Below are positions 1 to 64,000 of a DNA stretch of 64,000 nt, piece by piece (positions within the stretch are counted from its first letter, which is position 1; every line of letters begins with the position of its first letter). Both the position numbers and the translations under genes were made by a program. The notes under the pieces are model-generated. The model did no database searches and was not told the DNA's origin. It worked only from the letters and a program-made list of their open reading frames with translations. The stretch is from Bdellovibrionales bacterium (GTDB lineage Bacteria; Bdellovibrionota; Bdellovibrionia; Bdellovibrionales; JAUICD01), in NCBI GenBank assembly GCA_965203275.1, contig OZ241865.1:928001-992000 (forward strand). Reading direction: 5' to 3'.

Positions 1-69
1 TTAGTCATAGTGAATCACGTTTTTAGTGGCTTTCTGTCATGGACTAAATGGCTACATTATTGATTATTT

Positions 70-1194
70 TTAATAACTAGGTTTGATCTCAATCAAATGA
101 GCATAGACTGTTGAAATAGTGAGTTTAATACATTTCGTGACAGGAATAGAAATAATCATCCCTAAAACACCCATAACTTGGGATCCAATAATAATCACCA
201 CAACAACAGTGATAGGGTGTAAATCTACAATTCGAGCCACCACAAGTGGAATAATAAAGAACACATCAATCAATTGTGCAATAACATAGACTGCTGTAAT
301 GAACACAACAGTTATAAAGTTCATCTCTGGAAGAGCAATAACATAAGCCGGGACCATACCAATAATAGGCCCTATATAAGGGATTAAATTTGTAATACCC
401 GCGAATAAAGCAAGAAAGGCTGTATAAGGGAATTGAATAATCGTCAAGCCTATCCAAACCACAATTCCTACGATTAAACCTTCTAAAAGGCGAGCACGAA
501 TAAAACCGCCAATATGTTTATTAATATTATAAGTTAAATTTAAAACCATCTCAAAAAGGAAATTAGGCACTATGGATAAAAATTGCCTGCGTATAGCATG
601 ACCATCTTTCAGTATAAAGAAAGCAAAAAAAGGACCCAGCAATAAAGTAATAACTGTGCTTTGGGCCATAGCAGGAACACTTCCAATAAAAAATTCAATC
701 CATTCTTGAACAAAATCTCCAATATTGGAACTCAATCGCAGTTCATAAACAGAAGACAAAGGACCAGAAAACTTATTTTCTAAAGTGATCATAAATCTTG
801 TAATATTTTCTACATATTTTGGAAGCTCTGATTGTAAAAGGGTAGCTTGCCTTGTCACAAGAGGAGCTAACCAGATCATTAAAATAGCTAATATCAAACC
901 AGAAAAAGTAAAATATAAAGAGATACATAATGAACGTTGTATACCCTTACGTTCAAAGTAACTAATAATAGGTTCTGATAAATAACTGATAGCAAAAGCA
1001 AGTATAAAAGAAGATAACATATTATCTACAACAATAATCACTGTAAGAGATGAAATAATAATCCCAGCAATAACAGCTATTTTCCACCATGTTTCCCTTT
1101 GAGTGGATTGATTAGATACAGCAATTAAAGAGCTTGAATGTTTATACATGAGATGAGAATCTTCGTTTGGAAGTTTTTTTTTATTTAAAGGCAT
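70..1194 (-). CDS. AI-2E family (PerM-like) transporter
   Basis: Multi-TM protein with family motifs 'YLSEPIISYFERKG', 'GFIRARLL', 'TNLIPYIGP', 'LHPITV', 'GVLGMIISIP'. Confidence 0.9.
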   Translation of the reverse strand: MPLNKKKLPNEDSHLMYKHSSSLIAVSNQSTQRETWWKIAVIAGIIISSLTVIIVVDNMLSSFILAFAISYLSEPIISYFERKGIQRSLCISLYFTFSGLILAILMIWLAPLVTRQATLLQSELPKYVENITRFMITLENKFSGPLSSVYELRLSSNIGDFVQEWIEFFIGSVPAMAQSTVITLLLGPFFAFFILKDGHAIRRQFLSIVPNFLFEMVLNLTYNINKHIGGFIRARLLEGLIVGIVVWIGLTIIQFPYTAFLALFAGITNLIPYIGPIIGMVPAYVIALPEMNFITVVFITAVYVIAQLIDVFFIIPLVVARIVDLHPITVVVVIIIGSQVMGVLGMIISIPVTKCIKLTISTVYAHLIEIKPSY

Positions 1195-1231
1195 TTATTT
1201 CCTCTCATAATTTCTCTAGCTTATAGAAAAG

Positions 1232-1774
1232 TTATTTTTGAATATCAACAAATACTTGTAGTTCTTTTTTTAGCTGTGTAATTCTATTGGTTGTAGATCG
1301 AAGACGATGGGCTAAGATTTTAGCTAGCTGAAAGGTAATTTTACTACCCATAGTAGGATTCCTATCTAAAATTTCTACTAAATCAGGTCTAAAAAATCCA
1401 GCCAGTAAAGTATCTTCTACTGCAATGGCAGTGGCTGTTCTTCTACTGTCTTCTTCTACCAAACAAAGTTCTCCAAAAAAATCTTCTTTGGTTAAACGAG
1501 CTACATGTGTTGGATCTGTGTTTTGGTCTTTGGATTTGTTATCTTTAATAAACATATCCACATTGCCTCTGATAATAACATACATACCTGTCCCAAGACT
1601 ACCTTGTTGAAAGATCACATCATCTTTGTGGTAAGTACGTTCATGGATCATCTTATTGATAAAAAGAAGTTCTCTTTGATCAAGAGTTTGAAAAAGCATA
1701 TTGTTTTTTAAAAGATTCAGATGATTGGATTCATCTTTTCTATTAAAAGGATTAATCCAAAGATAGTTTACCAT
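1232..1774 (-). CDS. Cyclic nucleotide-binding domain protein
   Basis: cNMP cassette 'IFQQGSLGTGMYVIIRG...FFGELCL...RRTATAIA'; no C-terminal HTH. Confidence 0.9.
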   Translation of the reverse strand: MVNYLWINPFNRKDESNHLNLLKNNMLFQTLDQRELLFINKMIHERTYHKDDVIFQQGSLGTGMYVIIRGNVDMFIKDNKSKDQNTDPTHVARLTKEDFFGELCLVEEDSRRTATAIAVEDTLLAGFFRPDLVEILDRNPTMGSKITFQLAKILAHRLRSTTNRITQLKKELQVFVDIQK

Positions 1775-2586
1775 AATCTTTCACCTGCGTAATGAAAAAT
1801 ATTTTTTTTAAGTACCCAACCCACCTGTTGTCGTTCCTGGACTTCTAAGTAACTGACTTGTGTCCAATCATTTCTAGTTTGTTTAATAACGACATTTGAA
1901 CCTTCAGCAAGTGTAAAAAAAGACGCTGTATCATAACTAGGAGCCACTTGCATGTCCACTTGATCTGATATCACAATAGCTTTTAAAGTTGTGTAATCTC
2001 TTACTTTAAAAAGTGTCAGTAGAGTAACCAAAATAAAAACAAGGCTTAAAACTATCAAATGAGTAGGTACAGCATCTAAAAGAGTTGTTTTATTGAAAAA
2101 AACCTCACTGAGATATTGAATTTTAAACCACATAAATACAAAACCCGCTAAAGCTATGAGAAAAAAATAAATATCCCATGAAAAAGGAAGCCATTTTTGA
2201 AATCTTTCTTTATATGTTATAGGACTGATAGGTACCTTCAATTGTTTTTGAGCAAAGTCAATAGCCTGCGAAGCTTTGGTTAAATAGGGGTTTTGATAAA
2301 AAGCTTTATGCCATAAACCTAATGCCATACTACGATGTCCAAGCTGATATTGAGTTAAACCCAAATTAAAAAGTAAGGAAGCATTATTAGGATAAGCGTT
2401 TAGCAATGATTGAAACATCTCATTTGCTTGTTGGTACTGTCCTTGATGATAATATTCTAACCCTTGACCTAGTTTGTTAAGATCTGCATTCGGTATAGCT
2501 CCACATATAGGAGAATAAAGCAAAAAAAATAAAATGAAAAAAATAAACATAATATTGATCATACTAAAAAATAAAAGGGATGCCAA
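1768..2586 (-). CDS. TPR + TM + SH3-like protein (BatE-like)
   Basis: N-terminal TPRs ('LFNLGLTQYQLG'), two TM helices, C-terminal SH3b-like 'LAEGSNV...WTQV...VGWV'. Confidence 0.7.
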   Translation of the reverse strand: MASLLFFSMINIMFIFFILFFLLYSPICGAIPNADLNKLGQGLEYYHQGQYQQANEMFQSLLNAYPNNASLLFNLGLTQYQLGHRSMALGLWHKAFYQNPYLTKASQAIDFAQKQLKVPISPITYKERFQKWLPFSWDIYFFLIALAGFVFMWFKIQYLSEVFFNKTTLLDAVPTHLIVLSLVFILVTLLTLFKVRDYTTLKAIVISDQVDMQVAPSYDTASFFTLAEGSNVVIKQTRNDWTQVSYLEVQERQQVGWVLKKNIFHYAGERLW

Positions 2587-2763
2587 TTAATTTTTTCACT
2601 TAAGATGTTTTTAACTCCTAGCTGATTTTTCCCTTATAATAAACGACATTAATGGCACATTTTTAGACATTGCTCTGATCATGTAAGCTCTTGCTAACAA
2701 AAAAGTCTAGAAAATATACAAACATTTAGAAATCTTTAGATGAAAAAGACAACTTGTCATTCA

Positions 2764-3433
2764 GTGCAATTGGTGCAATCATCAAATTAACTGGTGCAAT
2801 TGGTGCAATCACCAAATCAACTGGTGCAATTGGTGCAATCACCAAACCAACTGGTGCAATTGGTGCAATCATCAAATCAACTGGTGCAATTGGTGCAATC
2901 ACCAAATCAACTGGTGCAATTGGTGCAATCACCAAACCAATTGGTGCAATCACCAAACCAACTGGTGCAATTGGTGCAATCACCAAATCAACTGGTGCAA
3001 TTGGTGCAATCACCAAACCAACTGGTGCAATTGGTGCAATCATCAAATCAACTGGTGCAATTGGTGCAATCACCAAATCAACTGGTGCAATTGGTGCAAT
3101 CACCAAATCAACTGGTGCAATTGGTGCAATCATCAAATCAACTGGTGCAATTGGTGCAATCATCAAATCAACTGGTGCAATTGGTGCAATCACCAAATCA
3201 ACTGGTGCAATTGGTGCAATCACCAAATCAACTGGTGCAATTGGTGCAATCATCAAATCAACTGGTGCAATTGGTGCAATCACCAAATCAACTGGTGCAA
3301 TTGGTGCAATCATCAAATCAACTGGTGCAATTGGTGCAATCACCAAATCAACTGGTGCAATTGGTGCAATCATCAAATCAACTGGTGCAATTGGTGCAAT
3401 CATCAAATCAACTGGTGCAATTGGTGCAATCAT
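2764..3433 (+). repeat. Tandem array of ~22-23 x 30-bp units, consensus ACTGGTGCAATTGGTGCAATCAYCAAAYCA
   Basis: Read directly; two variable positions, one 21-bp unit near 2941; ends just before the AGGAG RBS of the gene at 3449. Confidence 0.97.
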
Positions 3434-3448
3434 TTTAGGAGCTACATT

Positions 3449-4846
3449 ATGGCTAAAAATGTTTATCCTCAAGGTGAATCAAAAACTTTAGAGTTAAAAA
3501 AATGTATCCCCAAAAAAAATCAAATTATTAAAACTTGTGTGGCCTTTGCTAATGGAGCAGGTGGGGAAATTGTAATTGGTATTGAAGATAAAACAAGAAA
3601 GATCATTGGTGTATCCAATGAAGTAAGAGACAAAGTATTCGATAAAATAGCTAATTCTATTATTGACTCTATCACACCTTACCTAAATCCTGAAATTTTT
3701 GAACGGAACATCCATGGTAAAATAATTGTAATTATAAAAATTTATCCTGGAAATAGAACACCTTATTTTATTAAAAGTGAAAAACATCAAAGCCACGCAG
3801 GAGTCTACTTAAGGGTTGCCTCATCAACAAGACAGGCGAGTGAGCAATATATCAAAGACTTACATAGACAACAAGAAAATATATATTTTGATGAAGAGGC
3901 TTCAAAGCTAGCCTTTTCCAACTTAAATAAGAGTTTACTTAACGAAATATACCACAAAAAATCCAGTGAAGAAAAATACATAATGGGTAAAGTAGCAGTT
4001 AGAAACATTAAAAATCCTAGAAATATTATGGCAACCAATGCAGCTGTTTTATTTTTTTCAAACAATCCTGAAATACATATTCCAGAAGCTTTGGTGATCT
4101 GTTCACAGTTCAAAGGAGAAAAAGGTCGTAAAATTATCAGAACAACTGAACTTAAAGGCCCTATCCCATATCTTGTCGAATCAACTCTCAAGCTCTTAGA
4201 ATCATGGTTAGAGGTGCAATTAAAAATTTCTGATTCGGGAAGATTAAAAGGTCGTTTATTGATTCCAAAAACCGCTTTAAGAGAAGCCATCATCAATGCT
4301 TTGATTCATCGCACTTATTTTATTAACAGTGCTGTCAAAATATCTTTTTATGAAAATAGATTAGAAATTTTCAGTCCAGGAGGTTTTCCAGGGCTTATTT
4401 CTATTGAAAGCTTAGGCGATGGCACGACTTTTTTAAGAAATCCTACCATTGCAAGACTTGCCAGAGAGTATAAATTAATAGAAAAATTAGGGTCTGGCAT
4501 TCGAATGATTTTTAATTCTTGTAAAAGGCATAAGCTTAAAAAACCAGAATTTCAAGAAAATGGTAATTTTGTTAAGCTCATTTTTTATTTTAAAACCTTT
4601 AAAAAGAGCCATTTATTAAATAAAAACCTATCGCACGAAAATCAAATCATTCAACTTGGTAAAAAGCTTCAAAAGTTTAGAATTAAAGATATTCTTGAAA
4701 ATATAGACATATCTCGCAATACAGCTACTCGTAAAATAAATCATTTGATTAAAAAAAAACTATTTAAACGTTATGGTCAAGGGGCAGGGATCTATTTTAA
4801 ATATATTGGATCTGGTGGTAAAAAATCACTTCAAGATTTGTCTTGA
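3449..4846 (+). CDS. AlbA_2 (Schlafen-like) + RecG-C/HATPase_c_4 + wHTH protein
   Basis: 'ESKTLELK...CVAFANGAGGEIVIGIED', 'LREAIINALIHRTY', 'RLEIFSPG', 'RNPTIA', 'IEKLGSGI', C-terminal HTH 'ISRNTATRKINHL...GQG'; RBS AGGAG. Confidence 0.88.
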   Translation: MAKNVYPQGESKTLELKKCIPKKNQIIKTCVAFANGAGGEIVIGIEDKTRKIIGVSNEVRDKVFDKIANSIIDSITPYLNPEIFERNIHGKIIVIIKIYPGNRTPYFIKSEKHQSHAGVYLRVASSTRQASEQYIKDLHRQQENIYFDEEASKLAFSNLNKSLLNEIYHKKSSEEKYIMGKVAVRNIKNPRNIMATNAAVLFFSNNPEIHIPEALVICSQFKGEKGRKIIRTTELKGPIPYLVESTLKLLESWLEVQLKISDSGRLKGRLLIPKTALREAIINALIHRTYFINSAVKISFYENRLEIFSPGGFPGLISIESLGDGTTFLRNPTIARLAREYKLIEKLGSGIRMIFNSCKRHKLKKPEFQENGNFVKLIFYFKTFKKSHLLNKNLSHENQIIQLGKKLQKFRIKDILENIDISRNTATRKINHLIKKKLFKRYGQGAGIYFKYIGSGGKKSLQDLS

Positions 4847-5252
4847 ATCTTCAAAAACTTTGCATATTACAAATCTATTGCATGCAAATCATAGACCACA
4901 ATGAAATCTTATCAATCTTGGTTAAATCCCCTTAAACAAATCAATAAGGTGACGAAATAGGTCCTTTGGTGACAAATTACGGCATTGTATAATTTAAAAG
5001 TCCCTGAGTCTGACAGTTGATTTGCGAATGTGGAGGTATTTTTTCAGAAAGCTTTACTTATGGGCATTTTTACTTTGTAATAAATATCACATCAGAAAGG
5101 GCAGAATATTGTTTACTGTCTTTCCAGTTAAATGTTATTTTTAATTGTTTTATACCCTTAGCTTTAAAGCCATCTAAATATCGTTGTATTTTATTTTTCA
5201 GTAGAGGTATATTTCTTTTCCTTATATTTTATCTTCTTGTTTTCTCTAATAA

Positions 5253-6461
5253 TTATTCACTTTGTAAAGGCTTGGCTGCAAAAATAGTCAATCTTAACTC
5301 CTCGCCAAATAATTCATAGACTGGGCCTTCATCACTTAGCATTTTACTTTCCTTAATGATTATATCAACTCCTTCACCTCTTCTTTCTAAAAAGTATTTT
5401 CTTTTAACACTTCTACCTATTTCATCTTCTAAGGAAATTTCAGAGAGTAACCTTGCTATTAGTTCGTTGCGTGTTGCTGTGTTTTCAGATAGAGTGTCTA
5501 CTGTGAGAGTATTTGCTAATGCCCCAGGAGAGTAAATTTCTAAGCGATCAGAAAACATAAACAGCCGTATGTGAGTCCCATGTTTAGAATAATCTCTATG
5601 TACCACAGCATTGACAATGGCTTCAAAGATGGCTCTCATATTATATTGTGGTTTTTCTTCTCTGCCAATATTTTTGATAGCCGATATTTTATTGTGTTTT
5701 TTAACAAAGTTAAAAGCATCTACAATTTGAGTATTTAAAGGGCCTTTAAAATCCTGTGCGTCTATTTGATAATGAGCATCTCTATCCTTACCTCTATAAT
5801 AAACAGCTTGAATAAAACTATGGTAGAAGTGTTCAGTAGGTGTGTCACAGCACATCAGTACACCGGCAACAGAGGCTCGACTGTTGCCATTTTCTTTTTG
5901 TAAGAGGTTTCTCTTATGAAGAGCTATCATTGTACCATCATTATTCGATGTATCTGAAATAAATTTTTTATACAAATCTGGAGATAGAGTATTAACAGTG
6001 GTATCAGGAACAATTTGTTCATCAAATCGGATTATACGTGCTTGACTACGGCTTTGTAAAAGCCTTGCTAATTGATCTAATGGTATTTTTCTTTTACTAC
6101 TTCCTTGTCTTCTAAAAACACCCCGAGGTGACTCATGAACAAAACGACTTTTGGGTACTTCAATTTTTAAAATCTTTTTATCATTAATAGATAATTTACG
6201 AGTATTTATATCGACAGGAGGCTTTATACTATCATTACATATTTCAATCACTGTTTTCTCTAATGTATCTAGGTCATTGACTCCAGTAATTTCTTTTTGA
6301 TCTGTAACACCTACAAGAATCACTCCACCTTTGTTGGCATTTGCAAAAGCAACTATTTCATCTGCAAGTTCATCTCTTTTAGGCAGTTCTTCTTTAAATT
6401 CAATGGTAGAATCTTCACCTAATGCAATTTGATTTAATATTTCTTCTCTGGTGTCATACAT
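5253..6461 (-). CDS. AlbA_2 (Schlafen-like) + RecG-C/HATPase_c_4 protein, no wHTH
   Basis: 'GEDSTIEFK...IVAFANANKGGVILVGV', 'EAIVNAVVHRDY', 'LEIYSPG', 'ERRGEG'; start moved to ATG 6461, which overlaps the upstream stop (ATGTATGA). Confidence 0.85.
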   Translation of the reverse strand: MYDTREEILNQIALGEDSTIEFKEELPKRDELADEIVAFANANKGGVILVGVTDQKEITGVNDLDTLEKTVIEICNDSIKPPVDINTRKLSINDKKILKIEVPKSRFVHESPRGVFRRQGSSKRKIPLDQLARLLQSRSQARIIRFDEQIVPDTTVNTLSPDLYKKFISDTSNNDGTMIALHKRNLLQKENGNSRASVAGVLMCCDTPTEHFYHSFIQAVYYRGKDRDAHYQIDAQDFKGPLNTQIVDAFNFVKKHNKISAIKNIGREEKPQYNMRAIFEAIVNAVVHRDYSKHGTHIRLFMFSDRLEIYSPGALANTLTVDTLSENTATRNELIARLLSEISLEDEIGRSVKRKYFLERRGEGVDIIIKESKMLSDEGPVYELFGEELRLTIFAAKPLQSE

Positions 6462-9105
6462 GGTTTTTCTCCAAATGAATACGTTTGTACCTTTGTTTAA
6501 AAGCTTCCCGTCCACCTTCTAACACGCTACATATTTTCTCTCTTGTATTGCTATCTTGAATACTGGAGGGGTTTTTGACAATGGATTGTCCTTCATGGAT
6601 TTCTAAAGGGAAAACCATTTCTGAATCTCCATTGACTACAATATTGGCATTATGGGTGATCACAATAACTTGTCTTGTAGATTTTATTTCACGTATTTTT
6701 TTCACGATAAGATTGTAGATTAATTCATTATCTAAGTCATCCTCAGGTTGATCTAATAAAAGAGGTTCTGTTCCATAAGATAAAATAAAAGCTAGAAGTG
6801 TTGCTGTTTTTTGACCTGGTGAACCTTGTTGAATTTTCTGCTGATTTTCTAGGGTAATATTCAAAGCATCCTCTGGAAACCAACACATTAAATCATTGAT
6901 AGATTCTCCAGATAAACCTTTGATATGAGTGGCGAAACGTTTATCCTGAGATTCTGATTTACCTTTACGTATTTCATTTAAATATTCTTTTATTCGATTA
7001 ATAGCTTTTGTTTTTTCATTTGATTGTTTGTATTCTTCTTTTAAAAAATTAAAATCTTTCTCAAAACGATCACCTGCACATTGCAATATTTTACGTAGTT
7101 CTTGTTCAATTTCTGTCCATTCTTGTCCAAAGAGTTTTATGTCCATTTTGAAAAGCTGATGATTCTCTAATATCTTTTTTAAAAATGACTTCCTGCTTTT
7201 TGTAAGCTCCTCTCTATTTTTTTGGATATCTTTTACAATATTTTGACATTCTTTATTTTCTTGTTCTAGCAATTCGTTATATTCTGTTATGCTATTAATT
7301 TCTTCTTGATAGTATTCTTGTAAATTTAATAAATGTGGATATTTGTCAGGATCGATATTTTTTTCTTTTAATTGAGTATGTATCTGCTCATATTGTTCAC
7401 AATCGTGCTTGATTCTTTGCATCCATGGGGCCTTGTCTTTTCTCTGTTGCCAATCATTTATAATAGAGGTTGCAGTTTCAAGTAGCTTGGCCATTTGCTC
7501 ATTGATCTTTTGCCATTGTTGATTGATATCACGAACATCATCTAGTATCTCTTTGTCTTGATTCAATATATCTAGGTTGACAGATGGAGGAGTGGTATTC
7601 TCTTGTGTTTTTTGAAGATCTGAACGTATATTTTCCCAACCCTCTTCTAATATTTTAATAACAGATAATTGTGTTTTTCTCTGATGGTACTTTTCCATAA
7701 TATCTTTATGGCCTGATTTCTTGATTTCATCAATTTGTCTGGTCACATCATTTAATTGACCACTGAATTTATTTTTTTGTTCTATCTTTTCATTATACTC
7801 CGTTATTTTTTGTTTTTTCTGCTTATAACTGTTTTTTAAACTTTTATACTTTTGATAAAACTCGTCATATTCAATGGAAGGTTCTTGATCAATAATTTTC
7901 AATAAGTGATCTGGTTTTTGTGCTAGAGCAAAAATTTGCTTTTGACTATAGATGGATACAGGAAAGCTTGTTGGAATGTCGCCAGTTTCTTTTTTCCATT
8001 CCCCTTCACCTTCTACTTCCAATGAGGGACCTTCTGCTGTTGTTAGCCAATTTAAGCGATAACGTTTCTCACCCTTACGGTAAATAAGAGACAGCTTGCT
8101 ATTATCACACAAGAGTCCGTCATCAGAATATTCATATTCGAAATATTTTTTAAGTTCTGGTTTTAAAGACTCTGGAATATCCTTTTCTCTTCGTAGACAA
8201 AGACGCATAAATTCCAATAATGTGGATTTACCGCTACCTCGACCACCTATGATAGTATTTAGAAAAGGACTAAATTTAAGACAGAGTGCTTTAGGTTTAC
8301 CTATATATTTGGCATTTTCAATAGTTATTTCTTCAATAATATGATCACTGTGTTGATTAGGGTGATCTTTCATCTTGCGATTGACAGAAGCTGATGGCCC
8401 ATCTATTAAGGCTAGTTTTAAGCCCTCTATGGTAGGCTCATTCATTTTAATCCAGGTAAATCGTTGTTGTTTTTGAAAATCATGCAAGTCAGAACCACAA
8501 ACCTCTGTCCAATTTAATTTTTGATCTTTGTAAAGTTGTGGTTTTGTAAAAGCTGTATCACATAGCTCTATTGCATGAATATAAGGGCTATTTAAAGCTT
8601 GTTGAAGTGTTGGTCCTTTGAGCTGAAATAATCCTTTGTCTCTATCCACATGGGCGGGTATAGCTATACCGCCTTGCTCTTCAATGATCTTAACCACCTT
8701 AACAAATGATTCTTTTGTCTCAGTATTGCTGTTTCCTTTTTCGCCTTGATAATCAACAGCACCTAAGAGTGAATCAATATCAGATTTGGTTTTAGAGGGA
8801 TCAAAAATAGCTAAAACATGTACTCCTCCATTGACAGAAATTTCTACACCTGGGAACAAATAAAGAGGTGGCTTGTTTTTATTTTGTTCTAAGTGTTTTA
8901 ATTCTGCTTTAAGTTTGTCAATCCAAGCTCCAGTATTGTGGTCAGTAATGGCTACACAATGAATGCCTTGATCTATAAAGTGCTGTAACCATTGTTGAGG
9001 GGTGACAGATTTGTCTTTAAAGTCTTTAAAGTCAAAAGAGGCAGGTGTATGAGTGTGAAAGTCAAACTTCCACCATTTTGCACCAGGGTAATTTAGCTGA
9101 TTCAC
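6454..9105 (-). CDS. PHP-domain + SMC/ABC-like ATPase (TrlF family, Ppl-like defence protein)
   Basis: PHP motifs DFHTHTPAS, ITDHN, GVEI, PAH, GSDLH; Walker A GGRGSGKST; coiled coil; signature SPGQK; Walker B LLLDQPEDDLD; ITHNAN; GTG start with AAGGAGG RBS. Confidence 0.88.
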   Translation of the reverse strand: MNQLNYPGAKWWKFDFHTHTPASFDFKDFKDKSVTPQQWLQHFIDQGIHCVAITDHNTGAWIDKLKAELKHLEQNKNKPPLYLFPGVEISVNGGVHVLAIFDPSKTKSDIDSLLGAVDYQGEKGNSNTETKESFVKVVKIIEEQGGIAIPAHVDRDKGLFQLKGPTLQQALNSPYIHAIELCDTAFTKPQLYKDQKLNWTEVCGSDLHDFQKQQRFTWIKMNEPTIEGLKLALIDGPSASVNRKMKDHPNQHSDHIIEEITIENAKYIGKPKALCLKFSPFLNTIIGGRGSGKSTLLEFMRLCLRREKDIPESLKPELKKYFEYEYSDDGLLCDNSKLSLIYRKGEKRYRLNWLTTAEGPSLEVEGEGEWKKETGDIPTSFPVSIYSQKQIFALAQKPDHLLKIIDQEPSIEYDEFYQKYKSLKNSYKQKKQKITEYNEKIEQKNKFSGQLNDVTRQIDEIKKSGHKDIMEKYHQRKTQLSVIKILEEGWENIRSDLQKTQENTTPPSVNLDILNQDKEILDDVRDINQQWQKINEQMAKLLETATSIINDWQQRKDKAPWMQRIKHDCEQYEQIHTQLKEKNIDPDKYPHLLNLQEYYQEEINSITEYNELLEQENKECQNIVKDIQKNREELTKSRKSFLKKILENHQLFKMDIKLFGQEWTEIEQELRKILQCAGDRFEKDFNFLKEEYKQSNEKTKAINRIKEYLNEIRKGKSESQDKRFATHIKGLSGESINDLMCWFPEDALNITLENQQKIQQGSPGQKTATLLAFILSYGTEPLLLDQPEDDLDNELIYNLIVKKIREIKSTRQVIVITHNANIVVNGDSEMVFPLEIHEGQSIVKNPSSIQDSNTREKICSVLEGGREAFKQRYKRIHLEKNHV

Positions 9106-9691
9106 AAAACCTCCTTAAAATATTTATATTTGCAAGTAGAAGGACCTTGAGCTGTTATTGTGTTTGGATTTTAAATAACTAAGCTTGGTTTGCTCAAAAC
9201 AACCTGAGGTAGTTATTCCTCCATTTTCTATTCATAAATTTATTTATAAGTTATCATCTATTTTATAGCTATAACTTAAGTAAGTCTATAGCAATAAACA
9301 AGTATTTTTTACAATGTATCTTAAAATTGTTGTATGGTGAGCCGTTAAAGATGAACTCTGATGAGTAAGATATATAAAACTTCTCATTTTGATATTTATA
9401 GTTAAACATAAATGCATAAACATATAGAAATACTAGCATGAAAAATAATGATGACTGAATTTTAGCACTGTATCATTATCGAACACTGCGAACACTGTAT
9501 GATTTTTTATCTTTTGCAAAAATACTTATGCATCCTGCATCTTAATTCTGGACATTATTTCACTAAAATTGCTTTGCTAAGCACTTTTTAAGCTTGTCTC
9601 ATAATTAAGATATGACTAAGGTCATAATAAACCAGAGCTAGCAGAGCAGGATGACCATTAAGAAGCCCTTTTTAAATAGCTTTTTGCCTTT

Positions 9692-10069
9692 TTAAAAAAA
9701 TGATGGGCCAAGTCTTTTTTGTTGATTATGGATATTGTAGTGATAAGACTTAATGGCAGAATTAATAGATTTATAAAAATCTTCTGATTCAAAGTGATTG
9801 GCTACCATAAGCTTGATAAATTCATTACTTGCGGATGTAATGCGAGGTCGAGGTCTATAAGATTGAAAAAACTTATTAAGAGTTTGTACAAAAGCTACCA
9901 AACCACAGGAGCCTACAAATTTAAGTTTTAAGAAATTAAAAATAATTCTCTGTGAATGTATTGCTGAAAGGTAATCTTTCTCAAATAATAGTGAGGTTTC
10001 AAAGTTTAAAAACCCTTCTAGATGCATGATAGTGATTTCATTATGTAAAGATTCTAGTTTGACTTTCAT
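9692..10069 (-). CDS. STAS domain protein (anti-sigma factor antagonist-like)
   Basis: 'HLEGFLNFETS...IIFNFLKLKFVGSCGL' STAS pattern with conserved Ser. Confidence 0.75.
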   Translation of the reverse strand: MKVKLESLHNEITIMHLEGFLNFETSLLFEKDYLSAIHSQRIIFNFLKLKFVGSCGLVAFVQTLNKFFQSYRPRPRITSASNEFIKLMVANHFESEDFYKSINSAIKSYHYNIHNQQKRLGPSFF

Positions 10070-10213
10070 TTTGATTTTTCACTCCTATATTTATAAACAT
10101 ACCCTAAATCTCTAAATGAAGACGACCAGCTTTATTATTATTGTACAATGGATAATATAAAAACTCTATCCTTTATAAGAAAATTAAGTTTAAAGTCTAT
10201 TTCCTAGACTTTT

Positions 10214-11644
10214 TCACCTATTGCTTCTATAGAATTCTTGATGGTCAAAGCAAAGGGGGTGTAACTGACTAGGATTTTGAAAATCACAACCTCGACTTCT
10301 TACTATATTAAAACCTGTATTAAAATCATTCATTAACCTTAATATAATATGAAAATGCCGACGCTGATCTGGTAACAAAACTCTTGTAGGGTCTGCAACT
10401 TGTCTTTCTATTTCTACTTTTCTGTCTTCAAGTAATTTGAGAACTCGACTTAACCGAGCTTCTTTTAATTCTATTTGACTCAAATATTTCACACGACTAA
10501 GTAATCCATTTCCTTCTAAAGAGTTATTGCCTATAAAGTCTTTTTCACGAAAAAACTCTCTTAACCCTCTTATATCTCTCTCAAATAAAAGATGACGTAG
10601 ACGCTTAGGAGGATGAATTTCTAAGATATTTCTTAAGTCTTCAAGTTGCCTTTTGACAATCCAATAATCAATGACATAATAATCTAACTGTTTAGTAAAG
10701 CTTTCGGCTGTTTGACTCCACAAAATAGAATGAGGATTTGACTCTGATAGAAACTGTACATGATCTGCTTGATAAAGTAAATGCTGGTAATCTCTTAGTT
10801 TTCTTAACCAAAAAAGCTGATAGTTCAAAGAAAGTGCCTTAAGTCTTTGATTGGCATGAGCATCAAAGACATATTTTTGAGGTCCTTCATCGGGATAAGG
10901 TTCATTTACATTGACAGAGTTTTCATCTTCCATAATAAGGGAAGTTGCAATAAAAGTCGATACAGCACTGATCACAAGCAAAGTTTGCTCCTTAATCAAG
11001 CGAAGTATCATTTGTGTTACTTTGGCAAAGAGAATCTTCTCTAGTGCAACTGCAAATCCTCCATAACCTATCAGAGAAGAAACCATATTATTGAAAGAAA
11101 TATTATTTTGAATTTCTTGAGTTATTGTTTCTCTAGCTGTCGTTGCATGATCTAACCCCACAAATGCAACACAATCCTTTATAGCTTCTTGGAAACCATT
11201 TGACTCTAGTAAATATTTTGAGTAGAGAGTAGAAAAAAAGCCCTCATGTTTATATCCAAACATAAAGGCACTTCTAATAGTGCGAGCTTGCATCAAAAGC
11301 CATTGCTCTATAGCTTCTCTGTACATAGAATCTTGAAAATAAAAAAACTGATTGGATTGATTTTCATCTATTAAAGGTGAGACAACATGATGAGCGACAA
11401 TATTCCCAAACATGCGTATAGAATATTCCAACCTTTGAGAATGATATGGATTTTCATATTTCGTTTTGAGGATGTGACAGAGAAGGCTTGTTTGTCTATA
11501 AGCAGTACTCTCTATATAAGCTTTTAAATGGACATCTCTGATGATGTGTTCATCTTCTAGGTTTTGTGCTTGTGCTTGAGCTTGAGCTTGTGCTTGAGCA
11601 ACATGAGCAAATAATAAAAGTATAGTAATAAATATATTTTTCAT
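10214..11644 (-). CDS. Hypothetical exported protein
   Basis: 476-aa ORF, signal peptide followed by an (AQ)n tract. Confidence 0.6.
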   Translation of the reverse strand: MKNIFITILLLFAHVAQAQAQAQAQAQNLEDEHIIRDVHLKAYIESTAYRQTSLLCHILKTKYENPYHSQRLEYSIRMFGNIVAHHVVSPLIDENQSNQFFYFQDSMYREAIEQWLLMQARTIRSAFMFGYKHEGFFSTLYSKYLLESNGFQEAIKDCVAFVGLDHATTARETITQEIQNNISFNNMVSSLIGYGGFAVALEKILFAKVTQMILRLIKEQTLLVISAVSTFIATSLIMEDENSVNVNEPYPDEGPQKYVFDAHANQRLKALSLNYQLFWLRKLRDYQHLLYQADHVQFLSESNPHSILWSQTAESFTKQLDYYVIDYWIVKRQLEDLRNILEIHPPKRLRHLLFERDIRGLREFFREKDFIGNNSLEGNGLLSRVKYLSQIELKEARLSRVLKLLEDRKVEIERQVADPTRVLLPDQRRHFHIILRLMNDFNTGFNIVRSRGCDFQNPSQLHPLCFDHQEFYRSNR

Positions 11645-11817
11645 TTTAGGGATTGTATCTTATTTTTTAGAAAAAGTCAATATAAGATTTTGTTTCAAAA
11701 CATTATTTATGATCCATGATTATTGCATAATAGATGCTGGGTAGCATTTGTCAATTCTGTCAAATATTTGGTCATGTAATTTTTACAAAACCCAATGGAT
11801 TGGTGGAATAAGAGAGG

Positions 11818-12255
11818 TTACTTTGGGGTTTCAGTTTGGATTTTAAAAGCTAATGCGTCGTATTTCATTTGCTTAATGAGTGCTACTAGCCCATTGGCTC
11901 TCACTTGAGAAAGATGGGTGTTCAATCCCAGATCCTCTATAAAATGAGGGGATATGCTTAAAATATCTGAAGGTGTTTGTCCTGAATAAACTTTAAGCAA
12001 AATAGCAATCAACCCTTTGACAATCAGAGCGTCACTATCTGCTTGAAAATATAATTTAGGTGGATCAAAATGAGCCACAAGCCAGACTTTTGACTGACAT
12101 CCTTTTACAAGATATTTTTCTGTTTGATATTGAGGGGCTAAGGGTGCAAGGGCCTGACCCATTTGAATAATGAGTTTATATCTGTCTTGCCAATCTTCTA
12201 AAGACTGGAACTGCACAATCCAATCTTGTTGTTGCTTTCCATTGATTTTTCCCAC
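11818..12255 (-). CDS. sufE: SufE family Fe-S cluster assembly protein
   Basis: 'DWQDRYKLII', 'VKGCQSKVWL', 'ADSDALIVKGL', 'LSQVRANGL'. Confidence 0.93.
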   Translation of the reverse strand: MGKINGKQQQDWIVQFQSLEDWQDRYKLIIQMGQALAPLAPQYQTEKYLVKGCQSKVWLVAHFDPPKLYFQADSDALIVKGLIAILLKVYSGQTPSDILSISPHFIEDLGLNTHLSQVRANGLVALIKQMKYDALAFKIQTETPK

Positions 12256-12332
12256 ATTTACTCCTGTATTTAGTAATATTTTTAATTTTACATTTTAGTT
12301 ATTTTTTTTAACAAATCTGCCGAACAATAAAT

Positions 12333-12974
12333 ATGAGCAAATTATTAAGTGGTTTTTCACTTTTTGTTTTGGTATTTATTGTAGGTTTCTGGACTGTGAA
12401 ACCTCAAAGGATACCTCAACGTCAAATAGCTTCTATCCCTGAATATATCAATACAGATTATTCTTATCTTCTCAATGGTTCTTTTAAAAAAGCAGCTATG
12501 AGCAGACTTTTAAAAGATTCCTATATTACTGAAAAATCAGAAGACATTAACATCCATTTAGCACACTTTCGAATGAGAGTCGATGGACAAAATAACAGAA
12601 GTGCTTGTGAATATTTTAAAACTGTTCAAGTAAAATTTCAGGCTGAAGGCGTGGCTATTTCGGGTGAAAAGCCTTCATTGACTTTAGAAGTTCCTTGTGT
12701 GATAGGTCAAAATAATTATATGGAACCTTTAAAGATTCCGGCTCAAGAGCTTCTTAAAAGAGATTCTTTTTTAGGTAGTTCTATATATCAATATGATCAG
12801 ACAAAAATATCTATTTCTGATATGGATGGTTGGTCACCTTTTTGGTTAATGTCAGAAATGTCTCTCATACCTCAAAAAGAATCTGATCAAAAAATGAATA
12901 TTCAATTAGATCGGTTGCCATTGCAAAGCTCTCAAAAAAAATATGCCCATAAGCTAAATATGACTTTGTTTTAA
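12333..12974 (+). CDS. Hypothetical membrane-anchored protein
   Basis: 213-aa ORF, N-terminal TM followed by an 'RQIAS' motif and two Cys. Confidence 0.6.
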   Translation: MSKLLSGFSLFVLVFIVGFWTVKPQRIPQRQIASIPEYINTDYSYLLNGSFKKAAMSRLLKDSYITEKSEDINIHLAHFRMRVDGQNNRSACEYFKTVQVKFQAEGVAISGEKPSLTLEVPCVIGQNNYMEPLKIPAQELLKRDSFLGSSIYQYDQTKISISDMDGWSPFWLMSEMSLIPQKESDQKMNIQLDRLPLQSSQKKYAHKLNMTLF

Positions 12975-12983
12975 TGCATTTTT

Positions 12984-13125
12984 TTCACTCAAAATGAGCC
13001 ACACCTCTGTTTCCCTAAAATTGAACTAGCCTCTGGCTACTTTTGGACAGTTAGCCCGACGGCTTGTCGCCGTCGATCAAAGGCTAACTGCCAGAAAACA
13101 TGCCAGAGGTTTATTTTGAGTGAAA
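12984..13125. repeat. Element A, nested/fold-back composite
   Basis: TTCACTCAAAATGAGCCACACCTCTG joined to TTTCCCTAAAATTGAACTAGCCTCTGGCTA...; ends ATTTTGAGTGAAA. Confidence 0.85.
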
Positions 13126-13152
13126 TGTTAAGAAAGAGGTTAAATATAAGGC

Positions 13153-13377
13153 TTATAATTTTTGAAGGTTTAGTATTTCTTGTTTAGAAAGCCCTGTAGC
13201 TTTACAAATAGCTTGGATATCTATATTAGCCTTTAAAAGCTTAGACAGAATCTCCATCTTCCCTTCTTGCAAGCCTTCTTGCCTACCTTCTTGCCTACCT
13301 TCTTGCCTACCTTTTTGTAAGCCTTTTTGCAAACCCCTAAACTCAGCCTCTTCTGAGAAACTTCTTATTCTGTGCAT
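13153..13377 (-). CDS. Rpn family C-terminal small ORF (RpnS-like)
   Basis: (EGRQ)n repeats plus helical 'LLKANIDIQAICKATGLSKQEI'; AAGGAG RBS upstream. Confidence 0.65.
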   Translation of the reverse strand: MHRIRSFSEEAEFRGLQKGLQKGRQEGRQEGRQEGLQEGKMEILSKLLKANIDIQAICKATGLSKQEILNLQKL

Positions 13378-13400
13378 AAAACGAACTCCTTCTGGTTCTG

Positions 13401-13552
13401 TTTCACTAAAAGTGGTCTAGCCTCTGGCTACTTTTGGGCAATGACCGCAAAGGCTTTCGCCTTTGACAAAATGGTCATTGCCTCAAAAGCCTGACCACTT
13501 TTAGTAGGGAGGATCTCCTTGTCTCTTAACACGATGTTAAGGAAAAAGATTT
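13401..13552. repeat. Element A, full copy inserted in the Rpn pseudogene
   Basis: ACTAAAAGTGGTC/GACCACTTTTAGT outer stem; TAGCC-TCT-GGCTA; GGCAATGACC/GGTCATTGCC; CAAAGGC-TTTC-GCCTTTG; TTAAC..GTTAA tail. Confidence 0.9.
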
Positions 13553-13637
13553 CCTTTTGATGCCGGACTGCCGGATCCCAGATGAATATCATGAGAAAAC
13601 AAGGTGTTTGCTTCATCCTTGCCTGTTTGCCGGATAT

Positions 13638-13958
13638 CTATAAACACCATATTAAGGAAACAAGACTTTCACTTGACTTCTGATCTTGACCTTTCTTTAA
13701 AGACCATATCTGTTGAAAGGTCCATAATGAAGGTCGAATCACATTATCTTTTACATCTTTAAGAATATCACAGTCCTTCAAATTATACAAGATATACTCA
13801 AAATTCGATACGTTTTTTCCAAAAATATCTGCAAATTCCTTTGGAAAGCAACTCGTAGCCCTTAAATGGTCATGGAAAGTCAAGGCTGGCTTCCGTCCTT
13901 CTCGCCATGATAAAATACAATCGGTATAATTGGACAACGATAAATATTATACAGATTT
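13638..13958 (-). pseudogene. Rpn family (Transposase_31) nuclease fragment, frameshifted and cut off by element A copies
   Basis: Alternate frame gives 'NLYNIYRCPIIPIVFYHGEK' (PxxPxVxYHG hallmark), then shifts into 'FGKNVSNFEYILYNL'; N-terminus absent. Confidence 0.7.
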
Positions 13959-13959
13959 G

Positions 13960-14105
13960 TTTCACTAAAAGTAAACTGACCTCTGGCTACTTTTGGACAT
14001 TGCTCTGACAGCTATCGCTGTCTAAAAAGAGCAATGTCTCAAAAGTCCGTTTACTTTTAGTAGGAAGGATCTCATCGTCTCTTAACCACATGTTAAGGAA
14101 AAAGT
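13960..14105. repeat. Element A, full copy
   Basis: ACTAAAAGTAAAC/GTTTACTTTTAGT; GACATTGCTCT/AGAGCAATGTC; GACAGC-TATC-GCTGTC. Confidence 0.9.
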
Positions 14106-14154
14106 TCTTTCTGATCCCGGGTTGCCGGATCCCGGAAAAGATCAAATTTGACTT

Positions 14155-14256
14155 TAAGTGTTTTTACACAACTTGTATAAAAAAGCTCCTAATTTATCAG
14201 CTTGTTTTGCTAATTCCATACAACCAACAAATTCTAGATCCAATATTGCTTGAACT
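14155..14256 (-). pseudogene. Possible C-terminal remnant of a four-helix-bundle protein
   Basis: Manual translation 'VQAILDLEFVGCMELAKQADKLGAFLYKLCKNT*', truncated at its 5' side by element A. Confidence 0.35.
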
Positions 14257-14257
14257 G

Positions 14258-14560
14258 TTTCACTAAAAGTAAACTAGCCTCTGGCTACTTTTGGGCATTG
14301 CTCTGACAGCTATCGCTGTCTAAAAAGAGCAATGCCTCAAAAGTCTGTTTACTTTTAGTAGGGAGGATCCTTTCGTTTTTTGACTACATGTTAAGGAAAA
14401 AGTTCCTTCCGATATCCATTTGCCGGATCCCGGATCCCAGATCCCGGATAAATACGATGTTAAGGAAACAAGCTATTTATTTCACCCCGGGACCTGACTG
14501 CCGGGTTGCCGGATCCCGGGATCCCAGATCCCGGATAAACACCATGTTAAGGGAAAAATG
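14258..14560. repeat. Element A full copy, extra tail modules and GGATCC(C) heptamers
   Basis: Same helices as the 13960 copy, then CCGGATCCCGGATCCCAGATCC tracts and repeated ATGTTAAGGAAA. Confidence 0.85.
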
Positions 14561-14651
14561 TCTTTGTTTTCAGATATATATATTTTTCTTTTATTTTTTT
14601 TTAGAAACTCAAACTTTTGTCCGATAAAGATCACGTGAAAGGAGATATAAA

Positions 14652-17558
14652 ATGTCTGAAAATTTCTTTATTACAAAAGTAAAGCCCTCAAAACCGCATA
14701 AACTGCATAAAACTAGGCAGAGGGGCAAAGCTCTTTTCTTTCCAAAGCTTTCCAAAGGATTAGTTTTATTTGCTCTGTTGTGTTTAATAGGGTGCAGTTC
14801 AAATGATCAATCAGCCAGTCCACCTCCTGGTCGCGATCGCATCAATCCTCCAGCAAATCCAAGCCCTACACCTAGGCCTAGCCCAAGTCCTAGTCCGACT
14901 CCAAGATCAAGCCCAAGACCAACTACAACTCCTGTTCCTGTAACAAAGACTCCTTCAGAGAAGTTAATCAAAGCAAGTGAAGATGGTGAAATAGCAGAAG
15001 TAAGGAGGCTCATAGAATCTGAAACTGACGTGAATGCAAGGGATCATAATAGGCGTACATCCTTGATATTGGCTAGCAAAAATGGTCATACGGCAGTCGT
15101 TAGGGCTTTGATAGCAGCCAACGCTGATGTCGATATTCAAGATAGGTTTGGAGATACAGCTTTGATGTATGCCAGTGCTAATAACCACATAGCAACAGTC
15201 AATGCCCTGATAACAGCCAATGCCAATGTCGATCATCAAGACAATAATGGCAAGACAGCTTTGATATCCGCCAGTGCAAAGGGTCATACGAGAATAGTCA
15301 ATGCTTTGATAACAGCTAGGGCAAACGTCAAAACTCAAGATATTAGAGGATATACAGCCTTGATGTATGCCAGACAAAATAGACATGAACAAGTCGAAGA
15401 AGTGTTGCAAAGAGCTGGTGCATCAGATTCAGCTATCATTGAAGCAAGTAAGAGTAATAACCTAGCAAGAGTCAAGGTCTTTATAGCCAATAGAGCTGAT
15501 GTCAATGTGAAAGATGGAGATGGCAAAACAGCCTTGATATGGGCCAGTGAAAAAGGTTACACAGCAATAGTAGTTGCTCTGATTGTAGCAAGGGCAGATG
15601 TCAACATCCAAGACACTAATGGTAAGACAGCTTTGATGCATGCTAGAGAAAAGGGACATACACAAATCGAGGAGGCATTGCGGATAGCTGGAGCTGTAGA
15701 TTTGGCTATCATCGAAGCAAGTGAAAATAGTAACTTAGCAAGGGTCAGAGAATTAATAGCAAATGGTGCTAATGTCAATATTCAAGACAATGCAGGTAAG
15801 ACAGCTTTAATATGGGCCAGTGATAATGGCCATGACACAATAGTGGCTATTTTGATAGCAGCAAGGGCAAATGCCGGCATCCGAGATCGTGTAGGCAAGA
15901 CAGCTTTGATATATGCAAGTACTAAAGGGCATGAGGAAATAGTAAGAAGGCTTATAGCAAGTGATTCTGGACCCAGTATTCAAAACAATGCGGGTCTTAA
16001 TATTCGAGACAATACTGGCCAGACAGCTTTGATATGGGCCAGTAAAAATGGCCATGAAATAATAGTCAATATATTAATAGCAGCAGGCAATACTGAGCTT
16101 GATATTAAAGACAATGCAGGCAAGACGGCTTTGATCTATGCAAGTACCAACGGCCATGTTGCAATAGTCAGAGAGCTTATAACAGCCGAGGCCGATGTTA
16201 GTATTCAAGACAATGAACGTCAAACAGCCTTAATATCAGCTACTAAGCAAAAATACACTGACACAGCAAGAATAACTAAGCAAGAATTAATAGTCAAGGC
16301 ACTTATAAACGCTGAAGCTGATCTCGATATTCAAGACAATAATGGCAAAACAGCTTTAATATATGCAAGTACTCATGGCGACACATACATTAAAATAGTA
16401 AATAGCCTGATAGAAGCCGATGCTAACGTCGATATCCAAGACGATACTGGTAAAACGGCTTTGAATCACGCCAGAGACAATAGCCATGAACAAGTCAAGG
16501 CGGCATTAGAAAGAGCTGGTGCATCGGATTTAGCTATCATCGAAGCAAGTAAGAGGGATGATGTAGCAACAGTCAACAGTTTAATAGCCGCCGGCAATGT
16601 TGATGTTAATGTTCAAGATTCTAATGGCAAGACAGCCTTGATCTGGGCCAGTGAAGAAGGTCACACAGCAATAGTGAATGCTCTGATCAGAGCCAATGCC
16701 AATGTCAACATTCGAGACAATGATGGCAAGACGGCTTTGATACATGCAAGTACGGAGGGCCATATTGCAGTCGTCAGAGAGCTGATCAGAGCCAGTGCTA
16801 ATGTCAATACTCGAGACAACGATGGCAACACAGCTTTAATATCGGCTACTAAGGAAAAACACACTGACAGTAGCAGTGACAAAAGGAAAACAAGGCATGA
16901 ATTGATTGTCGATGCACTTATAGCTGTTGATGGTGTTAATCTCGATATTCGAGACAAAGATGGTAAAACAGCTTTGATACATGCAAGTACTCACGGCGAC
17001 GATTACATTAAAATAGTCAATGCCCTGATAAGAGCCGATGCCAATATGAATATCCGAGACAATGATGGCAAGGCAGCTCTGCACTATGCAACTATCAATA
17101 ACCAAAACGATAGCCACGATAAGATAATCAAAGCCCTTTCAGGAGCTACTGGTGCCGACATCAACATTAAGAACAATGATGGAGTGACTCCTTTAATGCT
17201 TGCCAGTTGGAAAGGTTTATTAGATGTAGTCAAAAGACTGATAGCTCTCGATGCTGATATCGACGCTCAAGACGATGAGGGCAAGACGGCTTTGATGTGG
17301 TTTATCGATCAAACACCTTTACCTGGCATTACTATTACTCCACCTTCTGATCCACCTGATTTACCTGGTGATCAAGTGAAAATGGTAGATGCTCTGATAA
17401 AAGGCAAAGACAGCACAGTTAATACAGCAGATGATGCTGATGTATGTATCACAGATAATGATGACAATACAGCCCTACACTACGCAAATGAACATGGACA
17501 CGGACATATAGCCCTTAAACTTATTGAAAAAGGCAGTGAAAGATGTGCTAATCCCTAA
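14652..17558 (+). CDS. Large ankyrin-repeat lipoprotein with Pro/Ser/Thr-rich linker
   Basis: Lipobox-like 'LIGC', PxP linker, roughly 20 'G.TALI.AS..GH..IV..LI.A.A.VN' repeats; RBS AAGGAG. Confidence 0.92.
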   Translation: MSENFFITKVKPSKPHKLHKTRQRGKALFFPKLSKGLVLFALLCLIGCSSNDQSASPPPGRDRINPPANPSPTPRPSPSPSPTPRSSPRPTTTPVPVTKTPSEKLIKASEDGEIAEVRRLIESETDVNARDHNRRTSLILASKNGHTAVVRALIAANADVDIQDRFGDTALMYASANNHIATVNALITANANVDHQDNNGKTALISASAKGHTRIVNALITARANVKTQDIRGYTALMYARQNRHEQVEEVLQRAGASDSAIIEASKSNNLARVKVFIANRADVNVKDGDGKTALIWASEKGYTAIVVALIVARADVNIQDTNGKTALMHAREKGHTQIEEALRIAGAVDLAIIEASENSNLARVRELIANGANVNIQDNAGKTALIWASDNGHDTIVAILIAARANAGIRDRVGKTALIYASTKGHEEIVRRLIASDSGPSIQNNAGLNIRDNTGQTALIWASKNGHEIIVNILIAAGNTELDIKDNAGKTALIYASTNGHVAIVRELITAEADVSIQDNERQTALISATKQKYTDTARITKQELIVKALINAEADLDIQDNNGKTALIYASTHGDTYIKIVNSLIEADANVDIQDDTGKTALNHARDNSHEQVKAALERAGASDLAIIEASKRDDVATVNSLIAAGNVDVNVQDSNGKTALIWASEEGHTAIVNALIRANANVNIRDNDGKTALIHASTEGHIAVVRELIRASANVNTRDNDGNTALISATKEKHTDSSSDKRKTRHELIVDALIAVDGVNLDIRDKDGKTALIHASTHGDDYIKIVNALIRADANMNIRDNDGKAALHYATINNQNDSHDKIIKALSGATGADINIKNNDGVTPLMLASWKGLLDVVKRLIALDADIDAQDDEGKTALMWFIDQTPLPGITITPPSDPPDLPGDQVKMVDALIKGKDSTVNTADDADVCITDNDDNTALHYANEHGHGHIALKLIEKGSERCANP

Positions 17559-17599
17559 AAGCTGTAATGCAAGGATATGACCTTGGCCTACACCTTGCT

Positions 17600-18004
17600 G
17601 TTAAGAAACGAAAGGATCCTTCCTACTCAAAGTGAACAGGCTTTCTAGGCGATGACCATTTTATCGACGGCGACAACCAAAAGGCGTAAAATAGGACTTT
17701 TTCCTTAACATGTAGTAAAAAGATGAAGAGATCCTCCTTACTAAAAGTAAACGGACTTTTGAGGTAGCCAGCCTTTGATCGAGGGCGGTAGCCGTCGGGC
17801 TGGCTACCCAAAAGTGACTAGAGGTCAGTTTACTTTTAGTGAAAATCAAATGAGACAATGACCATTTTGTCAAAGGCGAAAGCCTTTGCGGTCATTGTCC
17901 AAAAGTGGCCAGAGGCCAGTTCACTTTGAGTGAAACAGAGGCTAGACCACTTTTAGTGAGCCAATGCCCAAAAGTGGCTAGAGGCCAGTTCAATTTTAGG
18001 GAAA
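17600..18004. repeat. Cluster of element A copies (full, partial and nested)
   Basis: Several CCAGAGG hairpins and ACTTTTAGTGAAA ends; junction GTGAAA|CAGAGG near 17935. Confidence 0.85.
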
Positions 18005-19078
18005 CGACTGGCGAATTTTTTTGATTTCTGCCTCTGATAAGCCAGTGATCTCACAGATATCTTGTAATTTTGCATTTCTCTTAATTAGTTTAAGTGCAAT
18101 TTCTTTTTGTTTCTTCTCAATACCCTTCTTAAAACCCTTCTCAATACCTTCTTCACGACCCTTCTCAATACCCTTCTTAATACCCTTCTCAATACCTTTT
18201 TCAATACCCTTCTCAATACCTTCTTCACGACCCTTCTCAATACCTTCCTCACGACCTTTTTCAATACCCTTCTTAAAACCCTTCTCAAGACCTTCCTCAC
18301 GACCCTCGTCACGAACAAATTCTTCTCTGTCTACTTGATCCCTCCTAGCTCTCTCTTTCACCATATCAAGCTCTTGTAATGTCTCATCTTTTGATAATAT
18401 CCATAAATGCTCAGCTGCTTCTGCCATGATTCCTCCTTTATCTTTGAAATACAAATATTCCTTTTGGTCCATCTGACCCGACCTCTTTAAAAAATAACAC
18501 CAATTCTCTTTTATGTCAATTAATTCTCCTAATTGGGACTGAAATTTATCTAATTCCACTATCACAAAACTCATACCCCGTGACATCACTACTTCTGGAT
18601 GCCCTATCCGACGAATATTGCAAACATGGTAATAGTCCTTTATTCCTTCAAATTCTTTTAAATTTACAGTTGTGAAAACCAATGAATACACGGGAAGTAA
18701 CTTATCAATATTCTCCCCTTTCCTAATCTGACCTGAATAGAGCCGAGATAAATACATCAGTAACCTATCCGTAAAATGCTTTTGAGCTGTCGTTTGAACT
18801 TCTACATTCGCAGTCTCTGTATTTTGAAGAATACCATTAATCCTTCTTCTTAACTGTACTCGCAAATCTAAAACAAAAAATTTATACTCCTCTGGGAATT
18901 TATCCGATGGAAGTTCTGTATTTAATATATGGATGTCTTCTATTACAGAACCCTCTGGCAATGGAAGAAAATTCTCCATTATTGAAATCAAAAGCTTTTT
19001 CTTCTTTGTAAAGAATGCCTTAAAATTACGATCCTGTGTTAAACTTAAATTCTTGCTTGGTTTTTTCATCTTGTACAC
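17996..19078 (-). CDS. Rpn family PD-(D/E)XK nuclease (PDDEXK_2) with 12-bp C-terminal repeats
   Basis: 'DRNFKAFF', 'LDLRV', 'NVEVQ', 'DRLLMYLSRLYSGQ', 'VELDKF', (EGIE/KGIE)n tract, helical tail; GTG start with GAGG. Confidence 0.9.
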   Translation of the reverse strand: MYKMKKPSKNLSLTQDRNFKAFFTKKKKLLISIMENFLPLPEGSVIEDIHILNTELPSDKFPEEYKFFVLDLRVQLRRRINGILQNTETANVEVQTTAQKHFTDRLLMYLSRLYSGQIRKGENIDKLLPVYSLVFTTVNLKEFEGIKDYYHVCNIRRIGHPEVVMSRGMSFVIVELDKFQSQLGELIDIKENWCYFLKRSGQMDQKEYLYFKDKGGIMAEAAEHLWILSKDETLQELDMVKERARRDQVDREEFVRDEGREEGLEKGFKKGIEKGREEGIEKGREEGIEKGIEKGIEKGIKKGIEKGREEGIEKGFKKGIEKKQKEIALKLIKRNAKLQDICEITGLSEAEIKKIRQSFP

Positions 19079-19219
19079 CTCATTCTTGTTATCTTAAGTT
19101 TAATAGTAAAAAATCATTTAAGTCAAATATACTTTGTTTGTCATAACATTTGACTGACTTATAACTGTTCTAAGAATGATATGTATTATTGTGTGACCTT
19201 CTCTACAAAGATCATCCTT

Positions 19220-19404
19220 CTGGGATCCGGGATCGAGCAACCCGGCATCAGAAAGAACTCTTTTTCCTTAACATCATGTTAAAAGAGGAAAGGATACTTT
19301 CTACTAAAAGTGGTCAGGCTTTCTAGGTTGCCAGCATTTGAGAAGGCGATAGCCTTCGGCTGGCAACCAGAAAGTAGCCAGAGGCTAGACCACTTTTAGT
19401 GAAC
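19220..19404. repeat. Element A full copy, preceded by GGATCC heptamers
   Basis: ACTAAAAGTGGTC; CTTTCT-A-GGTTGCCAGC/GCTGGCAACC-AGAAAG; GAAGGC-GATA-GCCTTC; TAGCC-AGA-GGCTA. Confidence 0.9.
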
Positions 19405-19495
19405 CAACAGCGAATATTTTATATAGAAATATTGTAAAGCTTTAGGTGGGCTTAGAGGCTTAGAGGTTGAAATCAACTGGTTTTGATTTAAGGAA

Positions 19496-20155
19496 TTATA
19501 CATTTAGATTGAGTTGTTTGGGTTTGAAAGTTTGAGGTGAATTCACAAGTTTAGCACTGTCACCGACTGCCTTAATCACAAATAATCCTTGTCCCTCTGC
19601 ATATTTGATAAGGAGCTTCTCATTGTCTGCTTTCAAATAACCTATAGCAATGTAAACTTTTTTATTGGAAAATCCATTGTCTTTGATAGCTAGAAAATTT
19701 TGTACTTTTTTAATAAAGTCTTTTACTTTTGTTTTTGTCATTTTCTTTTTAGCTTCTGTTATAATGACTTTATCACCATTGATGGTGATAGAATCAAACT
19801 CAAACTCAAGCGGAGTGGCACCATCCATAAAACAGTAAGTTTTTTTGTTGATAGTTTCTACCTTGCCTTTGATGATCCCATAATCTTCAAATAGCCTTTC
19901 TACATTGTCAGAAATAAGAATCTCTACAAAATCTCCCCATCTATGATCCCAATCACCTCTTAATTTATTAATATTATTTGCTGTCTGTCTAGTCACTTTG
20001 TCTATCTCTCCACTTAATTTGTCTATATTTTGACGTGTCTCGTCTATTTTTTGAGCTAGATTTTTCTGCACAGCAATAACTTCTTTCAGTGCCTTCCACA
20101 CTGCTTCAGGTGTATGATCAGATTCTTTTTTCTTTTTGTTGTTTTGATTAGCCAT
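19496..20155 (-). CDS. Coiled-coil + PD-(D/E)XK-fold protein (DUF3782-like), paralog 1
   Basis: 'WGDFVE', 'EFDSITINGDKVIITEAK', 'YAEGQGLFVIKAVGDS'. Confidence 0.7.
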   Translation of the reverse strand: MANQNNKKKKESDHTPEAVWKALKEVIAVQKNLAQKIDETRQNIDKLSGEIDKVTRQTANNINKLRGDWDHRWGDFVEILISDNVERLFEDYGIIKGKVETINKKTYCFMDGATPLEFEFDSITINGDKVIITEAKKKMTKTKVKDFIKKVQNFLAIKDNGFSNKKVYIAIGYLKADNEKLLIKYAEGQGLFVIKAVGDSAKLVNSPQTFKPKQLNLNV

Positions 20156-20159
20156 ATTT

Positions 20160-20475
20160 TTTTCACTAAAAGTAAACTAGCCTCTGTTTCCCTAAAATTG
20201 AACTAGCCTCTGGCTATTTTTGGGCAGTTAGCCTTTGATGACGGCGGTAGCCGTCGGGCTAACTGCCAGAAAACATGCCAGAGGCATGATGCATTTTGAG
20301 TGAATTAGAGGCATATCTTGTTTCCCTAACATGGTGTCAGAAGCAAGGAGATCCGCTCTACTCAAAATGAGCAGATTTTTGAGGCATTGCTCTTTTTAGA
20401 CAGCGATAGCTGTCAGAGCAATGCCCAAAAACACACCAGAGGTGTGGCTCATTTTGAGTGAAATGTTAAGGAAAA
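20160..20475. repeat. Element A cluster (nested, fold-back and full copy)
   Basis: CCTCTG|TTTCCC junction near 20186; full copy ACTCAAAATGAGC...CACACC-AGA-GGTGTG-GCTCATTTTGAGTGAAA. Confidence 0.85.
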
Positions 20476-20806
20476 TGTCTTTGATTATCGGGCTATAATG
20501 CCAGAGGCATGATGCATTTTTTACAGGCATATGTATTTTTTATTGAGCAGATTTTTGAGGCATTGCTCTTTTTAGACAGCGATATACTAGAGGTGTGGCT
20601 CATTTTCGAAAATGTCTTTATTATAATTTTACAATGTATTTTTTATTATTTTATAGTCGATTGATTACCATGTCAAACTTTTTAAAAGCAAGCAGAATTT
20701 AAAAAAATAGAAACTACATAAATCAACTCAATGAAATCATCTATCTATCAAACTTAAGTTTAAGGGCAAGCGAGCTTGATGGTGATGGAACAGGAAATGA
20801 AAAGAA

Positions 20807-21592
20807 TTACAAATTTAAGTTCACTTGCTTGGGTTTGAAAGTTTGAGGTGAGTTCACAAGTTTAGCACTGTCACCAACTGCCTTAATCACAAATAATCCT
20901 TGTCCCTCTGCATATTCAATAAGTAGCTTCTCATTGTCTGCTTTCAAATAACCTATAGCAATGTAAACTTTTTTATTAGAAAACTCATTGTCTTTGATAG
21001 CTAGAAAACTTTGTACTTTTTTAATAAAGTTTTTTACTTTTGTTTTTGTCATTTTCTTTTTAGCTTCTGTTATAATGACTTTGTCACCATTGATGGTGAT
21101 AGAATCAAACTCAAACTGAGTGGCACCATTCGCAGAGCAGTAGACTTTTTTATTGACAGTTTCTACCTTGCCTTTGATAATCCCATAATCTTCAAATAGC
21201 CTTTCTACATTTTCAGAAATAAGAATCTCTACAAAATCACCCCATCGATTGTCCCAATCACCTCTTAATTTATTAATATTATTTGCTGTCTGTCTTGTCA
21301 CTTTGTCTATATTTTGCTGTGTCTGTTTACTCGCTTTGTCTATATTCTGACGCGTCTCTTTACTCACCTTGTCTATATTTTGCCGTGTCTCTTTACTCAC
21401 CTTGTCTATATTTTGCCGTGTCTCTTTACTCACCTTGTCTATCTCTCCACTTAATTTGTCTACATTTTGACGTGTCTCTTCCATTTTTTGAGCTAGATTT
21501 TTCTGCACAGCAATAACTTCTTTCAGTGCCTTCCACACTGCTTCAGGTGTATGATCAGATTCTTTTTTCTTTTTGTTGTTTTGATTAGCCAT
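20807..21592 (-). CDS. Coiled-coil + PD-(D/E)XK-fold protein (DUF3782-like), paralog 2 with expanded 11-aa repeats
   Basis: Near-identical to paralog 1 but with extra 'IDKVSKETRQN' repeats. Confidence 0.75.
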   Translation of the reverse strand: MANQNNKKKKESDHTPEAVWKALKEVIAVQKNLAQKMEETRQNVDKLSGEIDKVSKETRQNIDKVSKETRQNIDKVSKETRQNIDKASKQTQQNIDKVTRQTANNINKLRGDWDNRWGDFVEILISENVERLFEDYGIIKGKVETVNKKVYCSANGATQFEFDSITINGDKVIITEAKKKMTKTKVKNFIKKVQSFLAIKDNEFSNKKVYIAIGYLKADNEKLLIEYAEGQGLFVIKAVGDSAKLVNSPQTFKPKQVNLNL

Positions 21593-21600
21593 ATTCTTCC

Positions 21601-21748
21601 TTCACTAAAAGTGGTCTGACCTCTGGTCACTTTCTGGCGATGACCACGATGGCTTTCGCCATCGGTAAAATGGTCATCGCCTAGAAAGCCTGACCACTTT
21701 TAGTAGGGAGGATCTCCTTGCTTTTTAACTACATGTTAAGGAAAATGT
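21601..21748. repeat. Element A full copy
   Basis: TGACC-TCT-GGTCA; CTTTCTGGCGATGACCA/TGGTCATCGCCTAGAAAG; CGATGGC-TTTC-GCCATCG. Confidence 0.9.
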
Positions 21749-21892
21749 CTTTATTATAATAATTTACAATGTATTTTTTATTATTTTATAGTCGATTGAT
21801 TACTATGTCAAGCTTTTTAAAAGCAAGCAGAATTTAAAAAAATAGAAACTACATAAATCAACTCAATGAACTCATCTATCAAGCTCAAAAGT

Positions 21893-22260
21893 TTAAGATG
21901 CTTGAGCGAGTTTGTCAAAGTTAATGGCAGGCAAATGATCCATAAGCTTTTGAGTTTCAAAGGAAACAGTGATCACACTTAAAAGCAATTTAAGAATATA
22001 AGCTGGATCCTCTGAATAATCATTTGGATTGTTTGTGATTTGAGAGTCTTTGTCTGTCTTCCTTGGTATCTAGCTGTAATCCACTTTACGGCAGAGCAAC
22101 CATTAAGTTTATAATTCCACGCTTCCTGTGGGATATTCTCAATGGTGATGCTATCATTAAATATAATCTTTGATTTGTCTATTTTGTTGAGTTTCATTTT
22201 CTTAACCTTTAAGTCTTCTGGTTTGAGAGAGCTTAAAAGAACAATTTGATTGTCTTTTTT
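21893..22260 (-). pseudogene. C-terminal remnant of a Type ISP restriction-modification enzyme
   Basis: 'KMKL..DKSKIIFNDSITIENIPQEAWNYKLNG.SAVKW..RYQ' then, after a frameshift, 'TDKDSQITNNPNDYSEDPAYILKLLLSVITVSFET...LP'. Confidence 0.75.
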
Positions 22261-22490
22261 AATGTGTACCTTTGGATTTTGTCTTTTAAATTTTAGTAAA
22301 ATGCCCAGTAAAACATATTTCTGTAAATTTTTATCAATAAAACCTTGACATAGAAAGCTATGTATTATTGAGTAAAGATGATGATGAAAATATGAAAATC
22401 CTAAAAATAAGGGGGAAAGATGAAGTTTCAGATGAATAAATTAATGATTTCCCCTAAATTAAAAAGCTTACAATAAAAAAAGCTCATATC

Positions 22491-22570
22491 CTAGTGGCAC
22501 AAAATCTCTTTCGGCTCATAACCTACTGATTTTACTCAACTTTATTTTTGCAGGCTATCAAACTCAGGAT
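22491..22570 (-). repeat. Element B copy
   Basis: Reverse complement of TCCTGAGTTTGATAGCCTGCAAAAATAAAGTTG...AGGTTATGAGC...GATTTTGTGCCACTAG. Confidence 0.8.
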
Positions 22571-22773
22571 TTACTTAAGGATGTTCCTATCCGCTTTTTT
22601 TAATTCTTAAAAAGTGCTTGATTTTCGGTCCTAAATAAGATATATATCAAAAATTATCAAGGCTTACTTCTAAAACATAGAAAAAGCCCTTTTAATCAAG
22701 GCTTTAACCTTGTATGTACTTTATTGTTATTTAACTTAAAAAATTTAAACCCATTTAAAAGGAGTACCAAACA

Positions 22774-23487
22774 ATGAGAAATCTATATTTATCTTTATTT
22801 TTATCCATGGTTGCATGTCAAATTTCAGAAGCTACTCAAAATGTAGGCAAATCAAATACAGTAGCCACTCAAAATCCAGTAGAAAATGGTGCGAACATTA
22901 ACCTTCAAAACTCTGATGTCTGGACGGCTTTAATGTTGGCCAGTTTTGATGGTGATCTAGAGCTTGTAAAGGAATTGCTAGCGGCCGGAGCGGACGTCAA
23001 TCATCAAAACAAAAGTGGCAAGACGGCTTTAATGCTGGCTATTTCTAAAGGCCATACAGAGATTGTAAGATTATTGCTAGAAAATGGTGCTTACGTCGAT
23101 CTTCAAGACGAAGATGGCAATACGGCTTTAGGTTATGCTAGTAATGAAGACCATATAGAAGCTTTAAGGACATTGCTAGAAAATGGAGCTAACGTCGATC
23201 ATCAAAACAAAGGTGGCTGGACGGCTTCAATGATTGCTAGTCATGAAGGACATATAGAGAGTTTAAAGTTATTGATAGAATATGGTGCGGACGTCAATAG
23301 TCAAGCATTTATGGGCTATACGGCTTTAATGATTGCTAGTCATAATGGTGATCTAGAGCTTGTAAGGTTATTGCTGGCAAACGGAGCTAACGTCTATCTT
23401 CAAAACTTTTTTGGATTTAGTGTCTTAGACTATGAGAGAGTACTTTCAGAAGATGTGAATAAACTCTTAAGAGAGTCGGTAAAATAA
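22774..23487 (+). CDS. Ankyrin-repeat protein, probable lipoprotein
   Basis: Signal ending 'MVAC'; five to six ankyrin repeats; AAGGAG RBS. Confidence 0.9.
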   Translation: MRNLYLSLFLSMVACQISEATQNVGKSNTVATQNPVENGANINLQNSDVWTALMLASFDGDLELVKELLAAGADVNHQNKSGKTALMLAISKGHTEIVRLLLENGAYVDLQDEDGNTALGYASNEDHIEALRTLLENGANVDHQNKGGWTASMIASHEGHIESLKLLIEYGADVNSQAFMGYTALMIASHNGDLELVRLLLANGANVYLQNFFGFSVLDYERVLSEDVNKLLRESVK

Positions 23488-23565
23488 CTATTTAATAAGA
23501 ATATACGGGCCGTAGCAATCGGCCTTTATGCTCAATTCAAGCCGGTCTTTCAGACTTACTTAAAA

Positions 23566-23596
23566 AAAGAGGGACTGTCGTGGGGACCCTCTTTAA
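23566..23596. terminator. Possible intrinsic terminator hairpin
   Basis: AAAGAGGG...CCCTCTTT stem downstream of the ankyrin gene. Confidence 0.4.
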
Positions 23597-23597
23597 A

Positions 23598-23709
23598 ATG
23601 AAAACGTTAAAATACCTTTAAAGTTCTCAAAAAGGGTTTTAGTTTAATTGAATTAATGGTCGTCGTGGCTATTATTGGATTATTGGTAGCGATCGCAATT
23701 CCAATATAA
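23598..23709 (+). pseudogene. Type IV pilin N-terminal remnant
   Basis: 'KKG|FSLIELMVVVAIIGLLVAIAIPI*' prepilin motif (Gly codon at 23635); upstream ATG out of frame; stop right after the helix. Confidence 0.75.
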
Positions 23710-23871
23710 ATAAAAAATAAAAATGATAATGAGAAATGATGTAAAAATAAAAAGGTTATTTCTTGGTCGACGTATCAAAATATCCCTTTTAAATTGTTAT
23801 TGATGATCAATATAATCTCTTAGCTCTTTATCTTGTCAATTTTTTTACAAACTTTGTCACAAAACAAAAAC

Positions 23872-23930
23872 CTAGTGGCATAAAATCTTATTAAGCTCAT
23901 AACCTACTGAAACCTCACCTTTATTTTTTC
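23872..23930 (-). repeat. Element B partial copy
   Basis: CTAGTGGCATAAAATCTTATTAAGCTCATAACCTACTGAAACCTCACCTTTATTTTT. Confidence 0.75.
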
Positions 23931-24162
23931 AAGTGTCAAAGTCAATAGTGATTCTTTTTGATACAAAATATATAAATTATATTTTTTAGCAAAAAATATA
24001 AAGGTTTATATCATAATAGACGATAGAAATTAAACAAAGATAGAAAATCAAAAATTCCTTAGAGCATCTATTCTTAATAAGAAAGAAAGAAGCGATTAAA
24101 GAATTATTGAAAAAAATAAAATGCGGTAAAGTCCATAAAAAGAATATCTGAAAGGATTCTCT

Positions 24163-25986
24163 ATGCCTCAAGTAATAGCTTGTATAGTTATCGTGATTTT
24201 TTCTCTTGTGATTATTGGAGTTACAATTTATTTTTGGCCTTCTGGCATAAAAATCAAAATGTTAAAAGATCGACTCAATCAAGCTATCAATAAGCTTCCA
24301 ACAACTCATCATAGAGAGGAATTTGTAAACAACTATCATCACATCAACGATTTTTTTAGTCGTGATGAGTCGGTTTTTTCTTATCTTTGGAAAGAATTTA
24401 CAGAACAACTGATAGAACCTTCAGCAGAATCACAACAGAAGTTTTTTCAAAATAGTATTCGTCCTCAAAAATTCTTCACTTTAGAAGCCTTATTGACCTT
24501 AAATAAAATTGATTTAAGATCCATCAGCTCTGCCCCAGGCATTTTAGTAGGACTTGGTGTATTTGGTACTTTTTTGGGTTTAACAATATCTCTTATGTTT
24601 GTTGCTCTTTCCGGCTTAAATGACAATGCAGCTGAAGCTGTACAAACTCTTATTTCAGGTTCTGGTGTGGCTTTTATCACCTCTCTTGTAGGGTTATTTT
24701 GTAGTCTGTTGTTTAATTGGCATTCAGATAAAAATATATCTGATCTACAACATTTAGTGAATAAATTCAATGCTCGCTTAGAAAAAAGCCTTTTATTTGT
24801 GACAGAAGAATATTTGCTCATTCAACACTTCAAAGAGATTGCTCAGCAAGGTAAATATTTAGAAAACATGGACGAGAAAATAGCTCTAAAAATTGGAGAC
24901 ATAACCCAACAAATAGGCAAAGAAATGAAAGAAATTGTCCTTAAAAGCAATCAAAATATATCCGAAAACTTCCTTACTGATCTCACTAATAAAATGACCT
25001 CTGGAATGGGGGATTTTGCTCAAAAACAGACAGAAAATTTAGAGAAAAATCTATCTTTATTACAAGACAAGCTCCCTCATCTTATAGATCGTCTTGCAGA
25101 TTCTCAAGAATCAAATAATGAGACCACAAAAAATGCAATCAATAGCATGACCTCATCAAATTTAGAAAGTCAAAAACAAATTCACCAATCCATGCTCAAT
25201 GCTGTGCAAAATATAAAAAGTGCATTTGAAAATTCTCAAAATCAAAACAGAGAAAATACAAAATCTATGATGACTGATATGGCTAAAATCAATACAGATC
25301 ATCAGGAACATATTAATAAGTCCATTTCAACAACTATGCAAAATATGAGAAGTGAATTTCAAGAGATCACAAAAGATCTAAAAGAAAATATGATTTCAAC
25401 TTTTATGGAATCATCGGAAAAATTAAAAGAATTTTTAGAGAATTTTCAACACATCAATGATCAACTTCTAAAACAAACAGAGTTATCACAAAAGCGATCT
25501 GATCAAATTGTAGAAAATCTTCATTCTTTTACAAGTCATTTAGAAAAAAATATTGCAAAGGCCAATGATACAGTCCTTCTTATGAAGGATGCTACTGACA
25601 ATTTCTATCAAACTTCTCTACAACATGGGCAAATTATAGATAAAAACAAACACCTGATCCAATCTTTTGATACCCTATCTAAAGATATGACAAAGGTATC
25701 TGTCTCTATAACAGAAACACTACAAAAACTACCAGTATTTATAGAACAAATAGAAAAATCAAACATATCTTTACAAAACATTTGGAAGGACTATGAAAAA
25801 AGATTTATCAATGTAGATGAATCTGCAAAAGCTCTTTTTGAAAATATCTGTGAAGGTTTAAAATCTGTTTCAGATCAAAATGCAGAATATATTACACAGC
25901 TTTTTCGGCAATCTACTCAAGTCTCAAATCAATTTGCCCAAGCTGTAGAAGAATTAAAAGACAGTATTGAAGATATTAACTCTTAG
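24163..25986 (+). CDS. zorA: Zorya protein ZorA (MotA-like TM domain + long helical tail)
   Basis: N-terminal TM, 'LWKEFTEQL', 'PGILVGLGVFGTFLGL', 'AFITSLVGLFCSLLF', ~400-aa helical tail; precedes an OmpA-type gene. Confidence 0.88.
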   Translation: MPQVIACIVIVIFSLVIIGVTIYFWPSGIKIKMLKDRLNQAINKLPTTHHREEFVNNYHHINDFFSRDESVFSYLWKEFTEQLIEPSAESQQKFFQNSIRPQKFFTLEALLTLNKIDLRSISSAPGILVGLGVFGTFLGLTISLMFVALSGLNDNAAEAVQTLISGSGVAFITSLVGLFCSLLFNWHSDKNISDLQHLVNKFNARLEKSLLFVTEEYLLIQHFKEIAQQGKYLENMDEKIALKIGDITQQIGKEMKEIVLKSNQNISENFLTDLTNKMTSGMGDFAQKQTENLEKNLSLLQDKLPHLIDRLADSQESNNETTKNAINSMTSSNLESQKQIHQSMLNAVQNIKSAFENSQNQNRENTKSMMTDMAKINTDHQEHINKSISTTMQNMRSEFQEITKDLKENMISTFMESSEKLKEFLENFQHINDQLLKQTELSQKRSDQIVENLHSFTSHLEKNIAKANDTVLLMKDATDNFYQTSLQHGQIIDKNKHLIQSFDTLSKDMTKVSVSITETLQKLPVFIEQIEKSNISLQNIWKDYEKRFINVDESAKALFENICEGLKSVSDQNAEYITQLFRQSTQVSNQFAQAVEELKDSIEDINS

Positions 25987-26002
25987 AGAAAGTAGCATAA
26001 TT

Positions 26003-26833
26003 ATGGAAAAAGGCTCTCATTATAATCTTTGTATTAGTGATCTGCTTATGGGTTTATTGTTTATTTTTATCCTTATTCTGTTAAAGTTTATGCTGGATTA
26101 TCAAAATAAAAAACAAGACTTGTCAGAACCTTTAGTTGAGAGGAATCATGTTATTGAAAATATTGCAAAAGAGCTTGAAAAGAAGGGTGTTAAAGTGGAA
26201 GTAGATAAGGAAAATGGAGTCTTAAGATTAACAGACATACATTACTTTGATGAAGGTCAGTATGAGTTAAGTGCAAAAGGAAGAGAAGACTTTCAAATCA
26301 TTCAAAAAAGTTTATTTGAAAATATTATATGTTATTCTCACTTACAAAGCTCTGGTACAAAACAAAGATGGCCTATTCATCCTACTGAATCAAACTTAAA
26401 TAAGTGGATTGATCATTGTAAGGAAAAACAACCTGATCAATATGGGCTTATTGACTCAATTCTGATAGAAGGTCATGCTGACAGCAAACCTATACCTCAA
26501 AATGGAAAGCTATGGAAAAAAGGCATCAAAACAAATTTAGATCTAGCTATGAAAAGATCTATTATAGCATTTCAATTTTTAACAAAGTACAGTGAATCTA
26601 CTTCTCAAAAAAAAGAATCTGGAAATCATCTCCATGCACTTGAAAATAAGCAAGAAAAACCTCTTTTTGGAGTTGCCTCTTATGGCAATTTAAGAAGAAG
26701 TCAGAATCGCAACCCAGCACAATTAAAAAAAAATCAAGCTGGAGACAGACGTATTGATATACGTTTTATAATGATTCAGACAGAAGATGTTAAAGAAGTT
26801 GTATCACAAATATCTAAAAGTATATCACAATAA
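26003..26833 (+). CDS. zorB: Zorya protein ZorB (MotB/OmpA-like)
   Basis: TM 'ISDLLMGLLFIFILIL' with conserved Asp; 'IEGHADS', 'NLDLAMKRS', 'DRRIDIRF'; ATG at 26003 preferred over TTG at 25967. Confidence 0.88.
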   Translation: MEKGSHYNLCISDLLMGLLFIFILILLKFMLDYQNKKQDLSEPLVERNHVIENIAKELEKKGVKVEVDKENGVLRLTDIHYFDEGQYELSAKGREDFQIIQKSLFENIICYSHLQSSGTKQRWPIHPTESNLNKWIDHCKEKQPDQYGLIDSILIEGHADSKPIPQNGKLWKKGIKTNLDLAMKRSIIAFQFLTKYSESTSQKKESGNHLHALENKQEKPLFGVASYGNLRRSQNRNPAQLKKNQAGDRRIDIRFIMIQTEDVKEVVSQISKSISQ

Positions 26834-26847
26834 GAAGGTACTCAATT

Positions 26848-28293
26848 ATGAATGAAACAAAATTTTATTTAAAATCTTTTTTTACAAATCGTCGTCTCAA
26901 ATCAATAAATTTACTTATTGATAATAATTGGACAAAAACATCAATAAAAATTCAAAACTGTAAACAAAAAATAAACAAAAACATAAAAAGAATAGGTAGG
27001 TCTGATGCAACAAACCTTCTCATAAATAAAAACATAAAAGACATTTATAAAGAATGTCAAAAATATTGGACAGAACACAAAACATTTAAAAATAAACCAT
27101 CTCGACAGCTTAGAGAAATATTTTTAATTTTATTTCCAAACCCTAATGAAGGAGTTAATAAAGGCATATATGATCAACCAGATCAATTTAATAACTTTTT
27201 AGATGTTTTAATCCAGCAAAATAAACAATCTTATTTAAGAAGGCTTATATCAGAGCTTCTTTATCATTACCCTCAAAATAAATTATTGTTTCACCAGCTC
27301 AATAAAATTTATAATCACTTAGATAAAAACAAAAAGAGCAATCAATGTTTTATTGAATCTAATAGATGTTTTCATTTAACAGAAAAAAAGGGACCAGCTA
27401 TTATTGCTTCAAATATATTGGATACCAATAAGAATCTGGATTCCATTTTAAAAGATATTTGGATTAAAGAAAGACATTTATTAGGTGGTATCGGCCAATC
27501 CATTGCTTTACATATTTGTCCTTTGGCTCAGGGTTCACTCCAGTTAGAAGATGAAAAAATGCTGGATCGCATTCTAGACTATTTTACATCAAGTAGATAT
27601 AATGACCTTAAACTTATTGTAGCAACTCTTTTAAATCCTTTTCAGGATCAAAAGCCTAAAAATAATTCTATCCAAACAAAAATTACAAAATTTTTAGATC
27701 AACGTGTTGGAGATCCCAGACATAAATCCGAACGCTGGATGAATATGCCTGAGCAAAAAGCAATTTTCTTAAGATGGAAAGTAGATGAAACTATAAAGAA
27801 CTTTCTTGAATTGCTCACATATACAGCCAAAGAAGATTTAGATGCTGACAGGATGTGGCCCTTTAGAAAAGAATTTATTGAGTGTTATTGGCAAGAAGGT
27901 CATATTAATGATGCTTGGATTATACTTGGGAAAAAAGACTATGACAACAGAAATAAATTTTTAGAAAAAGATTTTGAAGGTTATGGTCAACTTCAAGAAG
28001 GTAATTCTGCCCATTCTGTTTTACTTTTTCAAATAGATGATCTTACTATTTCTGAATGGAATTACAATGGAAAAGCAAGAATATGGAAAGAAAATAATCA
28101 ACATGCTCCTAAGTTTTATGAAAAAATATATTTCAGAGATGATTTGGCATCTTACTCTTACTCTGACTTAGAATTAGTCCATAGAGATGCTGAGGTGTAT
28201 TCTTGGCAGAAAAGACTCAGTGAGTATATAAAAAAACAAACAGGTATTGAGCCTCCTCTAAAATTATCAAAAAAAATCTATCACTATCACTAA
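26848..28293 (+). CDS. zorC: Zorya protein ZorC (EH-signature domain)
   Basis: 'VGDPR...W', 'RMWPFRKEF', 'DAWIILG', 'ISEWNYNGKARIW', 'VH...SWQ'; third gene of the operon. Confidence 0.8.
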   Translation: MNETKFYLKSFFTNRRLKSINLLIDNNWTKTSIKIQNCKQKINKNIKRIGRSDATNLLINKNIKDIYKECQKYWTEHKTFKNKPSRQLREIFLILFPNPNEGVNKGIYDQPDQFNNFLDVLIQQNKQSYLRRLISELLYHYPQNKLLFHQLNKIYNHLDKNKKSNQCFIESNRCFHLTEKKGPAIIASNILDTNKNLDSILKDIWIKERHLLGGIGQSIALHICPLAQGSLQLEDEKMLDRILDYFTSSRYNDLKLIVATLLNPFQDQKPKNNSIQTKITKFLDQRVGDPRHKSERWMNMPEQKAIFLRWKVDETIKNFLELLTYTAKEDLDADRMWPFRKEFIECYWQEGHINDAWIILGKKDYDNRNKFLEKDFEGYGQLQEGNSAHSVLLFQIDDLTISEWNYNGKARIWKENNQHAPKFYEKIYFRDDLASYSYSDLELVHRDAEVYSWQKRLSEYIKKQTGIEPPLKLSKKIYHYH

Positions 28294-28313
28294 TAGATTT
28301 AATAAGGAGTTTT

Positions 28314-30578
28314 ATGAAATTCACAGTACAGAAAAATTATATCAGTATTCCATTCCAAAAAGAAAATCTCACACAGGATATTCAAAGCATTTTGAGTATA
28401 GCTCAAGTAGCTCAAGTAGATAGAGTACATAAAGATAACATGATCTATGTTCAAATAAAGCATGAACAGATAGCCAATCTCAATGTTCATCAGATTAAAA
28501 AATTAGGGTTACCTCCTGTTTATCCCTATCGTTTAAAGGTGATCACACAAGGAAGACCTACAACATCAGCTTTCTCATATCAGATTCAATTTTTAGATGA
28601 AAAATCAAGAAGGTTTTATAATATGGATAGAAATGGAGTTATTTTAAAATTAAATGGCAAGTCATTCACCCTCACGAATCCTCATTTTAAGTTTTTAGAA
28701 GCCTTAAAGAAAATATCTTCAGATATTAAAAATCCAGGTGAGCGTCTTAAGCTTTGGACTGATGTTATTCAAACTGTTCCCAAAGAAATAGCTTTAAGCA
28801 ATTCAGAGCATAAATCTCAACGTAAAAAATGGCCCTATCTTAAAAAGGGCATTCCACCAATCTTAAAAGACAAATTTATTAAATATCCTCATCAGAAAAA
28901 AGGATTGCTGTGGTTACAAGAAGGCTTAATTCAAGGCACTCCTGGATCTCTTCTAGCTGATGATATGGGACTTGGCAAAACCTTTCAAGCTCTTGCCCTT
29001 TTACATTGGTATAACAAAAATATGAAAAACAAAAAACCTATATTGATTGTGGCCCCCACAGGACTCTTAAAAAATTGGCAAGATGAGCATGAAGAGCATC
29101 TCTTTAAACATGGAGGCGGTTTAGGAAGACTTTATAAAGCTTATGGTGAATCCTTTAGAGGAGATAGAAAGAAAAACAGCACAGTAAATCCTATCGTCAA
29201 AGAAATGAAGCAATCTGACTGGGTTTTAGCTACCTATGAATCCATTAGAGATCATCATAAAGATTATTTTATTAAAGTGTCTTTTGGTATTATTGTCTTT
29301 GATGAAATACAAAAGATCAAAAATCCTAATGCATTAATAACAGATGCTACAAAGGCTTTGGATAGTGATTTTTCTATAGGACTGACAGGAACTCCTATTG
29401 AAAACAGTTTGATTGACTTCTGGTGCATATCAGACTGCCTTTATCCAAAGATATTAGGTTTATTAAAAGACTTTCATAAGAAGTATATTGGAAAGAAAAA
29501 GGAAGGTTCTGACAATGAAATTCAAAATAAACTTTTAAACAAAACACCGCCTTTTTTGTTAAGGAGAATGAAAGAAGACATATTGGTCAACTTGCCAAAA
29601 AGAAAATTTATAACAAGACAAGTAGAAATGACCGGCGAGCAAAAAGATGTTTATACAGAAGTTTTAAGAAAGGTCAGAGATAAAGAATATGCCAATACCC
29701 TTCAAGCTATTTCACTTCTCAAAAGATATTCTATTTATCTTCAAGATTGTTTTGAAGGTTCTGATGAAGAGTTTATCCAATCAAGTGCAAAACTAAAATT
29801 ACTTTTTGAGATGTTGGAAGATATTCAAGTCAAAAATGAAAAGGTACTGATTTGCATTGAAAATAGAAACCTTCAAAAGAAAATCAAAGGGATTTGTGAT
29901 GCTAGATGGAAATTAGAGGTGAAGATAATCAATGGAGATATGAGTGGAGAGCAACGTAAAAAAACTGTTGATAATTTTGGAAATATTCAAGGATTTAATA
30001 TTATGATCATCTCACCTCGAGCTGGTGGAGTGGGGCTTAATATTGTATCTGCTAATCATATCATTCATTTAGAAAGATGGTGGAATCCAGCAATAGAAGA
30101 TCAGTGTAATGATCGTATTTTTAGAATAGGTCAAAAACGTTCAGTCTATGTTTATTACCCTTTAACTATCCATCCTCATTATAAAGAAGAAAGTTTTGAT
30201 ATGGTATTAGATCGCCTTTTGAAAAAGAAAAAAACTATGAGAGATCAAACACTTGTTCCATCTGAACCTGATCAGCATGAAAAAGATGAGTTTTGTCGAA
30301 TGATCACAAAAGAAGAACCTTATCAAAAATGTGAGAATTCTTTTTATGATACGGAAGCATGGAAAAATCTAAGGGTTCAAGCATTTCAACGATATGGCTC
30401 TCAGTGTTTAAGGTGTGGGAATAAAGCAAATATTGAAGTTGATCATGTCAAACCTAGATGCAAGTATCCTGAATTAGAATTAGACATCAATAATCTTCAA
30501 ATTTTATGTAGAGATTGCAACTATCGAAAAGGCTCTAAAGATTCTGTGCAATGGGATTTTAGATTTATACCTAGTTAA
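28314..30578 (+). CDS. zorD: ZorD-like SNF2 helicase/ATPase fused to a C-terminal HNH endonuclease
   Basis: LADDMGLGKT, DEIQ, TGTPIEN, SPRAGGVGLN, WWNPAIEDQCNDRIFRIGQ; C-terminus 'CLRCG...VDHVKP...NLQILCRDCNYRKG'. Confidence 0.82.
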   Translation: MKFTVQKNYISIPFQKENLTQDIQSILSIAQVAQVDRVHKDNMIYVQIKHEQIANLNVHQIKKLGLPPVYPYRLKVITQGRPTTSAFSYQIQFLDEKSRRFYNMDRNGVILKLNGKSFTLTNPHFKFLEALKKISSDIKNPGERLKLWTDVIQTVPKEIALSNSEHKSQRKKWPYLKKGIPPILKDKFIKYPHQKKGLLWLQEGLIQGTPGSLLADDMGLGKTFQALALLHWYNKNMKNKKPILIVAPTGLLKNWQDEHEEHLFKHGGGLGRLYKAYGESFRGDRKKNSTVNPIVKEMKQSDWVLATYESIRDHHKDYFIKVSFGIIVFDEIQKIKNPNALITDATKALDSDFSIGLTGTPIENSLIDFWCISDCLYPKILGLLKDFHKKYIGKKKEGSDNEIQNKLLNKTPPFLLRRMKEDILVNLPKRKFITRQVEMTGEQKDVYTEVLRKVRDKEYANTLQAISLLKRYSIYLQDCFEGSDEEFIQSSAKLKLLFEMLEDIQVKNEKVLICIENRNLQKKIKGICDARWKLEVKIINGDMSGEQRKKTVDNFGNIQGFNIMIISPRAGGVGLNIVSANHIIHLERWWNPAIEDQCNDRIFRIGQKRSVYVYYPLTIHPHYKEESFDMVLDRLLKKKKTMRDQTLVPSEPDQHEKDEFCRMITKEEPYQKCENSFYDTEAWKNLRVQAFQRYGSQCLRCGNKANIEVDHVKPRCKYPELELDINNLQILCRDCNYRKGSKDSVQWDFRFIPS

Positions 30579-30734
30579 GTTGACTGTTATAGGCTTTTAT
30601 AGAGGGAAATCTTTTATCTAGCATGATGGCATAGATGGCAAAATTCTTCTACTACGATCTCAATTTTATTTCTACTTTAGTAGATAAAAAGTTTGTTCTT
30701 ACTATGAATAAGAAGTAAGGATGAGGCTATTGGT

Positions 30735-31352
30735 TTATTGTTTTATTCCTAATTTTAGTAGTTTCTCTATAACTTTTATATTGTCATTTTCAATGGCATG
30801 TATTAAAGTCGTTTTATCGTCATCATTTCTATTTTCTACATACTCATCACTATATTTATCTAATTCTTTCTGATATTTTTTCTTATCTTTTTCATATTTA
30901 GCAACCATTTGTTCTATATCTTCTTTAATTATTGCTATTAACTTGTCTACCATTTCGTCATGACCATTCTTACAAGCATGCATTAAAACTGTATAACCAT
31001 TCTCATCTTTAGCACGTATGTTTAATTTATCATTGAATGTTGGCATGCGGTATTTACGATCTTTTAAAAGTGCTTCTATGATGCTTTTATTTTTTTTCTT
31101 ACAAGCATGCATTAAAGCAGTATAGCCATCTTTATCTTGAATGCTTTGATCTGCTCCGAGTTTTACTAAAAGCTCTATAACGTGGGTTTGTTCGTTTATA
31201 ACAGCATACATTAAAGCAGTTATTCCTTTATCATCTTTAGCATTAATATCTAATTTATAGTCTACTATTAACTTTCCTATAGTTTTTAAATTGCCTTTAT
31301 CACAAGCATACATTAAAGCAGTCTTGCCTTTATTTTCTATATGTTCAGTCAT
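30735..31352 (-). CDS. Ankyrin-repeat protein
   Basis: Repeated 'G.TALMYA/HAC' motifs. Confidence 0.85.
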   Translation of the reverse strand: MTEHIENKGKTALMYACDKGNLKTIGKLIVDYKLDINAKDDKGITALMYAVINEQTHVIELLVKLGADQSIQDKDGYTALMHACKKKNKSIIEALLKDRKYRMPTFNDKLNIRAKDENGYTVLMHACKNGHDEMVDKLIAIIKEDIEQMVAKYEKDKKKYQKELDKYSDEYVENRNDDDKTTLIHAIENDNIKVIEKLLKLGIKQ

Positions 31353-31643
31353 GGTTAATATCCTTTTTATTTGATTAAAAGAGTCATTTTATTGAAATTG
31401 TGGTGTTTGGTCAATGGATGACTCGGTCGCGTTATGTTATTTCTGTTTTAAAAGTGTGTTTATTGTCTCTTTTAGAGACACTTTAATTGTAAGGTATTTT
31501 TTTTCTTTAAAGTTTATGTTATAAAGCACCGACTAGATAAACATAGGTAAACGTAGACCAACGGGCATGATCTTAAGACCAATAGTTATTTTAAAAATTC
31601 GTTTTAAAAAAATAAAAATCAATAATAAACCTAGGAGGATATT

Positions 31644-32036
31644 ATGAGTGACAATCAATCAATGCATATAGAGGATACTCCAAAGAATGGAGATTCGGCA
31701 GGACATGAACAAAACTCACAAAAAAGTACAGTGGAATCTTTTCTCTCTTTTTTTCAGTCTGATCTAGTAAAAGCTGTATGCTTTATTTTTGGAGTCGTGG
31801 TGTCTCTTGGTGTATTCCTTTTAATTGGTTTCGTTAGTGTTGTGAGTGGCTTATTTATGGTCGGTGATAGGTTAAATACACCTATTAAAGCACAAATAAG
31901 CAGTTTTGAATCAAAAATTGATAACAGGTTTGATCGTATGGATGAGCAAAATGAAAAGTTTCAAAAAGAAATGATTAAACGAAATGAAATGTTTGAAAAT
32001 ACGGTCATTGAAATTATTAAAACTTCAAAGGATTGA
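31644..32036 (+). CDS. Hypothetical TM + coiled-coil protein
   Basis: AGGAGG RBS, central hydrophobic segment, 'KIDNRFDRMD' coiled coil. Confidence 0.65.
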   Translation: MSDNQSMHIEDTPKNGDSAGHEQNSQKSTVESFLSFFQSDLVKAVCFIFGVVVSLGVFLLIGFVSVVSGLFMVGDRLNTPIKAQISSFESKIDNRFDRMDEQNEKFQKEMIKRNEMFENTVIEIIKTSKD

Positions 32037-32170
32037 GTTTATCCAAAGAGGATGATATACGATAATTAATTTCTACTGTTGTAGATTTTAGTTAATGTTA
32101 ATTGCTTATCTAAAGATATGAATTGATTCATAAGTGGATATGAAAACTAAAGTTTCCATGATTCCATATT

Positions 32171-32198
32171 AAAAGAGGCCTTATGGTCTCTTTTTTTT
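32171..32198 (+). terminator. Intrinsic terminator
   Basis: AAAAGAGGCC-TTAT-GGTCTCTTTT followed by a T tract. Confidence 0.65.
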
Positions 32199-32633
32199 AG
32201 ATGTTGCCCGTGTGCCACTCCACTCATCTTTCAATATGTCTCTTTTTGTTTAATTTAATTGATTTATCAAGTAATTTCAATGGTTTATAGCTGTAACCTT
32301 TTTATCTATGGGCTTAATTGAGATTGTTTTTGACTTTTTGAGACATTAAGATATAAACCAAAGCTGTGTGATAAAAGGTATTTCTTGTTTGCTGAATTGT
32401 TCAGGTATTTTATAGTTTTTAGGAGTTTTTCAAATCTCTATAAAACTTGCACAATCAAAAGTTTTTGTGGTTATAGTGTGTGAGATTTTTAAAGGAGTGT
32501 TTCTTTTAAGACAATGACTTAAGTATACTTTTACAATTATTTTGAGCCTTTTATCTTTCTCATCAATAATACTTTGTCCATTATAATATCTGTATAACCT
32601 TATCTTATTTAATTGAAAGGAGAGATAATTTTA

Positions 32634-34163
32634 ATGCATTTTAAAAACGTTTTAATAAGTGTATCTGATACAACAGGCATTGCAGAGACGGCTTTGAAGT
32701 TATCTCAAAGTGGAGCGAGGATTGTGGCCACAAAAGGTACAAGCATATATCTTCAAAAAAAAGGCATCAAAGTGATTCCTGTCTCTGAACAGACAGGATT
32801 CCCAGAAGTGATGAATGGCCGTGTTCGCACTTTACATCCTTATATTCATATCCCTTTATTAGCACGTCACAACAACCAGAATGATCAAAAACTTTTAAAA
32901 TCAAAAAACTTACAAGCCTTTGATCTTCTGATATGCAATCTTTATCCTTTTGAAGATGCAGTTCAGCAAGGGGTGACTAAAGATATCAGTGAATACATTG
33001 ATATAGGAGGAGTGACACTGCTCCGAGCTGCTGCTAAAAACTTTGAATCTCTTGTTGTCATCTGCGATACAGAAGATTATGCACTGATATTTGATCAAAG
33101 CAGACTTTCTCTACAAAAAAGAAAATATCTTAGTAGCAAGGCTTTTCATCATGTGTCTTCCTATGACGCTGTCATTGCCCAAACACTTAGCATGGACTTT
33201 AATCGAGTTTTCCCTTACATGAGCTTTTCTGGTCAATATCAATCTTCATTAAGATATGGGGAAAATCCAACACAAAAAGGTTATTGGTTTAAACAAAGAG
33301 GAGAGAGCTGGGGATTACATCAAGCCCAAATACTGCAAGGCAAAACATTATCTTATAATAATATTTTAGATATTAATGCAGCAGTAAGAGTATTAAGGAT
33401 TTTTAAAGATCAAACAACTGTGGTTGCAGTCAAACATAATAACCCTTGTGGAATTGCCACAGATAAAGATTCTCTTAAAGCTCTAATGTTATCTTTATCA
33501 GCAGACCCCGTGAGTGTTTTTGGTGGTATTGTAGCTTTGAATGGACGAGTCACCCCAGAAATTGCAGAAAAACTAACTTCTCTTTTTTTAGAATGTGTCA
33601 TCACTTCTAAAGTCGAGCCTGAAGCTTACAAAATACTTCAAAAAAAGAGAAACTTAAGAGTGCTTGTTTGGAAACAAATGTGTGACCCAAGGGCTGATTT
33701 GTTTTCTATTAAAAGTGTTTTAGGAGGTTGGCTACTGCAATCAGAGGATGATGTGCAAGCTTGGTCAAAGCAGTGGCAAATAGTAGGTCAAAAGCCAGAT
33801 GAGCAGATACGTAAAGGAATAACCTTTGCATGGAAAACAGCTGCTTGCCTTAAAAGTAATGCGATAGCTATCACCAATGCAAAACAAACTTTAGGTTTAG
33901 GTATGGGGCAAACCAATCGCATAGATGCAGCAAATCATGCTATTCTAAGATGGAAAACACATCATCCTCACAAGCAAGAAAATGCTATTCTTGCAAGTGA
34001 TGCTTTTTTCCCTTTTACAGATGTGCTTGAAAGGGCATCTCAAGAAGGCATTAAGTGGATTATACAACCTGGAGGATCTATTAAAGATGCTCAAATAATT
34101 CAAAAAGCCAAAAAGCTAGGATTAAATATGATACTCACAGGGCAGAGACATTTTTTACACTAA
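32634..34163 (+). CDS. purH: Bifunctional AICAR transformylase/IMP cyclohydrolase
   Basis: 'LISVSD', 'TGFPEVMNGRVRTLHP', 'IDIGGVTLLRAAAKN', 'LRYGENP', 'KHNNPCG', 'ASDAFFPF', 'QPGGS', 'RHFLH'. Confidence 0.97.
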   Translation: MHFKNVLISVSDTTGIAETALKLSQSGARIVATKGTSIYLQKKGIKVIPVSEQTGFPEVMNGRVRTLHPYIHIPLLARHNNQNDQKLLKSKNLQAFDLLICNLYPFEDAVQQGVTKDISEYIDIGGVTLLRAAAKNFESLVVICDTEDYALIFDQSRLSLQKRKYLSSKAFHHVSSYDAVIAQTLSMDFNRVFPYMSFSGQYQSSLRYGENPTQKGYWFKQRGESWGLHQAQILQGKTLSYNNILDINAAVRVLRIFKDQTTVVAVKHNNPCGIATDKDSLKALMLSLSADPVSVFGGIVALNGRVTPEIAEKLTSLFLECVITSKVEPEAYKILQKKRNLRVLVWKQMCDPRADLFSIKSVLGGWLLQSEDDVQAWSKQWQIVGQKPDEQIRKGITFAWKTAACLKSNAIAITNAKQTLGLGMGQTNRIDAANHAILRWKTHHPHKQENAILASDAFFPFTDVLERASQEGIKWIIQPGGSIKDAQIIQKAKKLGLNMILTGQRHFLH

Positions 34164-34265
34164 AATAAAAAACTTATTGTATTAACAATAATAACCACTA
34201 CAAGAAACTACAAAAACTACAAGAAAAAGAATAAATTCATCATTAATAATAGAGGGGTATTAACT

Positions 34266-36065
34266 TTGAGCGATCAAGTTTGGATTATTAAAGAAGGTTT
34301 AGAAATTTTTGGTCCTTTTAATCAGGCAGAGATTATTGCTCATATCAATAATAAGGAGATACTAGAGACAGATCAAATTGCAGCACATCTTTCAAAGTTT
34401 CAATTTATGAAAAACTGTGAAGAATTTAGTCTTCTTTTTAGTGATGATGATGATGAAATACAAGGGGTTACTAAAACAGAACACACCACTGATATGGAAG
34501 ATATTAATCCTAGTGTCACAGGTTTTCTCGATGTCACTCTAGAAAAAACAAATCCTAGTCCTGAAAGGACAACTCTACCTGAAAGACTTCCTTTAAAAAC
34601 AAATTCTAAGCGAGTTCCTATTCAAAAGTCACAAACAACACATATAGATTCTAAAACTTTACCTGACACATCTGTTCTGGTTAAGAAAAAAAACAAATAC
34701 TTACAAGCAAGTATGTTTCTTGTAAGTGCAGTTATTGTAGCTGGATGTGTGTTTTATTACATGCAGTTTTTAAAACAAAATATAGAAAGCAAACAAGAAT
34801 TAGAACAAAGAACTTCCAACTACATTCAAAGACATTTGAAACTTGCTATTTTATCTAAAAAAAGTGGAGACCTTGAGGAATCTAAACAACAGTCAAAAAA
34901 TATCTTAAACATGAATCTCAATAATCCAAAAGCTTTTTTTAATTTGGTGGAGACATTCATTATGGAAAAAAACTATCAAGATGCAAGAGAAGAGTTAGAA
35001 AACAAATTACAAGATCATGCTATGTCTTCTATGCAACATGAAATTTATAATTACTTAGCATTGATCGACTTAGAAAATTCAAAACATTCACAAGCAGAGT
35101 CCAATCTAAAATCTGCACTTGCAAAACAACCTTCTTTTGTACCTGCCATTGTCAATCAAGGTACATTTTATTTTTTAAATGAAGCATACGATCAAGCAGA
35201 AGAAGCATATAAAAAAAGTATGACTTATGAGAATATTCCAAAAGGAATGATCCTACTCCATCGAGTTTCTAATGCTGTTGAAAAATATGGAAATTTAGAA
35301 AACAATTCTAGCTCTCTTGAGAAAAAAGGTCAGATTGATAAAAACTCTTTTGAGAAGGATCAAGTTATAGAAGCACTTATAAAGCTTTTACAAGAATATA
35401 GACAAAATGCATATAATTTTAAATTAGAGTCTATACTGGCATTGGCTTTATTGCATTACAAATTAGGTAATGAGGGTATTTCTGAAGATTTATTAAAAAG
35501 TATTTTAGAATTAGACCTTGATTTGACAGATAGACATTTTCAAGATGTGCGATATTTTCAAGAAGGATTGATTTGGGCGAACATAGAGTTTTGGTTTCAA
35601 GATTTTAATTGGAGTAGAGAAACAGAACTGCTTGCAGTGCAAGGATTCTTAATATTCAAAAGAGGAGATGAAGACAGAGGTATGCAGATTGTTGAAGAAG
35701 CACTTAAGCGAGAGTCTGGAAATTATAAAATCCAAACCTTACATGCCTATTTACTTTCAAAAAAAGGCTTTAGTTTTGATGAGGAATTAAAAGAAATGAG
35801 ATTAAAAGAGGTTAATTTCCCTCCACAATTATTATTATCTATGCGTATGTATATGAAAAAGGAAAACTGGACTGCTGTTCAAAATGACTTAAACTCTCTT
35901 CGATCTCTTGATGCTTTCCCCCTTCAGGTTCTCACTGGTTTAGCTCAAATGTATGAGGAGCAACCTGAACGTTCTATTGCTAAAAGATATTTTACAGAAG
36001 CTAAAAAGCTTTCTCAAGATTATAAACCTCTTTTATCCTTAGAAGCTAAATGGGCAAGTGAATAA
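34266..36065 (+). CDS. Membrane-anchored TPR protein with N-terminal GYF-like segment
   Basis: 'WII...IFGPF', single TM near aa 145-165, TPR-like helices. Confidence 0.65.
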   Translation: MSDQVWIIKEGLEIFGPFNQAEIIAHINNKEILETDQIAAHLSKFQFMKNCEEFSLLFSDDDDEIQGVTKTEHTTDMEDINPSVTGFLDVTLEKTNPSPERTTLPERLPLKTNSKRVPIQKSQTTHIDSKTLPDTSVLVKKKNKYLQASMFLVSAVIVAGCVFYYMQFLKQNIESKQELEQRTSNYIQRHLKLAILSKKSGDLEESKQQSKNILNMNLNNPKAFFNLVETFIMEKNYQDAREELENKLQDHAMSSMQHEIYNYLALIDLENSKHSQAESNLKSALAKQPSFVPAIVNQGTFYFLNEAYDQAEEAYKKSMTYENIPKGMILLHRVSNAVEKYGNLENNSSSLEKKGQIDKNSFEKDQVIEALIKLLQEYRQNAYNFKLESILALALLHYKLGNEGISEDLLKSILELDLDLTDRHFQDVRYFQEGLIWANIEFWFQDFNWSRETELLAVQGFLIFKRGDEDRGMQIVEEALKRESGNYKIQTLHAYLLSKKGFSFDEELKEMRLKEVNFPPQLLLSMRMYMKKENWTAVQNDLNSLRSLDAFPLQVLTGLAQMYEEQPERSIAKRYFTEAKKLSQDYKPLLSLEAKWASE

Positions 36066-36079
36066 TTAAGGACGTTAAA

Positions 36080-37223
36080 ATGGATCATTTAAAAAATTTG
36101 AGTCATTTATCTACGCAATTTCAAGATATTCAGAAGAGAGTTGAAAATCTTCGGAGGTGTCTTTGACTTACAACAAAAACAAAAACGTATTTCAGAAATA
36201 ACTCAAATGTTAGAAAATCCTAAAACTTGGCAGAATCCTTCTGCAATGCAAGACCTCAATAGAGAAAAATCTTTACTTGAAAAACCTATTCAAGAGTGGC
36301 AACAGCTCCAACCTCTTATAGAAAATACAGAAACTCTTTTAGAGATGATTCGTGAAGTTTCTATAGATACATCTCAAGCTAATCAAAAAGAGATCAATGA
36401 ACTATTTAAGGATTTGCATTTAGAGCTTCAAGCTTTGGAATCTTTGTTACAAAAATTAGATTTAAAAACTATATTAGGAGAGGACATAGATCGAAAGAAT
36501 AGTTATTTAGTCATCCATGCAGGAGCTGGTGGCACAGACGCTTGTGATTGGGTAAGTATATTGTTGCGTATGTATATAAAATGGGCTGATGCACAAGGTT
36601 ATAAAATAACTTATCAAGAAATGACCATGGGCGAAGAAGCTGGTATTAAATCAGTGACAGTGTTTATTCAAGGAGATTATGCGTATGGTTATCTTAAATG
36701 TGAAAAAGGGGTTCATCGGCTTGTGCGTATTTCTCCTTTTGATTCAAATGCTAGGCGACACACATCTTTTGCAGCTGTAGACGTTTACCCTGAAATAGAT
36801 GAAACGATCCATGTAGAGATCAAGCAAGAGGATTTACGAGTAGACACATACAAAGCTAGTGGTGCTGGAGGACAGCATGTGAATAAAACAGATTCTGCTG
36901 TACGCATCACTCATTGTCCAACAGGTGTAGTGGTTCAATGTCAAAGTGAACGTTCACAGCATTCTAATAGGGATCGAGCTATGAAAATGCTTAAGTCTGT
37001 TTTATATGATAAAGAACGTGCTAAAAGAAAAGCAGTAAAGGCACTAGAAAATGCAGAGAAAATGGCTAATGAGTGGGGGAGCCAAATTCGTTCTTATGTC
37101 ATGCATCCTTATCAAATGGTCAAAGATCATCGAACAAATTTTGAAGTAGGTGATGTCAATAGTGTACTTGATGGAAATATCACAGATTTTATCAATGCTT
37201 TTTTAAGAAGGTTGGCTCACTAA
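36080..37223 (+). CDS. prfB: Peptide chain release factor 2 with programmed +1 frameshift
   Basis: ATG 36080, 28 codons to CTT-TGA-C (36161-36167) with internal SD (GGAGG); SPF and GGQ motifs in the +1 frame. Confidence 0.97.
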
Positions 37224-37815
37224 AAGTAAACTGACCTCTGGTCACTTTTGGGTTGCCAGCCGAAGGCTATTCGCCTTCTTAAATGCTGGCAACCTCAAAA
37301 GTCCGTTTACTTTTAGTAGGGAGTTAGTTGTTTCACTCAAAATGAGCCACACCTCTGGTGTGTTTTTGGGCATTGCTCTGACAGCTTACGCTGTCTAAAA
37401 AGAGCAATGCCGCAAAAAACTGCTCATTTTGAGTAGGGAGGATCTCCTCATTTTTTAACATAATGTTAGGGAAACAAGATGTTTATTTCATTTTGATATT
37501 TTGCCTTTGACAAAATAGGCAACACCTAAAAAATCCATTCATTTCAAGTAAGAAAGGATATCCTTGCCACTTAACACCATGTTAAGGAAACAAGATGTTT
37601 AGCCCGACGGCTCTCGCCGTCGATCAAAGGCTAACTGCCTAGAAAATCCATTTATTTTGAGTAGAGGAGGATCCTCTCGTCTCTTTACACGATGTTAGGG
37701 AAACAAGAGTTCTTTCTGATGCCTGTTTGCCGGATCCCAGATCCCGGATCCCAGATCCCAGATCCCGGAAAGAGAATCCTCTCATATTTTTATACCATGT
37801 TAAGGAAACAAGATT
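37217..37815. repeat. Element A cluster (two full copies, partial copies, GATCCC heptamers)
   Basis: First copy begins at the prfB CAC-TAA; second begins TTTCACTCAAAATGAGC at 37331; heptamers at ~37730-37770. Confidence 0.9.
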
Positions 37816-37880
37816 TCCTTTTTTTTGTTTTTTTATTTTTTTAGATTCTGCATAACTCTCAAACAAAAAATAATTAGGTG

Positions 37881-37983
37881 GAGGATGGGGCAGTGGGAGC
37901 CTGGAGATCTTCCGCAAATTGAGCTTGCTCTTTAAAAGCAAGCTCAATTGAGGACTTCGGAAGGCTCACACTGCCCTATCCTC
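37881..37983. other. Long imperfect hairpin (~100 nt)
   Basis: GAGGAT-GGGCAGTG-GAGCCT...AATTGAGCTTGCT/AGCAAGCTCAATT...AGGCTC-CACTGCCC-ATCCTC. Confidence 0.7.
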
Positions 37984-38040
37984 AAGTAAAAACAAAATAG
38001 AAAAGCAGAATCGAAGGGTGGCGGGTGGGGTTAGGGGTTT

Positions 38041-38085
38041 GTTTCACTAAAAGTGAACTGACCTCTGTTTCCCTCAAAGTGAAAG
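38041..38085. repeat. Element A nested stubs
   Basis: TTTCACTAAAAGTGAACTGACCTCTG|TTTCCCTCAAAGTGAA. Confidence 0.75.
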
Positions 38086-38219
38086 CTGTCTGATGGATAA
38101 AATGCCTAATCTATAAAAAATACCGACCCTACCTCGATCATTGTTTAATTTTTCTTCTGTTTTGCCGATAAAAAATAAAAATGTTTCTATAAAAATAAAT
38201 CTAAAGTCTAGGAAACTCA

Positions 38220-38771
38220 ATGAAAAACACTATTTTATGGCTTATAACTATCGTTTTAATATCAGTACCTTTCAATGGACTAGCTCAATCTAAAAATAAT
38301 AAAGTAAATGCACAAAAAGTTCAAAAAGCAAATAACTCTATTATACCTGATAGAAACTTTAGCTCTCGCTGGAAATTCAAAAGAGACTATGGTGATACCC
38401 TCATCTACACCTCATCGAATAAAGTGCAACTCACAGTCAAATATCAAACAACGCCTTTCAATAGCCATAATTTTACAAAACAGCTCATCTCAAAACAAAG
38501 GAGGCAAAAGAAAAGAATACTAGCTTCTATAGGCATCAAAAATTGGAAAGTCCATCAAAGTCATGTCAAAAAAGGCAAAGAAAAAACATATATTCATTTA
38601 CAAGGTTCTTATACAGATCCTTCTGGTCAAAAAGTATTATTTGTAGAACATCATTTTTATAGTGCTTTTCGACATCTTCAACTTCTTTTAACTCATAATA
38701 AATCTCAAACCCTCCTGAGGAGTTCAAGCTTAGCACATATCAAAGATTTTAGGATAAAATATGGATTTTAA
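38220..38771 (+). CDS. Hypothetical secreted basic protein
   Basis: Signal peptide; overlaps the start of the next gene. Confidence 0.7.
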   Translation: MKNTILWLITIVLISVPFNGLAQSKNNKVNAQKVQKANNSIIPDRNFSSRWKFKRDYGDTLIYTSSNKVQLTVKYQTTPFNSHNFTKQLISKQRRQKKRILASIGIKNWKVHQSHVKKGKEKTYIHLQGSYTDPSGQKVLFVEHHFYSAFRHLQLLLTHNKSQTLLRSSSLAHIKDFRIKYGF

Positions 38772-41199
38772 AATAGATTTCCTCAAGCCATTCCTCAAGC
38801 ATTTACTTGTCAGCATTTTATTGATGGCATCCATCGATGTCAATGCCCAAGTCAATGCCCAACAAACTCGTCCTCGCATAGAAATTCCACTTGAAGATAT
38901 AACTGTATCTGTAGATATGGAAGCTGCACGTAACTTTGATGCTAGTCAAATTTCCACTCAACGTCTTAATAATATTCAACACCTTTTAAACCTCCAACAA
39001 ACTGAAATCCAATCAGACCCCATCAAGGTAGAAGCTTTTATTGGACAATTAATGCATGATCGCCAAATTGAGATAGGATTTTTCTCTAAACCGACTATTG
39101 ATCTTTTTATGTCAATGTGTCCTTCAGTTTCTTTATCTGCCAATAGTGGATTGAATACTCTCTGTGAAGTGGTTAAAAATTCAGAAGTCTGTCAAGCTGT
39201 TGAACCAGACGATTTATTGAGTTGTGATGAATTGCATGCAGAGACAATGAGAAACCCTGTTGAATTTTTAGGAGGTTGTACAGAAGGACTATTGGATTCT
39301 GCAAGTCAAATTTTATCTTTTATATGGGATGCCCTCAAACATACTTTCAGTGCGATGATCAGTCCTATAGATACGGCTATTCAACAAAGTCAGGAAGTCT
39401 CTCAATATCTTGCATCTACAAAACTTTATCTTGCTAATGAATACGACAAAGCCTATCAAGAAGCCTCTCCACCTTTTCAAGCAATGAAAGCTGCCAGAGG
39501 TGTTGCTTCTAGTATTGCTAGTTTACTTATAAATAATATTCAAGAGTTTCTTCAAAGTCAGTATCAAGAATTTGGATGCTTAAATTTTCGAGCTAGAATG
39601 GAAACAACTTGTCTCATAGCAGGTGATCTACTGATTCCACCTATGTCGGCTATTCAATTACTTAAATATGGTCCAAAAGCAATCAAAGCATCTTCTCGAC
39701 TCAGTCAGATCATAGCAGAAAAGAAAAGAGTTATACAGACAAGAAGGCTTTCTCGGATAAAAGACCTAGCAGAAAGGAGCCTTAATAAGAGATTAACAAA
39801 TCAACAAGTTCAAGCGATACAGAATGCTCATCTTATAGGTAGAGGGCAACCAGGTGCAGATGGTAGCCCTGCACGTATTGGCAATTACACTTTAGCTCAA
39901 TTAAGAAGAAAAGCAGATATTTTAAAGCAAGCTGGTTTTTCTCCTGCTGAGATCAGAGAGCTTATGGAAGATGGTGTTGTCGGTATTTCTTCCACACGTT
40001 GGGGAAGGCTCATTCATTCCAATAGTTTAAATTATGATCATCGCCCTGAGTATGAGGCATTTCGAAAAGCATTTAATTCTAATAGTATAACGGGTGACAA
40101 TCGATATGTAGAGTTTAATGTTGGAACAGAAAGATTCATAGGTGAGGTCAAAAGCCTTAATCGAAGAAATTCAGAGGTAACCATTGAAACCTTTGACGGT
40201 CAAGTGTTTGAAGTAAAAGGAATAGATGAACTTGAAAAAATAAGTGTTAGTAGTCAGTCTAAATTTTATTTTAAAAGACTATTAGAACTTACAGGAGATA
40301 ATCCAGCAAGAGATGACTTTAGAATAAACTGGAATAGACTTAGCATTGATTATGAACATAATCGATATATTTCTTTTATGTCAGGAAATACGCGACTTCC
40401 TGGAAGAATTATCCAAATGGAAGAAAATAGACTTCTGATTGAGAATCCACAAGGTCAAAGATTTTATATTTCAGGTGATGGCCTTTTACATGTCCAGCAA
40501 AGTTCAAATGCAAGAGATCATTTTAAAAGTTCAGCTCCATCTCCTCTTCTTAATAGGGTTGAATATAATTTTGCAAGTAGAAAATTAAATGATTACCGAT
40601 GGCATGATGGTAGGCTGGTAGAAGTAGATATGCATTCACCTCGCTTGCAAAGATGGGTACGAACAGCAACAGATATTATTACAAAAGAAACAGGCATTCC
40701 TCCTAAGTTAAACAGAGAGCTTTCAACAGAAGAAAGGCATCGTTTGTATGAAGCCTATCTTCGTCGTATTGTACCCATGATCGAAAGTAAAGATAAAGCC
40801 AATTATGCCCAGAAAAGAGGCTGTATTATGCAAGGAGGTAGAGCTACTTTAAGTGAGATTCTTGATAGTCAAGCAGCTGTTTGTAGTGACTTAAGTATGT
40901 TTGCTTCAGTGCTATTATCAGAGTATAATGTAAGATCAAAGATAGTTACTGGAAGGACGAGGGCTGAAACTGCCCCTAGACGTAATGAAAGAGGAGAGGT
41001 TGTCATGGTAGAAGTATCTGAGAACCTCAATAGACATGCTTGGATTCAAATATATGACAGAAATAACAGACCTTTAGAAATTCTGGACAGTAATTACACA
41101 AGAAGTGTACATCCTAATTTTGAAGATTATAGTCAAAACATTAGAGGAGGTGTAAACAGCCATTCAGAACAAGCCTTAGTGAGACCCTTGACCCCTTGA
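38761..41199 (+). CDS. Secreted multidomain protein with C-terminal transglutaminase-like (Cys-His-Asp) domain
   Basis: Signal peptide; Cys-rich N-region; 'AVCSDLSMFASVLL...SKIVTG', 'RHAWIQI', 'EILDS'. Confidence 0.65.
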   Translation: MDFKIDFLKPFLKHLLVSILLMASIDVNAQVNAQQTRPRIEIPLEDITVSVDMEAARNFDASQISTQRLNNIQHLLNLQQTEIQSDPIKVEAFIGQLMHDRQIEIGFFSKPTIDLFMSMCPSVSLSANSGLNTLCEVVKNSEVCQAVEPDDLLSCDELHAETMRNPVEFLGGCTEGLLDSASQILSFIWDALKHTFSAMISPIDTAIQQSQEVSQYLASTKLYLANEYDKAYQEASPPFQAMKAARGVASSIASLLINNIQEFLQSQYQEFGCLNFRARMETTCLIAGDLLIPPMSAIQLLKYGPKAIKASSRLSQIIAEKKRVIQTRRLSRIKDLAERSLNKRLTNQQVQAIQNAHLIGRGQPGADGSPARIGNYTLAQLRRKADILKQAGFSPAEIRELMEDGVVGISSTRWGRLIHSNSLNYDHRPEYEAFRKAFNSNSITGDNRYVEFNVGTERFIGEVKSLNRRNSEVTIETFDGQVFEVKGIDELEKISVSSQSKFYFKRLLELTGDNPARDDFRINWNRLSIDYEHNRYISFMSGNTRLPGRIIQMEENRLLIENPQGQRFYISGDGLLHVQQSSNARDHFKSSAPSPLLNRVEYNFASRKLNDYRWHDGRLVEVDMHSPRLQRWVRTATDIITKETGIPPKLNRELSTEERHRLYEAYLRRIVPMIESKDKANYAQKRGCIMQGGRATLSEILDSQAAVCSDLSMFASVLLSEYNVRSKIVTGRTRAETAPRRNERGEVVMVEVSENLNRHAWIQIYDRNNRPLEILDSNYTRSVHPNFEDYSQNIRGGVNSHSEQALVRPLTP

Positions 41200-41220
41200 T
41201 CATTTATCCTTAACCATTCT

Positions 41221-42315
41221 TTTCACTCAAAATGCATCATGCCTCTGTTTCCCTAAAATTGAACTAGCCTCTGGCTACTTTTGGGCAGTTAGCCCGACGA
41301 CTGTCGTCGTCGATCAAAGGCTAACTGCCTCAAAAGCTTGTTCAATTTTAGGAAGAAGGATGTCCTCATTTCTTAACACCATGTTAAGGAAAAAGATTTC
41401 CTTCTGATGTTTGTCTGACAGCTATCGCTGTCTAAAAAGAGCAATGCCTCAAAAATCCGCTCATTTTGAGTAGGGCGGATCTCCTTGCTTCTGACACCAT
41501 GTTAGGGAAACAAGATATGCTTCTATTTCACTCAAAATGCATCATGCCTCTGGCTACTTTTGGGCAGTTAGCCCGACGACTGTCGTCGTCGATCAAAGGC
41601 TAACTGCCTCAAAAGCTTGTTCAATTTTAGGAAGAAGGATGTCCTCATTTCTTAACACCATGTTAAGGAAAAAGATTTCCTTCTGATGTTTGTCTGACAG
41701 CTATCGCTGTCTAAAAAGAGCAATGCCTCAAAAATCCGCTCATTTTGAGTAGGGCGGATCTCCTTGCTTCTGACACCATGTTAGGGAAACAAGATATGCT
41801 TCTATTTCACTCAAAATGCATCATGCCTCTGGCTACTTTTGGGCAGTTAGCCCGACGACTGTCGTCGTCGATCAAAGGCTAACTGCCTCAAAAGCTTGTT
41901 CAATTTTAGGAAGAAGGATGTCCTCATTTCTTAACACCATGTTAAGGAAAAAGATTTCCTTCTGATGTTTGTCTGACAGCTATCGCTGTCTAAAAAGAGC
42001 AATGTCGTTCGTTCACTAAAAGTGGTCTAGCCTCTGGCTACTTTCTGGCAATGACCGCGTTTGTCTCACTAAAAATAAACCAGCCTCTGGCTGTTTTTGG
42101 ACAATCAGCCCGACGGCTCTCGCCGTCGATAAAAGGCTGATTGCCTCAAAAATCCGTTTATTTTTAGTAGGAAGAATCCTCTTGTCTCTTTACACGATGT
42201 TAAGGAAACAAGATGTTTACTTCACGTTGGCAAAATGGTCATTGCCTCAAAAATCCGCTCATTTTGAGTAGGGGAGGATATCCTCGTCTCTTGACCGCAT
42301 GTTAAGGAAAATGTG
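41221..42315. repeat. Element A cluster including ~2.7 tandem copies of a 279-bp composite unit
   Basis: Identical blocks recur with period 279 (e.g. TTCACTCAAAATGCATCATGCC near 41528 and 41807); further copies at 42011-42315. Confidence 0.92.
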
Positions 42316-42348
42316 TCCATGTTGGCTTGCAGTATTGGAATGTTTAAC

Positions 42349-43494
42349 TTATATAGTTAAGGGTTGTTTAGTGGTATCTTTGAAATGCTTATTTGGAAGA
42401 CTTCCTTCAAATATGTTTAGAGTGATCACACCTTTATCTTTCGTAATAATATCAAATACAAAATGTAGCGGATTCATATCTTTGCTAATCCAACGCATTT
42501 TTAGAGACATAATAGAATCTGACACAAATTGAATATTATATTTGTAGTTGGTTGTATTGGATTTCCTTTTAAAATTTTGTATATCTTGCTCAAAATAAAA
42601 CATTAAAAATATCTTTTTGTTACCTTTATCTACAGCCGTCATATCAAATATCTCAAATATTTGAAAGTTTCCTTTTAAATCTAATTTGCCTTTGATGTAT
42701 GTTGTAAGATGTGTATGTCCTTTATTGAAAGAGTAGTAAGGCATGGACATCAAAGAACCAGGTTGGGAGTTATTCCAATACTTAAATCCATAAGTAATTT
42801 GCTTTGTTTTATTACCAAGTACTTTAGAGAGTTCGAGAGCCTGTTCAGACATTGTTTTTATAGAATGAAACGTAAATAGCCTTGGAGATGATGTTAGATT
42901 TAATGCAAGAAAAGCTTCTACTTGTGACTTATAATTTTTAAAGTCAATTTGTCTGCTACCATCCATAATGGCTTTTTTAATTTTACGAAACATATCCTTA
43001 GAGATTATATGAACTTCAGTTATTGATCCCTTATTCGTAAAAATGACTCTGAGCTGATCAGGAAGATCTTCTATGTCATCCTCCATATCTGACTGGGACG
43101 GAAGAATAAAGAATTTTTTTTGACCATCCATAACAAGAACTACGTCTTTTATTAAATATTGTTCCATTTCATCTAGAGTATTACTTTTATATGCTAAGTT
43201 TGGATATGCAGTGATTCTTTTATTACCATTATACATACCATACATAAAAAAGTTATTTTTTGTTTTTCGAGATACAGACCATTTAGAAACAATTTGGAAG
43301 TTTCTTCTTAATATATCCACATAGCTTATAATGAGTTTTTCATAGTTTCTTACAGATGTCTGAATGTTTCTAGATCTCAAATAATTTTTATTTTGCTCTT
43401 GAATGCTTTGATAAGATTGGAATCGAGATTTTGTTGTTGTACATCCAATAAAAAGTATCAAAAAAAACAAGAAATAATAATTCAATTTTTTCAT
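42349..43494 (-). CDS. Hypothetical lipoprotein
   Basis: Lipobox 'FIGC'; AAAGGA RBS; 381 aa. Confidence 0.7.
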   Translation of the reverse strand: MKKLNYYFLFFLILFIGCTTTKSRFQSYQSIQEQNKNYLRSRNIQTSVRNYEKLIISYVDILRRNFQIVSKWSVSRKTKNNFFMYGMYNGNKRITAYPNLAYKSNTLDEMEQYLIKDVVLVMDGQKKFFILPSQSDMEDDIEDLPDQLRVIFTNKGSITEVHIISKDMFRKIKKAIMDGSRQIDFKNYKSQVEAFLALNLTSSPRLFTFHSIKTMSEQALELSKVLGNKTKQITYGFKYWNNSQPGSLMSMPYYSFNKGHTHLTTYIKGKLDLKGNFQIFEIFDMTAVDKGNKKIFLMFYFEQDIQNFKRKSNTTNYKYNIQFVSDSIMSLKMRWISKDMNPLHFVFDIITKDKGVITLNIFEGSLPNKHFKDTTKQPLTI

Positions 43495-43579
43495 AATACA
43501 CTATCCTTTTTAAGATAACTTTTTTATCTTAACTTATCTTAACTTCAAGACATTGTCAATAACTGGTATAAGTTTTTCT

Positions 43580-43667
43580 TCCTGAGTTTGATAGCCTGAA
43601 AAAATAAAGTAAAAAATAAAGTTGTGAGATTTCAGTAAGTTATGAGTGCAATAAGATTTTGTGCCAC
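43580..43667 (+). repeat. Element B copy
   Basis: TCCTGAGTTTGATAGCCTG...AAAATAAAGTTGTGAGATTTCAGTAAGTTATGAGTGCAATAAGATTTTGTGCCAC. Confidence 0.8.
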
Positions 43668-43899
43668 GAATTTTTTTGTGAAAAAGTCTGTAGGATTTTT
43701 GACAAAATCTAAAATCCACTTACTCTTAATACCTATAAATAAAGCATTTTTTGTGAAAAAGATCACTAAAATCAATTGTCAAACTTAAGGCCAAAAACTG
43801 CTTCAGTATCACAGATTTTAGCACCACCAGAAACTTCGGCATTGCCATAGAATAATTTAGAAGCAGGTATCAGGGTTCACCATAGCGACAGACAGTGAC

Positions 43900-44520
43900 C
43901 TATAAGTTTGTGTCACGGACAACATCATTGCCATTAACTATAGTATCGGCAAGGAGTACAGCATTGCCAAAAACTTGAGCATAGCCATAGACCTGAGCAT
44001 TATAAGTAACTATAGCATTGCCCCAGACTCTAGCACTGCCAAAAACCTGAGCATTGACAAAGATGATAGCACTGCCAAAGACCATAGCATAGCCATAGAC
44101 CTGAGCCTTGCCAAAGACCTCAGCATCGCCAAAGACTTCAGCATTGTTATAAACCCTAGCACGGCCAAAGACCCCAGCATCGCCAAAGACTTCAGCATGG
44201 CCATAGACCCTAGCATAGTCAGAGACTATAGCATTGCCAGAAACCCTAGCATAACCATAGACCTTAGCATAACGAGAGACCTTAGCATTGTCAGAAACCT
44301 CAGCATGGCCAAAGACTTCAGCATAATCGCAAACAGTAACATTTGGCCCTACATAAGCTGTATCCGCTACATAAGCTGTATTTGCTACAAACCCACCACC
44401 ATTAGCATGGTAACGGCCTTCAATGCCTTCGCCACAAGGTGTGTCTGCTAAAGCAAATACACTTAACGACATACTCAATAAACATGTTGTGATCATCATA
44501 TTTGCATTTATAAAATTCAT
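43900..44520 (-). CDS. Secreted hexapeptide-repeat (left-handed beta-helix) protein
   Basis: AGGAGA RBS before ATG 44520; signal peptide; 'HANGGGFVA.TA.V' then about 20 'GxAxVY/F' repeats. Confidence 0.8.
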   Translation of the reverse strand: MNFINANMMITTCLLSMSLSVFALADTPCGEGIEGRYHANGGGFVANTAYVADTAYVGPNVTVCDYAEVFGHAEVSDNAKVSRYAKVYGYARVSGNAIVSDYARVYGHAEVFGDAGVFGRARVYNNAEVFGDAEVFGKAQVYGYAMVFGSAIIFVNAQVFGSARVWGNAIVTYNAQVYGYAQVFGNAVLLADTIVNGNDVVRDTNL

Positions 44521-44619
44521 AAGTTCTCCTTTTTGTTCATGATTTAGAATTAGAAGCTTACACCTAATGAAAAGATATCTTGTTTTCTTAATATTGTAAA
44601 GAAACAAGAGGATCCATTT

Positions 44620-44742
44620 TCCATGATCTGGGATCTGAGATCTGGGATCCGGCATCCCAGCAACAAGAAGAAAAGAGCTTTTTCCTTAACATTTCACTCA
44701 AAATAAATCATGCCAGAGGCATGATGCATTTTGAGTGAAATT
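44620..44742. repeat. GATCT/GATCC heptamers plus element A fold-back stub directly downstream of 23S
   Basis: TTTCACTCAAAAT...CATGCCAGAGGCATG...ATTTTGAGTGAAA. Confidence 0.75.
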
Positions 44743-44838
44743 GAACCAGCTCAAATTAATAGTTTCTAGCTAAGGGTAGGAGGTGAATCTATTTCAAAAA
44801 ATTATTAAAAATTATTACTTTAGGAACATAAAAAGATT

Positions 44839-47859
<3,021 letters not shown>

Positions 47860-48002
47860 TAAAATTATGTACCTAAAATAATTACTTAAAAAATATTCCT
47901 CAGCTAGAAACTACCAATTTGAACTTTTTTTAATTCATAATTCATATTGGTAATTATTTTTCAAATAAAACCAAAGCAAAGTCATATATTTATTTTAAGT
48001 TG

Positions 48003-48056
48003 TTTACTTTAAGTTTTTTACTTAAAGTTTTTTACTTAAAGTTTCTTACTTAAAGT
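48003..48056. repeat. ~4 x 14-bp tandem repeat (TTTTTACTTAAAGT) in the rRNA spacer
   Basis: Read directly. Confidence 0.7.
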
Positions 48057-48133
48057 ATGACTAAAAATAAATAAACCAAGCCATTGATTTTACTTGTACT
48101 TACAGACTATTCTCTTCAATTTTCAAAGAACAT

Positions 48134-48210
<77 letters not shown>

Positions 48211-48759
48211 CTCTTCCCTAAAAGCAGACTAACTAATTTAAAGAAGGATGACTCTCTTGCCCTTTTACAAAAGGAAACAAGTAGCCTTTCCCTTAACCTG
48301 TAACAGCTTTTTTCTTTAACAAAATAAGCAACACCTCATTTTGTTACCTCAAAAATTTATGCATTTTGAGTAATGAGGATATTCTTATCTTTTAAACCCT
48401 GTTACAGAAAATGACTTCCTATATCTGCCTTTTATTATAACATCATTTTCTATCAGTTGTGCCTAATAACTCAATAGCTATTTTTTATAATAATACTTCT
48501 TAAATTTTGTCTTTCCCTCAAAATGACCTAACCTCTTGCTATTAGAAAATATGCCAGAGATATGGTGCATTTTAAAGAAAATAAACTTCGCTCTTTCAAA
48601 CCTAAATAGCTAGCTATAATTTTGCCTGTGCAAAAAGGAGACACCTTAATATGAAAGAATTTCAAAATAAGGTGTATTGACCACAAGTCCTTTGTTTCAG
48701 CAAATAAACAATAGGAGGTAATACTTAAACTAAAACAAAGGCTTTTTAAAAGCTCCTTA

Positions 48760-50284
<1,525 letters not shown>

Positions 50285-50369
50285 AAAAAAACAAAACTTC
50301 TCTTGCGAGAAGTGAAGTTTTTAAAAAATAAATCTTCTGCACAAGCTTTTTACAAACTAGCTATTTAGA

Positions 50370-50381
50370 TTTCAAAGAACG
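50370..50381 (-). promoter_or_regulatory. rrn boxA-like antitermination site (second copy at ~48121-48131)
   Basis: GTTCTTTGAAA on the minus strand upstream of 16S and after tRNA-Ile. Confidence 0.6.
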
Positions 50382-50662
50382 AAAAAATTAACTTTTTAGC
50401 TAATTCTTTAGCCTAAAGTAAAAGAAAAATACAGTCAAACTTTAATTTTGAATAAAATTTAATGCACTGTGACTAGGAAAGAGAGTTTACTGATACAAGT
50501 TTTTGTGGTTTTAGCTTTCTTTTGTTTATTGTTTTATATTCCACATAAGCTTATAAAACTCAAAAAAGTCTAAGCTTACGCATTTGATCTCTTGAACGAA
50601 AAAATCCTCCTAAGGACAAAATGGATCAAGCAAGACAGAAATAAAAAACTCAATAAGGAAGC

Positions 50663-50908
50663 TTGCAAATGCTATCAGATAAAATCATTGATAAAAAAGG
50701 ATATTCTTTTAACAAAGTAACCGATAGCTTTTTTGATCTACAACCTCAGTTGACAACTCGATCGCCCTTACGTTATCCAGGAGGAAAGAGCCGAGCTGTG
50801 TCGGCTATCCTTCCTTATATACCAGCAGGTACAAAAAAAATCTGTTCTCCTTTTTTTGGTGGAGGTTCTTTAGAACTTGCTTTGATGAGTCGTGGCATGA
50901 CAATATAA
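50663..50908 (+). pseudogene. N-terminal fragment of a Dam/D12-class DNA adenine methyltransferase
   Basis: 'RSPLRYPGGKSRAV...SPFFGGGSLEL' then stop; no DPPY downstream. Confidence 0.75.
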
Positions 50909-50938
50909 AGCTTTAAGACTTCTAATGTAATGTGAAAA

Positions 50939-51376
50939 TCATGTGGGCTTTTCTTTATCTTTAGCATGTTCTTTTTTCACGTCTTTACCTTTATTGATTA
51001 AAAGCCCATATAATTCATCGAACTTTCGGTCAAATTTCTCTTCCATGGCTTTTATCTGTGTAGGTATATGATTGTATACTTGCTCTCCGATAGGCTTAAT
51101 TGTAGCATCTATATATTCCCTCAAGTTACTCTCTGATTTGTTTACCAATTCTCTTAAGTTACTCTCTGATTTGTTTACTAATTCCCTTAAGTTACTCTCT
51201 GATTTGTTTACTAATTCCCTTAAGTTACTCTCTGATTTGTCGATCCGTTCATTAAAAGATCTAGTCGCTCTATCATAAAACATAAAGCCAATAACAAAGC
51301 CAATAATAGATAGACTTATAATTGTCATTAGGTCTGTAGTTTTAAGTATCTCTAAAATAAAAACTTGCCATCCCAT
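50939..51376 (-). CDS. Hypothetical TM + coiled-coil protein with 33-bp repeats
   Basis: AGGAGG RBS; TM; (KSESNLRELVN) x ~4. Confidence 0.75.
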   Translation of the reverse strand: MGWQVFILEILKTTDLMTIISLSIIGFVIGFMFYDRATRSFNERIDKSESNLRELVNKSESNLRELVNKSESNLRELVNKSESNLREYIDATIKPIGEQVYNHIPTQIKAMEEKFDRKFDELYGLLINKGKDVKKEHAKDKEKPT

Positions 51377-51699
51377 AAAGGACCTCCTATTTGTATCTTA
51401 ACATATATAATAAAAAAAGTTATAATAAAAAAAGTACATCATCATACATTATGATCTAAAGCTAAAGCTTGTCTAGCAAAAAACACAGGAACATACTATG
51501 CAAGGCTTAGTCTGATTAATCAAATTTTTATAGGGTTGGACTTATTCTGTAGCTTTGGCTCTTTAGCTTTAGCTTTGGCATTTAGCAATACCTTCGCAAT
51601 CTCAAGGTAGCCTTCCCATTCTCTGAAATATTCTTGACTTGATAGATGTATGAAATTAGATGATAAGAGATTCAAGGAGGGGAAATTGAAAAAAGGAAC

Positions 51700-52150
51700 T
51701 TTTTCCTTAACATGGTATTTATCCGGGATCCGGGATCCGGCAATCAGGCAGACAGGCAAGGATAAGGCGAACTGCTTGTTTCCTTAACATTGTGTAAAAA
51801 AACGAAGAGATCCTTTCTACTAAAAGTGGTCAGGCTTTTGAGGTGATGACCATTTTATCGACGGCGTGAGCCGTCGTGGTCATCACCCAAAAGTGACCAG
51901 AGGTCAGTTTACTTTTAGTGCAAATCAAATGAGGCAATGACCATTTTGTCAAAGGCGAAAAAAGTGAAATAAATAGCTTTTTCCTTAACATCGTGTTAAA
52001 AGAGGAAATGATCCTCCTTACTAAAAGTAAACGGATTTTTGAGGCAATCAGCCTTTGATCGACGGCGTGAGCCGTCGGGCTGATTGCCCAAAAACAGCCA
52101 GAGGCTGGTTTACTTTTAGTGAAACAGAGGTCAGACCACTTTTAGTGAAA
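51700..52150. repeat. Element A cluster (two full copies, partial and nested stub, GGATCC heptamers)
   Basis: CGACGGC-GTGA-GCCGTCG hairpins; CAGCC-AGA-GGCTG; GTGAAA|CAGAGG junction near 52124. Confidence 0.9.
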
Positions 52151-52207
52151 ATAGAATACGTACGGGTAGCCGAAAATCATCGAAATTAGACAATAAAAGG
52201 CCCAAAT

Positions 52208-52894
52208 ATGCAAGTGACAGGTCTTTCTTATACTTATAAAAAGCATTTTAGTTTAAGAGATGTTGATTTAGAGTTAAAGCAAGGACAAGTGGCTTTTCTT
52301 TTTGGTCGCAATGGAAGTGGAAAAACCACTCTCTTTAACTTAATCGCAGGTATTTTAAGGCCTTTATCAGGAGATATCCAAGTTTCTTTAGAATCACTAT
52401 TTTATTTACCTGCTTCTCCTTATTTAGACAATGGTCTTTTAGTCAATGATGTTTATGATATTTTAGGTTGTAATCAAAGTCTTACAAAACAAAATGGAGA
52501 ATGTTTAAAGACAGAGACTTTGCGTTTTAAGTCCATCTCACAAATTTCTTCTGGTGAATACAAGCGAGTTTGGTTGGTGGCTGCTTTAAGTTCAGGTTGC
52601 CAAGTGTTATTACTAGATGAGCCTTTGGTCTATTTAGATTGGCCTTTTCAAAATATTTTGCAAAAATTATTGATTGAAAGATCCCAACAAGGACAGTCTT
52701 TTCTCATTACGACACATAATTTTAATTGGTCTTTAGGCTTTCCAGAGGCTTATGCATGGATTTTGCCCCCTCCCCTCCATAAGTACAGGATGATCGATGC
52801 ATTAAAAAGCAATAAATTTAAAAAAACTTTCCAGTCTGAAACAAAAATAGCCGATAACCCTTTAAACGGGAAAAAAATCCTTATTTTATCTTAA
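52208..52894 (+). CDS. ABC transporter ATP-binding protein
   Basis: GRNGSGKTT, ISSGE, LLLDEP, TTH. Confidence 0.9.
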   Translation: MQVTGLSYTYKKHFSLRDVDLELKQGQVAFLFGRNGSGKTTLFNLIAGILRPLSGDIQVSLESLFYLPASPYLDNGLLVNDVYDILGCNQSLTKQNGECLKTETLRFKSISQISSGEYKRVWLVAALSSGCQVLLLDEPLVYLDWPFQNILQKLLIERSQQGQSFLITTHNFNWSLGFPEAYAWILPPPLHKYRMIDALKSNKFKKTFQSETKIADNPLNGKKILILS

Positions 52895-52969
52895 GTCCTT
52901 AAGTCATCTTTAAGATAGCTTTGTAGGATGTTATTAGGTCATTAAAGGTAAGAAAAGGTAGGAAAGGCT

Positions 52970-54199
52970 ATGTATCAAAATCATCGTAATATGAATAAAA
53001 AAATATTAGGCTTTATTGTATTCTCCATTGCACTGCATGCTTTGATGATCTATGTTATTGCGGAGCAGAATGCTCCTCAGCAGAATATAGAACCTATTGA
53101 GTTTATTGAAAGTCCAGCTCAGGATTTAGTTGAAAAAGAACCTCCTATGAACCCAAAGCTTCAACAGCCTCAAAAAGCAATCCAGAAAAAACCACAACCT
53201 CGATCTTATAAGCCAAAACCTCCTGTCGCTAAACTCCCTCAAAGGCAAAAAGTTCCTCAAAAAAAACAACCCCCTCCACCTCCTCCAAAGACAAATATTT
53301 TAGCTAAATCACCTGCTGTAAAAGTAAAAAGCTCATCAGATATAAAAAAAACTGTGACTCAGACAGAGAATGCTCATTTGGCCAATAAATCTCTTCCTGT
53401 GGAATCAGAGCCTCAACAGATGAACAATGTTTTAGATGAGTTACCTGCTGTCCCTTTAGAGCAGAAAGCTGTGACCCAAACAGACAAATCTATTCCTAGT
53501 GAAGTGATTTCAAACGAGGTTGCTCAATCTGCACCAGATGTACCAGATGAATCTGTAACAGATGCATCTCATTTAGAAGATTCATCTGTGGTTAGAGAAG
53601 AAATACAACAAGCAGAGGAAGAAGCTATGAAAGGTGTAGGCGGACCTGTTCAATATAGTCAAAGTGATATAAACTCTCAAGATCCCAATATGATGGAAAG
53701 TAGAGATTCTCAATTAGAGGCCAAACAAGTAACTTCAAGAGATCGACAAAATAATAGACAAAATAATATAGGATCTTTACAGCCGTCTCATCAACGCCCT
53801 ATACAAAGGACACAAAGACAAAATCTCCCTCACAAAGCTGTGTCTTCAAAAGGTGTTCCATCGCAGTGGAAGGGGCAATCCACAGGTCAACAGCCTTCTC
53901 AAATCAATATTTTAAAGCCTACGAGCTTTAAATATCCTACTGTAAGTCGCCGTTTAAAAGAGGAAGGGAGTGCTGTTTTACGTATATTATTTGATGAACG
54001 AGGGCAACCTCAAAGAGTCGATATTATAGAGTCCACAGGTTCTAATAACCTAGATAGAGCTGCCTTACAAGGTATACGTACCTTAAGAATAAAACCCCTA
54101 GGTCATCCCTTTATTTATGAACTACCCGTTCGTTTTCAGTTAGACTTAAGCGATCATGATCTGAATCAATCGGTCTTTCTGAATGCCAATAATTTCTAA
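52970..54199 (+). CDS. TonB family protein
   Basis: 'SIALH' TM, Pro-rich linker, C-terminal 'YPTVSRRLKEEG...ESTG...LDRAA...PVRF'. Confidence 0.88.
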   Translation: MYQNHRNMNKKILGFIVFSIALHALMIYVIAEQNAPQQNIEPIEFIESPAQDLVEKEPPMNPKLQQPQKAIQKKPQPRSYKPKPPVAKLPQRQKVPQKKQPPPPPPKTNILAKSPAVKVKSSSDIKKTVTQTENAHLANKSLPVESEPQQMNNVLDELPAVPLEQKAVTQTDKSIPSEVISNEVAQSAPDVPDESVTDASHLEDSSVVREEIQQAEEEAMKGVGGPVQYSQSDINSQDPNMMESRDSQLEAKQVTSRDRQNNRQNNIGSLQPSHQRPIQRTQRQNLPHKAVSSKGVPSQWKGQSTGQQPSQINILKPTSFKYPTVSRRLKEEGSAVLRILFDERGQPQRVDIIESTGSNNLDRAALQGIRTLRIKPLGHPFIYELPVRFQLDLSDHDLNQSVFLNANNF

Positions 54200-54253
54200 A
54201 AAAATCTAAAAGCCCTTGCTTATGTTATAAAATGGTATTATAATATAATTACT

Positions 54254-54874
54254 ATGAAGTTTTTAATTTTAATATTCTTAAGCATTTTCTTCTGCTCTAC
54301 TTTATCATTTGCAGAAAGCACATTGTTGAAAGTTGTAGGAGTGTCTGCGGGCCATGTTGTGACCAACAGAGACATTGAAATAGACACAATAGTAGAATCT
54401 GTCTTATTTAATACCACTTCTGATGTTATAAATGCTACACCAGCTTATAGAAACCAAGTTTTATTAGAATGGGCTGCCTATACAGAAGCCCACACTTTTG
54501 CTTTAAGTCGAGTTCCTACCTCAGAGGTCAATTCTCAAATGAGAACATTTCTTGCAAAAGTAAAATCAAATGAAAATTTGCATACTCGATGGACAAATCT
54601 ACAACCTTCAAGCTTTGAAATGAGATCTCTTATGAAAAGAAAGCTACGTGCTAAAAAATTTATGCAGTTTAAAGAGCAATCATCCCTAGTACCAACCACA
54701 GATGAAGAGGCTTTAAACTATTATCAAAGACATAAGAATCAATATGAGGACGCTGATTTTTCAGAAGTGAGTGATCAAATAAAGACCATGTTAAGCCAAC
54801 AAAGAGCTAAAAACAGAATAGAGCAGTGGCATCAAACTATGAAAAGTAAACATAAAATACGCTATGGGCTTTAA
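54254..54874 (+). CDS. Exported SurA N-terminal-like protein
   Basis: Signal peptide; 'VVG..GHVVT.RDI', 'TDEEALNYYQ', 'W...MK.K.KI'. Confidence 0.5.
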   Translation: MKFLILIFLSIFFCSTLSFAESTLLKVVGVSAGHVVTNRDIEIDTIVESVLFNTTSDVINATPAYRNQVLLEWAAYTEAHTFALSRVPTSEVNSQMRTFLAKVKSNENLHTRWTNLQPSSFEMRSLMKRKLRAKKFMQFKEQSSLVPTTDEEALNYYQRHKNQYEDADFSEVSDQIKTMLSQQRAKNRIEQWHQTMKSKHKIRYGL

Positions 54875-55065
54875 AATAAAAGATTCTCTTGTATTTTATT
54901 TTCATGGTGAGTATTTTTTACAATGAGAAAATTTATATTTTTGAAAATTTTGACAATGATCATCAAATTTGACTTGTATTATAAAAAAGAGTGTGCTTTT
55001 ATACTATATTGATGTATTATTAAAGTAAGTTCATTCAACAATAACCAATAGGAAGGAATACCATT

Positions 55066-55599
55066 ATGAAAACAAAACCTGCAAAAAAGAAAACAACAAA
55101 AGCAACTGCTAAGAAAACTGAGCAACAGAAGCCTTTGAAAAATCAACTGCAAGATCAACTAAAGGTAAGAAGTGCAGAGCAAAATATTTCTCGTCAAATA
55201 AAAGAAATCACTGCAAAAATTACCCAAATATCTAAAGAAAATCATTGGGAGTATTTACTAGATCATTTAGCCCATGATGAATTGGTACCTCTTTTAAGAG
55301 AGAGAGGCATTAAAGTAAGAAAGGCTTGGATACACTGTCAAGACAGAAAGAAAGAGAGAAGATGGGATATTGATATCTTGACGTATGGCAAAGCAGATAT
55401 GGTTGCAATCAATCTCTATCCTACTTTAGAAGTTGAAGATGTGGACAATTTTATAGATATGATCAAACAATTTCGTAAAGGATCTTCCTTATGTGCTGAT
55501 AGGGCTTTGTATGGGGGAGTGGCTTACTTTTCAACTTATAGACATGTAGAAGTTTATGCAGAAGAACAAGGTTTATTTGTCATACGTGTTCCAGGTTAG
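55066..55599 (+). CDS. DUF3782-like PD-(D/E)XK-fold protein with degenerate active site
   Basis: 'DIDIL', 'LEVEDVDNF', 'LYGGVAY', 'YAEEQGLFVI' similar to the 19.5/20.8 kb paralogs. Confidence 0.6.
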   Translation: MKTKPAKKKTTKATAKKTEQQKPLKNQLQDQLKVRSAEQNISRQIKEITAKITQISKENHWEYLLDHLAHDELVPLLRERGIKVRKAWIHCQDRKKERRWDIDILTYGKADMVAINLYPTLEVEDVDNFIDMIKQFRKGSSLCADRALYGGVAYFSTYRHVEVYAEEQGLFVIRVPG

Positions 55600-55634
55600 G
55601 CTTTATCTTATTTAGAAGAAAGGGGAGGTTAAAC

Positions 55635-56255
55635 ATGAAACATTTTGTTTTTTATGCCTTTCTCATGTTGACTTTATCTGGTTGTATGATGGGACTGCGG
55701 ACAAGAGAGCAGATCAAAGATACATCGCAATCCAATCAAGCTTCCTTAGAAGCTAAAAAGTATCAAAAACCAAGTGTTCAAACACAAATTTCTGAATTAG
55801 AAAGCAATATGCGAGAATTTAACGGAAAGCTTGAAACTCTTGAATATAATCTACAAAAACAAAAACAACAACCTACATCTATTTCAAAAGATATTATTGC
55901 TGAAATACGCCAGATCAAATCTCAAATAAGGCAAATTTCTGACAAAGTAGCTACTTTAGAGAAAAATATGTTTATCGCAACAAAAACATCTCCTCAAACC
56001 TTCCATTACTTAGAAGGGGAAGACCTTTTTAAGAAAAGACAATGGCAAGATGCTATTTTAGCTTATCAAAAATATAGAGATCAAAACCCTAATGGAACAC
56101 ACTGGCCTGATGCTACCCTCAAAATTGCCATTTGTTTTCAAGAACTCACATTGATTGAAGAATCTAAAGCTTTCTATACAGAATTAATCAATAAAAAACC
56201 TCAGAGTTCAGAAGCTCAAAAAGCTCAACGACGTCTCCAGCAACTGAAGCTATAG
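55635..56255 (+). CDS. CpoB/YbgF-like TPR lipoprotein
   Basis: Lipobox 'LSGC', coiled coil, TPR 'AILAYQKYRDQNPNG...DATLKIA.CF...FY.ELI...P.S'. Confidence 0.75.
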   Translation: MKHFVFYAFLMLTLSGCMMGLRTREQIKDTSQSNQASLEAKKYQKPSVQTQISELESNMREFNGKLETLEYNLQKQKQQPTSISKDIIAEIRQIKSQIRQISDKVATLEKNMFIATKTSPQTFHYLEGEDLFKKRQWQDAILAYQKYRDQNPNGTHWPDATLKIAICFQELTLIEESKAFYTELINKKPQSSEAQKAQRRLQQLKL

Positions 56256-56266
56256 GTTTTACTCAA

Positions 56267-56393
56267 TCCTGAGTTTGGTAGCCTGGCCTGCAAAAGTCTG
56301 CAAAAATAAAGTTGTGAGATTTCAATAGGTTATAAGCACAATAAGATTTTGTGCCACTAGAGGAATATCCCTTCATTTTTTATGTTTATTCCT
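56267..56393 (+). repeat. Element B copy (long form)
   Basis: Core plus GAGGAATATCCCTTCATTTTTTATGTTTATTCC shared with the 57.9 kb copy. Confidence 0.85.
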
Positions 56394-56554
56394 GGGATCC
56401 GGGATCTGATGCCGGGTTGCCAGATCCCGGATCCCGGATCCCAGATCCCCGATCCCGGATCCCAGACCCCAGATCCCAGATCCCAGATCCCGGATCCCGG
56501 ATCCCAGAGGATCCCAGATCCCGGATCCCAGATCCCGGATCCCAGATTCCCAGA
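56394..56554. repeat. Heptamer tandem tract (GGATCCC/AGATCCC) x ~20
   Basis: Read directly. Confidence 0.92.
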
Positions 56555-56582
56555 TAGACTCCAGTTCGTTGTTTTATTTTTT

Positions 56583-56798
56583 ATGTCACCATTACAGATC
56601 ACAAGAGAAAGATTATTACAAAAAGGCCTGCAAGAGAGATTGCAAGAAGGATTGCAAAAAGGGCGACAGGAAGAAAAACAAAGTGTCATCTTAAAAATGC
56701 TTAAAAATAATATGGATATTTCGACTATTGCAAAAATCACAGAGTCCACAGAGAACAAAATACGAGAAATACAGAAAAAACTAAACAACCTAAACTAA
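56583..56798 (+). CDS. Orphan Rpn C-terminal (RpnS-like) ORF or remnant
   Basis: 'LQKGLQE.LQEGLQKGRQEEKQSVILKMLKNNMDISTIAKIT'; no clear RBS. Confidence 0.5.
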   Translation: MSPLQITRERLLQKGLQERLQEGLQKGRQEEKQSVILKMLKNNMDISTIAKITESTENKIREIQKKLNNLN

Positions 56799-57041
56799 AT
56801 ATTATTGTTTGTTGGACAATCTGAAAACATTTACCTCCGAGTTTGTGAATACCTGTAGAGCATGTTATTTCTTTTTTGATTTCTGAAAACATTTACTCTT
56901 CGAGGTTTTGAATAAGGAAAATCCACTGAACCCTTAGTGACAACTGTCTCCTGACCAATATCAAACAACCTAGATATTCACTTATTCTTAATTCACCATT
57001 TATATTCTGTGGAAGATCAGGACACCAGTCTAATTCATAAG

Positions 57042-57704
57042 TTATCTTAAAAGCATCCTTGTCCCTGAATATTTAAGATGAATAATACATTCTTTTTCTA
57101 AATAATCACCCGTTTGTCTATCAAGGAGTGTATAAATAAACCGCTTTCTGTTATCTCTATCAAAATATCCCCCAGAACCCCATTCATTACTCTTACTTAC
57201 TGAAAATAACATAGCGTGATATCCAATAAGTAGAAAAGATGTAAGACCTCCAACTCCTAAAAGGACCCCTACTGTCTCTGCTCCAACAAATGCCACAAAA
57301 GGGGCAGCGATAAAAACTATGGCACCACCAGCTATAAAGGTTGTATAGATCGCATAGATAGCTTTAGGTGTATGAAAAGAAAACGGATATCCTAAATCAA
57401 ACTGACCTGCAAAATGATCTTGAATAATAGGGTTTAAATTTTCGTATATATCCTCTTCCAAGGCATTTCGTATGTTTTCTGTTATTATTAACTCTCTAAC
57501 TACTTGTCGCCGTATTTGTTCTTCTTGTATTGCTATTTCTCTTTTTTCTTCTGGAGTAATCTCACGAGGCTGAGGGAACCAAGGTACATAACCAAACTGT
57601 GCGTATGCATCTTGATATATAAAAATACTGAACATCAAAATAACTACATTGTTTATGTTTATTATTTGTTTAAAAGTTGACTTTTTATTCTTGAAATTTT
57701 TCAT
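57042..57704 (-). CDS. Hypothetical membrane protein, possibly frameshifted at its 3' end
   Basis: AAGGA RBS, signal/TM segments; coding-like sequence continues in other frames to ~56870. Confidence 0.55.
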   Translation of the reverse strand: MKNFKNKKSTFKQIININNVVILMFSIFIYQDAYAQFGYVPWFPQPREITPEEKREIAIQEEQIRRQVVRELIITENIRNALEEDIYENLNPIIQDHFAGQFDLGYPFSFHTPKAIYAIYTTFIAGGAIVFIAAPFVAFVGAETVGVLLGVGGLTSFLLIGYHAMLFSVSKSNEWGSGGYFDRDNRKRFIYTLLDRQTGDYLEKECIIHLKYSGTRMLLR

Positions 57705-57886
57705 TTATTTATCCTTCTTAAAATTACTCTTAAAATGACAGCCCCTACAAATCTTTGTTTTTCTAGTAATTCTGATGCAATCAATTGCATTGCTTTTTTA
57801 TTGATGTTTTTAGATTTTTTATAAACGTACTAAACGAGCCTTTAACTTTTGTCAAGGATATTTGATAAAGTTTTTTTGACTTATAA

Positions 57887-58070
57887 ATCCTGAGCTTGAT
57901 AGCCAGCAAAAATAAAGTTGTGAGATTTCAGCAGGTTATGAGCGTAATAAGATTTTGTGCCACTAGAGGAATATCCCTTCATTTTTTATGTTTATTCCCG
58001 GGTTCCGGGATCTGATGCCGGGTTGCCGGATCCCAGATCCCAGATAAACATCGTGTTAAGGAAAAATTTC
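57887..58070 (+). repeat. Element B copy followed by GGATCC heptamers and an element A tail module
   Basis: Near-identical to 56267-56430; ends CATCGTGTTAAGGAAAAA. Confidence 0.85.
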
Positions 58071-58241
58071 TTTCTTACACCTTTCGAGTACAATGGCTTT
58101 CACCATTGACAAAATGTATAAATAAAAAGTATTTTATAAACAAAATTAAAAATGATTGTGTTTACCAATTTTTATTAACAATAAGCATATTTTATGACAT
58201 GATACCTTAAAAACCAAAAAGTTAGAAACAGTTAGAGTGAA

Positions 58242-59390
58242 ATGCAGATGAATATAATAAAATCATTAGAAAATATGAATTGGGATTTCGTAGAAAGTAA
58301 AACAAATACTTTCACAAATACAATACACCCTTATCCTGCTAAATTCATCCCACAAATTCCTCATCATTTTATAAAAAAACTTTCAAAAAAAAAAGACATT
58401 ATTTATGAACCTTTTTTAGGAAGTGGCACAACAGCTCTTGAATCTAATATACAGGGGAGGAACGCTATTGGAAATGATATCAATCCACTAGCAGTTTTGA
58501 TTTCTAAAGTCAAAACAACTCCTATTTCTAACAAAAAGCTCTTATCCTTAAATAATTTAATGGATAAAATATATGCTCAAATTCATCTATTTTATACTGG
58601 TAAGAAACAAAATATTACAGAACCTCAGATTGTAAGGCTACATAGTTGGTTTGAAGATTTTGTAATAAATGAGCTTGTCATTATTCAAGAAGAAGTTAAG
58701 AAGATTAAAGATCAAAATCTGATTGATTTTTGTTTAGTCATTCTCTCTAGTATTATTATCAATGTTTCAAGACAAGATAGTGATACTCGATATGTCAGAG
58801 TATCTAAAAATATCAAGCCATTGGATGTTTTTCGTAAGTTTTCAAAACAACTTTATAAAATGAGAAAAATGATAACAGATTCTAATGATTTTATTAAAAA
58901 AGGTCAATCTGTTTTTAAGGTTGCTGATACAAGAAATCCTAATATCTTTTCAGAAAATATTGCTGACTTAGCCATCACATCTCCACCATATCCTAACGCC
59001 TATGATTACTACTTATACCACAAGTATCGCCTTTTTTGGCTAGGAATGGACACTTCTCAACTAAGAAAAAATGAAATTGGCTCTCATGCAGATTATTCAA
59101 AAAAGAATGGTTTAAATGAATTTCATTTTATGCAAGATATGAAAAAATGCTTTTTAAACACCAGTAAAATTCTTAAAACTAACTCTTATTTTATACTTGT
59201 TATTGGCAATTCTATTATAAAGGGCAGAAAGATTCAAAATAATAAAATTTTAAAGCAAACTGCACAAAATACACCCTTTCAATACATTACAGAATTTACA
59301 CGAAACCTCAATTTGAATAGAAAATCATTTAATCCTAAAATAGGTCGTATTAAGATAGAAAAAATTTTAATATTCAAAAATATGAAATAA
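58242..59390 (+). CDS. DNA amino-methyltransferase, probably N4-cytosine
   Basis: 'IHPYPAKFIPQ', motif I 'EPFLGSGTT', motif IV 'TSPPY'. Confidence 0.88.
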   Translation: MQMNIIKSLENMNWDFVESKTNTFTNTIHPYPAKFIPQIPHHFIKKLSKKKDIIYEPFLGSGTTALESNIQGRNAIGNDINPLAVLISKVKTTPISNKKLLSLNNLMDKIYAQIHLFYTGKKQNITEPQIVRLHSWFEDFVINELVIIQEEVKKIKDQNLIDFCLVILSSIIINVSRQDSDTRYVRVSKNIKPLDVFRKFSKQLYKMRKMITDSNDFIKKGQSVFKVADTRNPNIFSENIADLAITSPPYPNAYDYYLYHKYRLFWLGMDTSQLRKNEIGSHADYSKKNGLNEFHFMQDMKKCFLNTSKILKTNSYFILVIGNSIIKGRKIQNNKILKQTAQNTPFQYITEFTRNLNLNRKSFNPKIGRIKIEKILIFKNMK

Positions 59391-59393
59391 ACT

Positions 59394-60941
59394 ATGTATA
59401 ACTATCAGGTCAATTTTTCAAAATATAAATTACGAGATTATGAAAAGAATCTCGCCATTAAAGAATTTGAAAATCAATTTCCATTTGTAACGAATAAATC
59501 AATTAATAATAAGGGCATTTCTTTTACGACACATAAAATCCTTGATGAATTTAAACTTAAAAGATTAACTTTTTATAGTGAATTTCAAAACTCTCAACTT
59601 CAGAAATCAAGTGTTTTGACAAACCAGGTCATTTTAGAAAATTATCAAAAATCTACATTACTTCCTCACTCCTCAAGAGATATTCGCTATTTAACTCATT
59701 CTTTCCATGAATATAAAGGAAGATTTTATCCTCAATTAGCTAAAGCTCTTATGAACTATGCAGGCCTTAAAAAAGGAGATGTTCTTTTAGACCCTTTTTG
59801 TGGAAGCGGAACCACATTAGTAGAAAGCCTCCTTTTTGGAGTTGACGCTATAGGTATTGATATAAATCCATTAGCATATATTCTCACCAAAACAAAAATT
59901 AAAAGTCTTATTTTAAAAGATAAAGACTTCATATTTATTCAGAGAACATTTGATAATATCCAAAATAATTATGAATGGAAAGATATAAAATTTGAAAATT
60001 ATAATAATACCTTAGATATAGAATATTTAAAAAAATGGTTTCCAGAAAACAATCTTAAGAAAATAATATTTATTCAAAATATTATTCACCAGTTACCTTA
60101 TGAAACATCACAACTTTTTTCAAAAGTTATTTTAAGTAATCTTTTAAGAGAATTTTCTTTTCAAGAACCAAAACAATTAAGAGTTAGAAGAAGAACAGAT
60201 ATACCTGCTCAAAATTTAATTGAAACTTTCCAAGAAAATCTTTTATTTCAAATTGAAAGTCTTAAAAAGTTTCAATCTCTTAATATTTTTAATTTAGATT
60301 CAAAAATTGAAGTCTACTTAAGTGATATAAGAAAACTTATGAAAGATATAAATATTAAAGAAAATTCTATTGATGCAGTGATCACCTCACCGCCTTATGG
60401 AACAGCTTTACCTTATATAGATACAGATCGACTTTCATTATTTGCCTTTGGATTAGCTAATAGAAGAAAAATAAAAAAAATAGAGGATACTCTGATAGGC
60501 CATCGTGAAATAACTAAGTCACAAAGACTCTTATTAGAAGATGAACTTAAAAAAAACTTTAGAAAGTCTATCTTACCTAGAGATATTATAAAGTTATTGA
60601 AAAAAATTTATTTACTTAATAAAAATTCAGATGTAGGCTTTAGAAGAAAAAATACAGCAGCTTTATTATATAAGTATTTTCTTGATATGCACACAGGAAT
60701 AAATCAAATTTCCAAAGTTTTAAAAAAGAATAAACTAGCTTTTTTTGTTATAGGTAGCAATAGAACTATTGCAGGTGGTGAGGCAATAAATATTCTAACA
60801 GATGATCTAATTGCTTTGATTGCTCAAGTAAATGGTTTTAAACTTATTGAAAAAATTAACATGACTGTTCAAAAGAGCTATATGATTCATTCTAAAAATT
60901 CTATTAATAAAGAATCTATTTTGGTATTACAAAAAATATGA
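59394..60941 (+). CDS. Second DNA amino-methyltransferase, probably N4-cytosine
   Basis: 'THSFHEYKGRFYPQL', 'DPFCGSGTT', 'TSPPY'. Confidence 0.88.
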   Translation: MYNYQVNFSKYKLRDYEKNLAIKEFENQFPFVTNKSINNKGISFTTHKILDEFKLKRLTFYSEFQNSQLQKSSVLTNQVILENYQKSTLLPHSSRDIRYLTHSFHEYKGRFYPQLAKALMNYAGLKKGDVLLDPFCGSGTTLVESLLFGVDAIGIDINPLAYILTKTKIKSLILKDKDFIFIQRTFDNIQNNYEWKDIKFENYNNTLDIEYLKKWFPENNLKKIIFIQNIIHQLPYETSQLFSKVILSNLLREFSFQEPKQLRVRRRTDIPAQNLIETFQENLLFQIESLKKFQSLNIFNLDSKIEVYLSDIRKLMKDINIKENSIDAVITSPPYGTALPYIDTDRLSLFAFGLANRRKIKKIEDTLIGHREITKSQRLLLEDELKKNFRKSILPRDIIKLLKKIYLLNKNSDVGFRRKNTAALLYKYFLDMHTGINQISKVLKKNKLAFFVIGSNRTIAGGEAINILTDDLIALIAQVNGFKLIEKINMTVQKSYMIHSKNSINKESILVLQKI

Positions 60942-61309
60942 AAATTACACTCTTAACTCATCAAAACCATATAGGACAAGCAATTGCTGAAGCACTAAAG
61001 AGTAAAAAGTACTCTTATTTTAAAATCATTGTAGCCTATTTACGATATTCTGGTATAGGTCGTATTTACAATGAACTCAGTAAGTTTATTGAAGATGGTG
61101 GAAAAATATCTGCCATTGTAGGTATAGATCAAGGGAATACTTCCTATCAAGCATTAATAAATATGAAAACTTTTGCTAAAGATAAGCTTTTTCTTTGTCA
61201 TCATAAAAATTTCAACATCACATTTCATCCTAAAGCTTATTTATTTGGCAATAAGCATATTGAGAAAGTATTTATAGGCTCATCTAATTTGACTACAGGT
61301 GGACTTTAA
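60938..61309 (+). pseudogene. Truncated PLD-family restriction endonuclease
   Basis: 'VAYLRYSG', 'VGID', 'FHPKAY...IGSSNLTTGGL*'; stops before the expected N-x-E and has no recognition domain. Confidence 0.75.
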
Positions 61310-61315
61310 ATGTAA

Positions 61316-61726
61316 TTATTTGTTGAGGTTGTTGAAAAATTGAATCTCCCTAGCAGCTGCTTGAGGACTATCACTACCGTGGACGGCATTTTCTCCCACA
61401 CTATCACCATATAATTTTCTGATTGTACCAGGGTCTGCCATAGCTGGATCAGTAGCCCCCATAACTTCCCTTGCCTTAACAACAGCATTTTCCCCTGATA
61501 AAATCATTAATAAAACACGGCGAGAGGACATAAACTCTACAAGCTCTGAGAAAAACCCGCGTTCCTTATGTTCTGCATAAAATTCCTGACATTGTTCTTC
61601 GGTGAGCTGGATTAACTGCACATCAGATAACTGCAATTGGTTTTCTTCAAATTTCTGTATGATGGCTCCAATGACATTCTTCTTTATGGCATTGGGCTTA
61701 ATAATGACGAGCGTTGATTCTAACAT
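61316..61726 (-). CDS. ndk: Nucleoside diphosphate kinase
   Basis: 'TLVIIKPNA', 'FYAEHKERGFF', 'MGATDP...PGTIR', 'NAVHGSDS'; ATG at 61726 with AGGAG RBS. Confidence 0.96.
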   Translation of the reverse strand: MLESTLVIIKPNAIKKNVIGAIIQKFEENQLQLSDVQLIQLTEEQCQEFYAEHKERGFFSELVEFMSSRRVLLMILSGENAVVKAREVMGATDPAMADPGTIRKLYGDSVGENAVHGSDSPQAAAREIQFFNNLNK

Positions 61727-61908
61727 ATTTATTTTCTCCTTTTTATTATAGAAACCATAAAAACTATTTAAAACACATACTTTACAAAATAATAACTTTT
61801 CATTTGCTGTATAGCAACTAAAAAACACTTTTCTTTCTATAAAGATTTTCTATACGGACTTATCCAAGGCAACTGGTTAAATTTCTAAAGTTAGAAATCA
61901 TAAAATAA

Positions 61909-63606
61909 TTATTTTTTAATGTAATTATAAAAGGCCAATAAGCTTAAAAATAAAGCCATAGCAAAGCCAATACCACTAACTAGCGGCAATCCTAGAAAGC
62001 TTTGAGATGAAGGGGTATTAAAAGACAATGCCAAAGAAGAAGCTATAATCATTCCACTAATAATTAATCCAAGAAAAAATAATTTAGAAGAATTATCAAT
62101 AGTACGTCTTAAATGCTTTATTTCATTTATTTCCACAGGAAACTTATAAGTAGGTGATCCTATTTTTTTAATCCACTGTCTAGTTTGTCCTGGAGCCTCT
62201 ACTAAAAACCCAATAGTATCTTGCAAAAAGTACCTTATTTCTGTGAATTGAGCATCTATGTTATTATATTTTGATTTAATAATCTCTTCTGATGCCTCCG
62301 TAATCTCTTGTATTAAGTCAAAATCTTTAGATATTCTACGTCCCATTCCATCTATAGTCACAATAGACTTAAAAAACATCACTAACTCCACAGGCACTTT
62401 AATATGATGTTTTGCTGCCAAACCTGTCGCACTCATTAAAAGATGACCACTATTGATATGCAGACCACTAAGACCAAAATAAGGAGCAATGAGATCTCTT
62501 AATTGTCTGGCAAACTGAGTAATATGAATTTTTTCATTATAAGGAGCTAAATCCACAAATTGATAGGCTAACCTGTCGTAATCTTCATTAATAAGGGCTA
62601 TACACATACTAGCAATAGCCTGTTTGAGAGGTTTACTTAACCGACCTACCATACCAAAATCCACAAGTCCTATTTTGTTATCTGGCAAAACAAAAATATT
62701 ACCAGCATGTAAGTCTCCATGAAAAAAAGAATCAGAAAAAACCATTTTTACAAACATTTTCACACTGTTTTTTAAAAAAAGCTGTGTGTTAATTTTCTCT
62801 CGCTTAAAAGCCTGTTGATTATTTAGAGGAATACCTTTGATCTCTTCCATCACTAGAATATGCTTGCATGATAAGTCTACAAATACTTGTGGTATTTTGA
62901 GATATGGACTGTCTTGAAAGTTCTTTTGAAATCTGAGCGTATTGCCTGCTTCAAAGATAAAATTTGTCTCTAATTCCATAGCTTTAAAAAACTCATCTAC
63001 CATTTGATGAGGATTATAAACACGAGACTCAGGAATGTATCTTTCTAATAAAACAGCTAGAGTATCTAAAGCATTTAAATCATTAGCTATGGTCTCTACA
63101 ATGCCAGGTCTTCTGATCTTTACAACAACCTCTTTTTGACCTTCTTTTAAAGTCGCTCTATGTACTTGGGACATACTAGCTGAAGCAAATGGTTTTTTAT
63201 CAAAAAAACTAAAAGTGTCGTTTAATTTTCCAAAATGAACTATCAACGAATCTTCGAGGTCTTCAAAACTCACAGGTTGCACTTGGCTTTGTAATTTTTT
63301 TAATTCTTCTGCTAAGTCTGGAGGGATCAAGTCTGGACGGGTTGAAAGCATTTGTCCTAATTTAACAAAAGTTGGCCCTAGCTGTTCAAAGCTCATGCGT
63401 ATTCTTTGAGGTACAGAAAATTCTGCTAGGTCTTTGTTTTGAGCAAGCCATTTAAAAGACAATCTATCTAAAATTTGACGGCCAATACCAGCTTGTCTTA
63501 GTATATCTTGAAATCCATGTCGAGCTAGAACAAGAATAATCTCTCTGAGTCGCCTGGCACTTTTGATATTTTTTGCTAGTCTTTTGCTTTTTTCTAAAAG
63601 TCCCAT
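61909..63606 (-). CDS. AarF/UbiB (ABC1) family kinase
   Basis: 'LGPTFVKLGQMLSTRPDL', 'ASASMSQVHRA', 'VVVKIRRPG', 'FFHGDLHAGN', 'DFGMVG', two C-terminal TMs. Confidence 0.93.
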   Translation of the reverse strand: MGLLEKSKRLAKNIKSARRLREIILVLARHGFQDILRQAGIGRQILDRLSFKWLAQNKDLAEFSVPQRIRMSFEQLGPTFVKLGQMLSTRPDLIPPDLAEELKKLQSQVQPVSFEDLEDSLIVHFGKLNDTFSFFDKKPFASASMSQVHRATLKEGQKEVVVKIRRPGIVETIANDLNALDTLAVLLERYIPESRVYNPHQMVDEFFKAMELETNFIFEAGNTLRFQKNFQDSPYLKIPQVFVDLSCKHILVMEEIKGIPLNNQQAFKREKINTQLFLKNSVKMFVKMVFSDSFFHGDLHAGNIFVLPDNKIGLVDFGMVGRLSKPLKQAIASMCIALINEDYDRLAYQFVDLAPYNEKIHITQFARQLRDLIAPYFGLSGLHINSGHLLMSATGLAAKHHIKVPVELVMFFKSIVTIDGMGRRISKDFDLIQEITEASEEIIKSKYNNIDAQFTEIRYFLQDTIGFLVEAPGQTRQWIKKIGSPTYKFPVEINEIKHLRRTIDNSSKLFFLGLIISGMIIASSLALSFNTPSSQSFLGLPLVSGIGFAMALFLSLLAFYNYIKK

Positions 63607-63631
63607 GTTTTTCCTTTTTTTTTGAGATTTT

Positions 63632-64000
63632 TTAGGGAAGGATAAAGCTAATTTTTCCAGACTGAATCTCTATTTTACTGATCACAACCTTGATGCTATC
63701 TCCTACGTAATAAACTTTATTACTTTTACAACTAGAAAGATACAAATAATTTTTATCAAAGGTAAAGGAGCTTTTTTTCCCTAACCTGGAAAGTTTCAAC
63801 AGACCATCCACATCACATTCTGGCAATAAAATAAAAAGACCAAAGCGAGTGATAGAAGTAATGATACCTTTGAACTCCTGTCCAAGAGCCTTCCTCATAA
63901 ACTTTGCTTTTTCAATTGTCATAATTTGCCTTTCAGCTTTGACAGAACGTTGCTCACAAGCGGATAAATGCTGACCTATAGAAGCTAAGTTTCTTTTTTT
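63632..64000 (-). CDS. rnr: Ribonuclease R, C-terminal part (S1 domain); runs off the window edge
   Basis: 'SACEQRSVKAERQ...KAKFM...GQEFKGIITSITRFGLFI.L...DGL...GDSIKV'. Confidence 0.8.
   Translation of the reverse strand, partial: KKRNLASIGQHLSACEQRSVKAERQIMTIEKAKFMRKALGQEFKGIITSITRFGLFILLPECDVDGLLKLSRLGKKSSFTFDKNYLYLSSCKSNKVYYVGDSIKVVISKIEIQSGKISFILP

Follow-up and report, generated by a model that had tools for sequence, protein, structure and literature searches.

Several described families of short DNA sequences resemble the repeat analysed here in size, fold or genomic habit. REP sequences and REPINs are high-copy, intergenic, clustered and non-autonomous, they produce no target duplication, and their hairpin structure matters more than their sequence; presumably they function in the form of a folded single strand. 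The palindrome-associated elements (PATEs) derived from the IS200/IS605 group, whose mechanism is known as "peel and paste", carry imperfect hairpins near their ends, fold as single strands and also insert without duplication. MITEs, among them the Correia, ERIC/IRU, RUP and Rickettsia palindromic elements (reviews PMC10969869, PMC3184786), are palindromic, non-coding, intergenic units of 100-200 nt that have expanded in host-associated genomes and occasionally lie inside genes. The attC sites, 60-140 nt in length, conserve structure over sequence, contain bulged bases and function on one strand. Retroelements, such as the group II intron, the retron and the template of a diversity-generating retroelement (DGR), need a reverse transcriptase (RT).

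Element A, the repeat described here, resides in the small genome of a host-associated bacterium, available as a single contig of 2,567,810 bases with 35% G+C. Its unit is a non-coding sequence of about 160 bases with a branched hairpin fold; it carries no gene, in keeping with the non-autonomous character assigned to it in a preliminary description of one part of this genome. That part, the 64-kb stretch of DNA analysed in full, is referred to below as the window. Element A is probably a selfish DNA repeat that moves but has no gene of its own, akin to MITEs and REPINs, albeit of unusually elaborate build. A literature search, with ISfinder outside its range, returned nothing specific on such a family, whether for Bdellovibrionota or among the MITEs already described.

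Copy number and distribution

A single-sequence nhmmer search of the genome with Element A gave 1162 hits, from which a profile was made. This profile returned 1579 hits, spanning 165,868 bases or 6.46% of the genome. As the element is near-palindromic, the weaker shadow hits on opposite strands were removed, leaving 1339 non-redundant copies (648 on the plus and 691 on the minus strand). The core is complete in 796 of these copies, and 748 extend over the full length. The copies form 629 clusters, distributed over the whole genome and over both strands. The preliminary description had estimated 25-30 copies in the window; the profile search yields 28 non-redundant ones, 14 of them full length, at the places then listed. 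Short head fragments at 12978, 38039 and 44694 escape the profile and were read directly from the sequence. The features of the window are collected in Table 1.

Table 1. Parts of the reference copy of Element A, further copies and associated arrays in the window
Feature	Position	Strand	Remarks
Orphan 26-nt head, then tail-less copy	12978..13125	+	Chimera; far arm of the tail-less copy belongs to an inverted copy, central hairpin common to both
Reference full copy	13398..13561	+	Profile positions 1-164
5' leader (YTG + TTT), before invariant CAC	13398..13404	+	
P1 5' arm	13405..13417	+	Helix 1; pairs with 13493-13505
P4 hairpin, 5 bp, loop TCT	13418..13430	+	Favoured self-insertion site
P2 stem, two segments	13431..13489	+	Encloses P3 hairpin
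P3 terminal hairpin loop	13455-13458	+	
A-rich internal loop in P2 stem	13466-13471	+	
Bulged T in P2	13483	+	
P1 3' arm	13493..13505	+	P1 = 13 bp
Tail: GGATC motif, TTAAC-N5-GTTAA hairpin (T2), weaker AAGGAAA/TTTCCTT hairpin (T3)	13506..13561	+	
Full copy	13958..14109	+	Profile search
Putative PF05635 (IVP) gene remnant	14110..14254	-	Read by eye; interrupted by copy at 14255
Full copy	14255..14410	+	Profile search
Heptamer array after the preceding copy	14419-14462		
Four copies/fragments	17594..18005	-	Profile 55-139, 4-156, 1-88, 3-46; last fragment overlaps stop of PDDEXK_2 gene 17996-19078
Full copy	19248..19406	-	Profile search
Orphan head (+), tail-less copy and full copy (-)	20158..20463		
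Full copy	21601..21753	+	Lies shortly before the start of a paralogous gene, where a paralogue carries 21 different bases (cluster 271)
Five copies/fragments	37213..37821	+	Heptamer array at 37729-37783
Two stacked orphan heads	38039..38085	+	
Orphan head and eight copies/fragments	41215..42319	+	279-nt tandem unit (full copy + 5'-truncated copy), x3
Two inverted heads fused via one P4 hairpin	44694..44742		Joined to a reversed tail
Partial copy	48343..48420	+	Profile 80-158; in 16S-tRNA-23S spacer
Two full copies	51771..52127	-	
Heptamer (GATCCCR)n arrays	56384..56560		Type found after Element A tails and beside IVP genes; second set at 57990-58065

Architecture of the element and conservation of its fold

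The fold is Y-shaped, with P1 enclosing the P4 hairpin and the P2/P3 stem, and the outer stem, P2, P3, P4 and the tail with its GGATC motif and TTAAC-N5-GTTAA hairpin can all be read at 13398-13561 as originally proposed. Conservation of the head ends about 7 nt upstream of the CAC across 782 heads, and the tail, about 50-55 nt in length, serves as a junction point for other modules. Folded as RNA, the plus strand of 13398-13561 reaches -70 kcal/mol (z -7.7 versus 200 shuffles) and the minus strand -74.1 kcal/mol (z -9.3 versus 200 shuffles), while the plus strand folded as DNA gives a z of -8.7; none of the 200 shuffles matches the native fold energies.

Covariation was assessed in an alignment of 72 copies, 63 of them distinct and 9 taken from a related genome. 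RNAalifold recovered the architecture of the preliminary description with 38 pairs, 29 of which show compensatory changes, and helix 1 (P1) has such changes at 9 of its 13 pairs. Paired cells amount to 96.4% in this alignment versus 80.8 +/- 0.5% in shuffles, none of 500 of which scored as high, and a control in which the partners were shifted by 1-3 columns lowered pairing to 31-47% and the number of compensatory pairs to 6-10. The same holds for the 617 distinct copies of the genome, in which 96.0% of the cells pair. When each partner was ranked against all 67 other variable columns of this larger set, the pairing partner proved to be the column of highest mutual information in 16 of 25 variable pairs and stood within the top four in 24 of the 25. 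The mutual information of the partner column usually exceeds that of physically adjacent columns, and many pairs occur as three Watson-Crick types, each in large numbers. Pairing, compensatory pairs and mutual information agree that structure rather than sequence is conserved, as had been suggested, and the Y-shaped fold is strongly supported by covariation. The covariance model made here has 113 positions and 38 pairs.

Mutation by template switching within quasi-palindromes is well established, and the paired stems may be viewed as its by-product: it would transfer a change from one arm to the other, gene conversion between copies would exchange both arms together, and mainly recombination and tandem amplification would spread the copies with neither selection on the fold nor a dedicated enzyme. 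Correction of a palindrome, however, should erase a bulge, an internal loop and a side branch. The bulged T, described earlier as the usual single bulged base of P2, is kept in 723 of 756 copies, and 741 of the 756 retain TCT as the loop of P4. Together with the A-rich internal loop, these features are retained in 95-98% of the 756 copies, and the side branch and the unpaired A-run are retained likewise. The conserved asymmetries of the bulged T and the TCT loop thus argue for selection on the fold rather than mere upkeep of a palindrome.

The imperfections of pairing are also unequal between strands. The genome contains 467 distinct 103-nt cores, including families of up to 20 copies with identical cores and differing flanks, and these recently amplified families have 0.81 non-Watson-Crick pairs per copy versus 2.54 in singletons. 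In families of at least three identical cores, mismatches that would be a G.T wobble on the bottom strand outnumber the converse by 19 to 1, and in singletons by 295 to 171, in both cases at few positions and in related copies. An asymmetry of 19 to 1 has no basis in a strand-neutral process such as template switching. It points to selection acting on the fold of the bottom strand, i.e. the complement of the head-to-tail strand, which is the strand singled out in the preliminary description and probably the one that folds.

RNA product or DNA element

The preliminary description took the loops of P3 as a sign of an RNA made from that same strand. Each copy, or a subset of copies, would then be a bottom-strand gene for a structured RNA, for example a ribozyme, an RNA resembling a guide or a small RNA with a regulatory function. 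Such a gene would account for the covariation of the four helices, for the tolerance of wobbles on the bottom strand and for the z of -9.3 of that strand as folded RNA. The P3 loops are indeed GNNA on the bottom strand in 729 of 756 copies; the GNRA bias proper, which had been reported, is confined to 452 of the 756. As 37% of the loops are GNNA but not GNRA, the argument from GNRA is weak. Sheared G.A closure fits DNA hairpins as well as RNA.

The copies are placed almost exclusively between genes. Outside a crude gene set lie 98.5% of the Element A bases, and the intergenic regions used comprise 89 of 320 convergent, 88 of 320 divergent and 196 of 1136 tandem ones. Compared with the genes of the tandem regions, 311 copies point the same way and 398 the opposite way, and no bias of orientation relative to genes was found among the copies of the genome. 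Nor was there a bias between replichores, the copies being divided 369/369 and 279/322 in halves set by a GC skew too weak for firm placement of the origin, which limits the replichore test. A scan of 1.6 kb comprising four copies found 4 sigma-70-like promoter sites versus 3.3 expected, none of them recurrent, and its two terminator-like sites consist of a P4 hairpin and, next to it on the minus strand, the T-run that belongs to P1. Across the 64-kb window no Rfam family reached its gathering score, and between 12950 and 14500, a region with four copies, nothing matched Element A at E up to 1. RNA-mediated copying would call for an RT, and a six-frame scan of the genome gave 0 candidates for PF00078.

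With neither an orientation bias nor a recurrent promoter, an RNA gene is not supported, and the earlier proposal of an RNA made from the named strand is not upheld. About 1300 copies that are nested, truncated and disruptive of genes are moreover typical of selfish DNA, and we regard a bottom-strand RNA gene as improbable. The fold is therefore read as that of single-stranded DNA.

Insertion sites, nesting and recombination

Empty sites were sought as left and right flanks that adjoin elsewhere in the same genome (paralogous sites); the sister species (G001) was unfit for comparison of junctions, its genes being 67-75% identical and its synteny broken. In this manner, 21 single-copy filled sites with an empty paralogous counterpart were obtained, and target-site duplication was found in none of these pairs. 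In cluster 458 a complete element with its YTG leader lies between two bases, with no duplication and no loss. Two insertions are located within PF05635 genes (clusters 603 and 365/602), one with the coding sequence continuing beyond the element and the other with the loss of about 31 target bases; the junction at 14254/14255 of the window falls at the same position of the gene as the insertion at genome position 2498115 (cluster 603). Several frames of Rpn-like PDDEXK_2 proteins also terminate inside copies of Element A. At the other junctions, 2-6 bases are common to the element and the target, or 5-20 bases are replaced. The 3' junctions are ragged, and many of the "empty" sites contain replaced bases rather than a clean gap. 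In no fewer than two clean cases (clusters 458 and 497) the YTG leader arrives as part of the element, so that it probably does not represent a motif of the target.

The element itself also offers sites for insertion. Among the 782 heads, 110 are preceded by TCTG from the P4 loop of a different copy, 65 come after a tail hairpin, 62 lie within the loop of a reversed tail hairpin and 28 come after a full tail. Insertion at these preferred sites within the element leads to stacks of 26-nt orphan heads upstream and to 5'-truncated remainders downstream. The tail was also considered as an independent target element, and this was rejected: 655 of 860 tail hairpins follow a core arm, only 22 follow heptamers, and of the 183 classed as "solo/other" most of those among the examples listed follow the core of another allele.

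A search of public sequencing runs listed 15 runs in 6 studies, none of them from RNA. The contigs of four public short-read runs break or collapse at every copy, and the joints within them mostly reflect other copies of the genome. Nesting in hairpin loops, insertion without duplication and the tie to PF05635 and heptamers, which is treated below, had no place in the preliminary description.

Recombination has left its own traces. The tail is a separable module, identical 103-nt cores being joined to different tails, and there are chimeric copies with mismatched P1 arms or a hybrid P4; recombination and conversion are therefore frequent as well. In view of the ragged 3' junctions and the replaced bases, recombination instead of transposition may account for some of the spread. 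Many filled/empty pairs, such as those of clusters 497 and 500, resemble recombination between tail motifs, and the length of tandem arrays differs between close relatives (see below). All of this would be expected if the paired stems were a by-product of template switching and conversion. Clean insertions in unique sequence and in genes (clusters 458 and 603), however, exceed what homologous recombination can bring about, and in view of these and of the retained bulge, loop and wobble asymmetry we consider the by-product explanation unlikely. A mobile DNA repeat, additionally reshuffled by recombination, is the preferred reading.

Search for a mobilizing enzyme

It had been noted that the window contains no cognate transposase or RT, and the genome as a whole has no Y1-HUH, IS110 or RT gene. 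A six-frame scan of its 2.57 Mb gave 0 matches to Y1-HUH/RAYT (PF01797), a search whose control was positive in 6 of 14 genomes, and 0 hits to IS110 (PF01548). As possible neighbours of the copies, Y1-HUH/RAYT, IS110 and RT genes are thus absent from the genome, and the TnpB-type is represented by a single PF07282 (zinc ribbon) hit inside a 1365-aa frame. Two frames match PF00589. The scan for Y2 (IS91-type) enzymes gave no match and is uninformative, its control having been negative in all 14 genomes.

A census of multi-copy genes found 9 IS256-like, 9 IS4-like, 8 resolvase, 14 PDDEXK_2/Rpn-like and 14 PF05635 genes, in addition to methylase genes and eight unnamed protein families, the latter with no informative Pfam or NCBIfam match. 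The IS256-like, IS4-like and resolvase genes have no constant distance or geometry to copies of Element A. Rpn-like nucleases are described (PMC5350276, PMC10400941) as recombination-promoting and as toxin-antitoxin defence genes; in the present genome they are often victims of insertion. Among the multi-copy genes tested, the PF05635 cassette is the only one with a fixed geometry to Element A. It is the first candidate for a partner, and the Rpn-like PD-(D/E)XK nucleases are the second.

The PF05635 cassette and its heptamer arrays

The 14 PF05635 (23S_rRNA_IVP, Avd-like) genes lie between heptamer arrays, and nine of them are intact, with a product of 122 aa, an Avd-like four-helix-bundle protein that matches TIGR02436 and, weakly, PDB 2GSC. 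On both sides of the gene are (YGGGATC)n heptamers and a GGCAACCCGGCA motif. For eight of the nine intact genes, a copy of Element A on the opposite strand lies 54-92 nt beyond the stop codon and turns its tail to the gene, a geometry shown at baseline by 57 of 1777 genes. The copies concerned have different stem alleles, and gene and copy are therefore not one duplicated block. Of 1059 Element A tails, 128 are followed by the same heptamer arrays in complementary orientation, and of 304 arrays, 173 have the end of a tail no more than 60 nt away. In the sister species (G001), a PF05635 gene has the tail of a copy on one side and the head of the following copy on the other, and a cassette of about 475 nt, missing at the same site in a close relative, ends in the tail motif and 12 nt of the Element A head. 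The core of Element A has no counterpart in the PF05635 cassette.

PMC10053308 relates PF05635 to Avd of the diversity-generating retroelements and makes no mention of the present repeat. Genes of this family are also abundant in genomes that lack Element A, with 19 on the large contigs of one assembly (G004), 18 in G021 and 11 in G025, and the protein is therefore not sufficient. We know of no catalytic activity of the PF05635 fold. It may nevertheless be asked whether a single mobile system exists in a gene-less form, Element A, and in a gene-bearing one, the PF05635 heptamer cassettes. Such a system would recognize folded single strands and insert into hairpin loops by a mechanism that belongs to none of the known families of transposases and recombinases, and by which intervening sequences would also be placed in the helix loops of rRNA. 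We hold this to be a long shot.

Host range and comparison of close relatives

BLAST detected Element A in 3 of 41 related genomes, and the covariance model, applied to a sample of 121 genomes of the order, did so in 3, namely the host (G000), its sister species G001, and G004. In G004 the copies are limited to three contigs (C1, C4 and C11). C11 (52 kb) is 91-94% identical to and colinear with G001 and only 66-70% identical to G003, the congener of G004, and C4 (15 kb) is 88-91% identical to G001. G004 was accordingly rejected as a third host, the contigs being mis-binned DNA of a G001-like organism. Among the genomes searched, which include the related ones, the Element A family is confined to one genus. 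An argument from the co-occurrence of Element A with PF05635 and PDDEXK_2 in five genomes of the family was dropped because the copies of G004 are mis-binned.

The mis-binned contigs supplied a close pair for comparison, G001 and a relative of 91% identity. Two tandem arrays have unequal numbers of copies, 3 against 4 in one and 2 against 1 in the other, and a 205-nt variant resembling Element A, with the same head and a different interior, is present in one of the two and missing in the other, where the empty site holds seven other bases.

The distribution also bears on a possible service of the repeat to its host, for which the copies would be kept as sites of a nucleoid or defence protein, as recombination hot spots by which adjacent surface-protein genes are diversified or as transcription insulators. 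Copies that are almost exclusively intergenic and often adjoin multi-copy families and defence-type genes (Rpn-like, PF05635) would suit such a role, and the conserved bases of loops and junction could contact a protein. Yet the copies disrupt genes, pile into each other instead of spacing out, show no rule of orientation or position relative to genes and are restricted to one genus. We give a host-kept function very little credence, and return to the selfish mobile repeat.

Proposed mechanism and significance

As a selfish repeat, Element A would proliferate as DNA, and the intermediate, we infer, would be single-stranded. A trans-acting protein would recognize the branched fold of the strand complementary to the head-to-tail strand, and well-folded copies alone would multiply, so that the four helices would stay paired in spite of the drift of their sequences. 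Insertion takes place without target-site duplication, often with a microhomology of a few bases or a small deletion of the target. Hairpin loops and sites next to them are favoured, in particular the P4 loop TCT and the small hairpin in the tail of an older copy, and nests as well as stacks of orphan heads are the result. The roughly 1300 copies then undergo unequal recombination and gene conversion, by which cores and tails are reshuffled and tandem arrays change in length. PF05635 or the Rpn-like proteins may have a part in this process.

If this mechanism is true, the approximately 1300 natural variants, in which evolution has probed four helices, and their nested junctions constitute a data set for structure-directed insertion by an enzyme outside the known families. 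The tie to PF05635 offers a concrete protein for testing, from a very large family with no assigned function outside diversity-generating retroelements. The covariance model is also of use in annotation, as it separates copies from genes and has already exposed mis-binned contigs in a related assembly.

Comparison with known systems

The preliminary description could match Element A to neither REP, ERIC, attC, domains V/VI of the group II intron nor a hammerhead core, and the comparison made here leads to the same outcome for the REPIN-RAYT, IS200/IS605, DDE-MITE, attC and retroelement systems. Retroelements are set apart by their need for an RT, the genome of Element A having 0 matches to PF00078. 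Element A has the abundance, the clustering between genes, the lack of autonomy and of target duplication, and the primacy of hairpin structure that distinguish REPs and REPINs. REPs, however, are simple hairpins of 20-40 nt and REPINs are doublets of these, whereas Element A is a three-way junction of about 110 nt with a tail; REPs and REPINs are accompanied by RAYT, a Y1 HUH protein whose gene REPs usually flank, whereas the present genome has no RAYT or Y1 gene. To our knowledge, insertion into their own loops is not a described habit of REPINs.

The likeness to IS200/IS605 PATEs lies in the imperfect hairpins near the ends, the absence of duplication, the single-strand fold and, possibly, the preference for a short upstream motif (YTG). 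These elements are mobilized with TnpA, often accompanied by TnpB; TnpA is what the genome of Element A lacks, its only TnpB-type match being that of the 1365-aa frame. Transposons of this type, which use the single-stranded DNA of the lagging strand, would show a replichore bias, whereas Element A shows none, under a weak skew. They insert 3' of a fixed tetra- or pentanucleotide; Element A brings its YTG along in clusters 458 and 497 and shares 2-6 nt with the target at other junctions.

MITEs resemble Element A in size, palindromic and non-coding character, intergenic location, expansion in a host-associated genome and occasional position inside genes. They are bounded by terminal inverted repeats that match a DDE transposase, and they make a short target duplication. 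Element A makes none; its ends are asymmetric, a head versus a tail, and its stems covary, unlike the conserved protein-binding repeats of MITEs. With attC sites it has in common the conservation of structure over sequence, the bulged bases and, probably, a single functional strand. The attC sites form one array of uniform orientation beside intI, with one crossover point, whereas the copies of Element A are scattered over both strands and have junctions at several positions.

The PF05635 cassettes are gene-bearing, whereas Element A is gene-less and has a different, branched core, and the heptamer arrays around the PF05635 gene are here direct and not inverted. The two nevertheless share the same heptamer arrays, the tail motif and the sites in hairpin loops, and each varies between presence and absence among close relatives.

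Element A and other repeat families

The 205-nt repeat (see the table) has a head and P1 arms as in the structured repeat Element A, while its single interior hairpin and its tail differ. At least 15 copies occur in the sister species G001, at 77-91% identity. It is a sister family, which has only the head in common with Element A. The GAGCAAGC-type palindromic hairpins of the second family serve as places of Element A insertion, either into or beside the hairpin. Conserved modules, noted genome-wide in G000 alongside this palindromic family, often lie 3' of Element A tails. The partial Element A copy of the rRNA operon has the 16S gene on one side and the spacer tRNA on the other.

The apparent third host, G004, carries its loci (L003, L005 and L067-L070) on contigs C1, C4 and C11. 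Contig C11 is 91-94% and C4 88-91% identical to G001, whereas C11 shares only 66-70% identity with G004's own congener; the three contigs belong to a G001-like organism and were probably binned with G004 by contamination, which raises the apparent repeat content of this assembly.

Locations of the features discussed
Feature	Location	Strand	Remark
Element A, partial copy	window 48343-48420	+	spacer of the only rRNA operon
PDDEXK_2 (Rpn-like) gene	window 17996-19078	-	one of 14 in the genome
Small reading frame	window 13132-13376	-	product read by eye
205-nt repeat	L067 8776-8980 = G004:C11 28775-28979
Second palindromic family, GAGCAAGC-type hairpin	genome-wide, e.g. G000 454707-454865, 1914561-1914721
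Long tandem arrays, 30-nt (21+9 variants) and 18-nt units	window 2647-3537, 43918-44376	both	overlapping open frames
Genes of 99-nt (33-codon) repeats	window 14652-17558, 22774-23487

Associated and repeat-rich genes

In the leader of every gene of the Avd-like PF05635 family (L009 1330-1420 and aligned loci), the Shine-Dalgarno region AGGAGGAAATTT can pair with a complementary run, AAATTTCCTCC, upstream, and this predicted pairing suggests translational control of the gene. The frames of the long tandem arrays probably encode repeat-rich surface or secreted proteins. A period of 33 codons is that of ankyrin repeats, and the 99-nt-repeat genes, putatively ankyrin-like, fit a host-associated lifestyle.

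Inside the Rpn-like nuclease gene, 12-nt tandem repeats (18065-18352) give rise to a variable tetrapeptide run of the protein, and the stop of this gene is contained in an Element A head. The product of the small frame shows, by eye, QEGR-like tetrapeptide repeats and a C-terminal segment resembling the tail of Rpn-like PDDEXK_2 proteins. Intragenic antitoxins have been described for rpn genes, and the small frame may be a comparable stand-alone short form.
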